Shown piece by piece: positions 1-64,000 of a DNA stretch of 64,000 nucleotides. A program made the translations under genes and the position numbers. The DNA is from Vicugna vicugna (Eukaryota): assembly GCA_013265495.1 (NCBI GenBank), contig MU058000.1:992001-1056000 (forward strand), written 5' to 3'. How positions within the stretch are numbered: the stretch's first letter is position 1; each line of letters starts with the position of its first letter. The notes under the pieces are model-generated. The model did not search any database and had not been told where the DNA came from. It saw nothing but the letters and a program-made list of their open reading frames with translations.

Positions 1-335
1 CTTCAGGTAACAGGGAACTGCTAAGAGTTTTTAATCAGAAGATTAATACAGTCATATTTGTGTTTGTGCTGCGCTGTGTGTGTGTGTGTGTGTGAGATCA
101 TGGACAGGATGCAGATTAGTTCAGAGCTAATTCCAGGTGGAGGATGGTGAGAGCTGGGTGCAGGCAGCAGATGTTGAGATGGAGAGGAGACAGGATTTAG
201 GGAGGAAGCTCTTAGTGACTGGTGTGACTGGTTCTCGGCGGTTGGATGAGAAGGCTTTGGCCGAGTGGAAGATGTTAGGCTCTGAAAGTCTCCTTCACTG
301 AGGTGGGAAATGCAGGTGGAGGAAGCAGTTTCATG
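1..335 (-). mobile_element. Degenerate LINE-2 fragment
   Basis: Purine-rich L2-antisense-like motifs (gatggagaggagacaggatttagggagg; ttcactgaggtgggaaatgcaggtggaggaagcagtt); boundaries approximate. Confidence 0.55.
75..94. repeat. (TG)10 microsatellite
   Basis: Directly visible. Confidence 0.95.
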
Positions 336-344
336 ACTTGAATG

Positions 345-680
345 ATCAACTCTAAGTGGATGACTCCCAAATCCATACTTCTAGTCCAGATCTGTATTCT
401 TCTCTGTTCCAGTTCTTTACTGGATGACTGCATTCAGCCCACAGGCACCTGAAACCCAGCCTGTCACCAAACAGAGATGGTGGTTTTGCTTTCTGAGTCC
501 TCTCCTCACTCTTGGTTCCCTTGGTGAGTGACCCCAACGTCAATCCTGTTGCTGTCCATCCTCACATTCAGGAATTATCCTTGATGCTCCTTCCTATGTG
601 ACCTGCATCCAGTTATCCCCAGATTCTGTCCACTTGACATCTTTAATAGCTTTTCAGTTTGTTCATTATTTTCCAGCACC
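345..680 (+). mobile_element. Degenerate LINE-2 fragment
   Basis: gatgactcccaaatc...tctagtccagatct...ggcacctgaaacccagc resembles the L2 3' region. Confidence 0.65.
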
Positions 681-819
681 TCTTAGAAGACTAGGAAGTG
701 GAAGTAAGGTGCTGAGGGGCTTCCAGGACAGGGGCCTGTGTTAGAATTTAAGATTTCAGAGACATTTTGATTCTAAATGATTAAAATGCCTTCATATGCA
801 GTGGCTGGAGATGGGTGGG

Positions 820-1186
820 TGTCTTAGTCTGTTTGGGCTCTTGTGGCAAAAATACCATAGACTCAATGGTTTAAACAACATACATTTATTTCTCACACTT
901 CTGGACCCCGGAATGTCCACGGTCAAGACATTGGAAGGTTCAATGTTGTGGGTGAGGGCCCATTTCTGGTTCACAGATGGCTGTTTTCTCTCTCTGTTCT
1001 CATATGGCCGAGGGAGTGAAGGAGCTTACTGGGGTCTCATTTATAAGGGCATTAATCGCATTCGTGAGAGTTCCACCCTCATGCCCTAATCACCTCCCCA
1101 AAGCCCCACCTCTTAATGTCATCACATTGGGGGTTAGGATTTCAGTACATGAATTCTGGGAGGACATGAACATTTGGTCCACAATA
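820..1186 (-). mobile_element. MaLR solo LTR, MLT1A-like
   Basis: Starts tgtcttagtctgtttgggct, ends gggggttaggatttcagtacatgaattctgggaggac...cacaata; exact 5-bp TSD gtggg at 815-819 and 1187-1191. Confidence 0.9.
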
Positions 1187-1639
1187 GTGGGTAAAGAATG
1201 CCCTAGGGAGGTCACAGAATTGGAAAAATGCACATTCCTTTTGGCCCAACATATGAGCCTCTTTCATATGCATGAGACAATTCCCTACATTATAAATTAC
1301 TAACAATTGAAAATGCTAGATACTCACCTCTTAAGCCTCATTTGCAATTATGAGGGAATGACCAAAGGACCCAGTTGCCACCAACTAGATGGTTGTTGGT
1401 GTAACCAGGTATAACCACCAGAAATGGCATATGGTGTTGCAAGAGTACGTGCTTAACACAAAAGTGACGGCATCGACTGTGGTGGTGGTGGCTGCAGTAA
1501 GAGTAAACCTCTGGTGTACAAATGGCAGTAGGAAAAGAGCAACATTTAAGGTGGCCCTTACTAGACCAGATCTGGGGTGTGCTTTTGGGCATTGATGCTG
1601 ACTACTTAAGACTTGAGTCTTCCCAGTGAGCCAGAAAAT

Positions 1640-1995
1640 GTGTCAGCTCAGCGTCTCTCGGCTGCCAAAACAGAAAACACAGCTAATGGTGGCTTAGGCC
1701 GTTAGGATTCCCTCCCACGACCCTCATAAAACAAGAAATCTGGAATTGAGTAGTTATCGACATTTGTTGATGGTGTCAAGGATTTCTGTTCCTCTCTTGG
1801 CCGTTCCCTTGGACTGCAGTCTCCGTTCAAGACAGGAAGAAGGGGAGACAGGTTGGCAGCAGGTGTGTCTTTACATTTTACCAGGGAAGCCAAAGCTTTC
1901 GCGGAAGTCCCAGCAGACTTAGGCTTACTGGCCAGCTTATTGGCCAGAGCTGAGTAATGTGGTCAACTAACTGTATGGGAAGGTGGCAAAGGAGG
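1640..1995 (-). mobile_element. Old MaLR LTR fragment (MLT1J/K-like)
   Basis: aacagaaaacacagctaatggtggctta and ttattggccagagctgagtaatgtggtcaa motifs. Confidence 0.5.
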
Positions 1996-2159
1996 GAGAG
2001 GAGTACTTACTGAATATTTGGAGTGTCCAATGTCAGTTACAAAAGTGGGAAATGGAGAAATAAGTTGAGAAAGCAACAGGCAGTCTACCCTGTCTACCAT
2101 AATGAGCTATGCAATAGCCTTAAAAAATCCACTTTTTAATATACAATTTGAAAAAAAAT

Positions 2160-2428
2160 TATTTTTTATTGAAGTATAGTTGATTTACAATGTTTCAGGT
2201 ATACAGCAAAGTGATTCAGTTATACATATATATAAGTAAGTATGCATTCTTTTTCATTGTAGCTTATTACAAGATGTTGAATATAGTTCCCTGTGCTATA
2301 CAGTAGGTCCTTGTTGTTTATCTATTTTATGCACAGTAGTGTATATCTGTTAATCCCAAATTCCAAATTCATCTCCCCACCCCTTTCCCCTTTCATAACC
2401 ATGAGTTTGTCTTCTATGTCTGTGAGTC
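2160..2428 (-). mobile_element. 5'-truncated LINE-1 3' end
   Basis: ttttttattgaagtatagttgatttacaatg...agttccctgtgctatacagtagg...ttctatgtctgtgagtct is the antisense artiodactyl L1 3' UTR with a T-tract. Confidence 0.9.
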
Positions 2429-5400
2429 TAATTCTGAGAAAACCATTTTTCATTGTTGGTGTTGCTTCAATCAACCAGGGTCAGTCTCTTGTTTTCCACA
2501 GAGAACACTGTTTGTTAACCCAAAGCTTGGCATCTACTCCAGTCAAACACGGAGTGATTCAGGAGTTAAAAATGCTTCTAAAAGCTTGCTTGACTTAGAG
2601 AGTGGTGCCTCCATTGGTTGAAACAAGGAAAACACTAAGGGGTGAATGGTTTAACATATTACCCCATTTACTCTATCCTCTGCAATAGAAAAAGAAGTGT
2701 TTTGACAGACATTCTAATTGGTAGAATGTCTGGCAAAGATATTTTTGAACTGGGGAGAGCTCCTTTTGCCTGTTTCAGGTGCTGAAGCCCCCTCTTCCAC
2801 CTTTTGGTTAGCTTTTCCTGGGATGTTTATAGACCATTTTGAATTTTCAGTGTTATTATGGTTGTTTTGAGAAGGGGGCTCCTGCCTGTTTGTGCCTAGG
2901 CCTTGTTCCATGAGTGATAGGATTTAATTCTTTATAAAGGGGGTAAATGAGGTTGATTAAGTGGTGATTTAGTGAATCCATTATAATATAAATTCATAGA
3001 GATGCAACCCTTAGTTATTGATTTTCCTTTTATTACTTTTTTCTTTGGGGAAACATTTATTGAAAATTGGCAGTGAGAAAACCCTTTCTTGGGGTCATCT
3101 AGTGAATGCCAGTGTCTTCACATGGCCAGTTACTATCTTCTACCTCGGTGCCTTTGCATGTGCATCCGCTGTGTGCCTTGCTAACTTCTACTCCTCCTTT
3201 AAGGCACTGGTAGGTATCACCTCCTGCTGAAAGCCTTCCAGGATTCCATAAGTTTAGATATTCCACCTTTAGAGGAGACGCCCCTTGTTTTATTTCTCTC
3301 TTTATTCCATATGCACGGAACAGAACCAGACACATTTTAGCTTCTCAGTGCATGCTTGCTGAATGAAGGATGAGTCAGCGTTAGAGAACTCACAGCTAAT
3401 TGGTATTAGTCTTGATCCGTGGGAGGAAGAGAGTGCATACTGAAGAAAGAGAGAAAGAGAGGGAGTTCTTAGCCATTCCCAGAGTAAGAGAGGGCCAGGG
3501 AGGAGGAGTGAGGCGAGGTGGGAATACAGACAATGTCTCCATCCAGCTCACGTTGCCTTGGGTATGGGAGGACTTGGGGGAATTCACCTGACAGTCACGT
3601 TGGAGCTTTTTCACTTGTCTATAATTCTGGAACTGTTCTTGCCTCTTTGCCACCCACTCCAGTTATTCAAATCCCCAGAGAGACCTCACTCCCCAGCATG
3701 ACACAGTCTCCCAAACCATGCTTTCCAATTCTTATACGCTAGTGGGGGAGCTATGATGTTTCCATCTCTCTGCCTTCAACTTTAACAGCTCTGGAAAGAA
3801 GCTATGATGATGATGGTATCGCTCTACACTCTTTAATCTTCTAGGTTGTCAGGCCAAGGAAGTAGCTGGATTGATTCTATACCTTATGTTTCTGTGTCTC
3901 TTCAGAAGCAAAAAGGCGGCCGAGCAGTCTAGCAGCACAGCCCTGGTTTGTGATCGAGCAGGCTCACCTGCTCCGCGCCTTGGAGGGCAGTCACTGTTTC
4001 CCGCTACAGCTCGTTGAAACAGATTGCGAGAAATTTCATTCTTAGGAGCTCCTGAAAGATTCTGAGTTTCTTTTCTCTTCTCTGAGATTCTTTCCCTTCT
4101 TCACATTTGATCCATAGTCAGTTGCCTTTGTCACATTGTCTGGTATGAGGACTCTGAAGTGTTTCAGCCGCCCTAATACGTCTTTTCTGAGCTCGAACCA
4201 GCTGCCCTTCTTTTTGCAGTTCTGTTTTGATGCTTGAGATGATTGTCTGTATCGTGATTGTTAACTTTGAAAAATGCTTTTCTGTTCTTAGGAGTAAGGT
4301 GGTATTTGGCAATGTGACCAATAAATAGACTCTAGTTTCCTCTTTCTATCAGAAGGAGGAAGAAAATTCTTCCCTCCCATGTTCCTGTGATTTTTTCGTG
4401 CAGAAGGGAAGTGAAGACTTTGCATTGTCTGCTGTATCCTTTTCCCTGATCGGTAAGGGCAATGGATTATGATTCGTGGCGGAACCAGAACTGCCCCACT
4501 GCTAAAAAAATTGAAGTCAAACTCAACTTTCTAATTTTAGACTCAAAATCAAGTGGCTTTTAAATTTAAAAGATATTCTGTCGTTTATTTCCAGAGTGAT
4601 GTGTTATTTAGTACTCGGCCTAAACTGGGCCAACCTACTGGAGTATTTTGTGGTAATCATGCTACCTGGGGCACCAGAATTGCTGCTGGGTCTTGGCTTT
4701 CTCCTTAGGGATTGTGAAAATATAAAAAGAAAATCACTGTAGCTGGGAAAATCTGCTTTATTATTCAGAAAGCACTGCTGTTCGCTTTTGTGGGAGTGTT
4801 TCCCAGGGATAGTCTTAATTATTGATGGCTAAATTCTCATTACTTGATGGAAGTTGAACTTTAAGGAGAAACAAGAGGCAACTTTCCTTTGTTAATTGGT
4901 AATACACGTGGTCTTCCTTACATCCATTAAAGAAGATATTGGCTTGGCAGGAAAGAGAGGTCAGAGAGTATGGCAAGAGGAAAGGGGAGACAGGAGAGGA
5001 GAGTGTAAATTCATGTCTAGACTCCTTAGAGATCCCGCCTAGTTCTAGTAAGAAATTAACACTACTTATCTCTTTCACATATGAATATATAACAGTGAGA
5101 AAAATCCTTGTGAAAAAAAAATCCAAAAAATAGCACTGCCCTTCTATAAGGGTGTTTCTGCTTGTAGGAGAGCCCTCTTTGTTCTGCGGGATCCTTTGTG
5201 GGCTTGAATATGAAAAGGTAGCCAGCTCTGAGTGTGAGGGCAGGGGCTGCCGAACACTGACTTGTTCTCCGCAGTGCACTGGGGAGGTTTTACAGTTGGG
5301 AGTGGGGAGCAGGGAGCAGAATCTTGGAGGGACAAAGCATGGGAGGGAGTAAAAATGGAAGGCGAGCATTCAGTCCTTGTGATGACCCAAGTGGGGAATT

Positions 5401-7139
5401 TCATAGGTTGAAGTGACTCTTGACAAACTCCTAGTGGTGTGTTATCCAGAGCCTTTTAGAACAAGGACGTCTAATGCTTAATTTGAAGTTGTTTGTATTA
5501 CTGTGATATAAGCCCCCGTTCCCAGAGAATTGTTTGGATAAGTCAGCTTTTGCTGAAATAATGTTGCACAGCCCCCAAATCTCAGAGACTTTAAACAAAA
5601 ATATTCATTTTTTGTTCATGGGTCTGTGGGGTGAGCTGCAGTAACTGTGCTCTAGGCTGCAGGTCTGTTCCTGTGGCTTTTATTTGAGGGGGCAGCAGGA
5701 AGCTTCAGTCTTTCAGAAAGCCCTCTGTGTTCACAGGCAACACACATGTGCACTGCCTTAAGGCAGGGTTTTTGTTTGTTTCTCTGTTTACTTATTTATT
5801 TATTAATAAAATAAGGGAAGGGGTGAGTTGCTAATCAGGTTGCCACAGTATAAATCAGGATGACATGACAGGAGATCATCGATAGAGAACATTCAGCAGG
5901 AGTAGGAACACGAAGCCAGGTGACGATGACTGTGGAAGGTTCCACACACCCTCCCCCCTATCATTTGCAGAGATCTTGTACATGTGAAGTGATTTGCTTT
6001 TCTCCATCCATGCACTGAAAATTCACACCATCCTTTTTCTTTTTTAAGGTGCAGGAATCTCCAACTTACACATGTGCTTCATGTAAGCTTTGAGACCAGT
6101 AAAATTATTCACTCTGACCCCTACCTATAGAAAACCTGCCCCCATTCTTGAGCCCATCTCATTTTATACAGTCATTTTGTTCTTCCAAATAAAAATAATC
6201 TGATTGGTTCTCAGAGAATCACTCCTCAAACCCTTTGATGATTCTGTTTCCTATCTAGTAGTGTCACCACTGCCTCCAGATATAAATCTGGCTAAGAATT
6301 GGGAGAGACTTTTTTTTTGACTAAATACTGTCAACTATTGAATCTGAAAGCTCAGCTCTTGTTTTTTTTCCTACTTCTTTTACTGGCTCCACTAGGGAAC
6401 TCAAGAAAACAAAAACAAAGCAAAAACCCAAAGCTTATTGTATGTCTAGTTTTTCACCAGCTTTTTGCTGCTTCCTAAGCTCAAAGCAGTTCTTTTTTAG
6501 ATCGGAAGATTTGTAAGTTGGCAGTTTTTAATAAGGGTATCATCTGTACAGTCATTTTTAGAAAACGCACCCACCCTAATCATTTCTTTTCCCCAAATAG
6601 AAGCTTATTTTCTGTTTGATTTCCTTTTTCTTTTTAAGATTTTTTTGCATAAGAATCTTTTGCCTGATCTGATAAAGAGGAAAAGGAGAGTGCCAATATT
6701 CTTTTGCTTCCCAATGAGGTAGGGACAAAGAGAGGCTAAAGTATATTTTTTTCAAAAAGGAAGGGCAAGGTTGAAGGAAATAGATCAGTCCCGTGAGCTG
6801 ATCCCTTCCACCCTGAGGAGCTCAGCTCTGCATGGCCTTGTTATTGTAACCATTTTCCCTTCCCTGCAACTTTTCTTATGGAGAGAAGGGGATGGGGAAA
6901 GCCATTTCCGTCATTTTCCCTCATTATTGCCCTGTTTTCCCCTACAGCTGGCTCTTCTGGGGCTGAGTGCTCACGGCAAGAGTGGACTTCTCCTTTCTGA
7001 TGTTGCTGTCCCAAAGGACAGTTGTGTGTTGAAGAAAATATCCTATCAGGTTCTGGTCGGTTAGAATTGAATTAACCAGCTGAGAAAACTACTACTTGTA
7101 ACCAGTGAGCTTTTAAATCTGAGGCTTCCTTTTTCATGC

Positions 7140-7612
7140 TGTTACCAATCCCGTTCTTGGACTCTAATCAGAAATTGATAAGAGGCCAGACAAGAAATTC
7201 AGACAAGGCTTTATTGGGGCTCGTGCTGTAGCAGAAGGGGGCAAAAACAAGTAACAGGTTCCCTTGCTCGCTCCCTGAGGTGGGGCAAGCTGGTCTCTTA
7301 AATGGGGTAAGAGTTGGGGCAGATTGGTGCGTTAGGCTGAAGGGCTGGCTTAGGTGATCTGCCTACTCCCTTGGTGGTGCTGTGTGCAAGAATCATGAAC
7401 AGACCCTGCTTTTGCTCCTGGCACTTCAGAAGTGGCAGCTGGGTTTTGGCCTTTTTTGTATCTTGTTGTTCATAATTTGCTGCAACTGGGCATGCGTGCA
7501 GTTATTATTATTATTTTTTGTCCCTTATGGTTTCTTTGTATTCTGTTGCTCAATGTCCAGTTGCAAGCTCTGCAGTAAAGGATCCCAGGTCCCAGGTCCC
7601 AGCCTATCTCAA
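7140..7612 (-). mobile_element. Solo LTR (ERV1-like)
   Basis: TG...CA termini (tgttacc ... cctatctca(aca)); minus-strand AATAAA (ctttattgg ~7210) and TATA-like tttaag; ~470 bp; no clean TSD. Confidence 0.7.
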
Positions 7613-9019
7613 CATGAGCAAAGAATTTCAGAGCCACAAAATATTTACAGCGTATCTTTTCCAGCCACGCTGGTTTGTAGATGGAGTTCCAGGAGAAGCT
7701 GAAGGCTTTCCTAAGGTCAGACAACTAGTTCTCGGTAGTTCTGGGATTAGAGCCCAGTTGTCTTAATTCTGTTCTTTCCATTATATTTGATGTAATTCTA
7801 GAGTCTAGATTACAATTAAAGGCGCATATTAAAATTCATCATTAACCTCTAAAGTGGCAGATTGAGTTTCAATAGACAGAATGCTAAAATTCCCAGTAGG
7901 GATAATAAGGAGTCAATTGGGAAGGAATGAAACTGCTGAAGAATAAAACAACTTCCCAGAGTCTCACTTTCCGTAGAAATGTATCTAACAAGAAACTTAT
8001 TCCAAGGCATGAACATTTAAAGGAAAGGGGTTTGACACAAGAGCAGAGAAGGATTGTCAAAGCTAAACTAGAAAATTTTTCCCTGTGTCATTCTGGGAGA
8101 TGCTGGAACAAAGAAACACAATGTCATTAACAAAGGAAGGAGGATTGGAAAGGGCTCAATGTTTTTACGCTTAAAATGTATGCTTTCTTCTTTCTAGGTT
8201 TATAAATATGACTTTGGAGGTGGAAATTTCTTACAAAACAACACGGTCTCTTCGCTTTACTTCTGTAACAGTAAATCTGAATTTAAATAACTCTAATCTT
8301 CACGTAGACCAAAGTACCTTTCATATATTTTTGAGTTGCTTGACTGCTTCTTTCTTGCAAGTTCCCTCTGTATAGCTGAGCTCTGTGTGGATTTTTAATT
8401 CTTTCCCCCCTTATTTCTCTCTCACAGCAACCTTTTCTTGTGGTGAGACAGGGCTGGGGAAAGGGATTTCTGTCATTTTCCTCACAACTTCCTTGGAACC
8501 TAGGGTAGTAGTTGAGAAACAAGGTGTGATGGAGGGCGATGAAGCAGGAGTGGGGACTTGTGAAAATACTGATCATTTATGGCTTAATTATTCTCTTAAA
8601 GGGAGAAAACCTGGGTCCCCCAAATTGACGGAAATTATATAAAGCTGAGTGGTCAAATTGGTGGAAGGGAACGAGGGAGCATGAGTAGTCGCAGACAAAT
8701 CTAGAGACAGAGGCAGGAGTTAACATTCTAGACGTTATTGGAGGAAATGTGCCTTTTCTGACTTTCTTCCCCCAAGACCCAGAGTAGCGGTGCCCAAGTA
8801 GAGAACTTTCCTGGAGTCTCCCTTCTTCCATCACCAAACCTGTGCCTTCCCTCCCGTCTACCCCGCCTCCCTCCCTTGCTTTCTTCTTTCCTTCCATCCT
8901 CCAGTGAATCTTCCTTCCTTATCTCTAAGATTGTTGAATATGTGTTTTAATGTCTATAGACCCATTTGACTTTATTTTAAATAGTACTTAATTTAAAAAT
9001 TTAATAATAATAATAACAG

Positions 9020-9250
9020 TGTTAATACTGGCTACCTTTTAATGAGCATGTCTAATGTCTTTCTATACATTTAGTCGTCACCACAAAACTATCCATAACT
9101 GGTTTTTCCCTCCCTTTTACAGGTGAGGAAATAGAGGTTAGAGAGGTTAATCACTTATGTTGTTTCTGTCAAAGAGGCATTCACTGGAAGAGCTGAGACT
9201 TGAACACATGCTTTTCTGATTCGAAAGCCTGGTTTCTAGACTTCAATATG
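9020..9250 (-). mobile_element. MIR SINE
   Basis: Core ttttacaggtgaggaaatagaggttagagaggttaatcactt. Confidence 0.8.
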
Positions 9251-10419
9251 TTATCAACAGCTGTCCCCTCCCTCTCCATCCTCCACCTCATACTTTCTCC
9301 AAAATCCCTGGAACTCAAATCTCTGGCCCATGTATGATTTCCACATTTAGCACCAGAGTTTTTAGTGAAGAGTCACACTGTGAGAATGTATTACCTTGGA
9401 TAATAGAAGTGAAGCTGCGCTGATGGCGGTGTCTACGTGCTAAGGGTTTGCTGTGCAAAGGAAGAGATACCTTGGTCAGTTGGAGTGTAAGATTCCAGAA
9501 GGTTTGTTAGAGATAAACAAAGAAGACAAGGATTCATTCAGTTTATTCCACAAACAGTTGTTGCTGGCGAGTCTGCAGCTTTCAGAAAAGACAAGACTCC
9601 ACTTGGAAAGAAAACCACCCAAACAGTCCTCCCCATTCTTCCTTCCAAGTGCTTGTTAAGTGAGTTTTGTTTCAGAATACTTTTTTTTTTTTTTGGATGG
9701 AGAAGATTCTAAGCATTCAAGGGTTCTGGATCAACAACTCTGATGGCGGCTCAGTGTTCCATTTATTCTCAGCAAGGGAATAAAACACTTACACTAAAGA
9801 ATTTAATTCTTACCCCATCCCCCTTCACTCCTCTCTCCCCGCCCAGCCCCTCCACCTGAATGTTTTCGCTCTAGTTGTGCAGAGCACGGGAGAGACTTGT
9901 AGGCAGCCGTGGGGAAGTGTGCTGTTTAGCAAAAGCTCTGTTTGGTGGGCAGAGTGGTCCTTTTGTCTTTGTCAGTCACTACGTGAAAAGAGAAGTACGT
10001 GAAGAGAGAAGCGCACCTCTTCTGCTCCCTCAGTGATGTTTCCTGCACCTCGGACAGTTGTGATTATGCCTGGGCCACTCTCCAGCATCCTGCAAGTCCC
10101 GTGTTTGAACACCGGGTACCCGGAACCCTCACCCTCATAGCAGCAGGAGTTTGCTTGGCTAGTCCTGAAGTGTTTCGGAAGCAGAGTTCGTGATGACTTT
10201 TGGCAATGGTTGATGTAAAGGAAAGAGAATAGAGACACAACTCATGAAGTTTAATTTTATTCCAGACTTTAGATGGAATTCCACTACTGAATTCCAGACG
10301 TTGGAAGGCCAGAGCTAGCTCCCATGCCTGCTAGTCTTTGTGGAAAGCAGAGTCATTAAGATAGCACTGTGAAAATGACTGTGTGGTATTTGCCTGGCTT
10401 TGGCCAGAATACAGTTAAT

Positions 10420-10628
10420 GATGATAAACACTCTCTATTGAGTAACTGCTGTGTGTTAGGTTTACAAATACTATTTCTCTGAATCTTCACAACAACTCTA
10501 TAAGTTTGGCAATCTTTTGCTCGCTTTATGTGTAAGGAAACAGGCTCAGCGTGGTTGGAAAATTTTCTCAGAGTCATGTAGAAAGGACTAGGACTCAAAG
10601 CCCATGAATGCTCTTTAATATAATGCAC
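10420..10628 (-). mobile_element. MIR SINE
   Basis: tgaatcttcacaacaactcta...aaggaaacaggctcagcgtggtt. Confidence 0.7.
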
Positions 10629-10633
10629 TGTAA

Positions 10634-11137
10634 TGTAATTGTTGGGATTCCTTGGAGAAAAAGAACACATTCTGTACGTGTTTGCTATGAGGAATTGGCG
10701 CACGTGATTAGGGAGCTGAGAAGTCGCACAATGTGCCATCTGCAAGCTGGAGACCAAGGAAAACTGGTAGTGTAGTTCCAGTCTGAGTCTGAAGACCTGA
10801 GAACCAGGGGAGTTGATGGTTTCAGTCCCAGTCCAAGGGCAGGAAAAATCAGTGTCCCAGCTCAGCAGTCAGGCAGAGAAGAGAGAGAGAGACAGGCAGA
10901 CAGACAGACACACAGACACCAAGAGAGAGAGAAAGATTTCTTTCCCTTCTCCTTTTGTTTTATTCAAGCACTCAGTGGGTGGGATGATGTCCACCCACAC
11001 TGAGGAGGGCAGTCTGCTTTACTCCATCTACTGATTCAAATGCTAATCTTTGCCAGAAACACCCAGAAATAATGTGTAGCCAAATATCTGGACAGTCTGT
11101 GGTCCAGTCAAGTTGACACATAAAATGAACCATCACA
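10634..11137 (-). mobile_element. ERVL solo LTR, MLT2-like
   Basis: ctgcaagctggagacc...gtctgagtctgaagacctgagaaccagggg and the terminus ccagtcaagttgacacataaaatgaaccatcaca. Confidence 0.9.
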
Positions 11138-11214
11138 ACTGTATATATTGTATGTAACAAGAGTATTTTTCTATCCTTTGGGAAGGACTGTAGCCTATGG
11201 AATCTGACATTATG

Positions 11215-11467
11215 TTAGAATGTACAACATCAAGAGTGAACCCTGATGTAAACTGTGGACTTCGGTTGATAGTAACTTGTCCATGTTGGTTCCTTGATTG
11301 TACCAAATACACCACACTGATGGGGGATGTGGAGGGTAGGGGGGAGGGCTACGTGCAAACTCAGTGGGGAGGGCTACGTGTGAACCCTCTGTGTTTTCTG
11401 CTCTGTTCTGATGTGAACCTGAAAATGCTCTAAAAAAATTAAGTTATTAATTAAAAAAAAAAGAAAA
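11215..11467 (+). mobile_element. Old LINE-1 3' end (L1MC-like) with A-tail
   Basis: aagagtgaaccctgatgtaaactgtggactt...caccacactgatgggggatgt followed by an A-rich tail. Confidence 0.8.
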
Positions 11468-12069
11468 TATGTTAGACATTGGCAGAGGTGTGACATAGCC
11501 AAGATCTCAACATTAAACTACTTGGATAACCAGCCCAGAGATACAGAGAAAGGGCTGGGATAAAAAATGCTTTGCATGAAGCCATTAAAATTCTTTGAAA
11601 GAAGTAACTTACGGTATTCACAGGTGGCACTGACGTTGGTGATAGCTACTTAAACGCTGTAAGAGTGAGGGATCCCGAATTGATGAAGTAGGCTGGAACG
11701 AACAAAACGAGTTGTATTTTCAATATCAGTAGCCAGGAGAAGGCTGGAGAGCACAATTACAACAAAACTGGGACCGGGAGAGTGGTGAGGGACTAGAAGC
11801 AAATTTTCAAGAGCCCCAGTTGCTACCGGGGACCACAGTTGAGGTTACCGGGTTTAGGCCTGTGTATCTGATGGTGGTACCAAAGATGCAAGACAGGGAT
11901 ATTGGTTTTCCTTAAAATATTATGAATTATCCTTAGGTATATTCTAGTCTTTTAAAGGAACCCATCATGGATTTATTCTCCCATTAATTTATCCAAAGCA
12001 TTTCTTTTAAAAAATTAATAAATTTGAAAATCTTAAAGGCAACATTCATGGTATTAAAAAAAAGTCAGT

Positions 12070-12196
12070 GGGGAGGGTATAGCTCAAGTGATAGAATGCA
12101 TGCTTAGCATGCATGAGGTCCTGGGTTCAATCCCCTGTACTTCCGCTAAGAATAAATAAACAAGTAAACCTAATTATCTCCCCCCTCCAATAAAAA
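12070..12196 (+). mobile_element. tRNA-derived camelid SINE (Vic-1-like)
   Basis: ggggagggtatagctcaagtg (A box) ... gaggtcctgggttcaatccc (B box), then aaataaa...acctaatta...ccccc and an A-tail; second copy inverted at 40634-40780. Confidence 0.9.
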
Positions 12197-12356
12197 GGTT
12201 GAACAATACAAATGAGTATAGATAAAGAGTAAAAATTTTCCTTTCTACCCTTTTTGTTCCCCAGGGCTACCTCTCAGATGTAACTTAATATTTTTGTGCA
12301 TTTATGCCAGAATTGTTTTATTCATATACAAATACGTGTATGTGTATATGGGGACC

Positions 12357-12703
12357 TGTGATACATTTATGTGTTCATGGGGAGGACGCACCAGGGAAGA
12401 GAAACCTAAGCGGATGACCCAGACTAACCTCCTTATAAGCATGATAACTGGACCACTGAGCAAATAGGCTAATAATACTCCTTAGCCAGAGAGCCTTTAT
12501 CTATGGAATGTTTTCAGTAGGATATCCCTGGATTAGAATTGCTTATGGTAAATATTTACAATCCATGAATTTGTGACACATGACTCTCTGGAGAATATCA
12601 TGTAAACTCCGTGATTCTCTAGTGTCTTAAACGGAGGAGGTGTTTCTTAACTAAACGTCTTCCTGCTGTTTGAGATTCATCCCCTGATAAGGGAACGAAT
12701 TAC
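12357..12703. mobile_element. Possible old solo LTR interrupting an L1 fragment
   Basis: tgtgataca...gaattaca termini; L1ME-like sequence on both sides; family not recognised. Confidence 0.35.
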
Positions 12704-13375
12704 ACTGTATATAGGTAGCATAGTTAATTAAACCAGTAATCTGTTGAGGGAAATTTAGGTTGTTTGAGTTTTGTTTGTTTTGCTATTACGAGCAATGCAG
12801 CATTGTACATCTTTATAAGTATATATTTATACATTTATCTAAATTTATCTGTAGGATTAAGAACACGCTAAGTCAAAGATTATGTTTATCTGTATCTTCA
12901 CCCACTTTATTCCTCCTGTTCCCCTACTACACCCATATGATAATATTGTAAAGACAACCCCAGACTTGGTATCTTTTCATCTGTAAACACTTTAGTATGT
13001 ATCTCTACGAGTTAATGGAATTTCTCTTTTAACACGAGCTCTTTTCTTGGATAAAATAGTGTATGTCATTCACACTGTTCTACAACATGCACTTTTCTTT
13101 TAACATATCTGTGAGAACACTGCATAGCAGTAGATAAAGATTTCTTCATTCCTTATTACAGTTGCATAGTATTCCATTTGTGGATGTACCTTGTATTATT
13201 AAACCAGTCTCCTATTAAGGACATTTGAATTGTTCAGTCTTTTTAATTTAAATAATAGTCGTACATACAAATTATTTAATAATTTTGCCACAGTGTGATT
13301 GGGATAGATGTTTAGAATTGGAATTGCTGGTTGAAAGGGTGTATCAGTAAGAACATTTTTGTCAAGGGGGAAACT
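12704..13375 (-). mobile_element. Old LINE-1 3' fragments (L1ME-like)
   Basis: gcatagtattccatttgtggatgtacc...ggacatttgaattgttc...tggaattgctggttgaaagggt. Confidence 0.7.
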
Positions 13376-13459
13376 GAAATTAATATACACGTAGTTTGAG
13401 TTTAGTGGGATGTATTTATGGTTTCCCTCATTTTGTGCATAGTTATATTACTGCCAGCT

Positions 13460-14040
13460 ATCCGAGTGCAGGAATGCCTTCCAGGAGGATCCCTCGTACA
13501 TAATGTGCCAACTCACCTGTATCGTGACATCAGGTTTCAGGATCCAGTCACAACAGGGATGTCAGTGACAAATTAGTTAATATTAACAAATGTCATAAAT
13601 CCAAAGTACTTATGACTAGTCACTGTAAAAAAGGTGAGGTGATAAGAAACTTTTCTAAACTAACCATAGTTAAAACACAAATTTTGATCAACCATATTAT
13701 TTTTTCTGAGTTATTTTTTCTCATTTTAGGAAGAAGCTTTTCTTTTTCTTTCTTTCATTTTTTTTTAACAAAATTATTATTATATCAAGAGATAAAGAGT
13801 GTGCTGGCAAAAAAGATGTAGTAAAAATTTTTATAGATGTGTGTCAGGCCAGTAAATTGTGCATTTTTTTGGATTTTGTGATACTTGATGAATTTGTTAG
13901 CTTTTCCACATTTGTGACTTTTCACTTCTCTTTAAATTTTAAATAAATATTTATTTCTAACTTAATATTCATTATTTTATATTCTTGCCTTAAATATGGC
14001 TCCCCAAACTGTATAGGCTTCCGGCCACCGAAAACTGCTA
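13460..14040 (+). mobile_element. hAT DNA transposon remnant (MER69B/Arthur-like)
   Basis: End ccccaaactgtataggcttccggccaccgaaaact resembles the MER69 terminus; internally AT-rich. Confidence 0.45.
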
Positions 14041-14699
14041 TTTCGTTAGTTGTTGGAGTGATGTATCTGGTGACTTTCAGTAATGAACCAGGCAGTTACT
14101 GGTTGAGTTCTGGCAGGAAGTATATGTACTCCTTTCTTAGGAGGCTTTGCAAGATATGGCACTAGGTTAGTGTGTATAGTCCTCTGTGGTCATATTTTCC
14201 TGAAGAAGATTATACCCTGAGACAGCTAGCAGTAAATACTTGGGAAAAACAACCCAGCCTACATAGTTGCACTCTATTTGCCTCCTACACGGAAATGCAT
14301 TTACCCTTTCCCAAAATAAGTCACCAGAAAAGTCCTATTCAATCACAGCACTAGCTCGATGTCCAGGATTTTGTGTTACCATGTTTCATCAGCTCCAGAT
14401 GTTATTCTTGACTAGGAAAATTATAAACAAGAGCAAAATCAAACAAAAACCAAACAAAACAATCCCAAACCACCACCAAAAAAGATGATTTCTCGATGCC
14501 CCACTCCCTTAGCATATTTTCATGGAGTAGGAACAGGGTAATTTCAATAAACATTCTCCTCTGGAAAGAACAAATGGGTGGCACACAGCAGTCACTGGTC
14601 CCTACCAGTTCTAAAATATTGCTGGGTATATGTTTTGAGGATGCCTACCCTGGGGGCAGGAATGCCCCTTGTGTCTTCTGTCTCTCCCTTTCCCTTTTT

Positions 14700-16450
14700 T
14701 TTCTTCTTGACCAGTCATTCTAAACATTTATCAATCTTTGAACTTGTAAAAGAAGCAGCTTTTGGATTCATTGATTTTTCTCTATTTTTGGGGTCCATTT
14801 CTATTTCATTAGTTTCCACTCTTCATTAGTTCCATACTTTGCTTAATTTGCTCTTCTTGTCATTTCCTATGTTTGAAGTTTGGATCATTTGTTTTAGACC
14901 ACTTATCTAATAGAAGCATTTCAAGCTATACATTTTCCTCTAAGAACTATTTTAGCTGCATTCCTGAAATTTCGATATACTATGTTTTTATTTTCGTTCC
15001 ATTCTAAGTAATTTCTAATTTCCATGTGATTTCTTTTTCTTTTTTCCTTCTTTTATTATTAGTATTTTTTTACTAAAGTATAGTTGATTCACAATATTAT
15101 ATATGTACAGTTTCAGATGTACATTAAAGTGATTCAATATTTTTATAGATTACACTGCATTTAATGTTATTACAAAATGATGATTATATTTCTCTGTACT
15201 GTACAGTATATCTCTGTTGCTTATTTATTTTATATACAGTAGTTTGTGTCTCTTAATCCCTTGTCCCTATCTTGCCCCTCCCCCTTCTTTCTCCCCACTT
15301 AGAACCACTTGTTTGTTCTCTATATCTATGAGTCTGTTTCTGTTTTGTTTTATACATTTGTTTTATTTTTTAGCTTCTACATATTTGGATTCCAAATATT
15401 TGGGGATTTTTTTCAGAGACGTTTCTGTTACTGAATTCTATTTAAGTTCTATTGGGGCCAGGTAACCTACTCTAAGTGCTTTCAGTTCTCCAGTTTATTT
15501 GAGACTTGGCCCAAAATAGAGTCTTTCATGGTAACTATCCCTTCCTTGTGCATTTGAGAAGAATATGTATTTTTCTTTTCTTGAGTTGAGCTTCTACAAA
15601 TGGCAATTAGGCTAAGTTGGTTCATAGTGTTGTTAAAATCATCTGTATACCTACTGATTTTTTTTTTCTGGTCTTCTTTTATGAGTTATAGAAAGGATTA
15701 CTGATCCAGTATAATTATTTGTCTATATCTCTTTTCAGTTCTCTAAATTTTTTTCCCATATGTTTGGAAACTCTGTTACTAGGGCGATTAAAAATGTGAG
15801 AATTTAGGATTCTTACGTTTTCTTTTGATAATTATAAAGTGTTCCTCTTTATCCCTGGTATATTGCTTGTTCTGGCGTTTTCTTTGTCTGGTATTAATAT
15901 AGACACGCCAGCTTCTTTTTATTAGTGCTTGCATGGCATGTTTTTCCTCCTTTTGCCCTCCAGCTATCTATGTGTTTATATTTCAAGTGGATATCTTGTA
16001 TACATATATACCTGGGCTTTGAATTTTTTAGACCACTTATTAATATGGTTGGGCCTAAATCTAACATCTTGCTCTATGTTTTCTATTTGTCCCACTGTTT
16101 TCTGTCCCATTTGTCCTCTTTTCCTGTCTTTGATGGATTAACTGAATGTTTTCTGTGCTTCCATTTTATCTCCACTGTTGGCTTTTTGTGTATTCTTCTT
16201 TGTTTTAGTTTTTAGTGATTGCTCTAGGATTTACAAAATACATCTTTGACTCATTATAATCTAATCTACCTTCAAGTAATATTATGGCAGTTTCTGTACA
16301 AAATCTTAAAGCACTACACTTCTGTTTTTTCCTTTCTTTGTGTACCACTGTCTTATATTTTACTTCTACCTGTGTTATAAACCCTACAATTTATTACCAC
16401 TGTTTTTGCTTTAAACACCCAAATATATTTGAAAGAGTTTTGAAATGAGG
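14700..16450 (-). mobile_element. Old LINE-1 internal (ORF2 region) remnant
   Basis: T-rich antisense L1M motifs (agctttggattcattgattttttctcta; ttagctgcattcc; tctttgtctggtattaatatag; gcttgcatggcatgtttttcct); no intact ORF. Confidence 0.8.
15045..15382 (-). mobile_element. Younger LINE-1 3' end nested in old L1
   Basis: aagtatagttgattcacaata...tctatgagtctgtttctgttttg...ttagcttctacatat; same 3' UTR type as 2160-2428. Confidence 0.85.
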
Positions 16451-17845
16451 GAAAAATGTCTTTTTTACAACAGTGGAGGAGTTTTTTTGTTTGACATTTT
16501 AATTGCATTGTCCATTTTTTTGTTTTTGTATTTTAAAGGGATTAAAAAATTCAGCCATTCTTCCATCTTGCCCTCTATCCCGGAGTCATTTTTTAACCTA
16601 ATCGTATGTGCAGCCCGTGTAGCCTCTTAGGGGTGATGGGGTAATATGATGTACTTGTTGTTTGAAGTAGTATTTCCTTGTATTTTCCCTCAAATGGTGA
16701 TGTTTAAAAATGTGTGTAATCTGGGACAAAATGACTCTTCTAAGCTTAGATACCAATTTGTAAAATGAGAATTTGGAGGACAGTCTGTTGCCAAAGCTAC
16801 TTTAGTCATACCACGAACCTTGCTTAGTATTCAGTCTTTATGATACATTCTCATTTGGAAGTGTTGGCCAACTGCGTGGGCTTTTATTTACTATAATATA
16901 CAAATTCCTCTCTTATCCAGAGGTCACTACTCTGGCAACCTCATCTACTTGGAACACTAGAGAAAATAAGGAAAACAAATAGTTTCTAAACGGCTAAACC
17001 AGATGCATCAAAGTCATTAAAAATAAATGTCATGTACTTTACTTAAAGGAGAGCCCCTGACTCAAAATGTGCTTGCTTTCATTAAAAAAAGTAATTTTAA
17101 CCAGCTTAGCTAATTGGTTTCCTTGCCTTCAACAAGGAAGAGAGAGGGGAAGTAGGGGTGGTAGGGAGAGAAATGAGGAAGAAGCTCACACGCTGTGTAG
17201 GATAAGACATAAAAACTGATGTTTGTGTATTTCTTTACATTGGAATCTCCTTTAGTGCAGTTAATGGTGTCCTATTTGTCTTTGTGTTCTCCGCGCTGTG
17301 CCTGACACATGACATTCAGTAAGCACTGTCTAAACAAACAAACAAAATAGATGTGACTAAGAGGCTGAGGGACATAGAAGAACCCCATGATGTTGAAAGA
17401 ATTAAAAAGGGTAGCGCTTACAGGCTACTCAGATTGTGCAGAGAGTTCTTCCTACTCCACTGCGCTGGACATTGAGAACATTGCTATTTAGGAAAAACAG
17501 GAGCTAGCATGAAGCAGGCGCTCGTGGTGGTTATCAGTGATGTGTGATTCAGGAAAGGTTACATTTTAGAACCCACCCAAGTATTTACTGCCTTGAAAAA
17601 TGATTTCTATTAAAACTCTCCTCCTCCCTCCCCTCCCCCCAACAAAATCTCCATTTCCATCTTTGGCTCTCTACCTAACAGTTTTACCTCTTCACATTTA
17701 AAAAATTCATTTATTCACCAAATGGCTTATTACCTGATAATGCTGCTAACATGACACATTTCTATAACATAAAGTAGATGTTAGAAGTAATTGTTTGTTC
17801 AACAGATTTGTGGAGGAAAAAAAATGCTCATCGTGATATATACAT

Positions 17846-18019
17846 ACCCATACCTTAAATTCTTTTTTTTTAGAATGAAAATTGTTATAGCATGTAAAGT
17901 TGCAAATCTGCAAAGCAGGTGTGAAAGATGAACTAATCTGACTGCTGTATCCCTCTGTTGCTTTTTGTTTCCTGTTGCAGATACATGCTTCCCTTTTCTT
18001 AACCCATACCTTAAATTCT
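17846..18019 (-). other. TSD-flanked ~138-bp insert with poly(A) remnant (candidate retrocopy)
   Basis: Exact 18-bp direct repeats acccataccttaaattct at 17846-17863 and 18002-18019; T9 run at 17863-17871. Confidence 0.55.
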
Positions 18020-18157
18020 AAAAAATGCTGTTTACCTTTAGTAAATGTGCACAATTTGTAAAGATGAACAGATATTTCTGCTCTTTTCACAATGATCTGT
18101 TCATTCAGTTTGTCCTCGATATGCTATTCTCATCAAGACTTTTATACTGCAAAGTGC

Positions 18158-18187
<30 letters not shown>
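18158..18187. repeat. (TAA)10 microsatellite
   Basis: Directly visible. Confidence 0.95.
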
Positions 18188-18189
<2 letters not shown>

Positions 18190-18465
18190 GCAGGTGGCAC
18201 TCCCTGAGTGGTGATGTGTATGTGTGTGCGTGCACATGCCCCAGGAACTCTGCAAAAAGCTTTCACGGATTATTATTTAATTCTCACCACATGTAAGAAA
18301 ATAATTAAGTAAAACAAATGGTTTCTAAATGGCTAAACTAGATGCCATGGGGAATTGAGGCTTGCAGAGGTGAGTTTACAAAGTCCAAATTTACAAATCC
18401 AGTGAATGGCAGAGCTGAGACCTAAGTCTCTGTGGTCTGACTCCAAAATCTGTGCTAGGCTTCCT
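18188..18465 (-). mobile_element. MIR fragments
   Basis: ggattattatttaattctcac...ggggaattgaggcttgcagaggtgag...gaatggcagagctgagac...tctgactccaaa. Confidence 0.65.
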
Positions 18466-21400
18466 CCTTCTCCCATCATCTCTGGAAATAAAGTAGTAAA
18501 CAGTAGGACAATATCCATTTTTATCACACTGAACAAAATACAGCTTTACTTTGCTGTATTCAGTCATGACAACAATGGCAGAGCTCAATTAAACAAACCC
18601 TTAATTTGAGTAATTTGATATTTGTCAGTACTTCTCTCTCTGTATGTCTCTGTCTCTGTCTCCGTCTCTCCCCACCTCCAGCCACCTCCGTTTTTCTCTT
18701 GGATCTGATTGATGTATGTAACTAGATCAGATAATTCACGAAGCATTATCTTCTATCTTGTCCCTCTCCAGTTTGCTGGTTCTTCTGAATAATTTGGGTC
18801 ATTTCATTATTTCCGGATTTCCCTTTTTTTTGGGGGGGGGTGCCTTGGTCATAGTTTGTATTTCTCTTCTCACTGAGCTGAATTTTGATCATACCAGAAT
18901 ATCTTTCTTTCCATCTAGATAACATTCTTGAAACACAGTTTTGAAACTCTTTTCGTTCAAAGCGCCCCCCCCCCAAAGCCATGTTGATTGTCATGGTTCT
19001 TGTGTGGCAACTGACAGGAAGATACTCAGTTTAATTTTCTTGGTGTCCAGATAGGGAACAAAATATACCACCAATTTCTTTTCTAAAACAAAGCAAACCA
19101 ATATGTACACATGCCAGAGGGTCCAGGGACACAGGGATGCTTTGTATATGACTTTAATAAAAACATGTTTTTCTTTTAAAATCTGCCTGGAGCGAGGTGG
19201 GAATCGGGGAGTTGAGGAAGAGCAAAAGATGGCTGCATAGGGGACAGAAGAAAAATGAGGAGAGCAAGACTGAGAGCGGCTGATAAGATAAAATGCATTT
19301 AGGCTGTCTATCAGATGTCAGAAGCCATGCCCTGCTGTTCTGAAATTGCCTTTTTATGTTGCCTTTCTCAAAGGTGAGCTCAGAGTGCAACCTCCAGTGT
19401 TCTTTTGGGAAAGAGCAAAACAAGAATAAATACAGTAGTCACAGCCTATGCCCGTGATTCCTTCCTCTTCTCAGTTTATCAAGATTATTGACATAGACTC
19501 TTTAGACGAAAAGAGGAGTAACTGTTTATTTTCTGACCGTATGGCTACTCTCTGCTCCTTCCCTCTGTGGCTTCTTGCTAGCCTGGTCTTCTCCTGAGGC
19601 TATGCATTTTGAGTATCATTAAGAATGTCAGTATCTGCTCTCCAGTCCCTGCCTTGACCTTAATAGTTATGTCTGAGAAATTATTTTCTTGCTTGCTTTG
19701 TTTGGCTGAAGTAACACCAGGCATTCTTTGAGCTTATTAATTTTGTCCCTCCCATGCTTGATAAGGACATTTTACAGGGCAATCGTGACTCAAAGTGAGG
19801 GATGGAATATGAAGTTAGAACTCCATTTTTTTTTTAAAGCAGTTAATCAGAGGGTGAGCAATCTGAAGTTGTTCCCTGACTGAAATTTTCACATATGATT
19901 GCTTTCCTACTTGGCTCCATTGTCACCTGCCTCTGGGTGCCTCTAACAGCTCAGTAATGGCGGCACCTGGGTTGTGGTAATGGTCACGGTCCTGTTTTGA
20001 TGGTTTGCTTTATGGTTTTTCCCAGACTCAAACAGCCTGAGTAAAGGTACAGTCTGAGGAAGCTAAATGCTCTATGTTATCGAGAAATATTTGAGATCTA
20101 AATGCCTGTGAACTCCAGGTCTTAACCCTCTCACCTCCTTAAGGCTTCCCTTGTGGTCTTAACTTGACCCAGAAGGGCCCTTAACATCTGCAGTCTCCTT
20201 TGCTTATTGATCTGAAGGGAGGGTGACCTTGATAGAAAAGTTCTGGTCTTTAGCAAGCAGGGTGGGTATTTAGATGAAATCGCAGGCTCTCAGCTCTAAT
20301 TTTATTCGGGGATCAGGCTGGCAGGCAGATCTATTCATTCCCCTGCTCATGACTTGACATTAAATCCTGCACCAGGAGGACTGCAACTCCCAGTGGAAAA
20401 GGGGAATGAGTGATGAATGAACCTTTTACTAGATGTAAGAATGTGCCCAATACAGGATTTCTCCTTTATTTTTCTAAAGCCTTTCTGCATTTTTCAGTCT
20501 ACTTCTCTGAGCTAACCCAGGCAAAGAGAAAGATGATTAAGTCTCAGAAGAGGCATGAAATGGCCTGAAGCGACAGAGGAAAAAGTTTAGGGTGGACATT
20601 TTGAAAGATGAAGAGTAAGAGCGATTAGGCAGCGGAATAGAAGTCCCATCGCTGCGGAGAGCTGAGGAAAGGTGAGATATTAACATTAATGAGGTAGAGC
20701 AAAGCCCTGGAGAATAAAGGAGGCTTGACTGAAAGGGGGAGGGTGGGGAAAGTCATAACAACCAGATAACAATGAATGCTTTCCTTCCTGCCTCCCATGT
20801 TGCAGTTTTCACAGGACAATTTTTTGAGAGACAGTAAAACATCTAGCTGGCAAGCCTAGGTTACTTTAAACTATGAAGATGATTCTTCATTTATTCAATA
20901 CATACATTTTTCTGCTCCTACTACATGCCAGGCACGGAGGCTCCAAGATTTCAACTATGTCAAGGCAGAAATGATACACTCTCGTGGGGAAGGAAGACAG
21001 AGCAATCAGAGGTATGGGCTAGTGGCTCGCGGTGGAAGAGAGAGGAGGAGGATTGAGGAATGATTCTAGAAAGTCACTGTGTCTGGGAAAAGGCTAGCTT
21101 CTCCCTTCCTGCTGGGAGGCACTGCACCCAAACACAGCTTCTTACGGGGCTGGGGTCCCCACCCTCCAGCAGCCGGCTTGCCAGGTGCTGGCAGCTGGTA
21201 CTCTGACAGTTCTTTGCAGGCTGGTACTCTCTCCCTCCACCTACTGCCTGGGACTTACTTCCTGTCTTTGTGTTTTTCCACCAGTGAGGTTGCTTTCCTG
21301 CTTGTACTATAAGAAGGCAGAACAGCAGGAGGGCAGCGTCCCGCATCCCTCCCAGGACAGAAACTTTGTGTCCACAAGCTTCTCCTTTGCCCCTGCAGGC

Positions 21401-22405
21401 TCTCTGAGGGATGACTAATGTGGGACAGTAGACTTTTTTTGGATGAGCCTCAGTTTGCAAGTTTTCCCAATAGAGTCCACCCCTTAACTTTTGCTGTGTG
21501 ATTGGGCATTTGCCTTCTCCCTCCTTTGCCATAGCTCCACAACTGCTTAGTTGATTTGAACAGCTGATACGTGTTGTGTCCAGCGCACCTTTTAGAAAAA
21601 AGTGAGTTGAAGGTCTTTATGTGGATGGTGCATGTGCTGCTGTGGTCTCAGATCCCCACTGCCTCCCTCATCTGTGCTATTGCCTGGACCTCTGGCCGCA
21701 CTTGAAATTGACTTACTTGTGAGTGCAAGTGTGATGTGTTACATAAGGGACGCACAGGGGACCATGGGAGCAAGTAAGACAGGGTCTAACCTGTGGGGCT
21801 TCAGAGGAAATGGCAGTGAGGCTAAGACATGAAGGGTGAGAAGGAGTTAACTAGATGAAGAGGTGGATAGAGATGGGGCAGGCCCAGGAAGTCTTTCAGG
21901 TAGAGGGGCCCAGGGAGGAGGGCCTAAAAAGAAAAACTTGATATCGTAGAGGACTGGAGAATTCACCATGCCTGGAGCGATAAGCCCATAGGACCTGCAG
22001 TTTGAAGAGTTTTTATTGGATTGGTGATGAATTGCTCCAAAGTCTTACACTTTCTTTCCTGCTTCCCCCTGTGCTCAACATTTAGGGGATCTGGGACTGG
22101 AGTTAAGGGCAGAATCTGTGTTTCTTCTCCATTTTTCCTTTTTTAAGGTCAATTCTCCTCTCTACCTTTGAAATCCATTTAAAAATTACTAAATAACTTG
22201 AAAAAAAAATCCATGAACTGCCATGTCATTTCATTTTATTTTCTTTATATTTTTTCCTCTTTAATCCCTCCTTGCCTTTCTTTTTCTTTCTTAAGAAGGA
22301 CTTAGGTATAAAAACGAGCAAAATAATTCATTGCCTTTAATTTTAGTTCCAGTGGTTTGGGAATCTGAGGTACAGCCTGGTCCCTAGAGAAACCCTAATA
22401 CCTAT

Positions 22406-23119
22406 CATTGGAAAATAAGACCTGCAAGGACAAATATGAGTGAAAAATAAGAGACTCAGTTCTCTCTGTTGAAAACAAAGGAAGCGCTTTTCCTCCTGTC
22501 CCTTTTGTCAGGACATTGACCTTGGAAAATTCATAAATGTAAGTATGTTCTCTGTCTCTTTGAAATGCATCCTTTTTAGAAACAGTAAGACTTTGTCAGC
22601 TTTGTGACCCAGGATTGTCTCTCTCAAGGACCTGGGGGCCTTCTCTTTGAAACATAAACATCAAAGGAGATGTCACCCTCCCTCCCAGTTTCTCGGGGAG
22701 GATGGGACTAACTTCAGTGGGTGCCTTGTAACAAGTTGTAAAACTCCCTCCTGCCATCAATATCCCTAACTCCTCCCTCTTGGATAAAGTCACGTGGCCA
22801 ACAGAGATGGTCACCCCAACAACCGGGTGTAGTTAGGGTGAATTATGTGTGACAAATGGTGGTGTCCAGCCCTCTTAGTGAGGATTAGTTATGGTTTATC
22901 TTGAGCACATGTAATGGGCTGTGTCTGCTTGGCTCTATAAAAGGATGGATTTCTTTCTGTCTTTGCAAACTCTCCCTGGATTGCTTGTGGTGAGCATCGC
23001 ATTCTGGTTAATGCTTTTTCAATAATAAAAGTGTTTTTTTTTCCTACTATCTTTATGGAGAGGATTTCTGGGTTGGGAGAAGATTTTGTTGTTGTTGTTT
23101 TACTTCTATTTCCCCAGCA
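22406..23119 (+). mobile_element. ERV1-class solo LTR (MER34/MER89 group-like)
   Basis: TATA (ctctataaaagg ~22934), poly(A) signal aataataaaa ~23021, terminus tatttccccagca; ctctcaaggacctggg motif. Confidence 0.75.
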
Positions 23120-24556
23120 GACCTTAAAGAGGATAACATTTCATTTGTCCTCTCCCAGAGCCATGCATTGGCCTTTCAGGAGAACCCAGTACTTTGGGAA
23201 ATGGAAACTGTCATCCTTTAGCTCCCCGTTGCTGTGCCTGATACCAGTTCTCTTTGGCAGATGAAATGTCAGCCCTTTCAGATTTTCCCAGGTGGACCAA
23301 CACTGTTTGCTTTCAGAAGTTCTCAGCGAGGCTTTCATTTTAAATTCATAAAAGTTATCAGCCAACTTCCAACAATTGTTTAATAAAAAGCAATTAGCCA
23401 GCCAAAAATATAATGGCTTTTATGTCAAAATATACTGGAGACAGCTGCTAAGCGGACCACTGGCAGCCCCTGGGCCATATGCCGTGAGTCCCAGGCATAT
23501 GCACAGCCAGGCGCAGCAGCACAGAGCATATTGGGAGTAATAAGGCCGTCCCTCACCTTCCTCCCTCTCCCCCCAACCCAGTCTCCCCACTCGAGAGAAA
23601 CTGACAGCAGGAAACTCTCTGGAGTAAATTGCCGCAGTCAAGATTCAAAAACCTCATTTATTAGGCAAGGATCTAATCTGGCAGTAGATGTAGAAAGCCC
23701 TAGTTCCCTAGCCTGGTTTGGATAAAATCCATGCAACCCTTATTGCATTGCAGAAAAACGATAAAAAAAAAAAAAGCCTCCACATAACAACTCATTCAAC
23801 AGCACTCATCAAGAAAATTGAACTCAGTCTATAGCCCTTTAATCTATCAGTTTGCTTCTTCCAATCTGATATTGATAGGGAAAAAGTTTCTAGAGTTTCC
23901 TCTTCCTTGTGAAGGTAATTTTGTCCTCCCCGGTGTTCTCTGACGCAGTTACGTTTATTGCCCTGCTTTGCTCCTCAGGAGATGTTCCGGTGATTGAGAT
24001 ATTGGTGATGGCCCCACTATGTCTTTTGTTGTCATTAGACACACAAATCCAGATACGTGCTTACTTTAATCATAGGGCGTGGAGAAAAAGGAAACTCCCT
24101 TGAAATTTTTCAACAGCAAGAAAGGCCATTTTTTAAATCAAAAGCATGTTTATTTTAAGAACAAAATGCAGGCAGATCACCTTTAGTTTATAGAGAGCTT
24201 TCCCATCCCAGAGGACGCCATGGTTTGTAAACACTCTGAAACGGTTTTTAGAGCATTCACATTGCCTATCTCCTTAAGGACAGATCCTGGAGGCTGCTCT
24301 GTATCCTTGCTTTCTGGCCATTTTGAAGTGCCAGCAAAACCTTGTTCTATAGCTAAGAAAAAGTGTAATGTTCTTGAGGATAATGGGAATTTCTCCCCCA
24401 CCCCACCCCCAAACATCAAACAGCATAGTGTGCGCAGCAGAGTTCCAGAATAATCCCTGGAGTTACTCTAGGAATCTCCAGAGAGTCTCCAAACTTCATT
24501 CTTCAATCCTCTCTCTTCCTCCAAGAAAATTTTCAGCAGAGCTGCCATCAGTAGTT

Positions 24557-25091
24557 TGTTAGGGGTCTCCCAAGAACACCCACAGTTTCGATAACTTGCT
24601 GGGGGGACTCACAGGACTCAGAACAGAGTGGACATGGCTAAGATTTATTACAGCGAGAAGATACAAAACAAAATGAGCAAAGGGAAAAGGCATGTGGAGC
24701 CAAGTCTGGAGGAAACCAGGCTCAAGCCTCTCCCAGCGCAGTCATACAAGGATGCTCTTCATTTTCCCAGCCACCAGCTGTGAAAATGTATGTGAAATGT
24801 TATTTCACAAGAAAGCTTATTAGAGACTTAATATCCAGGTTTTTAGGTTGTGGACTAATCATGTAGGTACCCTCTGCCTGACATGTTAAAATTTCAGACT
24901 CCCAGAATAAAAAGCAGGTGCTCAGAATAATCTGTATTGTCTGTGCAAATAGTTTAGGCACAGTGAGCCATTCTTATCAGTTCTGGAAATAATGGAAACA
25001 CTTCCAAAACCCCAGTTCCCAGATGTCAGCCAAGGGCCAAGCTAGCGGCCTCACATACATGCAGTCGGCTATGTTAACTCTTCTCTGTGCA
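24557..25091 (-). mobile_element. ERVL-class solo LTR (MER77/MER21-like)
   Basis: tgttaggggtctcccaagaacaccc...ggactcacaggactcag...ggctaagatttattacagcg...ctatgttaactcttctctgtgca. Confidence 0.8.
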
Positions 25092-26429
25092 AGTAGCATA
25101 TCGACCGATCATTCCACCCCTTCTTTCCTACCTCATCCCCTGCAGGCGTGGGGGCTATGAGTCACCTTGTTGGTGTTCCTGGGAAAGGGGTAGAAGAGGG
25201 GCAGAAAGGTTGGTGAGAAGTCAAAGGCAAAGCTTGGACTTTCAAGGTAGGTTCAGGGTAGTGAGGATTCTAAGAGAGGTAGCCTGGTGAAGCTCAAAAA
25301 GCAGGAATTTTAGAATTGGACAGACAGGTTCAAATCTTGCTTGATATTTCTGTAGAACTTAGAAACCTTTCTTGTCTCTGCTCTTACAGATAATCCACAA
25401 GATTATCTGTAGTTTGGTAGGAAGTAAGATAATACATTTCAGGGGAAAGATCAGAGTAGACCTATGGGGCTGCCAGTCAGTAGGTGAGTCTGAAATGAAA
25501 TTAATATTTTTGAATGTAGACCCAATGTTCTGTCTTTAAGTTGGGATTCTCATTCTTTTTTTTTTTTATTTTTATGATTACTTCTGAGTACTTAATATCC
25601 ACATGCCTGAGCGTGCTATGAGTAATACAAGGGTGCTGGTGATCAGGTCTGTGCTCTCCAGATGTTTATAGTCTAATGTGGGGCCTAACAGGGGACGAGA
25701 GAGATTCTAAATGAGGCTGCAAACGAATTCCTGAAATTACAGACATTTGAACTCTAGAATTACAAAGGATAGAGCAAAGTAAGATATAGAGAAGATGCTT
25801 GCCAGGCACACCAGCTTCTTCTAGTAACTCACTATTAATGTGTCACCTATGAAGTTAACTCCTCTTGTTAGACTTATTTTTTCCAAATGTTGTTATAGTT
25901 TCGGATTATGTTACCTCCTGAGTCAGCATATTCAACAAACTAGCACTCCTGGGGAAGGAGAATCTGCTTTGCTTGCCTGATGTGTTTGTTCACTCAAAAG
26001 CACTGAGCTTGATTTTTCCCTCTCCACTTTTCTATGTTGAACACTTGCTGTCTTAGGCTCTTGGCTTATCAACAGATACAAAGTTACCTTTCTCCTTAAC
26101 TGTTTCTAGGCTTTATTCAGGTCCACCATTGTTCATGAAGCATGAAAACCAGAACAGCAAACACGTTCAGGCTCTCTGTGGCTTTGCAGAACGCTCTGTT
26201 AATTTCACGGGGGAGTCTCAACACTGGACCTTTGTTTTTAGGACTGCCGGACTTCTCTCTCAAGCACCTGGCCAGTTGTCCTGGCTTTTCAGGTCTCAGC
26301 TGCAATCCGTGGCCTCCCATTCAAATATACAGGCCTATGCAGCTTGAGTTTTGTGTTCTCATTGTATAAAAGGCTTTTGATTGATCTGCTCTGTATTTTA
26401 CAATCATCTGAGAATAGAGGCCAGATCAC

Positions 26430-26660
26430 ACGGTGATTGAAGGTATCGATTCTTTAGACTTAAGTGCCTTGTTCTAATCCCAGCCCAGACACTTAGCAGC
26501 TGTGAGACATTGGGCAATTTGCTTAATCTTTGTTTTCAATTTCCTCAATTATGAGATGAAGAATAAAACATCAGTACCACTCTTAGGATTAAATAAGGAT
26601 ATTTTTGACATGCTTCAAGTAGTGTCCGACACTATGTTACGTTTGGTAAACACGGAAGTT
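26430..26660 (+). mobile_element. MIR SINE
   Basis: cacttagcagctgtgagacattgggcaatttgcttaatct...ttcctcaattatgagatg. Confidence 0.75.
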
Positions 26661-29600
26661 AAAAATAGCCTTATTCCACCTTACAGTGTCTTTTAAATTC
26701 CTTCTTTTTCTTATAAATAATTGCTTTGAGTTGTGTCTTTCTTGGTAAATGTTTTACTAGTTGAAGGAAACTATTATAGAGATCCAGTCTTCTCACAGAC
26801 TCACATTTTTTAGTCTATAGCCTAGTTCCCTGGGTTAGAAATCTGATTTATGCTAAATCAGAGCCAGAAATGAGAACTTCTGTTGAAAGAAGAAAGCATT
26901 ATCTTATGATTAACATGACAGAGAATACCATGAGTTCCCTTTTCCTTCTGGTTAAAAATGCTTGCAAATCTCTTGTCCTGACAAATTCTACAATGTTTCT
27001 TCTCCTTTTCTATTCACACGAACATTTTGAATTCATTCTTCACAGCCAATAAAGCAATTGAGGCAGAAACACTAATTTGAGTGGATGAATGTTGCTCTAA
27101 GAAAAAAGAAAGTACTGATGTATGATCAGGTGCAGACCATAAAATACCCAAAAAACAAAAAACAAAACAATAACCAAAAAGAAACTCTCTTGAGAAAATG
27201 AAAACAGAGTGCTCAACACACAGTAGGTACTAAGCAAATGCTAACTTCATTCTCTCACTTTGCTTGGCTGCCAAAAGCCATTTCTTGCCTCTCAATATTT
27301 ATATTGACCTTTCTTTCCCTTTAGTTAGAAAAACATAGGGTTTTTGTTTTTTTTTTTCAAAGGCTGGTACCATAAACTGTGTGATGTTTAGCTTCTGCAG
27401 AGGTGTGAAGAAGCCCTACTGTTAAAAGTGGAGTAAGGTTTTTTTTTTTTTCTTCTTGGACGGAAGCCCAGAAAATGTTAGCCAAGCCAAGGTGAAGACT
27501 CTTCCTGACTAATGATAGCATGGATGCATGTTTGTATGTTTAGGGGTGTGAATGTGTGTGTCCAGGTTCTGGAACCATTTTGGCAAGGAGAAGTAAAGAC
27601 TAACGGAGAGAATTAATCCAAAGTGTTAGATGGCAAGATGGGTGGACCCACCCCTCACGGCCCAGTGATTTTCCTGCTTTGCATTCTGTAGAGGCTGAGT
27701 TAGCCATCTTTACATTTCTCATCTTGGAAATACAGAGTCCAATTAAAAATAACACTTTGTGAACTGAGCAAACAGATCATGACCATTTATCCAGCCAAAC
27801 CAGAGACCAAGACTCAAGTACCTGAGTCTCATGGAATTTTAAGAACTTAGGATCAGAATAGTGGCTCCTCTTGATTGAAGTTTTTAGTGTGATCGGGACT
27901 GCTCATAAGGGAAAAAAGTTTTGTGGTTGGACAGAGTTCCCCTTTAAAATGCCCCTCCTGTTTCTTTCAGTTACATACACAGCTTTAAACAGGAATATGA
28001 TTAAAAAAGCTTCGAGAGCAAATGTTCAAAACATAAATCCCTTGTTCATTGTTGATTGTCAAAGGTAGTGACATGTGTAGAGGCTGAGCCCTGAAAGATC
28101 ACCCTAGATCAAAAGTAAACATTTCATTTCCTTTTCAACCCCTTCTAGAAAAAGCTTATTGCAAACCAAAATGCTGCAAACTGGACTCTCCTGGTGGGGA
28201 CACAAATAGGTGGGCTTCTCTTTCCTAATGAGGAAAAGTGGGGGCTTTTGAAAAGTCGGTGTCAGCCCTGACACAAGCCTGCACATTTCACAGGGGAGAC
28301 CGAGGGAGAGGGTGCAGGGGCTGCAGCCACTGAGAGGCCTCCAGCCGGCTTGTTATATGACCCTGCCCAGCTTCCCTGGGAAGAGGAAAAACAAATTTTT
28401 TCTCTAATGGCTCAGATTGTCTTCGATACTTACCAGCAGGAGTTTCTGACAACTTTGTTCTCTCAGGTTTTAGGGATTTAAAGAGAAACAAAATATTATA
28501 CTTCTAACTGGCGCAGGAAGAAGCCGGTCTCCCTCATTAGTGAATGGAAAACAGTGGCCCCTTTGGGCCAGATCAGGAGGTCAACGTGTATATGACTGAA
28601 AGGCCCTATTTATTAACCAAATGCCTGTTACATGGGTCAAGTCCAAGGCCAGCCTGATGAGTAGGTGATTCCTCATATGGTTTCATTTCAGGAACTGAAA
28701 TAACCACTCCCTTGATCCTCCAAATGGGAAATATGGCTCCTATGTGCCCACGGATGCCTGAAATGTCTTTTATAGGAAAAAATGCCTTTCATTTAGAAGT
28801 CAGTAATAAGGTTCCTAATGAAAGTATGTTAGGTGTGACTTAAGAACACACTGAGGTGTAAGTAACTGGAGTCTGGACTCTCTGGAGAGTGAGATTAATG
28901 GTTCAGGGAAGAAAGAGTCTCTGGCTTGAATGGAAAGAAACATATAAACAGGGAGAAGGGAGCAAAGGGAAGACCAGAGAGCAGCCAGTCGACTTGATTC
29001 ATGTGCTGTTGTTCACTCTCAAACTGAGATGCGAGGCACTTAAACAGTGTCTGGTGCATAACAAGCTCTTAATATTAATTATTCTTATCTAAAAATGTAG
29101 CAGGCTCAGGATCGGTCATGCCATTTTGGAGATAAACTTACAGACTCCTGCGCTGAAGCTGTAGTGCCTTGCACGTACAATCAATCGAAAGTGTTCCTGT
29201 TCCATTTTCTTTATCCTTTTCCCATCCTAACCTTTCTCTTTGTATTACTCCTTAGTCTTTCGTTTAAGGGAAAGATCTAAAGGAGTCTTACTAGGCTTTA
29301 TAATCAAGAAGAGGGGGGCTGCAGTTAGAAACATGTCTAAGCTAATTGTCGGCATTCGGTCACATGCCGCCTGTCTGGGTCACATTTGTGCATCTTGTCT
29401 TTCCTATTGTCGTTAAAGGATCCTTGATTAATACCATTCTAATTACGGAAACTGTGGCCATAATGGTCCATTCAAATGACTTACCTCCAGGCCCATCACC
29501 TGCATGTAGCCTTCCCTGATTACTGCAGCTCATTCCAAGTTCTTTATCTAACCTACTAAAATGGCACCAGTTGCCTTTACCTCTCCCTTGGTGTTCCATA

Positions 29601-29769
29601 TATATTTTGCCTCTTAAAACAAACAAACAAACAAACAAAACTTGTAGTTTCATTTAATTTTTTTTTTTTAGTTTCATCTAGTTTTATTATTACCATATGC
29701 ATGGCTATTCAGCATTTAACGTGTATGTCTGTTCTTCTGTCTCCAACTAGACCGTAGCTTCTTGTTAAG

Positions 29770-30334
29770 GTCCAGGTGGCTTCTGAGATAACCTCCAATG
29801 ATCTTTATATCCTGGTATGCATATTCTTATGTAATCCCTTCCCCTCAACTGTCTGATGGATCTGGTCACTTGATTTTAATGGATGGAATGAGGCAAAAGT
29901 GTTAGGATGTCACTTCCAAAATGAAGCTACAGCAGGTCGATGACTCCTGTCCTGGTAGCACTCTGGCTCCCTCTTGCTTGCTTGATGTGGTGGAAGCCAG
30001 TTGCCATGCTGTGAGCTGCCCTGGGGCAAGCAGCTGAGGAATGCTCCGGGCTAATAGCTGGGGAGAAATTGAGGCCACAGCCTAACAGTTTGTGGGGTGC
30101 TGAATCTTGACAGCAACCATATGAGTGAGCTTGTAAGCAGCTTCTCCATCGGTTGAGCCTTCACATGAGAATGCAGTCCTGGCTGCAAACTTGTAAGAGT
30201 TCTAGAGGCAGAAGCATCCAGGGAAGCCAGGCTTGGATTCCTGATCAACAGAAACTGTGAGATAATAAATGTTTGCTGTTTTATGCTGCTGATGTTTGGA
30301 GTAATCCGTTATGCAGCAGTAGGTAATTAATACA
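29770..30334 (+). mobile_element. MaLR solo LTR (MLT1F/G-like)
   Basis: tgtaatcccttcccct...cagaaactgtgagataataaatgtttgctgtttta...ttatgcagcagtaggtaattaataca. Confidence 0.85.
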
Positions 30335-32129
30335 ACCCATGTCGTGTAGTCCACTTATGCACTAATCCCGTAAGTCTGGAACAAACAAATACCTGGAATA
30401 TTGGAGAAGTCAGCTTTTAGTTATCTAGGGAACATCTGCATTCTTCCCCTATCAGGTGGGAGAGGGTGAGAAATGGAGCCTATGATTTGGTCCCAAAGGG
30501 CTGGATCCCTTAATTGTGCTCTCGGTGTATGAAGCCAGGTCAATTAACAGGAGAAGTTCAGGACCAGCAACCAAATCAGGCTGAGTTTTCCAGGGACAAG
30601 TGACACTGTGCCTCCGTGGGGGACAGTCCTGAAGGCCCGACTCCACTACAGAGCTCCTCGTAGGATTGCCTGAGACCTTAAAAGACAAACACAGTTCCCT
30701 CTGCCAGATTCCGCCTTCCTCCCTTTCTCACAGTCTATCTCCCAAGAATATTTCCCATAAACCCTTTTGTGCACAACTCCTCATCGCATTCTAAGACCAT
30801 CCAGACAAGGAGTGAGCAGCTAGCTAGTCGGCTCTGCCACTCACTGCCATGCACAGAAATGTAGACCCATTGTCAGATCGTGTTGCAGAAGACAAGATCG
30901 AAATGCAAGTGTGTAAGTGAAGTATTCCAATCTTTCTTTCTATACTGGCAAGTAATTCAAATTCAAGAAAAAAGAAAAACCCTCTGAAGTGAAACAGAAG
31001 GCATCCTTGGGCCAGATTCCACTAATCATCCAAGGGTTTGGGTCATCGAATCCCTGTATCTGAAGTTGGATATTTTTTATATTGTATCTCGGTTAATAGT
31101 GGCCTACTATTTGCTTAAAAGAAGAATTGGACATTTTGTATGTGCGCGGGCGAGGGAAAAGTGAAGAAAGCTTAATTTTCTTTGACCTCAATACCATGTA
31201 ACTGAGTATTTAATTAACATGTGATTCTTTTCCCTCCTTCAAAATGTGCTGAAGAAGTGGATTTCTAGCTTTTCACGAGTATGGAGGTAGAGATGCCCTT
31301 CTTCTGTCATGCTTTTGACACTCTTCCTAAAGGCATCAGATACTAAGGGTGAGCAAACACCCTATTTTACATGTGTTATCCCATTGTAATTATTAATACT
31401 CTCCCCTTTCCTCTCTCCAACATGTCCCAGTGTGGATAATAAATTTTGTCTCTGGTGGGGGAATGATGTATTATTACCTCTCTGGGTATCTTTTTTTTTT
31501 TCTTCTATGAATAAAACCTTTGGACTTCCAGGGTAATGAACATATACTGCCTTCTAAAGAATGAAATTCATTGAAAGTAACATTTTTCGCTTGCAAGTTG
31601 AAGTCATCCCCAGTTGTCCCAGTGCAGCAATTCAACCCAATACTAGTTTTCAGGGGAATAGTTTTCACACTCACTTCACAGTTTAAACCAATTTGATCTC
31701 ACTAGTAATTTGCCTTATTTTAACTCGGATATGCTGAAGTAGTTCAGGCTGCTTCCAAACACTTACTGCCTCATTAGCCGATAGCTGTAGTCTAACGACT
31801 TTCAGAGCAAATGAGAGCTTCCAGGGTAGTGGACACCAGTGGAAACAGCTCTTTGCAGACTAAAGGAGAGGAAGTCAGAATTGGATTTAATTCCACCCTT
31901 TGTTAGCTTTGGGATAGTTAGCATTTATTTAAATGCAATTGTAATTATTTTCAGTGGTGCTGATTGTTGGGAAATCCCTGGGTAAATAGACTGAGGCCAT
32001 CACATAGTCCCTCACATAGTTGAGTAGGTACATAACAAGGGGAGCGCTTTGTGTTAGTCTTCAATATAATTTTCCAAGTTCAGCCATAAAGATAGATGTT
32101 GATGTAAACCTTTATTTGTGTGTGGGTAC

Positions 32130-32166
32130 ATATATATATATACACATACACACACACACACACACA
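32130..32166. repeat. Compound (TA)n(CA)n microsatellite
   Basis: Directly visible. Confidence 0.85.
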
Positions 32167-32499
32167 TCCCTCATATATACACATATTTTTATGCATATAC
32201 ATTAAAAATACATATGTTCTAAAAAAATTGACTCTTTTCCCTTTCCCTAGTGTATAGATTCAGTTCTTTGATTACAATGAGAGTCTGAGGCTCACTCAGT
32301 CTATCTCAGGGACGAATGTGAGAATAAGAGAGATGATAATCTTACAGGGACAGAAGGAGCCAAGGTATAAATCCATGCCACACAAGGCTCTAAAAGTAAT
32401 TCGGGATCTAGGCAGTCACTCTTAGTTGCCTATCTAGCCTTAACTCCCATTCCACCTTTTTTTATCATAAAAGCTTCACTTTTTTTTCTAGGAAAGGCG

Positions 32500-32975
32500 A
32501 ACTACTTCCCAACCTCAGGATGAATCATATTTTATCTAAAGGAGGCAGCATAATGCAATTCCCTTTGCTGGTGCTTACTTTAAGGGCAAGCATGAGAACA
32601 GGTCTTAAGCAATGATGCATAGAAGAAAATCTACTGTGTTAATTTGGGAAAGATTTTGCTGTCTAGTAAGACAAGAGATGGTGATGAGGCTGGTTCTGTT
32701 TTTCTGCAGTGAAGTGCTGTGCAAAGATTTTATGATTGGTGCTATGTCAGCCATCTTGAAAGCATGAGGCTAAAAGCTTAGAGATGAAGAACCAGTATGC
32801 TGAAGAGAATCTTGCAGAAGTATAGAAAAGAATCTAGGCCCTTGATAGTGTTCCTAAACAGTTTCTCCAAATCTCGATCACCTATCTGCAGACTTTTTAT
32901 CATGTGAGAAAATGAAAAGTCTTTATTGCTTAAGACAGTCTTGGGTTGGAGTCTATCAAAGTATCCCTGACAATG
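32500..32975 (+). mobile_element. Old MaLR LTR (MLT1H-J-like)
   Basis: cagccatcttgaaagcatgagg...cagactttttatcatgtgagaaaatgaaaagtctttattgcttaag. Confidence 0.55.
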
Positions 32976-34878
32976 TCCAAGGAAGCTCTAAGGGACAAGG
33001 TTATCTTTGCATGCTCAGTACCAGAATTTTCTGGATATTTATTTTCATATATTTAGGGTGACTTGAATCAGAATCAGGGGAGCTTTCTGAGCATCAGTGT
33101 TTCAAAATTCTAGCTATTCAGGTCATATTTCTTTGCTATTATTGTTCATGACTGAGCAATGTTACAGCTCTTCCTTTGACATACTACAAGTTCATCAACC
33201 AGATATGTCCAGTGATACTGAAAATTTTTAGCTTTGGTACATTTTGCCTGTACACTTCCTTTAGTTGATTATTCATGCAATTAACAAATATTTATTAAGC
33301 ACTTGATACGTGTTAAGTTTGGGAATTTAGCAGGGAATACAGAAACTCTCCCCCCTTCTTGGAATTTATACTCTAGTAAGGTTATACAATTTCTGGCATT
33401 TTGGAGCAGAACTCTAGGGATCCCCAGATGGTGAGCTGCAAGAACAGGGTATGGAAACCTCCCAGAATAAATGTGTGTCTCTTTAAAGATGATGAAGATG
33501 GTAGCAAGTGATTCTTTTTGTATTATTATTATTTTTTGCTAGAATATTAAAAGACATTGAGATAATAGTGAAATATTGCATTGAGATTTTCTTACTAAAG
33601 CCATATTCAAAACATCTAGTCTGGAACCAGGGTACTGTACCCTTGGTAGATTACTAATCTGTATTTTTCGGGGCCTACGTATACCTATTTTTTTTTCAAC
33701 TCCCTTCATAATCTCATATAATCCTGGTCATGCATACCAAAGTGGGTGGTGGTAAATCATAATAAAAGTCTCCCAGCTTTTATGTTAGTATTGCAACAAA
33801 ATCAATTGCAAATCCTAGGGTTCCAGGACTTTCATTTGGGATGAAAGGGAAGCAGCTGTGCCTTAAGTGGCTTCTCCATGTTCACATGTGGGTGAGGACA
33901 TTACATTTGAGAATTCTTGCCAAAGAACTCCGGTCCAATAATCACATTTGGTTTGTCTGGATTTTCTGGTTGGGGGAATCATTACTTCTTGTCCTAAAGC
34001 AGCGTCTCTTCATCATGAAGTGAATGCACTGAGCTAGTGAGTTGTTTTTTGCTTCTTTGTCTCCTTCATGTCTTAGGCCCCCATGGGGCTCTTCAACTAC
34101 CCAGGATTAATATTTACAGACAGCTATGGATCAGACAAAGAAGAATCTCTATTTAGTGGCTTTCTGTGGTGGTTTTGGTATTTTATGGTGTAAAAAATAT
34201 ACTCCCTTATAAGAATATTTATGGAAAGTAAGTTGATAGTGTTTTGTTTGATGCCTCCTTTTCCACATAGTCTCCTTTTATTCTCCTTTAGTTGGAATTC
34301 TAATGAAGATTATCTTCAAAAGCCCCTTTTGCAAAACTTCCTTATTAAATAAAGCTTTATTTTCTAGGCCAGTTCTCTGCATTTCTAATGCCAGCCCAGA
34401 ATAGTGACTGTCTACCTGTGCCCCAACCCTCTATAAAAATTTAAATTAAGCCACTTAACATTTTCTTCCATTACTGCTAGATTTTCTAATCTGCATTTCC
34501 AAGCTGGTGCCTGGAATTGGTGACCATAACCTTGACCCAGTACTTTCTTTAAGAATCAAGTTGTATTCTGAATCTTGGCCTAGCACAAAGGTTGGAGGCA
34601 TATAAATTACTCAGTATTTTTTTTTTTCGGTTTTCTCATGGAAATTATTTATTCATGGTCCTGTGTTTCAAAGAAATTTGCTTCATTAAAATTTTTCATT
34701 TTTTTCAATTAGAAGCAGCAGAAAATAGATTGGTCCTGTGATGAACTATTTGCTACATACATAGTTGCAAAACCCTTTAAGGTGAATTTGAAACAGAAAA
34801 CCAAGTGACAGTCTGCATTGCTGTCCGCAAGTGGTGAATGGTGAAAAATGCTTTACATCATTAAAATCTACTTTTTCA

Positions 34879-34978
34879 AGAACATGAAAATCAATGTATG
34901 TATATTTATGTATGACTGAAGAATTGACTGTACACCAGAAATTGACACAACATTGTAAACTGACTATACCACAATAAA
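34879..34978 (+). mobile_element. ~100-bp LINE-1 3' tip
   Basis: tgtacaccagaaattgacacaacattgtaaactgactatac plus A-tail; 16-bp TSD aaaatcta(c/t)tttttca at 34863-34878 and 34979-34994. Confidence 0.9.
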
Positions 34979-36879
34979 AAAATCTATTTTTTCATTTCTA
35001 AAATATATACCTTTAGTATAAAACACAATTCTATCTATAGATGAAAGATGAATATTTAGCTGGACTTTTTGTAGATTTGATCAGAGGTGTACATTCCATT
35101 CTGTGTTAATCATATTGTTAAGAAATTACTCGGCTTTTGGCTTGGTATTAGTTTTTGATCCTTGAACTTCAGGTAACAAGGACTAACGTCCAACTTGTGG
35201 CTTTAAGGAGTAGAAGCCAGTTGGAGCAAAAGTACAGACTTATTAATTTTAAAATATGCATATTTCTGATGTGGAAATTAATAATTTTTCAAGCAAAATT
35301 AGGAATTCACTTTGAGATGATCTGATTGCAAGGCTGTTAGGTTTCTCCTCTATTCGTTGAAGACCTTTGCCTTTCTCAATTACTCTCTGCTGCTAATAAG
35401 ATATTAGGGCTACATAACATTGTCCCTTCGGCAGATCTGAACACTCAGACAAAGCGCTCCCCCCTGCTCTCCTCCCCTTTTCTCTCTTCCCTCTGTCTCT
35501 CTCCTGTCCTTACATACCTGAACAATTCTTGGTGGGGGGTGCGGGTTGGAGGCGTGGAGAAGCAGTATTAAATGTTATGATTCACGGACCTTTAAGGTCT
35601 TCCTGGCAAGAGAGTGAGATTAAACAAACAATATTGTCTAAAACACATTTCTGTAAGTGGAAAGCATTGACAAGAAACTGAAAGAAAGACTTGAATAACA
35701 CAGGATTTATTCTTCTATATTCTTCTATATTACAACCTAACTTTTTTTCAAATCTCCTTCAGCTGGTTCTCTCTCAGGTGCAAGTTTAGGAGGACTTACA
35801 TGTTGCTGTGGCCACGTTTGCGTGTGTCGGGGAGGTGGAAGCTAGCAGCTCTCAGGGTCGTTATGTCCACACAGGAATCTGCCTAGACATACATTTCCAG
35901 ATCTGACCTTTGATTGTTGGTCAACACAAGAAGCTATGGAGATGCACTTGGTCTGGCAGGCAGGGCCCCTTCACCTTCTGCTCTGTGCCATCCTTGGTGC
36001 CTGTAATTATTACGCTACCTCTGAGACCAGCTGGTGCATGAGGTGGTCGAAGAGCAATATCCCCACACTCACTTGACCCCCCCCCCCAAACCCAGGGACT
36101 CTTGCTGAATGTAAACAGCTGTGTGAGGGAAGGAGGGCCTGAGACCCTCCTTATGGAATCCTCCACTTTTTTTCCCCCAACTCTTCCCCCGTGGCTCTCA
36201 TTTTCCTTAGCCATGGATAGAGAAATCCCTCTTTGGACCAAAAGCCATAGTGTGACATGGTGAGGGAGAGAGGTTGCTACCTGGCTCTCTAGCCATAGTC
36301 TTTTCTCTCACATCCATCTCTGGGCTTTGGCCATCTGGCACAAGGAGAAGGAGATGGGTGCTGACGTGAAACTCAACCGAAAAAGTATTCTCTTTTCTAA
36401 ATCATTTCTTATTTCTAATTTGTGTTTATTCTGTTTTCATTTTTCATTGTTTTGACAAGCCAAGAGTTTGCCTATCTTGTCCACCCTCCCCTTTCTGATC
36501 CCTGCTATGTCAAGAACCCCATAGCTGAGTCGTGACTCTCCTTGGGCACCAGACCTCACTAAGTAGTCTTTCTTCCCGGCAGCTATCTGCCGTTGGCTAT
36601 CAAGGTCACTTGAGGGCTGGCTGCCTGCTGTTGAACATGAGTGACCTGTCCTCTCTCCTTACTGAGCAAGCCCCTGGAGTGCTCACAGAATCCCTCTCCC
36701 TAAAGTATGAAATGGATTCAGTATGGCCTGGATGTCGCATGCAGTGGTAACTGGTCTGATTGCCTGACTTTATAACCTCTTCCTCATCTACACCATGCTC
36801 CAAGGACTCATGAAATAGGAGAACTAGAACAGTTAAGTGCGTGTGTTCTTAAGCTACAGTACATCATCGCAGATATTTC

Positions 36880-37760
36880 GTGCTTTTCAATCAATCCCTA
36901 CCCCTTCTTCCAAAGACAACAAATATTCTGATTTCTTTAACCATAGATTAGTTTTGCCTGTAGACTTAATTAGGATATGTGTCTGGCTTCTTTCTTGAAA
37001 GAAGCTTCATCCAGGTTGTAATTATCAAGAAATCATTGCTTTCCTTTGCTGAGTAGTATTCCATGTGTGACTAAACCACAATTTTTTAATTCTTCTGTCC
37101 AGGGACATTTGGTATATTACCAGTTTTTGGCTATTATAAATAAAGCTGCTATGAACATTTATGTTCAAGTCTTTTTGTAGACATATATTTTCATTTTTTC
37201 TTGCGTAAATACCCGAGTGGAAATGCTCCATCATAAGGTAGGTGTGGGGAAATCCTAGAATGATTTACAAAGTGGTTACATCATCTTTCCCCCCAGTGTA
37301 TGACAGTTTGCTCCACATCCTTACTAACATCTGATTTTGTCAGTCTTTTAAATTTTAGCCATGCTAGTAGGTGTGTGACAGCAACTCCCTGTGGGTTTAA
37401 TTTAGATTTTTCTGATGGTTGTTAATAATGAGCACTTTCTCATTTACTTACTGCAAAGTTGTGTATCTTCCTGTGTGGAATGTCTATTATTTTCCCCCTT
37501 ATTAAAGCAGTTCTTTTATCTTTTAATATTGAGTTGTAGGAATTGTTTACATGATCTGCATATTAGTGCTTTGTCAGATATATGTATTACTTTTATTTTT
37601 TCTCAGTTTGTGGCTTGCCTATTAGTTTCCCAATGGTGTCTTTTGACGAGCAGAATAATTTTGGCACATTGTATTTTATAAATTTTTATTTCTTGGTTAG
37701 TGCTATACTCTTGTTTAAAAAAATATTTTTGCTTCGTTTTATGTATTTTATTTTTATAAA
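36880..37760 (-). mobile_element. Old LINE-1 (ORF2 end and 3' UTR, L1MB/MC/ME-like)
   Basis: gctgagtagtattccatg...aataaagctgctatgaacatt...ttttagccatgctagtaggtgtg. Confidence 0.85.
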
Positions 37761-38129
37761 AATATCTAGCATATTTTCATTTGTTGTTCTAATCTTTTAC
37801 ATTCTCTATTAGAAAAAAATTAAAGTGGTTTACATTTAAGAATTGAAAAACTTAGTTTTATTCCTTCCACCTTACTTTGTTTTTCCTTTTTCTTGCTTAT
37901 TCTTTATTTTTGTGTGTTTGATCAACTTACCAATGATTTCCTTTTCTTTCCATGTTAGTTTAGTAGTTTCTTGGTAATTTTCCCTTCTACAGTCTTTGCA
38001 GTCTTACTATTCCTGAGATGCATAATTGAATTTATATTTCTCTACTATTATATGAAATAAAGAAATTAACCGTATCTGTCAACCAAGGTTACTTACTGCT
38101 CTCAGTCATTAAGTTGAGACCCAAAGATA

Positions 38130-38262
38130 CAAGATGATTATATGTCCTGATTTGTTTATGCAAATCCTGGTTTATTTCTATTTTCCTGGCATAATTAGTA
38201 ATTGTGCCCCTTTAATTTAAAACTGCCCCAGTTTGTCCACTAAATTACATGTATACACTCAA
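38130..38262. mobile_element. hAT MITE (MER94-like)
   Basis: atatgtcctgatttg...cctggtttat...ataattagtaattgtgcccctt...ccagtttg...taaattacatg. Confidence 0.45.
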
Positions 38263-38364
38263 ACGTGCACAATCAATTAAACATTTTAGATCACTTTGAC
38301 CTCCCCACGCACCTTTTACGTAGACATCCGCTAGAATGCCTTAATTCTCTCCTCTTGGCAGGGC

Positions 38365-38545
38365 AGGGCCGTAGTTAGAAGCCGACTCCAATGTGACTTT
38401 CTAGCTGTGTAGTCTTGGGCAAGCTGTTTTCTCTTCCTCAGTTTCTTTATCTGTAAAAAGGTGATAATAATATAGCTTTATTCACAGAGTTGTGACGATT
38501 TAATTAAATGAATTGCCTAAAGCAGTGTCTATGCCATTTTTATTA
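38365..38545 (+). mobile_element. MIR SINE
   Basis: ctagctgtgtagtcttgggcaag...cctcagtttctttatctgtaaaa. Confidence 0.8.
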
Positions 38546-38999
38546 ACGTTCCGTCAGATTGTTGGTTGTGATTCCCTGCTCCCTCTCAAGTCATAGATTT
38601 TGCTGTGATAGTTTATACTTTTAGTTCCACACTAGTGTTAGTTTCAGCTTTGCTGTGTGACTCCTCTGGTTCAAGAATTCTTAATATTACAAATTCCTAA
38701 TGACTGTCATTATCCATTCAAAGTTTATTGCCTACTGCCGTTTTCTCTCCTTGTCGTTGTCCTTATCTTGCCATCTGTTCTGTTCACTTATTTGATTAGA
38801 GTCCTTTCCTAAGTATTTCCCTCAGTTGGGTTCTGCGGGGGGATATGGTCTCAGAATCCTTTATATCTCTGCAAATAGACTTCTTTCCTCTGAGCATAAG
38901 AATATTTTGTTCTAATCCTTTTCTCTCATTAACTAATAGGTATTGTTCTCCTGTTTTCTAGCATCTAAAATTACAGATGAGAAATGTAATGTTAGTGTT

Positions 39000-39334
39000 T
39001 GTATGAATTTGCTTCATGTTAGGAATTTACTTCCTCGTGGTCTTGGAGGCTAGAAGGCCAATATCAAGATGTCGTCTGGGTTGACTCTGAGGCCTCCTTC
39101 CTTGGCTTATAGGTGGCTGTCTTCTCTCTGTTCTTCCACATGATTTTCTCTCTGTGCATATCTGTGTCCTAATCTTTTCTTCTTGTAAGGCAACCAATCA
39201 TATTGGATTAGAGCCTACCCTAATGATGCCGTTTAACTTAATTACTTCTTTAAGGGCCCTATCTCCAAAGATAGTTACAGGGGGTTAGAATTCCACCATA
39301 TGAATTTGAGGGGTAATAAATTCAGGCCACAACA
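39000..39334 (-). mobile_element. MaLR solo LTR (MLT1A/B-like)
   Basis: ggaggctagaaggccaatatcaagatgtc...aatcatattggattagagcctaccctaatga...atatgaatttgaggg...ttcaggccacaaca. Confidence 0.85.
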
Positions 39335-40633
39335 CTTTTATTCTTTTCCTTTTGTTTATTTCTCTCTGTCTCTCCCCCCCCCCACTTCCCTCTGTTTCTT
39401 CCTCTTTCTTTCCCTCTTTCCCGTCCTCATCCCTCTGGAACTCGGCCCTTTTAATCTGCAGCATCAAGTGTTCCCACCAGGAACACTTCCTTGGCTATTT
39501 TTGCCGATCTTCTGGCTATTCATTTTTCTCTTCCTGAAACTCCCATTACTTGTCCAACTTTTAAAAATTGTATCTTTCCTTTTTCATTTCTTTCTCTGAG
39601 TGCATTTCCTCTGGGTTGTGAGATATTTCTTGCAATTGATCTTCTAAGTCACTAATTTAGTTTTCAAAAATGCAATCCTTTTCTTGGATCAACAAATTCA
39701 CTTTACAAACATGAAAGTCACGTTGTCCTCCAAGAATCCTATCTCCCTTGAAGGTACCTAATTGGGAGTGTGTTTTCTTCTGCTTTTGGATTGCTGGGTT
39801 CCTTTGGGCGCATTGTTAATTCCCTTTGCCTGTGCTCTACTTAGCTTTCTAGTGAGCACTTTGAGAGGCAGCGAGCCATGGATGATGGTTGGCACGGCAG
39901 CACCTGTTCCTTCCTTGTGGGTCAAGGGTGAGCAGGTGACAAGCTGTCAGTCCTCTGGCGAACACCTGGAGGAAGCTTCTTTGCTCCTTGATTTCATTGG
40001 TTGCAACCATTCCCAGCCTCAGAGTCATGAGAGTCAAGGAGGAACCCAGTCCACCTGTTTAGTGCCTCTAACAGCTCTTCATAAAACAGGGAAATCTGGA
40101 GGTTTTCCCAAGACCTCAAACAGGAGCTGGAACCTCCTTTCTTCCTTGGATTCCAGGGATTTCTTCAGTACAAGCCCTGTCAGAGAATAAGAGATCCAGA
40201 ACCTTGCTCCAGGTCTCTTGGCTTCAGGTTGGCAGGATTTCCTTGGGTTCAGAGGGAAATTGTCCTGTATCTCTGCTGTCTTCGGGGACATCATCAGAAT
40301 CCCAGGCTTCAAATCCTCTTTCTATGATCAGTCACCCTGATGACCTCTTAGCTGATGTTTTTCTCAGGAGAAATAGATTAAGGTTACGTTGAAGCTGGAA
40401 AAGAAGAATGTCTGGAATTTATTTTAAGACCATGTAGAACTCTTACTGAATCTGAAAGCTCTCATCTCAACCTGTGTGAAAACTTTCTACTTTTATAATT
40501 AGAATATTGATTATGTATTGTTTTCAGTATTTCCTTATATTTTGTGACCACATTTATAGCAATTCTTCAGACTTAATTTCATACATTAATGATTTCAATG
40601 CCAATCATCAACAACCCTACCCCCTGCTTTTTT

Positions 40634-40780
40634 TTAAATTTTATTTTTGTTTTTTTTTTTGGGTGGGGGTAGGTAATTAGGTTTATTTATTTATTTATGG
40701 TTAGAGGAGGTACTGGGAATTGAACCCAGGACCTTGTATATGCTAAGCATGTGCTCTACCACTCGAGCTATACCCTCCCC
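40634..40780 (-). mobile_element. tRNA-derived camelid SINE (Vic-1-like)
   Basis: Reverse complement of the 12070 element (gggaattgaacccaggacc...tgctaagcat...gagctataccctcccc); 13-bp TSD cccctgctttttt at 40621-40633 and 40784-40796. Confidence 0.92.
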
Positions 40781-41052
40781 CATCCCCTGCTTTTTTAAAA
40801 TGACAGTTTACTCATTCTTGAAATCTTTATTTTGGTAAATCTCTTATATTGGTGAATCTTTTGAAATACAAGAGTGATCACACATCTTATCCTTTGTGAG
40901 GCACTGCAAATTTTAATATGTCCTCACTCCTTTCCTACCTTCCTTTATCCCTTACTTTTAATATTAGAATTCTCATTTTCTGTGGTTTTAATTCTTCAGT
41001 CACAACCTATTGTGGACAGAATCTTATAGTTTTTGTCCTGCTGTCTTCTGAC

Positions 41053-41239
41053 CGGAGGCAGATCTAAGTTTTGTGAAATCTGAAGCAGGCACAATATGAG
41101 GGAAGCTCTTTCAGAAAAAGAATACAAAACCGGCAACATGAAACTAGTGATGAAAATTAAGGTTTATTTAGGAAGGCACCATGCAAGGGTGAGGTCTTGA
41201 AGCTTAAACTTTATTAACTTCATAGCCAGTCTGCCTCTG
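41053..41239 (-). mobile_element. hAT MITE (MER69A-like)
   Basis: Terminal inverted repeats cggaggcaga / tctgcctctg; degenerate 8-bp TSD cttctgac / tttatgac. Confidence 0.75.
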
Positions 41240-41249
41240 TTTATGACAT

Positions 41250-42090
41250 TTTATATTGTAAAGGAGAAATCTGAGGCCAGTTTGATGTTTGGTTGCCTGG
41301 TAGCCAACGTTTCATTCCTGTGATGAATGCTACTGGGTTTTTTTCCCTTTATGCTTGAAATGTAAGATTTTCATGGGGTAGAGCTAGATTTTGTTCTCTT
41401 CATCAGTGTTATCTGATATCTGGTGAATTTGCAGATTCAGATCTTTCATATCAGGAAGGTTTTTCTCCCATTATATCTTTGATTTTTTTAATTCTCTTTC
41501 AGTATAATTCGTTTCTTCTCCAGTAAATTATAAGTTGCATCTTTATGCTTTGCTCAAAGCTGTCATTATTTTTCTTGTCCTTTTAATTTCTTTGTCCTTT
41601 TCTCTTTGCGTTTGGGCAAGCTGATTTGTCTTCTGTTTTACTTATTTTCTGTACTGTCAATTTACTATTTCTAATACATTTTAAAATTCTGCTAGAATTT
41701 TCATTTTGTCAATGTTCTTTTTTATCTCATCTGCCTCCCACTTTATTACTTCCTGCCTCTCATTCAGCTCCATTTTCATGTCTGTTGAGGATATCACTCT
41801 TTTATCTTTTGTTTCATAGGGTGTTCATATTTTACTTCATTATAAGCATAAAATAAGGGCTAAGTTTTATTTATGCTTTCTGCAATAAGTATATTTCAAA
41901 CACATATTTTGCCTCTGCCTTTTGAGTTCATGTTCCCTTTTCTTCATGTTATCGAACCTTTTTCTTATATATATATATTCATTTATTTTACTCATATCCA
42001 TAGGATGATTAGAATTATATTCAGATCCAGCATTTTCTTTTAAAAAGTACTGCTTATTTTCCATTAGAATGTTCTGAGAATGCATTTTGA
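41250..42090 (-). mobile_element. Very old LINE-1-related 5'/ORF1-region remnant
   Basis: ggagaaatctgaggccagtttgat...tcaggaaggtttttctcccattatatctttga; T-rich. Confidence 0.55.
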
Positions 42091-43076
42091 TTTTAAGCTA
42101 TAGGGCTGGTTACCAGTTTGGTGACCCATCATTGTTAAGAAAGAGGGAGAGAATTTTGTTTCTATAAAGAGTCTTCCCTACATTTGATTAAGGACTCTTA
42201 TGTTTTCATATCCTTTCTGGGAATGTACCTGCCACATCAGGCAAGACTGATGCTACTTAAGAAGAAGTGCCATGAGTACTCCTGTTGGCAATAAACTGGG
42301 TAAAGCCTACCTCACAACAACCCTAAATGCTGGTGAGCTATAGTGATGTAAATTTGGAATAACGTATGAGTTCAGCTTTACAAATGGTTTCCATAAATCA
42401 GTAAAGGGAGCTGAGGAACCACCTGGTACCTTTTGACTCTAGTAATAGAATTAGACTGACTGTTTAGCACTGGTTATGGTAACTGACCCAGAAAATAGCA
42501 CTCTGTTATGACTTCGCATGGCTAGTTTCAGATAACTTTTGTACACTGTAATGGTCAATTCTCTTTTTCTATTGAGCAGCCTCTATAATTCTGTGGCTCT
42601 CTCTCTGGGATTGTGACCTCGGTTTGTACACATCTGTTTGGGTGGTTGAGAACCTGAATAATGACAAGCATTTCAGTTTCTGCATTGTGCTTCTGTTGTG
42701 GGATTGTGCTTAAGAAAACTATCTGCAAATCTGTGATAGTATATGTGAGGAAAGGGGTTTGATGAAAAAACTTAAAGGAATTTATCAAGGATATTTAGAG
42801 GTACTCTGAGAAAAAGGGAAGAAAACAGGCAAGACATTTTTCTCCACTTATTCACTGATAAATATAAGAAGTTTAGAATTGAGATTATGACCCATTCTCT
42901 TCTATTATTGCCATTGCAATGGATTTTGAGAACATGGGTTTTCAAGCAAAAGCTTGGGTCCCAATTTCATCTCTTTCACCCTGTAGAAAATTGTACTAAA
43001 TCTCTAATATCAATTTCTGTGCTGGTAAGATGGGATTAATAATACATACTGGATATTAAAATAATTAAGAGGATCC

Positions 43077-43167
43077 TTATTTTATTCTTTTTTATGGCTG
43101 AGTAGTATTCCATTGTATAAATATGCCACAGCTTCTTTATTCAGTCATCTGTTGGTGGACATTTAGG
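43077..43167 (-). mobile_element. Isolated internal LINE-1 fragment inside a MIR
   Basis: ~90 bp matching 44300-44389 with 4 mismatches; no tail. Confidence 0.85.
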
Positions 43168-43827
43168 TACATAAAGATTACTCAAGAGTATTAGCTATTA
43201 TTTTTATTTCTCTTTTATTGTTATGTTTAGTATTACATTAATAAATTATAGTTAGAAATCTTGTCTGAAAGCAGTGAAAACCAAACTTCATCTGGTTTAA
43301 GCAAAAGAAGGAGAATCTACTAGACTGTAAATATATATATGTAACTAAAAAGTCAAGGAGTAGACCAGACTTTAGGAATAGTTGGTTTGGGATTTATAAA
43401 GTGTGACAAGATGTCTTTTTTTCCCCCTTTTTTTTATGAGAGATAATTATTTCATTCCCAATCTCCATGTGGTGGCAAGATTGTGTAGATCAGAATATGC
43501 CACTTCAAAATATACCACTCTGGATACAGATTATTTTGAGCTACATGCAACTGAGAAAAAGCAGACACAGGATGAACTTTCTGCTGTCCCCCTGTCTGCC
43601 TGAAAATGTATCATAAATTCTCTTTATGAAGGTTCCCCCACAGCCCCCCACCCAGTTCTAATACCAGGAAAAGGATGACAACCTTATCACTGGAGATAAG
43701 AAATAACCTACACAAGCAAACCTTATGACTCGCCCTCACCTATGATTAGTTTCCCCGTATGTTTGCCTTCCTCCAGTTTGCTGCCCCTAGAAGCTCAGAG
43801 TCCCTTTCCTTTGTCCTGTCACTTCTC

Positions 43828-43828
43828 T

Positions 43829-43879
<51 letters not shown>
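43828..43879. repeat. (TTTA)13, L1-tail-derived microsatellite
   Basis: Directly visible at the L1 3' end. Confidence 0.95.
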
Positions 43880-45213
43880 TAAATTGAAGTATAGTCAGTT
43901 TGCAATGTTGTGTCAATTTCTGGTGTACAGCATAATGTTTCGGTCATACATATGCATACGTATATTTGTTGTCACGTTCTTTATTATTATCGGTTACTAC
44001 AAGATATTGAATATTGTTCTCTGTGCTATACAGAGAAACCTTGTTGTTTATCTATTTTATATATAGTAGTTAATATTTGCAAATCTTGAACTCCCAGTTT
44101 ATCCCTTCCCACCCTCTTTACCCCCGGTAACCATTACTATGTCTTTGAGTCTGTTTCTGTTTTGTAGATAAGTTCATTAGTGTCTTCTTTTTTTAGATTC
44201 CACATATGAGTGATATTATATGGTATTTTTCTTTCTCTTTCTGGCTTAGTTTCACTTAGAATGACAATCTCAGGTCCATCCATGTTGCTGCAAATGGCGT
44301 TATTTTATTCTTTTTTATGGCTGAGGAGTATTCCATTGTATAAATATACCACAGCTTCTTTATTCAGTCATCTATTGATGGACATTTAGTCTGTTTCCAT
44401 GTCTTGGCTATTGTAAATTGTGCTGCTATGAACATTGGGGTGCATGTATCTTTTCAAATTAGAGATCCCTCCAGCTATATGCCCAGGAGTGGGATTGCTG
44501 GATCATATGGTAAGTCTATTTTCAGTCCTTTTGAGTAATCTGCATACTGTTTTCCATAACAGCTGCACCAAACTACATTCCCACCAACAGTGTAGGAGGA
44601 TTCCCTTTTCTCCACACCCTCTCCAGCAATTATTGTTTGTGGACTTTTGAATGATGACCATTCTGACTGGTGTAAGGTGATACCTCATTGTAGTTTTGAT
44701 TTGTATTTCTCTGATAATTAGTGATATTGAGCATTTTTTCATATGCCTATTGGCCATCTGTATGTCTTCAGTGGAGAATTGCTTATTCATGTCTTCTGCC
44801 CAGTTTTGGATTGGGTGGTTTGTTTTTGTTGTTGTTGTTATTAAGTTATATGAGCTGTTTATATATTCTGGAAATTAAGCCCTCGTCAGTCTCATCATTT
44901 GCAAATATGTTCTCTTATTCTGTAGAATGTCATTTTGTTTTGCTTGTGGTTTCCTTTGCTGTGCAAAAGCTTATGTTTAATTAGGTCCCATTTGTTTATT
45001 TTTGCTTTTATTTCTGTTGCCTGGGTAGACTGCTCTAGAAAAACATTGCTGAGATTTATGTCAGAAAATGTTTTGCCTATGTTTTCTTCTAGGAGGTTTA
45101 TAGTATCTTGTCTTATATTTAAGTCTCTAAGCCATTTTGAGTTTATTTTTGTGTATGGTGTGAGGGAGTGTTCTAACTTCATTGATTTACATGTAGCTAT
45201 CCAGTTTTTCCAA
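43832..45213 (-). mobile_element. 5'-truncated young LINE-1 (~1.4 kb)
   Basis: ORF2 C-terminal peptides plus 3' UTR and patterned tail; 12-bp TSD cacttctcttta at 43820-43831 and 45214-45225. Confidence 0.97.
44503..45213 (-). pseudogene. LINE-1 ORF2 C-terminal fragment, frameshifted
   Basis: ORFs 44895..45344 (LTPYTKINSKWLRDLNI...KINKWDLIK) and 44503..44790 ([10 protein letters not shown]...[18 protein letters not shown], the CCHC motif). Confidence 0.95.
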
Positions 45214-46789
45214 CACTTCTCTTTAAATGTATCCTCTTTTGTCCAAATAATATAAAAGCCTCCAAGCTTAGCTGTTTCTTTGGAGATTTTCTCTTCTTTC
45301 CTTGAAGTTCCCTTGTGCCATGTAAAACTTTTAACATAATACATTTGTGACCCTCTTCTGTTAATCTGTCTGTTGTCACTTTATTTTGCAGACCCACCTG
45401 GAGAACCTAAGAGGATACAGGAGAATTTTCCTCCCCTGCAAAGTTTTTTAAACAGCTCCAAGGGTCAAATCAGAGAAAGATCAAGCAACATTGTCCCGAC
45501 AGGCCTAGGAAGCTGTTGAGATTCTGATCGGTCAGTTTGGGTCACTTGCCACTCCCGCCCTCAGCCTCCTACCCCTCAACCAAACTGCACTTGCTTGCAC
45601 TGGATTAGATCTGAATGGAGCCCTTCCTTGACCTTGTTAGCTGAGAGTTGGGCAGGGCTACTGAAGGGAGGGAGAATGGATGCTGGGGAGGCAAGCAGTG
45701 GATGTCCAGTCAGTTCAGAAACCGTGAGTAGGGAGAATTCTTCCCTAATTGAACCTACTGGTTCATCTTTTACTATGGATTTGCAAACAGAAGGTGGAAG
45801 AGTAACTTCATAATGACCTCTGAAAGTAAGCAGTATTAAAAATGAAAGATGAGGGCCTGTCATTTCCCATCTCTACTCAGGACTGCACCAACCACTGTGG
45901 TGACAGGAGAACCACGTCACGTAATGAAGAGCTTAGGGAGAGAGTGAGTGGCTTTCACTTAACTGGACCATTCCAGGCAACGAAATGGCAAAATGCAGCC
46001 GTCCCCAGAGCACTGGCTGAAAAGATTAGATGAATTTGATCAGATTTAATTGTGACCAGATTGTGGGAGTGAAAGTTGCAGTTTGAGTCAAGTTATCTGT
46101 TTTATTTCATGTCCCATTTTTAATGCCTCCGCACAGCCATCTCGCTTTTTCTAAATTACATGCCTCATTTTATTTGAGTTCCTCCTGCTTTTGACAGCTC
46201 CATGGCTTCCAATTTTGCTTCTGCTGCTTTGATTATTATTCCTGATTTGGTTGTTGATGAGACATGTGGTTTTCTTCAATTAGCTCTGTCACTCTTACAA
46301 ATGTGGGTGTCTCGCAAGTGTCCTAATTAAAGTCAGAAGGAGGAGGGGAGTAGAAATTACAGGCAATTACAACAGTGCCATCCTCCCCTCTCACTGCTCT
46401 TTTCTCCTCGTCATCGGGTGCATTCTTCTGTAGCTCCATTTTGCAAGCACACTAAGCAGCCTCTCTCTTTAAAATCCCATTAATTTTTTCAGAACACACT
46501 ATGCAGCTGTGTCAGTGTGTCATACGTTAGCTCTCTGGAAACCCCATAGCTTTCATTTAGTTTTATTAAGGATGGTCTCCTCTCTGCCAGTTTCCAACAT
46601 GTTTCAAATACATCCTACCTGTACCACCTCACATGGTCTTGTTTGTCTCCCCAAACCTGTGGGCTTACACTAAGTTCACTCCAGTTCAGTGCTACATATT
46701 TGTTACACATCTGAGTCTACGTAGTGTGGCAGGCAGTGTGCTAGGAGCTGGGACTACAAAGATGGTCGAGGGCAATGAGGTCACGACAA

Positions 46790-47010
46790 TGTGGGACAGT
46801 AAAAAGTGGGTGGATTTCAGAGCCAGACAAGACAAAGATTTAAGTCTCTGCTTTGCCTTGGGCAAAGTGCTTTGCTGGTTTTTTTGTGTGTTAAAATTGT
46901 GCTAGTAATACTTACCATGCAGAGTTGTTGTGAAGATTGGAGATAATGTATGCGAGGTAGCTAGCTTAGTGCCTGATACACCTCAATAAATGGGAGGCAT
47001 AATTATTATC
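46790..47010 (+). mobile_element. MIR SINE
   Basis: gccttgggcaaagtgct...cagagttgttgtgaagattggagataatgtatg...ctcaataaatg. Confidence 0.75.
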
Positions 47011-47164
47011 GTGGATCAGACATAGTGTACTTAAGGAACTCACCATCTACTCAGAGAGCAGAGTAAATTAACTTTGATGGTATATTGTTATATGTGTAAT
47101 AATGGAAAGATGTGGGTGGTAATGGAGCAGCCCCTGGGGCTCCAGAAGTTCTCTTCCGCCCACT

Positions 47165-47635
47165 TCTCTGTCTCCCACTCCCTGCTCCACCCTTCCCTCC
47201 CACCTCCAATGTGCTTCAGCCACCCAGCTTCTCCCCATCTCAGTCGCTCTGCACTTGTCCCTTGTTTCCCCCTCCTGCAAAGCTCTTCTTCCAGGTCCTT
47301 ATGTGGCTGGCTCTTTCTCATTGTTCAGGTTTCAGTTTAAATGTCACCCAGGAGAGGGTTTCCATAACCATCCAATATAAAATAGCCCCATCCCTTAACC
47401 TCCAGTTTTTTCACTCAGTTTCATGTACTTTATAGAAATCATCTGTAATTATCTAATTTGTTGGTTCAGATGTTTATTTTCTGGTGCTCCCCACATGGAT
47501 GTAAACGCCATGAGGGCAGAGACCCTGTCTGTTTTTGTTCCTAGCTGTAATCTCAGTGTGGCTGAGAATGAGCTGAATTCTCAACAATGGCTGCAATGTA
47601 GAGCGTGTTCAATAAGTGCCTGGGGGAATGAGTGT
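47165..47635 (+). mobile_element. LINE-2 3' end
   Basis: caggtttcagtttaaatgtcacc...ccatgagggcagagaccctgtctg...gttcaataagtgcctgggggaatgagtg. Confidence 0.8.
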
Positions 47636-48122
47636 GGCAGGGACAGACAGGGCCCAGATTTCAAACAGAAGGGTTTCAGTAGGGGCAGGTCTGCATCTTG
47701 CTGCTGCTGCTGCTCTGAAGGACAACAGCTCAGCTATGTGCCCTCATGGGCTCCTGAGTCTAAGGTAAGGGCCTAAGGTAATGGGAGGTCCGCATGGTGG
47801 TGTCTGACTGTGTACACTCAACCTGGTTTCAGAAAACTGGACTTAAATATCCTTTTTAGATCATCTCCTATTCAAGTTTTAAATATCTGAGCCCTTGTTC
47901 CTGGAACCCAAGTAAATCCTGATAGAAGAGTTTTCTAGGTACCAGTTAGTGGCCCTTGATAAGTCTTCATGGAAATCTTTTACTGCTTCTTTTCCTGTGG
48001 CTTCCCAGGGGGAGGTGGGGATTGCAGGAATAAGGTAGATAGGCATTTGAGTCCTTGTGAGGCTGAATATTTAGCTTTGGGCTTGGGCTTCTAGAAGTAA
48101 ATGCTAATTTTCACACCTAATA

Positions 48123-48629
48123 CAGCTGGCCTCCATTTCCGTGGGTTCTGCCTTTGTGGATTCAACCAATTGCAGAGTAAAAATATTTGTTTAAAAAAAA
48201 AATAAAAACTTCCAGAAAATTTTAAAAAGCAATACTTGAATTTGCCACTCTCTAGAGACTCTGTATACAGGACTTTTTATATAACATTTACATTGTATTT
48301 ACAACTGTTTACATTGCATTTGCATTGTATTAGGTATTGTAAGTAATCTAGAGATGATTAAAAGTGCATTTGACTCTTGAACAACACAGGTTTGAACTGT
48401 GCGGGTCCAATTACACCTGGGATTCTTTGAATTAGCACCACACCATCTGAGGTCGGTTGAATCTGCAAATGTGGAAAAACGGATACTGAAGGATGACTCT
48501 ATATGGCAGTACGTGTGTGGGTTATATGCAAATACTATGCATTTTATATAAGAGATTTGAGCATCCGCAGATATTGGAACCTGAGAGGGGTCCTAGAACC
48601 AATCCCGTGCAGACACGGAGATACAACTG
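48123..48629. mobile_element. TcMar-Tigger element (Tigger3/MER2 group)
   Basis: TA-flanked imperfect TIRs cagctggcctcc / ggagatacaactg; internal taggtattgtaagtaatctagagatgatt. Confidence 0.88.
48367..48499. mobile_element. Short Tigger2a-like MITE nested in the Tigger3-like element
   Basis: catttgactcttgaacaacacaggtttgaactgtgcgggtcca...cggatactgaaggatgactc; host sequence resumes afterwards. Confidence 0.8.
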
Positions 48630-49649
48630 TATTTCCCCTCCAGAATCTGAGTCAGGCTTAGAATGATAAGGCATTAAGAAGTCCTAGCCATGTTTTCAAA
48701 AAACATGTGACCTTGATCAAAAGCAGAGATTGAGAAAAAATATACAAGGCTTAGTAGGAATTTATTCCTTCTGTTGGAGAAACAATTCAGAGGGCAAGAA
48801 GCACTTATCAAAGCTCCCGATTCGCTGAGGAGGACGCATCACACCATTTTCTTATGAAAAGGACAAGTTTTTGTTTTAGCTCCACTAAGGCTTGCAGCTC
48901 TCTTATGCAGAAATATCTGCAAGGCATCCACTGAGCTTCCAGTCAAGTGGTTAACTAAGACTTTATAGTTGCTTCATTGGTGCTTCTGGGGCTTCTCACC
49001 GCTCACTCAGAATTTTAATTTGCATCCAGATATATTTGTGTTTTCTTTTAATTGTCTCTCTCAGTCTTCATCCATAAAGGAGGCTGAAGACTTAATGCTA
49101 CCTAAGTTTTATCTTTATATGACTACATTTAAATGCAATTTCAGGTTTTATTATGACACGGGAGAAACAGATATGGCTAGAGGACGTAATCTAATTCATT
49201 GCAATTCATCTCTAGGCCTTGGCAGTGTGAGAAGCTCAAAAAATTTGTTCCAACCTCTTAGTCTTCCAGACACTTGTGAGCCTACCTTGGCTACATAAAT
49301 TGAAGCTCAGAAGTAGAATTTTCTTTGTTTGTTTACACACAGAACGTCTTTTAGATTAACCATGTAAGTACATTTAAGAGGAATATTGTTTTGCTCATTA
49401 AAACAAACTCAAATAGATATCTTAGTATTTGGATTATTATTTGATTTCCGTCAGAATATTTGTATGCAGACCATAGGTGCTTTTAAATGGTTGAGACTGA
49501 ATTTCCATTGGCAGATGCTGTCAGGCACTGCCTTGTATCTGCACATTCTATATTGGATACAAGTTGGGTTATTCATGACAATTTCCTAGATCATGACAAT
49601 CTCCCCAGTAACCATCTCTGAGCCTCCTCTATTTCTTTTGGAAGCAAAC

Positions 49650-50075
49650 CTCAACCATTAGATGATAGATACCAATCTATGAGCCAAAGTAAGCGAAGGA
49701 TAGTCCTCACTCTTCTTTGGGCTGGACAGGCTCCTAGTCTGGCCAATATTATTCCTTCCATGGGATCTTATCAACTCGAGGTGGGAGAGAAAAACTCTGT
49801 TGTGTGAGTCAGGCAGTTGTTAGAATGTGAGTCCATTGATCAGGCAGCTGCATTTACCACAATGAGGAGGAAGTCTGTTTACATGAAGAGAAAATAAAGC
49901 CAGTATTCAGAGAGAAGCAGAGACAAGAGATCCAGTAGCACTTGAGCCTGGCTAGCCATCCCAGCCACACCCTTGCCTGCGGGGCACATGAGCAAATATT
50001 TTCTGTTTGTTTGCTTTGTTTAAGACAGTTTGAGTAGGGACTTCTGACGAATAATCAAGAAGTCCTTCACTAACA
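49650..50075 (+). mobile_element. Old MaLR LTR (MLT1J-like)
   Basis: cttgagcctggctagccatccc...atgagcaaatattttctg...ttaagacagtttgagtagggacttctg. Confidence 0.6.
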
Positions 50076-52384
50076 TAAACCCTATTCACACCAAAGTGAC
50101 AGTAAGGACAAGGGTTGTCCTGTAATTCCCATGAGGTCAACATGGTGGAAAACATTGCAACTTTGATTAGGATAGAGGAAGTGAAACACAGCCACAGTTA
50201 GAAACATTGATGCAAAACTGGCCACCTTAGGAAAAAAATAAGGGCCTGGAAATGAGAGAGTAGCATCTCCCCAGAGATGATAAGGGCTCTTGGGAGAGAG
50301 TCAGTAAAACCTGGGGACCACTTGCTCAGATACGTGGACCAAGGAAGGTTCCTACCAGTCCCACTGAGAAGGCGAGCTGAGCATTTGCAAAACCCACTTA
50401 GGGCTTTGTATAACTGTCTCTAAAAAAGATTCTTAATAACCCAAGTGATTCATATATAAAAAAGCCTTTTTATTACTTCTTTGCTGTTTATTTAATATCT
50501 AAATTTTGCTAACAATGATTTTTTAAAGCAATAAATAATAAACATTCTTTTAAATATTCACATACTATGAGATCATGATAAATAAAAACTTATAGATTTA
50601 ACAACATTAACTTCCCCAAATACTGAGACATTCGCTGCAAACATAAACTTGCTTCTTAAAACTCTTCTTATGATTTAATTAAGCACAGATTCCCCCGGAG
50701 ACTTCAAAAAATGCTTAAATATGCTAGGATGCAGGGGAAACACATACAAAATATCTCAATAGTTAACAGACTAGTGTACTTACAGTAAAACTTGGTACCG
50801 TAATGTAAACAGTGTGAACTGAAATGTAGTTTTTATCTCTATTCTCATTCTCATTTTTATTCTTTTTCTTGTTGCTAAACTTATTTTTAATTTTTATCCT
50901 AATTCTTTTTTCTGTTCTTATTCTTTTCCTTATTTTGAGTCCTTCCCAGGGTTACCTTTCTAAACTGACAGTTGATGTGCTATGTGCTCTATTTTCATCC
51001 AATGCTTGTGATAATCTTACGAGACTCAGTTGAAAAGTAACACCTTCCCAGACTAGCCAAGATGGTGTGTCTAGACTGTTGACCAATTGGTTGTACAGAC
51101 CAGAATCATGCCTGAGTTTTCGGAAAAGGTGAAGGTTCTGCTTTTGAATCATGGACAGAGCTGGAAAATCTATTGCTTGCTTAAAATTGTGAGCTCAAAT
51201 TGATTCTTCCAATTTAACAATTATATTTCTGTCTCTACTTTTCTCTTAGTGTGGGTTTTCATTTTTCACTAAGCCTTTCTATCATACTGAAAATTTATTC
51301 TAAGTTTAATGTACAGTGAAATATACCAGTTCTGGTTTCAAAGGGTAATAAATCTAGTCGTTCTCCAAAATCTTCTGCCGTCTTCATAAAGCCCCAAGTT
51401 ATATTTGACAGAGGGGTTCTCTCACTGGGCTGGGTTGAGCTTTCCTCGCTCTCAGAACAAAGCGTGAGTTAAGCCATCTCCCTGATCTGTGTTAATGAGA
51501 CATTTCTTTCCAAGTGTGCGTCCCATTGTCCTTGCACTTGGAGCTCCATTGACTTTCTGCAGACAGATACTCATCAGAAAGGGCAGATTTCTGCTTATGG
51601 GCCTGAAATAAAGCCATCGCCTCATTTCCTGGATGTAGCTCAATCAGAGCTGCCTGTTTTTGTAAGAACTTTGGAATACCTCCATAGGAAAGTTACCATG
51701 GAAATGAAAAATGCAAGATATTAGTTTTTGCAAAGTCTAACTAGAATGTTTTGAGAAGGAGACCAAAGAGGAGTCAGAGCATTTGTCTCTTCGTAAAGTC
51801 TGGGAGAAATTCTTGCCCTTTTGGGAGTGACGGTAGAGTCTGAAATCCTCGGAAAGATGTACTGCCAAGCCACTCGCTCCAGCTCAGTTGCTGCAACCGG
51901 TTGCCACTAACAACTTCTTACACCAACAGATCCCGTTTTCTGTCTCAAGAGCTTTAAAATGCCATGCTCCTGCCTATTCTGACAATAAGTCTACAGCTTG
52001 CCCTAAATGTTTTCATTTTCTGTCTGGAAGTTAATAGGAGCATGGTTTGTTACATGCAGAACACATTTGGACTAATAAAAAATGAATAGGACCACCTGGT
52101 GGTCCTTCCCTTTAATCTAGACCTTGGGTTCATTTCTGCCCCATTTATTCAAGGTTGGGGCTGAATTCCACTTGCCAAGTATAACAAGTGCAATCATTTC
52201 TGTTTAATTTTTTTTTTTTTGTCCCTGAGCCTGCACATTTTCTGACTTTAGTCTGGATGAATACAAATGTGAGCAAATGCAAAACCAGACTGTACCACTT
52301 TAAGAAAGTGGCACGTTCTTTCGGCTCTGCCATTAGATGGCAGCAGTACGACATGAAAAGCATTGAGGCACTTCATGAGTAAAG

Positions 52385-52655
52385 ATGATGATGATGGTGA
52401 TGAGTGAGGCATATAACCTTGGATTTACGCACTGCCTTCATTCCAGTGTAATTTTATTGCTGTTTTTCTATCGATCCTCAGAATATACATAGGAGATGGG
52501 GAAAGGGAAAGTCTTATTTCCACGTTGTGAGGTGAGATTAATTAAACTCACAGTTATTGAGAGACTTGCCCAGTTGACCTAGCAAGTTGTTACCAGAGCC
52601 AGTCCTGGAATTTAAGTCTTGGGGTCCAAATCCAGGCTTCTGTTCACCTGTACTC
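52385..52655 (-). mobile_element. MIR SINE
   Basis: gacttgcccagttgacctagcaagt...cagagccagtcctggaa. Confidence 0.65.
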
Positions 52656-54239
52656 CTTTTTACAAAGCAGTAATCCTCTTGAAGTAAGAACTTATTAATC
52701 CTCATTAAATCTGAACTTAAATTTATCAAAGAAATATATTTCACCCATTAGAATAAAGGAAAGAAGTAGAAGGCAAGAATGTGTAGGGTTAAAACAGAGG
52801 TCTGCTGTGCCTAAAAAATGGGAGAAAAATACTATCTGGGGGTGACAACATCTGGGAGTTTTTGAGGCCAGATCACCTAGTTTAGTGAATAACAGGCATT
52901 TGTAGTTTCAGTGTCTGTTTCTTCTGTGTCATTTACGGCATGGAGGAACTCCTGCCTGACCCTCAGACCACCTGAAATAATATTTGGTGGCCTACTGCAG
53001 GGGCGGGGGTGGGGTGGGGTGGTTGCAGAAGTGAATAATGATGAATAGTGCTTGTGTTGGTCAATGGCTTCACACAATAGAAGGAAAGGAGCAGTGCATA
53101 TAAAGGGGCAGTGCGACCACCCCAAGGACAGGAACCACACTTCTCCCAGACTTATTTTGCCGTCGTCAAAAGCACAGCAAGGCTCTGAGCATGGGAGGTC
53201 TGTGGGTGGGGTGAACTCTGAACCATACGTGGGTATCAGGTGCCTGGGCTGAAGGGAATTGGGAATAGGAAAGGTCACCTTTCGTTTCTGTTTTCGTTCT
53301 TTTCTTTGCTTTCAAAGCAAAATGAGAGTCTTAAGTCAAACCAAGAATTTTCCCCTTCTCTTGAGGGAAAATCCGGTTCATGGTAAGAGTAATTACAGCG
53401 TAGCTAGAAGCAGAGGCTTTCCAAGTTTACTGAGAGGTTGCTACAGCGTGCAGACAAGTGGGAACGAAACGGTTAAACCACGAAGACTGCGGCGTCACAG
53501 TTGGGTTAGGGCCTCTGACTGGGCAACACACAAAGGGCACAGAAGACATGGTTTCTCACCAGTGAGGGAGATGTTAACCACATAGATTCTTCATACATTT
53601 TTTTTTACCATTTTTTGGTTGCATAATCACTCTGTGCAAAGTCTGGATTTTGAACAATCGCATATAGTAATTGTAGTCTCTGCAAAAGGTCTATGAACTC
53701 TGAAGGCTTCTATGTAGAAGGGAACACAGATGATCAGAGAAGAGTGGAAAACCTGGAGGTTAGAAAAGGATTTGTGTGAGAACCAAGACAGAGAGATTTC
53801 TTGTGTTTTCTTGGATTTGGAAGCAAAGAACTGTCTTTTCCTAGAACACCTGGAAAGCAAGACTTAGGGCCTAAAGGCAGATGGTCATGGTGTGGCTTCA
53901 TTGCTATCTTTAAAAAGAATTCTCTGTATAAAAATATTCCACCACTTAATATAAACATTTGTGGGATTTTTTTTTTCATTTTATCACCCATGCTTCTACT
54001 TTCCTCTAGTGGAATCATTGCGCCCAGAAGAAGGAGAGAATTATAGTGATACACATGTGCCAGATATTTTGCATATATTATTTAATTTTCTTGTGTTATT
54101 CATTGAATATTGATTGAGAACTACGGTGTACCTGGCACTGTGCTACACCAACAGGTCTCTTGATATTAAAGCCCATAGTCCATGCATTTGTGAATCTAAT
54201 AAGGTAGATGGACATTAATTAAATCAAGGTTTACATATG

Positions 54240-55055
54240 AAGACTCTGGTACCAATTCCAGTGTGTTTGTGTGTGTGTGTGTATGTATGTGGTTTCCCAC
54301 GCTACCAAGCAATTCTCTAACATCAACTGGGTATCCTACAATTGAACTCAATTCTGACACTGTCTACCCAGAGATGACACCAGATTCCACAGGTTAAGGG
54401 CTCAGCCTGACAAGCCTTCCACGTCAGATGCCAATCACAGGTCCAGGTTGCTACTTGTGTTTCTGCAGGCATGGCTATAAATCAGAGGTTCCCACAACTT
54501 CCCTCCCTGGTTTTGATTAATTTGCTAGAGTGGCTCACAGGACTCATAGAAACATGTTACCTACTAAGTGATTACCAGTTTATTATAAAAGGATATAACT
54601 GAGCAGCAGCCAGATGGAAGAGATGCTTAGGGCAAGGTAGGGGGAGGGATACAGAGCTTCCATGCCCTCTCCCAGAGCCTCATTCTCCCAGAATTTCCAC
54701 GTGTTCACTAACCTGGAAGTGCTGCGAACATTTTGGGGTTTTACATAGAGTCCATCACAAAGGCACGGATTGATTAAATCACTGGCAGTTGGTAACTGAT
54801 TCAATCTCCAGCTCCTCTCCCCTCCCTGGAGGCTGGGCGGGGCAGATGAGGAGCTGAAAGTTCCAAGCCTCTATTTACCAGATTGTCGCCACTGGCAACT
54901 GGCCCTCTTCCTTAGGTGCTTTCCAAGAGTTACCTCATTAACATAACAAAAGACACCTCGATGAACCTCAACACTTAGGAAATTCCAAGAGTTTCAGCTT
55001 TGTGCCCGAAATGGTCAGGAAGACCAAATACATATTCTCATAAACTGCAGTATGA
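54240..55055 (-). mobile_element. Solo LTR (MER21-like), inside an L2 remnant
   Basis: caattctgacactgtctacccagagat...ccacaggttaagggctcag...ttgattaatttgctagagtggctcacag...ggaaattccaagag; L2-like flanks at ~54090-54235 and ~55060-55340. Confidence 0.8.
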
Positions 55056-55508
55056 CGCACACAGATAGATGGCCGTCTACATAATGACAAAGGAAGTTCT
55101 GTGGCTCAGCAGCTGGATGGAAGGCAGAAGGAGAATGAAATGGGTGGGAGGCAGCCACACGAAGCTCCTGAGTCTAGTCTGGGACGCACAGAACATGAGC
55201 TGCCTTTCTCTGAGATGCCAGGTGGAGGGGTGAGTAAGTCCAGGTTTAGGGGGAAGTCTGGACTGGGGCTGTAACTTCTGATTTTCATTGGCATATGGTA
55301 TTTAAAGTCATGACAAAGGATGAAATCATTTTGGCAGAGGAAAGAGTACAGAGTACCACTTTAGAATGCAGCCTTGTTGAAACTACTGGGAAGACAAGTA
55401 AAACGAGGACTGGTGACACTCTTTGGACTTAATGACAGGGAATGACTGGCTTCTTTGGAAGGCATTCAGTCAAGGGAGCAAATGACACTCCCCTATTCCC
55501 CACACTCA

Positions 55509-55516
<8 letters not shown>

Positions 55517-55548
<32 letters not shown>
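55517..55548. repeat. (TG)16 microsatellite
   Basis: Directly visible. Confidence 0.95.
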
Positions 55549-55552
<4 letters not shown>

Positions 55553-56929
55553 GGCATTGCCCATTTACAAATCTTGCTTTCCTGGCCATTTAAAATTTTA
55601 TCTCTTTTTTTTTTATTTGTTCATGTCATCATTACACTTAAAGGAGAGAAATTACTGTCATCCTTCAAATTCCTCTTCAAAGACGTATATATGGGAAATC
55701 CATCAAGTAACTAGTCAATAAAAGAATGAAAGGTAGCGAGAAGCAGCTAACTTGTCTCTTAGACCCACTTCCTGGTTCTCACTGTGTCCTTCCCTACCAG
55801 GCAGGCCTTGAAATGGGGATGCTTTTTGTGTTTTGTGGGAGCTGGTTAATCAATGTCAAACTCCACATTTTCTGGCCCATTGTCCTGTGAGATACCTTTG
55901 TACCAGTAAGATTGTGTGTCCCGGTGTTTTCTGCATAAGGAGAAAGGAAGGGTTTTCCGTCCTGAGAGGCAGGCTTGATGGTCTTGGCCCTCTACCACGC
56001 TTGGTGCCAGTGGTTTGAGCAGCATCTTGTCTAATCCTTTCTCTTTCCCTCTAGCATTCGCTGAAGCATTAAACATAAACTCATCCATAATGGAAGCACA
56101 GCACTGGCAGGGTCTGCATCCTCTGCAGTGGAAAACAAATGACTGTTCTTTTGATTGCTGTGATCTCCATTGACTTCGGGACTTCTAAACTTCTAGAAGA
56201 ATGTCCCGAGGTTAAGATTTAGAATAGAGAGAGAATGCAACATCAGTTTGCATAATATTCTTCCTTGAAGCTGCATCACAGAATTCTTCAGCTGTAAGCG
56301 GGGAGCCAATGGAGAATGCATTACCGAAGGCAGCTGGACTGGGGCATCTATAAAGGTGCAAGCTGCAGAGGGCAATTGAGGGGCCTGGGCCAGGGAGAAA
56401 GACGTATTTGCTGACACTTTTTTTTCCTTCGGGAAAATGAGCTAGTGACAGCCAGCAGCCCCTTTGTGAGAGTCGAGGGAGAGAGTTCTGAGGGCTGCAT
56501 GGCGCTCAGGGTGGCTGGCAAACGGAGTGAAGGGGATGGGACCCTGATCCTGAGCACAAGAGCTTCCTGGCTCAGGACTTAGATCCTCCCAGTGGCTTCA
56601 CTACAGAGACTAGAAATGCACTCCAGGAACACCTGGAGGATATTTGGAGGGCTGTCTTGTGTACAAGTCTAGCAAGGGCTGTCGCAGCCTTGAACAAGAG
56701 CCTTCAGGGGAATAATTCCACACAGAGTGATGCCTGGGTTAAATTTTGGAAGAATGGGGCTGCGAATAGTTATCACTTCCTGAGATCAACTTTGTGTCAG
56801 GCAATGAACTAAGGTTTTTCTTACTTATATTATGTCTTTTAATCCTTAGAACAAATGCACAAGGTAGATGTTCACTCTTCTATAGGTAAGAAACTGCAGG
56901 CAGAGAGATTCACGCATTCAACAATAATA

Positions 56930-57185
56930 ATTATAATAATAGCTAGTATTTATTGGATACGTGCTATGTGCCAGACCCTGTTCTAAGTGCTCAGCTGGAT
57001 TATTTCATTTCCATCTTCATAACAACCCTAAGAAGTACTTACCATTTATGTCGTCACTTTACAGATGGAGAAGTCAGGCAGAAAAAGTTTAAGTCGCTTT
57101 CCTCAGGCCACATGGTCAGTCAATGTCAGAGCCAGGGTTCAAATCCACTTAGTCTGACCCATATTCTGAGACCTTCACTATGACA
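56930..57185 (-). mobile_element. MIR SINE inserted in another MIR fragment
   Basis: tatgtgccagaccctgttctaagtgct...cactttacagatggagaagtcaggcaga...cagggttcaaatcc; further MIR pieces at ~56770-56915 and ~57290-57370. Confidence 0.8.
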
Positions 57186-58009
57186 TAACTTGAGTGTCAG
57201 TCATGCTCCCAGAACCAGGCTGGGCACTAGGGCCAGAGTATAAACAAGGCAGACATGATTCCGACCTTCACAGAACATACTTCCTAGTGCTAGAGAGATT
57301 AGATGAGCTGTCTAGGGCCACACAGCTATTCTGGGTTGGAAGTTTGGACTGACGGCTTTCAAAAAGTCACATCTTACAGGGCATCCGAGCACCACCCAGA
57401 TATTCCCCAGCATGACTGATAAGGACTCTTAAACCCCGGGAGCCCCCTGCTGCCCTCCTTATTCTCCTAGTCGGTGCTCTGCTTTTTTATCTTGTTTCTT
57501 CATCTTCCCTCTCCTTGTCTCTCCAACTTTATTCTATATTCCTCAACCTAATGTAGCAAATCTGCACAGAGCTCAGACTGAAGGGATGGAAAGTGTCACG
57601 GCACTTTGTTTTTTCTGTAACCTGAGGGACTCTGGAGCATGCAAGCTTCTCTCACGGTGTCCAGCCCTGAAATTCTGACTTCAGGTATGTACCGCGGCAG
57701 CCTCCGTCTGAAGGAAGGAGCCCACTATCTTAAGGATTAGCTCCTCTCAGCATTAACTTCTGAGGCGTTGCCTCTCTTCCTCCAAGGACCCGCACTGTCA
57801 CTCAGTCACTCACTCCCTCATTTGACACTTATTAAGTTCTTACTATATACCAACCAAACACTGACGTGGAGGGCTGAGTAAGCCATTGATGAGGCCCCAA
57901 GGAGCTCACTTTCTAGCGAGGCAGACACCCCTGATTAATGCAACATCAGAGAGCGAGGCAAAGGGTTGTGGAATGTGGAAAATAGCTGGTATTTATTGAG
58001 AAGTTGTAG

Positions 58010-58514
58010 TAGCCTTGGAGGTACACAGCTCAGGTCTCCCTTCAAAAGGGACCCAGAGGCAAGGTTCCTAGTTAGCTGACAAGCCCCAGAGGCTACACCT
58101 TTGGGATCCATTGTGCTGTTCACAAGGAGGACATGTTCTTCCCATGTTGCTGCTAGCTAGAGACTGAAGTCAGTGGAGGGGCTAGTGGTGGGACGTTTCT
58201 GCCCAATACAGAGCTCCTCTAAGGGGGCACTCTTTGCTCTAGAGTGCCCCATCCCCTGCCTGGATCCTCACAGAGCTGCACCACAGTCTGACACCCCAAC
58301 ACCCAACCTTCCTCCCTCCCTCCCTCCCTTCCTTCCTTCCTTCCCCTTCTCTTTCCATGGGTGTCAGACCTAGCCTGCATCATGGTCCGAAGACTCTTCT
58401 TGCTTACTCCTGCTCCCTCTCCTCTTTATCTGTCACCAGTGGTTCCTTCCGTAGATGTCTTGTGCTTCTAACTCTGTCTTAGCATCTGCTTCTTGGAGGA
58501 CCTGAGCTGACTCA
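58010..58514 (+). mobile_element. ERVL solo LTR (LTR33/LTR16-like)
   Basis: Terminus tctaactctgtcttagcatctgcttcttggaggacctgagctgactca. Confidence 0.65.
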
Positions 58515-58519
58515 GGGGG

Positions 58520-58890
58520 TGATCATCAGGATAGGCTTGATTATGCTGTAGTAGCAGATTAATCTCAGAATCTCAATAACTTAACACGGCAAGTATGATT
58601 TCTCTCACACTCTACATCCAATGTAGGTTGGAGCTCTGTTACTCTGGTATCTAAGCTGACAGGTCCTCAGGCCTCTACCTGACTTCAAGACATGCCATGA
58701 AGAGATCCAGAGGGAGACAGAACTTTTATAACTAGGTCTGGACATGACTTAAATTACCTCTGCCCATATCCCATTGTCCAGAACTCAGTCACATGGTCCC
58801 AATTAACAGCAGCCTGTGAAGTGTCATCTTCTTGTGTACAAGCCCAGGCTGAGACAATATTGCAGGGAATAAGCATTGTCTGTGCTTCAA
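58520..58890 (-). mobile_element. Old MaLR LTR (MLT1K/L-like)
   Basis: tcaggataggcttgattatgctgtagtagca...cccattgtccagaactcagtcacatgg. Confidence 0.65.
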
Positions 58891-61800
58891 GTGGTCACAA
58901 TGTGCAAAGCCTTATCTATTTGCTAAGGGTCAAATTATTTCTATTTTATGAATGGGGCACCCAAGGCTGAAAGAGGTCAAGTATTTTTCCCAAGGTCACA
59001 AAATTCTCAAGAGGTAGAGCCACAACTGAGAGTCACATTATGTCTGACTACAAATTGTGCTTTTCGCCACTCTTCTATGGGCACAAAAGAAATGACTGTA
59101 TGCCAGGGGATTGTTGGTGGCAGACAGGTCTCTAAATCTTGACTCTACACACCCCAGTCTCTCGAGAGATTGTTGAAGCTTCTGTGAAATGTCTGAGACA
59201 CAGGAAACAGGACTGAGACTTATGCCAACCCCATGATACTTCGCTGCTGCATTTTCATTTCTGAATAGGAAAGATAGTATTTGAGTGGTACTTCTTCCCA
59301 CATCTCCAACCAGGAGGCAGGAGGAAAATATTTGTTCGGTTTTCATGTCTTTGGGTAGAACAGACCAAATGGCCAAAAAAAAAAAAATGAGTTGAACAAG
59401 TTTGGGAGCTCTCTGTCTTTTTTGCCTTTTGATTGTAGTTAATAGTTTTAAGGAGTGCTACAAAATGCTGTGGCTTTTGAAAGAAATGCTTTTTGCCCGG
59501 TTTCTTTCTGACCAAGGTTTTGAGAAAAGAAAACTATAAATAGCTGACTATAAAAGAAAATTGCTGCTGTGATCTGCGAAGAAAGAACGAGAAATACAAA
59601 AGGACCGCCCTGAGAGGTTTTCAAATAAAAATTATGGTTCCCCTCCCAGGGTCTTAAGATTGCTACTTCTTGGAAGATGGAAAGGGCAGGGATGTGAAGG
59701 ATGTTTCCCCTCTCTTGTTTATTTTCAAGGGTGTTTTAACTTAGTTGCTTTTATTCTATAGAACTCAGAGCTCTTCACATCTGTTAATGTTTTAAGTGAA
59801 ATGAATTTTCCCCTGCAAAGTAAATAATTTACGGATAGAGGTTTATTATTTGTAAAGCAGTCATCCAGTTCTTTTCGTTCTCTGTATCTCTTTTTTTCCC
59901 TCTCTCCTGACCTCGTGTGTCCTTTGGAACAGGTGTGTTGAAGTGGAGGAGAGAGAAAAACTGAGGTGCAAAGGAAAATTGGCATGAGTTTGACTTTAAA
60001 TGGATAGTGCCCTTTTGTTTATTTCTCACCAATAAACCATTTTCAGTTTCTTGCCAAAATGTTTGTTCGCTATTGATTAAACTTTACATTTTTATTACCC
60101 AGAATTGACTGTAATGTTTATGAAAATGGGAGGTGAAAAGAGACACTTCTCTGTGAGTTGTTCTGTTTTCCTATAACCAAAGGGCCTCCCTAAGCCGAAA
60201 TCATCTCTTCGTTTGAAATGCAGTTCTTATCAACTGGAAGTAATTGGGCTGCAGCTCAGATGTGCAGCGGCTGTTTAGAACAACACGTAGAGCTCTATTT
60301 ACTCTGTGTTATTGGTTTGATATGAAAGTTGGCTTCCTGAGGTTGTCTCAAAACAGAAAGCCTGGGAAACTGTGATCTCTGGGTTCAGTGAAGACAAACT
60401 GCTTTAGGTTTTAGGGACCCGCTGATACGCATGCACGCTTATACTTTCTTTCGAGTAACATCTATCTTTTGTTCCGGGGACCCTCCCTGCCCCTGTGGAC
60501 AGAGCACAGGGACTGATCTTAGCCTTGAAAAATTGATGGGTTTCTGTGGAATTGTCTCTTGGTGGCTGGTGGGAACTCTGTTGGAATCAGGGAAGGAGAG
60601 GAAGCCTGTCTCCAAGATCAAAGTCATCCTGACAACCTGACACAGAGAGAGGGGGATAAAAAGGAAGTTGGAAATAAGAGAGAATAAAGTCAGAGAGGAA
60701 ACTTGCCCAGGGGCATTTTAGACAGAGATCTTACGATATTAACATTTCCCTTGTTTTTTTTTTTTAAGATGAAATAAATTGCTTTTCAGTGACCCTGAAA
60801 GTCATTGCTGTGGCTTAATATGGCCAAGGTAGAATGACAGGAGGAATGAGACGGGCATAGACTTGGGAGAGCAGTCAGAAATGTGTACATCTTAGTAAGC
60901 CTGAACATTTGTAGCAAGTTCAGGCTGAGTCAAACTGACTGTTCCCAGAGTTTAGTTTAGCTGTCAGCCTCCGGGTCCAATTAGGAGGCACATTGGATTA
61001 AGAGCCAGAAAACAGGATGTAACCTTCATTCTGTCCCTAGTTAAATAATTTGTTGCATAACCTCATTGATCTGTGCCTCAATGTCATTATCTATAAAATC
61101 AAAGATTTGGGCTGGATGACCTGTAATATCCAAGGTTCTAGCTAACTATGTGAAGCATGATCCGTCTCTGACTAGAACTCCTATTATCTGTTTTGGTTAA
61201 GAAGTCTATGAATGCATGTTCTTCCTCTGGGCTAGGCACTGTGGAGGGGATGGAGAGGGTACAAGGAGATAAAAAATCTATTCCTTGTGTTTCTGTCAGT
61301 CCCATGTGAGGCAGAACTGTGACTTTTTCAAATCACTTGACTCCCCAGAGTCTAGGCAGTGCCTGACATGCTGAAGTGCCTCCAGAGAGGAGCTCTTTGG
61401 AAGCAGCGTGCTCTATAATTTCCTAAATTCATCTTCTGATTTTATCCTGGCATTAGGAGGAAAATTGTCTGATTTAACTTATTTGCCCTGGTGTGTGCCT
61501 ATTTGGTAGCTCCACAATCCTCCATTTAAAAAAAAAAATAAATGCTGCTCACTAAACTAATAAAATCTTTGGTGAAATTTTAAGAGGAGTGACAAAGGGA
61601 GATGAACATAGTTTAGAACTGTAAGGGCAAGTGTATTTATGTACCATGTTTCCCGGGTTATGAGGTGTATTTTTGCTTAAGGGGCTAGCCCCAGCAATCT
61701 AAACTATTTTTCCTTTTCAGCTCCTTCCATGCCTCCAACATTTGAACACACACTTGGTTTCAGTATTTTCAAAAGGGCTCCAAAGCTCTGGGAAGGTTGG

Positions 61801-62454
61801 AAGGGATGGAGTGTTTAGCGTCTGGGATTGGAGTGGTGGTGGGCATCTGCTTGTAAGAAATACTATAGGTCCTGTTTTATGTAAAGCACCTGCTCGGATT
61901 GCAATTTGTATATTTTGGTCTGCTTTCACAGTTGACAGTTTAAATTCTGCTCAGTTATTAAGTATCCAATATCTCAGGATCATACAAGCAGATAGAACCT
62001 CAACATTTTTATTAATTTTTTTTTTCAGAGCTATCTTTCCACAAATGAAATGTAACAGGAATCTTTAGGCACCAGATTTGATAAGCCTAACAGGGACATG
62101 GAATTTCACCAGTAGCTGTAACAAATGAGCAGGCAGCAAATGGGTCTTTAAACTCCAAAGAACCTCGTGGGATGGAGGGGATGGTGCTTTATTGTTGGTG
62201 CAAGGCGCTAATTGGAAAGACCTAGGAGATCCACATTCTATTAATCACAAAAGGGACCTTGCCAGCTCCTGACGTGTGTGACTCCTTTTGGGCTGCAAGG
62301 ATTCTGGTCCTAAGGGATAGAACCACAGTTTGAGTAGACATTTTTGTTTCTGCACAGTCTGATCTGTAGCATAGACTTTTGATGCCCCTTTTTACATAGA
62401 CATCTCAGAATGCCTTAAAAATATTAGTTGATGGTCCTCTCAGGGGTCTGAGAT

Positions 62455-62645
62455 GATAATAAAAGTTATTATTGATTAAATTCCTATGGCAAGATGCTTT
62501 TCACGCATTTTTCTCTAAGCCTTATTACAATCTTGTAAAAGGGATCTTAGGACCTCTGTTTTACAGTTAAGGAAAGTAGCACTCAGGACAGACGAGTAAC
62601 TTGTCCAAAGTCACATAGTTACTAAGCTGTAGAACTGGCATTTCT
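62455..62645 (-). mobile_element. MIR SINE
   Basis: ttttacagttaaggaaagtagcactcag...taacttgtccaaagtcacatag. Confidence 0.7.
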
Positions 62646-62833
62646 GGAAGATTCAACTGCAGCGTTGGTTGTTGGGGGAAGGGGAGTCACTAGTGCTCTC
62701 CACATTTGGAAGATAAAGGGGAGATTAAGTTTGAGAAGAGATTGTTTGAAAAATTATGATTTCGTTAAAAACAGAGAATACCAAAACCAAAACCCACTTA
62801 ATTACATTAAAATCACCTGATACATTATATAGT

Positions 62834-63093
62834 ATAGTACTTTTTAAACTGTACTTTGCAACCCAATAATGGGTCGTGAAATTTATTTGTTATGTCTCAA
62901 ACACTTTAATTTTAGTGAGATAGAGTAGAATAAAATAAAATGGAAGAGAAAAATGCCAGAGGGCAACACATGGAGTAAAGATGAGCAGCTTCTGAAAACA
63001 CGTGTGCATATGTATGTATGTGTGTGTTGGGGCAAGAGGGAGAGCATATTACTTTACTGTGGATTATGGTGAAAAGAATATGAAAAATACTTA
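62834..63093. mobile_element. Possible old hAT-Charlie-type MITE
   Basis: Degenerate termini tagtactttttaaact / gaaaaatactt; internal gcaacccaataatgggtcgtgaaa. Confidence 0.4.
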
Positions 63094-63452
63094 AGCGATC
63101 TCCTTAATAACCCTGACTCTCACCCATCCATTTTTAGAAATACATACCCCAGTCCTTCCCCTTAGAAGTAACTATTGCTGTCCCTGGGCGTGATGCATAG
63201 CCCACTCTCACAAGAACCTGAGGGCCAGAGAATTTCTTGGGATGAACTAAGCACTAGAGCAGTGACCCTGGGTGTTACAAACATTAATAGAGATAGAAAG
63301 ATGACTCCTAGGTTGATTGATCAAACCCTCTGATCTTGATTATCTTTGTCTTGGTTACTTGCTTTAATTTTGGTCATATTGCATTTGTGTGAGTGTGCTT
63401 ATAGAAGACCTCAATTGTTTATTTGAAGAAGGTATAATATAAACAAATAAAC

Positions 63453-64000
63453 CTACAGCCATTATGGGAAACAGTACTGAGATTGTTCAAAAGACTAAAG
63501 ATAGACTTACCATTTGATCAGCAATCCCACTCCTGGGCATGTATCCAGAGGAAACTCTAATTCAAAAAGATATATGCACCCCAATGTTCACAGCAAAACG
63601 ATATACAATAGCTAGGACATGGTAGTGACCTAAATGTCCTTCGACAGATGACTGGATAAAGAAGCTGTGGTATATTTATACAAAGGAATACTACTCAACC
63701 ATAAAAAAGAATAAAATAACACCATTTGCAGCAACATGGATGGACCTAGAGATCGTCATTCTAAGTAAAATAAGCCAGAAAGATAAAGAAAAATACCACA
63801 TGATATCACTCATATGTGGAATCTAAAAAAACAAAAAAAGGACACTATGAACTCATCTACAAAACAGAAACAGACTTGCAGGCAGTAAACAATCTTATAG
63901 TTACCAGGGAGAGGGAGTGGGAAGGGATAAATTTGGGAGTTTGAGATTTATAAATGTTAGCCAGTATATATAAAAATAGATTTAAAAAAGTTTCTACTGT
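63453..64000 (+). mobile_element. Young LINE-1, ORF2 end and 3' UTR, runs off the window
   Basis: cagcaatcccactcctgggcat...gcagcaacatggatggacctagag...cactcatatgtggaatctaaaaa; same family as 43832-45213 in opposite orientation. Confidence 0.95.

What the first reader, a model, noticed from the sequence alone, without database searches (positions are those of the whole stretch)
17846..18019. Unrecognised ~130-nt insert with hallmarks of L1-mediated retroposition
Seen: an exact 18-bp direct repeat (acccataccttaaattct, 17846-17863 and 18002-18019) brackets 138 bp that begin with a T-run, which is a minus-strand A-tail. The reconstructed empty site reads TTCT/AAAA. Known: TTTT/AA variants, 7-20 bp TSDs and an A-tail mark L1 target-primed reverse transcription. 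The body resembles no SINE or L1 I recognise and has no AATAAA. Inference: a retrocopy of a small cellular RNA or mRNA fragment, an orphan 3' transduction, or an undescribed short SINE.
Basis: partly seen in the sequence, partly recalled or inferred. Interest (0 to 1): 0.7.

Follow-up and report, generated by a model that had tools for sequence, protein, structure and literature searches.

The report
Short one-off L1-made RNA copy
This 138-base insert is an old, single DNA copy of the last ~130 bases of a polyadenylated RNA from another place in the same genome, pasted in by the LINE-1 machinery: an ordinary kind of genomic fossil, not a new mobile element.

Summary
In detail: an exact 18-bp repeat brackets 138 bp, with a T-run after copy 1 and a TTCT/AA nick; 0 of 150 simulated windows gave this pattern at 14 bp or more. 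Contigs of public runs add three things. (1) A second locus, seen in 2 of 4 runs, matches 17870-17923 (2 differences) and then runs on without a T-run into sequence that is U/GU-rich on the RNA strand: the A-tail is untemplated and the locus looks like a real poly(A) site. (2) Only two loci share the body, so it is no SINE family; it has no Pol III boxes and no Rfam match. (3) All 4 runs carry the insert, one of them 3% diverged, so it is old and no empty site was seen. Best reading: a 5'-truncated L1-made retrocopy of a host Pol II transcript end (0.68); an orphan 3' transduction is not excluded (0.2). The source gene is unidentified: the source contig on the RNA's 5' side was not shown. A plus-strand 3' splice-site pattern (about 2% chance) hints at an antisense transcript. 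Known kind, low interest.

The parts
17846..17863 (.). Target-site duplication, copy 1; its last four bases (TTCT) are the 3' end left by the L1-type nick on the + strand, the primer for reverse transcription
   Evidence: Identical to 18002-18019. TTCT/AA is the nick site of several de novo human L1 and Alu insertions in Table 1 of PMC4859970 (passages); consensus given there as YYYY/RR.
17864..17869 (-). Untemplated A-tail remnant (6 nt here, 7 in X1, X9, X14)
   Evidence: The second locus diverges left of 17870 and has no T-run there (table 7); one extra T in three runs (table 4).
17870..18001 (-). Copied RNA end, 132 nt including up to two templated A at the cleavage site; 5' end at 18001
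   Evidence: 17870-17923 matches an 880-nt contig of another locus in X9 and X14 with 2 differences; 17894-17935 (X14) or 17894-17931 (X9) is a collapsed contig at about twice single-copy depth (table 8). A source match for 17936-18001 was not shown.
17884..17889 (-). Possible degenerate poly(A) hexamer, one mismatch from TATAAA, 18 nt before the end
   Evidence: variant list recalled. One of the two source differences is unlocated in 17870-17892, so the source may or may not have the intact variant. Weak.
17932..17980 (+). 3' splice-site-like pattern on the strand opposite the RNA: branch-point-like words, 51-nt AG-free zone, 80% pyrimidine tract, CAG at 17978-17980
   Evidence: 9 of 9,305 AG sites in the window (this one included) pass the same filter; about 0.017 expected per 138 nt on two strands. 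Thresholds were set from this site, so post hoc.
18002..18019 (.). Target-site duplication, copy 2, followed by six A (18020-18025), the far side of the nick
   Evidence: One substitution at 18003 in X19 (table 3).

Best explanation
A single, old, 5'-truncated retrocopy of a host RNA polymerase II transcript. A transcript from another locus was cleaved and polyadenylated at a site without a canonical hexamer but with a U/GU-rich downstream element. L1 ORF2p, acting in trans, nicked the + strand at TTCT/AA, primed on the poly(A) tail, copied about 130 nt and stopped; the second nick 18 nt away made the duplication. The tail has since shrunk to 6-7 untemplated A. Shown: TSD, nick word, tail absent from the second locus, two loci only, presence in all 4 runs laid. 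Inferred: L1 as the enzyme, Pol II poly(A) site, 5' truncation, neutrality. Which transcript it was (3' UTR, lncRNA, antisense RNA ending in an intron, or intronic polyadenylation product) is not known; the plus-strand splice-acceptor pattern slightly favours an antisense RNA crossing an exon-intron border. The wider claim, an L1-made copy of a polyadenylated RNA from that locus by either this route or transduction, I put at about 0.9.
For: TSD 18/18, T-run and nick word. Second locus in X9 and X14 at single-copy depth (14.1 against 11.3 and 10.7; 8.6 against 10.2, 6.3 and 6.9), matching up to the tail and then going on as unrelated DNA (tables 7, 8). Read on the RNA strand, the first 14 loose letters are 9 U, 3 G, 2 C and no A (counted by eye from table 7), and the RNA ends in UA; PMC5546720 (passages) describes a GU-rich stretch followed by 3 or more U within 40 nt downstream, UA or CA before the cut, and 10-20% non-canonical hexamers. 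Only two templated A at the site, so internal priming is unlikely. TSD of 4-20 bp, 5' truncation and A-tail are the stated hallmarks of processed pseudogenes (PMC4859970); L1 copies any oligo(A)-tailed RNA (PMC5322556 Introduction). Differences in X19 fall equally in body (4 of 126) and in TSD2 plus flank (4 of 139), as for unconstrained DNA.
Against: No empty site seen in any of 4 runs, so the pre-insertion state is not shown. The second locus appeared in 2 of 4 runs only (not X1, not X19), and only for the tail-side 54-66 nt; nothing shows that 17936-18001 comes from the same locus. No exact poly(A) hexamer of 18 variants near the end; the U/GU-rich stretch lies at about +3 to +16, closer than the 10-30 nt cited. 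No spliced junction was shown. The source gene is unnamed. Contig depth is a rough guide only.
Confidence: 0.68

Rival explanations
1. Orphan 3' transduction: an L1 upstream of the source read through its own weak poly(A) signal, ended at this site, and the copy was truncated before reaching L1 sequence. An L1 lying antisense in an intron would give just such an antisense exon-intron piece.
For: Same anatomy as the best explanation. A 212-nt DMD insertion first published as a retroposed novel non-coding gene was later classed as an orphan transduction (Table 1 and reference titles of PMC4859970). The plus-strand acceptor pattern fits.
Against: No L1 sequence, second A-run or source TSD inside the insert; best match to the L1-like pieces of this window is 28 nt at 82%. 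The source's upstream side was not seen, so this is untested rather than disfavoured; the lower weight rests on priors.
Confidence: 0.2
2. Type-1 snoRNA retroposon or copy of another small RNA: an H/ACA snoRNA with a few extra 3' bases and a short A-tail.
For: Size about 130 nt, an ANANNA word at RNA position 63 and ACA 13 nt before the end; PMC1687206 describes snoRNA plus 0-9 bases, short tail and 8-19 bp TSD (passages). The 5' domain folds better than 296 of 300 shuffles for the H box at 63.
Against: No Rfam family near its gathering score. The H plus ACA pattern occurs in 1,042 of 9,826 random window slices (10.6%). Only 29% of either domain pairs, the 3' domain is no better than shuffles (93 of 300 as good), and the free fold pairs across the supposed hinge. 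Whole-strand fold z -1.58 and -1.22.
Confidence: 0.04
3. DNA-templated insertion at a break (polymerase-theta type), with the T-run and adjacent five bases made by fold-back on the target rather than from a poly(A) tail.
For: 17866-17876 is an exact 11-nt inverted copy of 18015-18025, across the nick; that 5-mer precedes 32 of 12,900 AA words.
Against: The second locus already supplies the five bases and two T (alignment reaches 17870), so no fold-back is needed; an 18-bp duplication at an endonuclease word with the T-run on the nicked strand is the TPRT geometry.
Confidence: 0.04
4. Member of an undescribed short SINE family.
For: SINE-like size, TSD and tail.
Against: Collapsed contig depth about twice single copy (25.1 in X9, 20.5 in X14), one other locus, and that locus untailed. 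No A or B box on either strand, while the same patterns found a B box in 2 of 2 and an A box in 1 of 2 tRNA-SINE copies of the window. No second copy in the window.
Confidence: 0.02
5. Chance repeat or local duplication; no insertion.
For: No empty site was observed; 1 of 200 simulations gave an 18-mer repeat.
Against: Joint pattern 0 of 150; homology to the second locus ends exactly at the T-run.
Confidence: 0.02

Closest known systems
5'-truncated processed pseudogenes and retrocopies of non-coding Pol II transcripts (PMC4859970, PMC7692494; passages seen)
   Same: TSD in the 4-20 bp range, endonuclease-type nick, 3' A-tail absent from the source, 5' truncation, single source locus.
   Different: No coding sequence (0 Pfam families for the two open minus-strand frames) and no shown exon-exon junction, so it cannot be called 'processed'; source gene unnamed; no canonical hexamer.
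Orphan 3' transductions, e.g. the 212-nt DMD insertion (Table 1 of PMC4859970)
   Same: Short unique DNA plus A-tail and TSD at an endonuclease site, no L1 sequence.
   Different: The defining upstream source L1 has not been looked for, as that side of the source was not shown.
Type-1 snoRNA retroposons (PMC1687206, passages)
   Same: Length, short tail, TSD length.
   Different: No Rfam snoRNA match, no two-hairpin fold.
Tailless retropseudogenes (PMC5322556, abstract and Introduction)
   Same: L1-made short copies of cellular RNA with TSD.
   Different: This one has an untemplated A-tail and a normal nick word.

Membership tests
L1-mediated retrocopy (TPRT product) | Target-site duplication of 4-20 bp | tested here: met
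   18 of 18; chance 1 of 200 alone, 0 of 150 with T-run.
L1-mediated retrocopy (TPRT product) | Nick at a YYYY/RR word on the strand carrying the T-run | tested here: met
   TTCT/AA; same word in PMC4859970 Table 1.
L1-mediated retrocopy (TPRT product) | 3' A-tail not encoded at the source | tested here: met
   Second-locus contigs in X9 and X14 diverge at 17870 with no T-run (table 7).
L1-mediated retrocopy (TPRT product) | Source locus elsewhere in the genome | tested here: met
   Met for 17870-17935 in 2 of 4 runs; not shown for 17936-18001 (table 8).
L1-mediated retrocopy (TPRT product) | Empty site in an outgroup | not testable with these tools
   All 4 runs laid hold the insert; no outgroup genome is held.
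Processed pseudogene (strict) | Loss of introns against the source | tested here: inconclusive
   Copy and source part or differ at 17936 (X14) and 17932 (X9); substitution or exon junction cannot be told apart.
Orphan 3' transduction | Source L1 upstream of the transduced DNA, in sense | not testable with these tools
   Source contig on the RNA's 5' side not listed.
Orphan 3' transduction | No L1 sequence in the insert | tested here: inconclusive
   No match to the L1-like pieces of this window beyond 28 nt at 82%; no repeat library was available.
SINE | Pol III A and B boxes / tRNA, 7SL or 5S head | tested here: not met
   No box on either strand; no Rfam tRNA, 7SL or 5S match.
SINE | Many dispersed copies | tested here: not met
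   Two loci by contig structure and depth in X9 and X14; one unbroken contig in X1. Copies under 80% alike would be missed.
Type-1 H/ACA snoRNA retroposon | Match to a known snoRNA or hairpin-hinge-hairpin-tail fold | tested here: not met
Tailless retropseudogene | No oligo(A) tail | tested here: not met
   6-7 untemplated A.

The most novel reading that the evidence does not exclude
The insert is not randomly truncated but a full-length copy of a short polyadenylated intron-start fragment: the RNA strand begins TAAGAA, which would be positions +2 to +7 of a consensus splice donor if the source has G before it, and ends at a poly(A) site 130 nt into the intron. It would be a germline fossil of an RNA cut at a 5' splice site and polyadenylated within the same intron, a substrate class I have not seen described for L1 (no search was aimed at this). 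A TRAG start has a background of 1,217 in 128,000 positions (0.95%), noticed post hoc; the base before it in the source is unseen.
Probability: 0.04. Interest if true: 0.5.

Novelty: new member of a known kind. Interest (0 to 1): 0.14.

Why it matters
Little in itself. It is a clean presence/absence marker that predates the split between the window's lineage and a relative 3% diverged, and a fossil record that a poly(A) site without a canonical hexamer was used in the germline. If the source proves to be an antisense or intron-terminated RNA it adds one more case, beside similar unchecked notes on this genome, that L1 samples unannotated transcripts which protein-based retrocopy screens miss.

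Tried and rejected
Whole-genome search: no genome is held for this window. Rfam: 10, 2 and 5 matches; the only ones at gathering score are the two tRNA-like SINE heads at 12073 and 40705. Body against the window: best non-self E 0.26. A 20-nt body pattern gave 4 metagenome loci, all 20-nt chance matches without extension, 50-64% GC, and 0 viral loci. Pfam on 5 translated frames (2 in the body, 1 across it, 2 L1-like): nothing near a cut-off; the other ORFs of the 63 listed were not scanned, and I recognised no exon by eye, so the host gene context is unknown. Expression: no RNA holder listed; X19 and X20 are RNA by guess only, and X19's contig runs through TSD2 into the flank, so it says nothing on expression. 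Only 4 of the 24 runs listed could be laid (X1, X9, X14, X19); organisms B, C and D and X20 were not examined. Missing cover: no source contig in X1 or X19 and none for the source's other side in X9 or X14; the tool drops human-like contigs without notice, which would fit a conserved exon or UTR next to the source, but a hole proves nothing. Earlier findings by sequence, near place, relatives and words returned nothing. Paper searches listed no paper on this locus; only listings were read for most, no supplement was opened, and the camelid repeat library of PMC8605555 and Dfam were not seen, so a catalogued repeat fragment is not formally excluded. Large protein searches were not run: the putative exon part is 21 nt and no frame was favoured.

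Full report
Observation. The two 18-mers at 17846-17863 and 18002-18019 are identical and cannot be extended; 138 bp lie between them, opening with 8 T. It is the longest exact direct repeat with 40-1000 bp spacing in the window. In 200 order-3 Markov simulations one reached 18. With a run of six T or A at the inner edge, 0 of 150 order-4 simulations reached 14 or more, though 49 of 150 did at 10 or more; in the real window this scan finds this element alone. Rejoining the flanks gives TTCT followed by six A on the + strand. The T-run sits on the strand whose 3' end is TTCT, which is the geometry of target-primed reverse transcription with a minus-strand RNA. TTCT/AA is the nick of several de novo human insertions, and TSDs of 4-20 bp are called a hallmark, in PMC4859970 (passages).

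Setting. No genome is held. The window reads as repeat-rich non-coding mammalian DNA with two tRNA-derived SINE copies, 82.7% alike, and L1-like pieces; the repeat labels L1 and MIR are my recall, not from a library.

What the body is not. No Rfam family comes near its gathering score. No Pol III A or B box lies on either strand, while the same recalled patterns found a B box in both SINE copies and an A box in one. There is no second copy in the window (best E 0.26) and no real match to its SINE, L1-like or MIR-like pieces. The two open minus-strand frames match no Pfam family. Neither strand folds clearly better than shuffles (z -1.58 and -1.22). An H/ACA reading was tested because PMC1687206 (passages) describes snoRNA copies of this size: the box pattern is common (1,042 of 9,826 slices), only 29% of each domain pairs, and the 3' domain is unremarkable, although the 5' domain for the H box at 63 beat 296 of 300 shuffles. 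A 20-nt pattern found 4 chance loci in metagenomes and 0 in viral contigs.

Public runs. Of 24 runs listed, 18 DNA runs from six organism labels hold 0.77-0.92 of 13 sampled words, two runs guessed to be RNA hold 0.39, and four hold none. I laid four (X1, X9, X14, X19) on 17650-18140. All four carry the insert and none shows a joint that skips it. X1 spans both TSDs in one 402-nt contig (4 substitutions, 1 gap). X9 and X14 differ from the window at 5 and 3 fixed places in 491. X19 covers 17876-18140 with 8 substitutions and 1 insertion in 265 nt (3.0%, 95% interval 1.3-5.9), four in the body and four in TSD2 and flank. The insertion is therefore older than the split between the window's lineage and X19's. 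X19's organism is not on record; 3% would fit the other camelid tribe (inference; a listing abstract, PMC13751797, gives more than 11 million years for camelids). An intact 18-bp TSD at 3-6% pair divergence has probability 0.58-0.33, so it does not imply youth.

The second locus. In X9 and X14 an 880-nt contig matches 17870-17923 with 2 differences and then continues leftward as unrelated DNA, with the same 30-letter loose end in both runs (tables 7, 8). A short collapsed contig (17894-17931 in X9, 17894-17935 in X14) has about twice single-copy depth (25.1 against 11.3, 10.7 and 14.1; 20.5 against 10.2, 6.3, 6.9 and 8.6). Depth is a rough guide, but the contig structure is that of two loci. 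The second has no T-run where the window has its tail, so the tail is untemplated except for up to two A, and the window is the copy. On the RNA strand the end is UA, and the next 14 source letters are 9 U, 3 G and 2 C, a GU-rich stretch ending in five U (counted by eye). PMC5546720 (passages) describes such a downstream element, UA or CA at the cut, and 10-20% non-canonical hexamers. No exact hexamer of 18 recalled variants lies within 45 nt of the end; TATAAA with one mismatch lies at -18; AATAAA and ATTAAA are two or more changes away. By the contig boundaries one source difference must be at 17893; the other is unlocated. Copy and source differ at 2 of 66 or 3 of 67 sites (3.0-4.5%, wide intervals), in line with an insertion about as old as, or somewhat older than, the X19 split.

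What is missing. No source contig was listed for the RNA's 5' side, and none at all in X1 or X19. The tool drops human-like contigs without notice. A conserved exon or UTR beside the source would explain both gaps, since in X1 the copy contig is unbroken and an unbroken source contig would be dropped whole; this is inference and a hole proves nothing. Homology could also end near 17935, as at an exon junction. Two motif-level hints point in different directions. On the + strand, 17932-17980 looks like an intron end: 9 of 9,305 AG sites pass the same filter, about 0.017 expected per 138 nt (thresholds post hoc), which would make the RNA antisense across an exon border. On the RNA strand, the 5' end begins like a splice donor from position +2 (background 0.95%), which would make it a sense intron-start fragment. 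Neither is tested.

Mechanism and rivals. Most likely (0.68) L1 ORF2p took, in trans, a host Pol II transcript ending at this poly(A) site, nicked at TTCT/AA, copied about 130 nt and stopped; L1's readiness to copy any oligo(A)-tailed RNA is described in PMC5322556 (abstract and Introduction), and retrocopies of non-coding RNAs with the same hallmarks in PMC7692494 (passages). An orphan 3' transduction (0.2) has the same anatomy and needs the unseen upstream side to decide; the 212-nt DMD insertion shows that the two can be confused. Small-RNA copy (0.04), DNA-templated insertion (0.04), new SINE (0.02) and chance (0.02) are disfavoured for the reasons above. Function of the copy: most likely none; body and flank have diverged equally in X19.

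Verdict. A real, well-formed L1-type insertion with its source half-found: a new member of a known and common kind. Earlier notes on this genome report similar one-off copies; they are unchecked and were not used as support. Six paper searches listed nothing on this locus; supplements, the camelid repeat library of PMC8605555 (passages only) and Dfam were not seen. PMC7305198 and PMC9374477 (passages) gave no tribe-level date. Interest 0.14.

Noticed in passing
window 17866-17876 and 18015-18025: Exact 11-nt inverted repeat: the RNA's 3' end plus tail reads the same as the nicked strand across the nick; that 5-mer precedes 32 of 12,900 AA words. The source supplies these bases, so probably coincidence helped by shared T-richness.
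   Followed up: partly
window 16964-17006 and 18303-18345: 43-nt local duplicate, 38 of 43 identical, same strand, 1.3 kb apart; the second copy seems to interrupt a MIR-like relic (label recalled). Possibly an old templated insertion.
   Followed up: no
window 6854-6919 and 8414-8481: 68-nt local duplicate at 81% identity, 1.56 kb apart, same strand.
   Followed up: no
window 43077-43168: Isolated ~90-nt piece 95.6% identical to 44300-44389 and 92.4% to 63628-63719, both inside L1-like 3' regions; a short internal L1 fragment 1.2 kb from a near-identical copy.
   Followed up: no
window 12070-12196 and 40654-40780: Two tRNA-derived SINE copies, 82.7% alike; the second is bracketed by a 13-nt repeat at 40621 and 40784. 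The camelid repeat survey PMC8605555 lists nearly all SINEs as MIRs (passages).
   Followed up: partly
window 18048, 18049, 18060: The window differs from X1, X9 and X14 at 18048-18049 but agrees with the distant X19 there; at 18060 it differs from all four runs (table 3).
   Followed up: no
window 17697-17733: 37-nt AT-rich match with 5 differences to another locus in X1 and X9 (tables 7, 8); chance or an old repeat.
   Followed up: no
window 18028-18104: Two adjacent imperfect inverted repeats (24 nt at 79%, 17 nt at 82%) just right of the insertion site.
   Followed up: no
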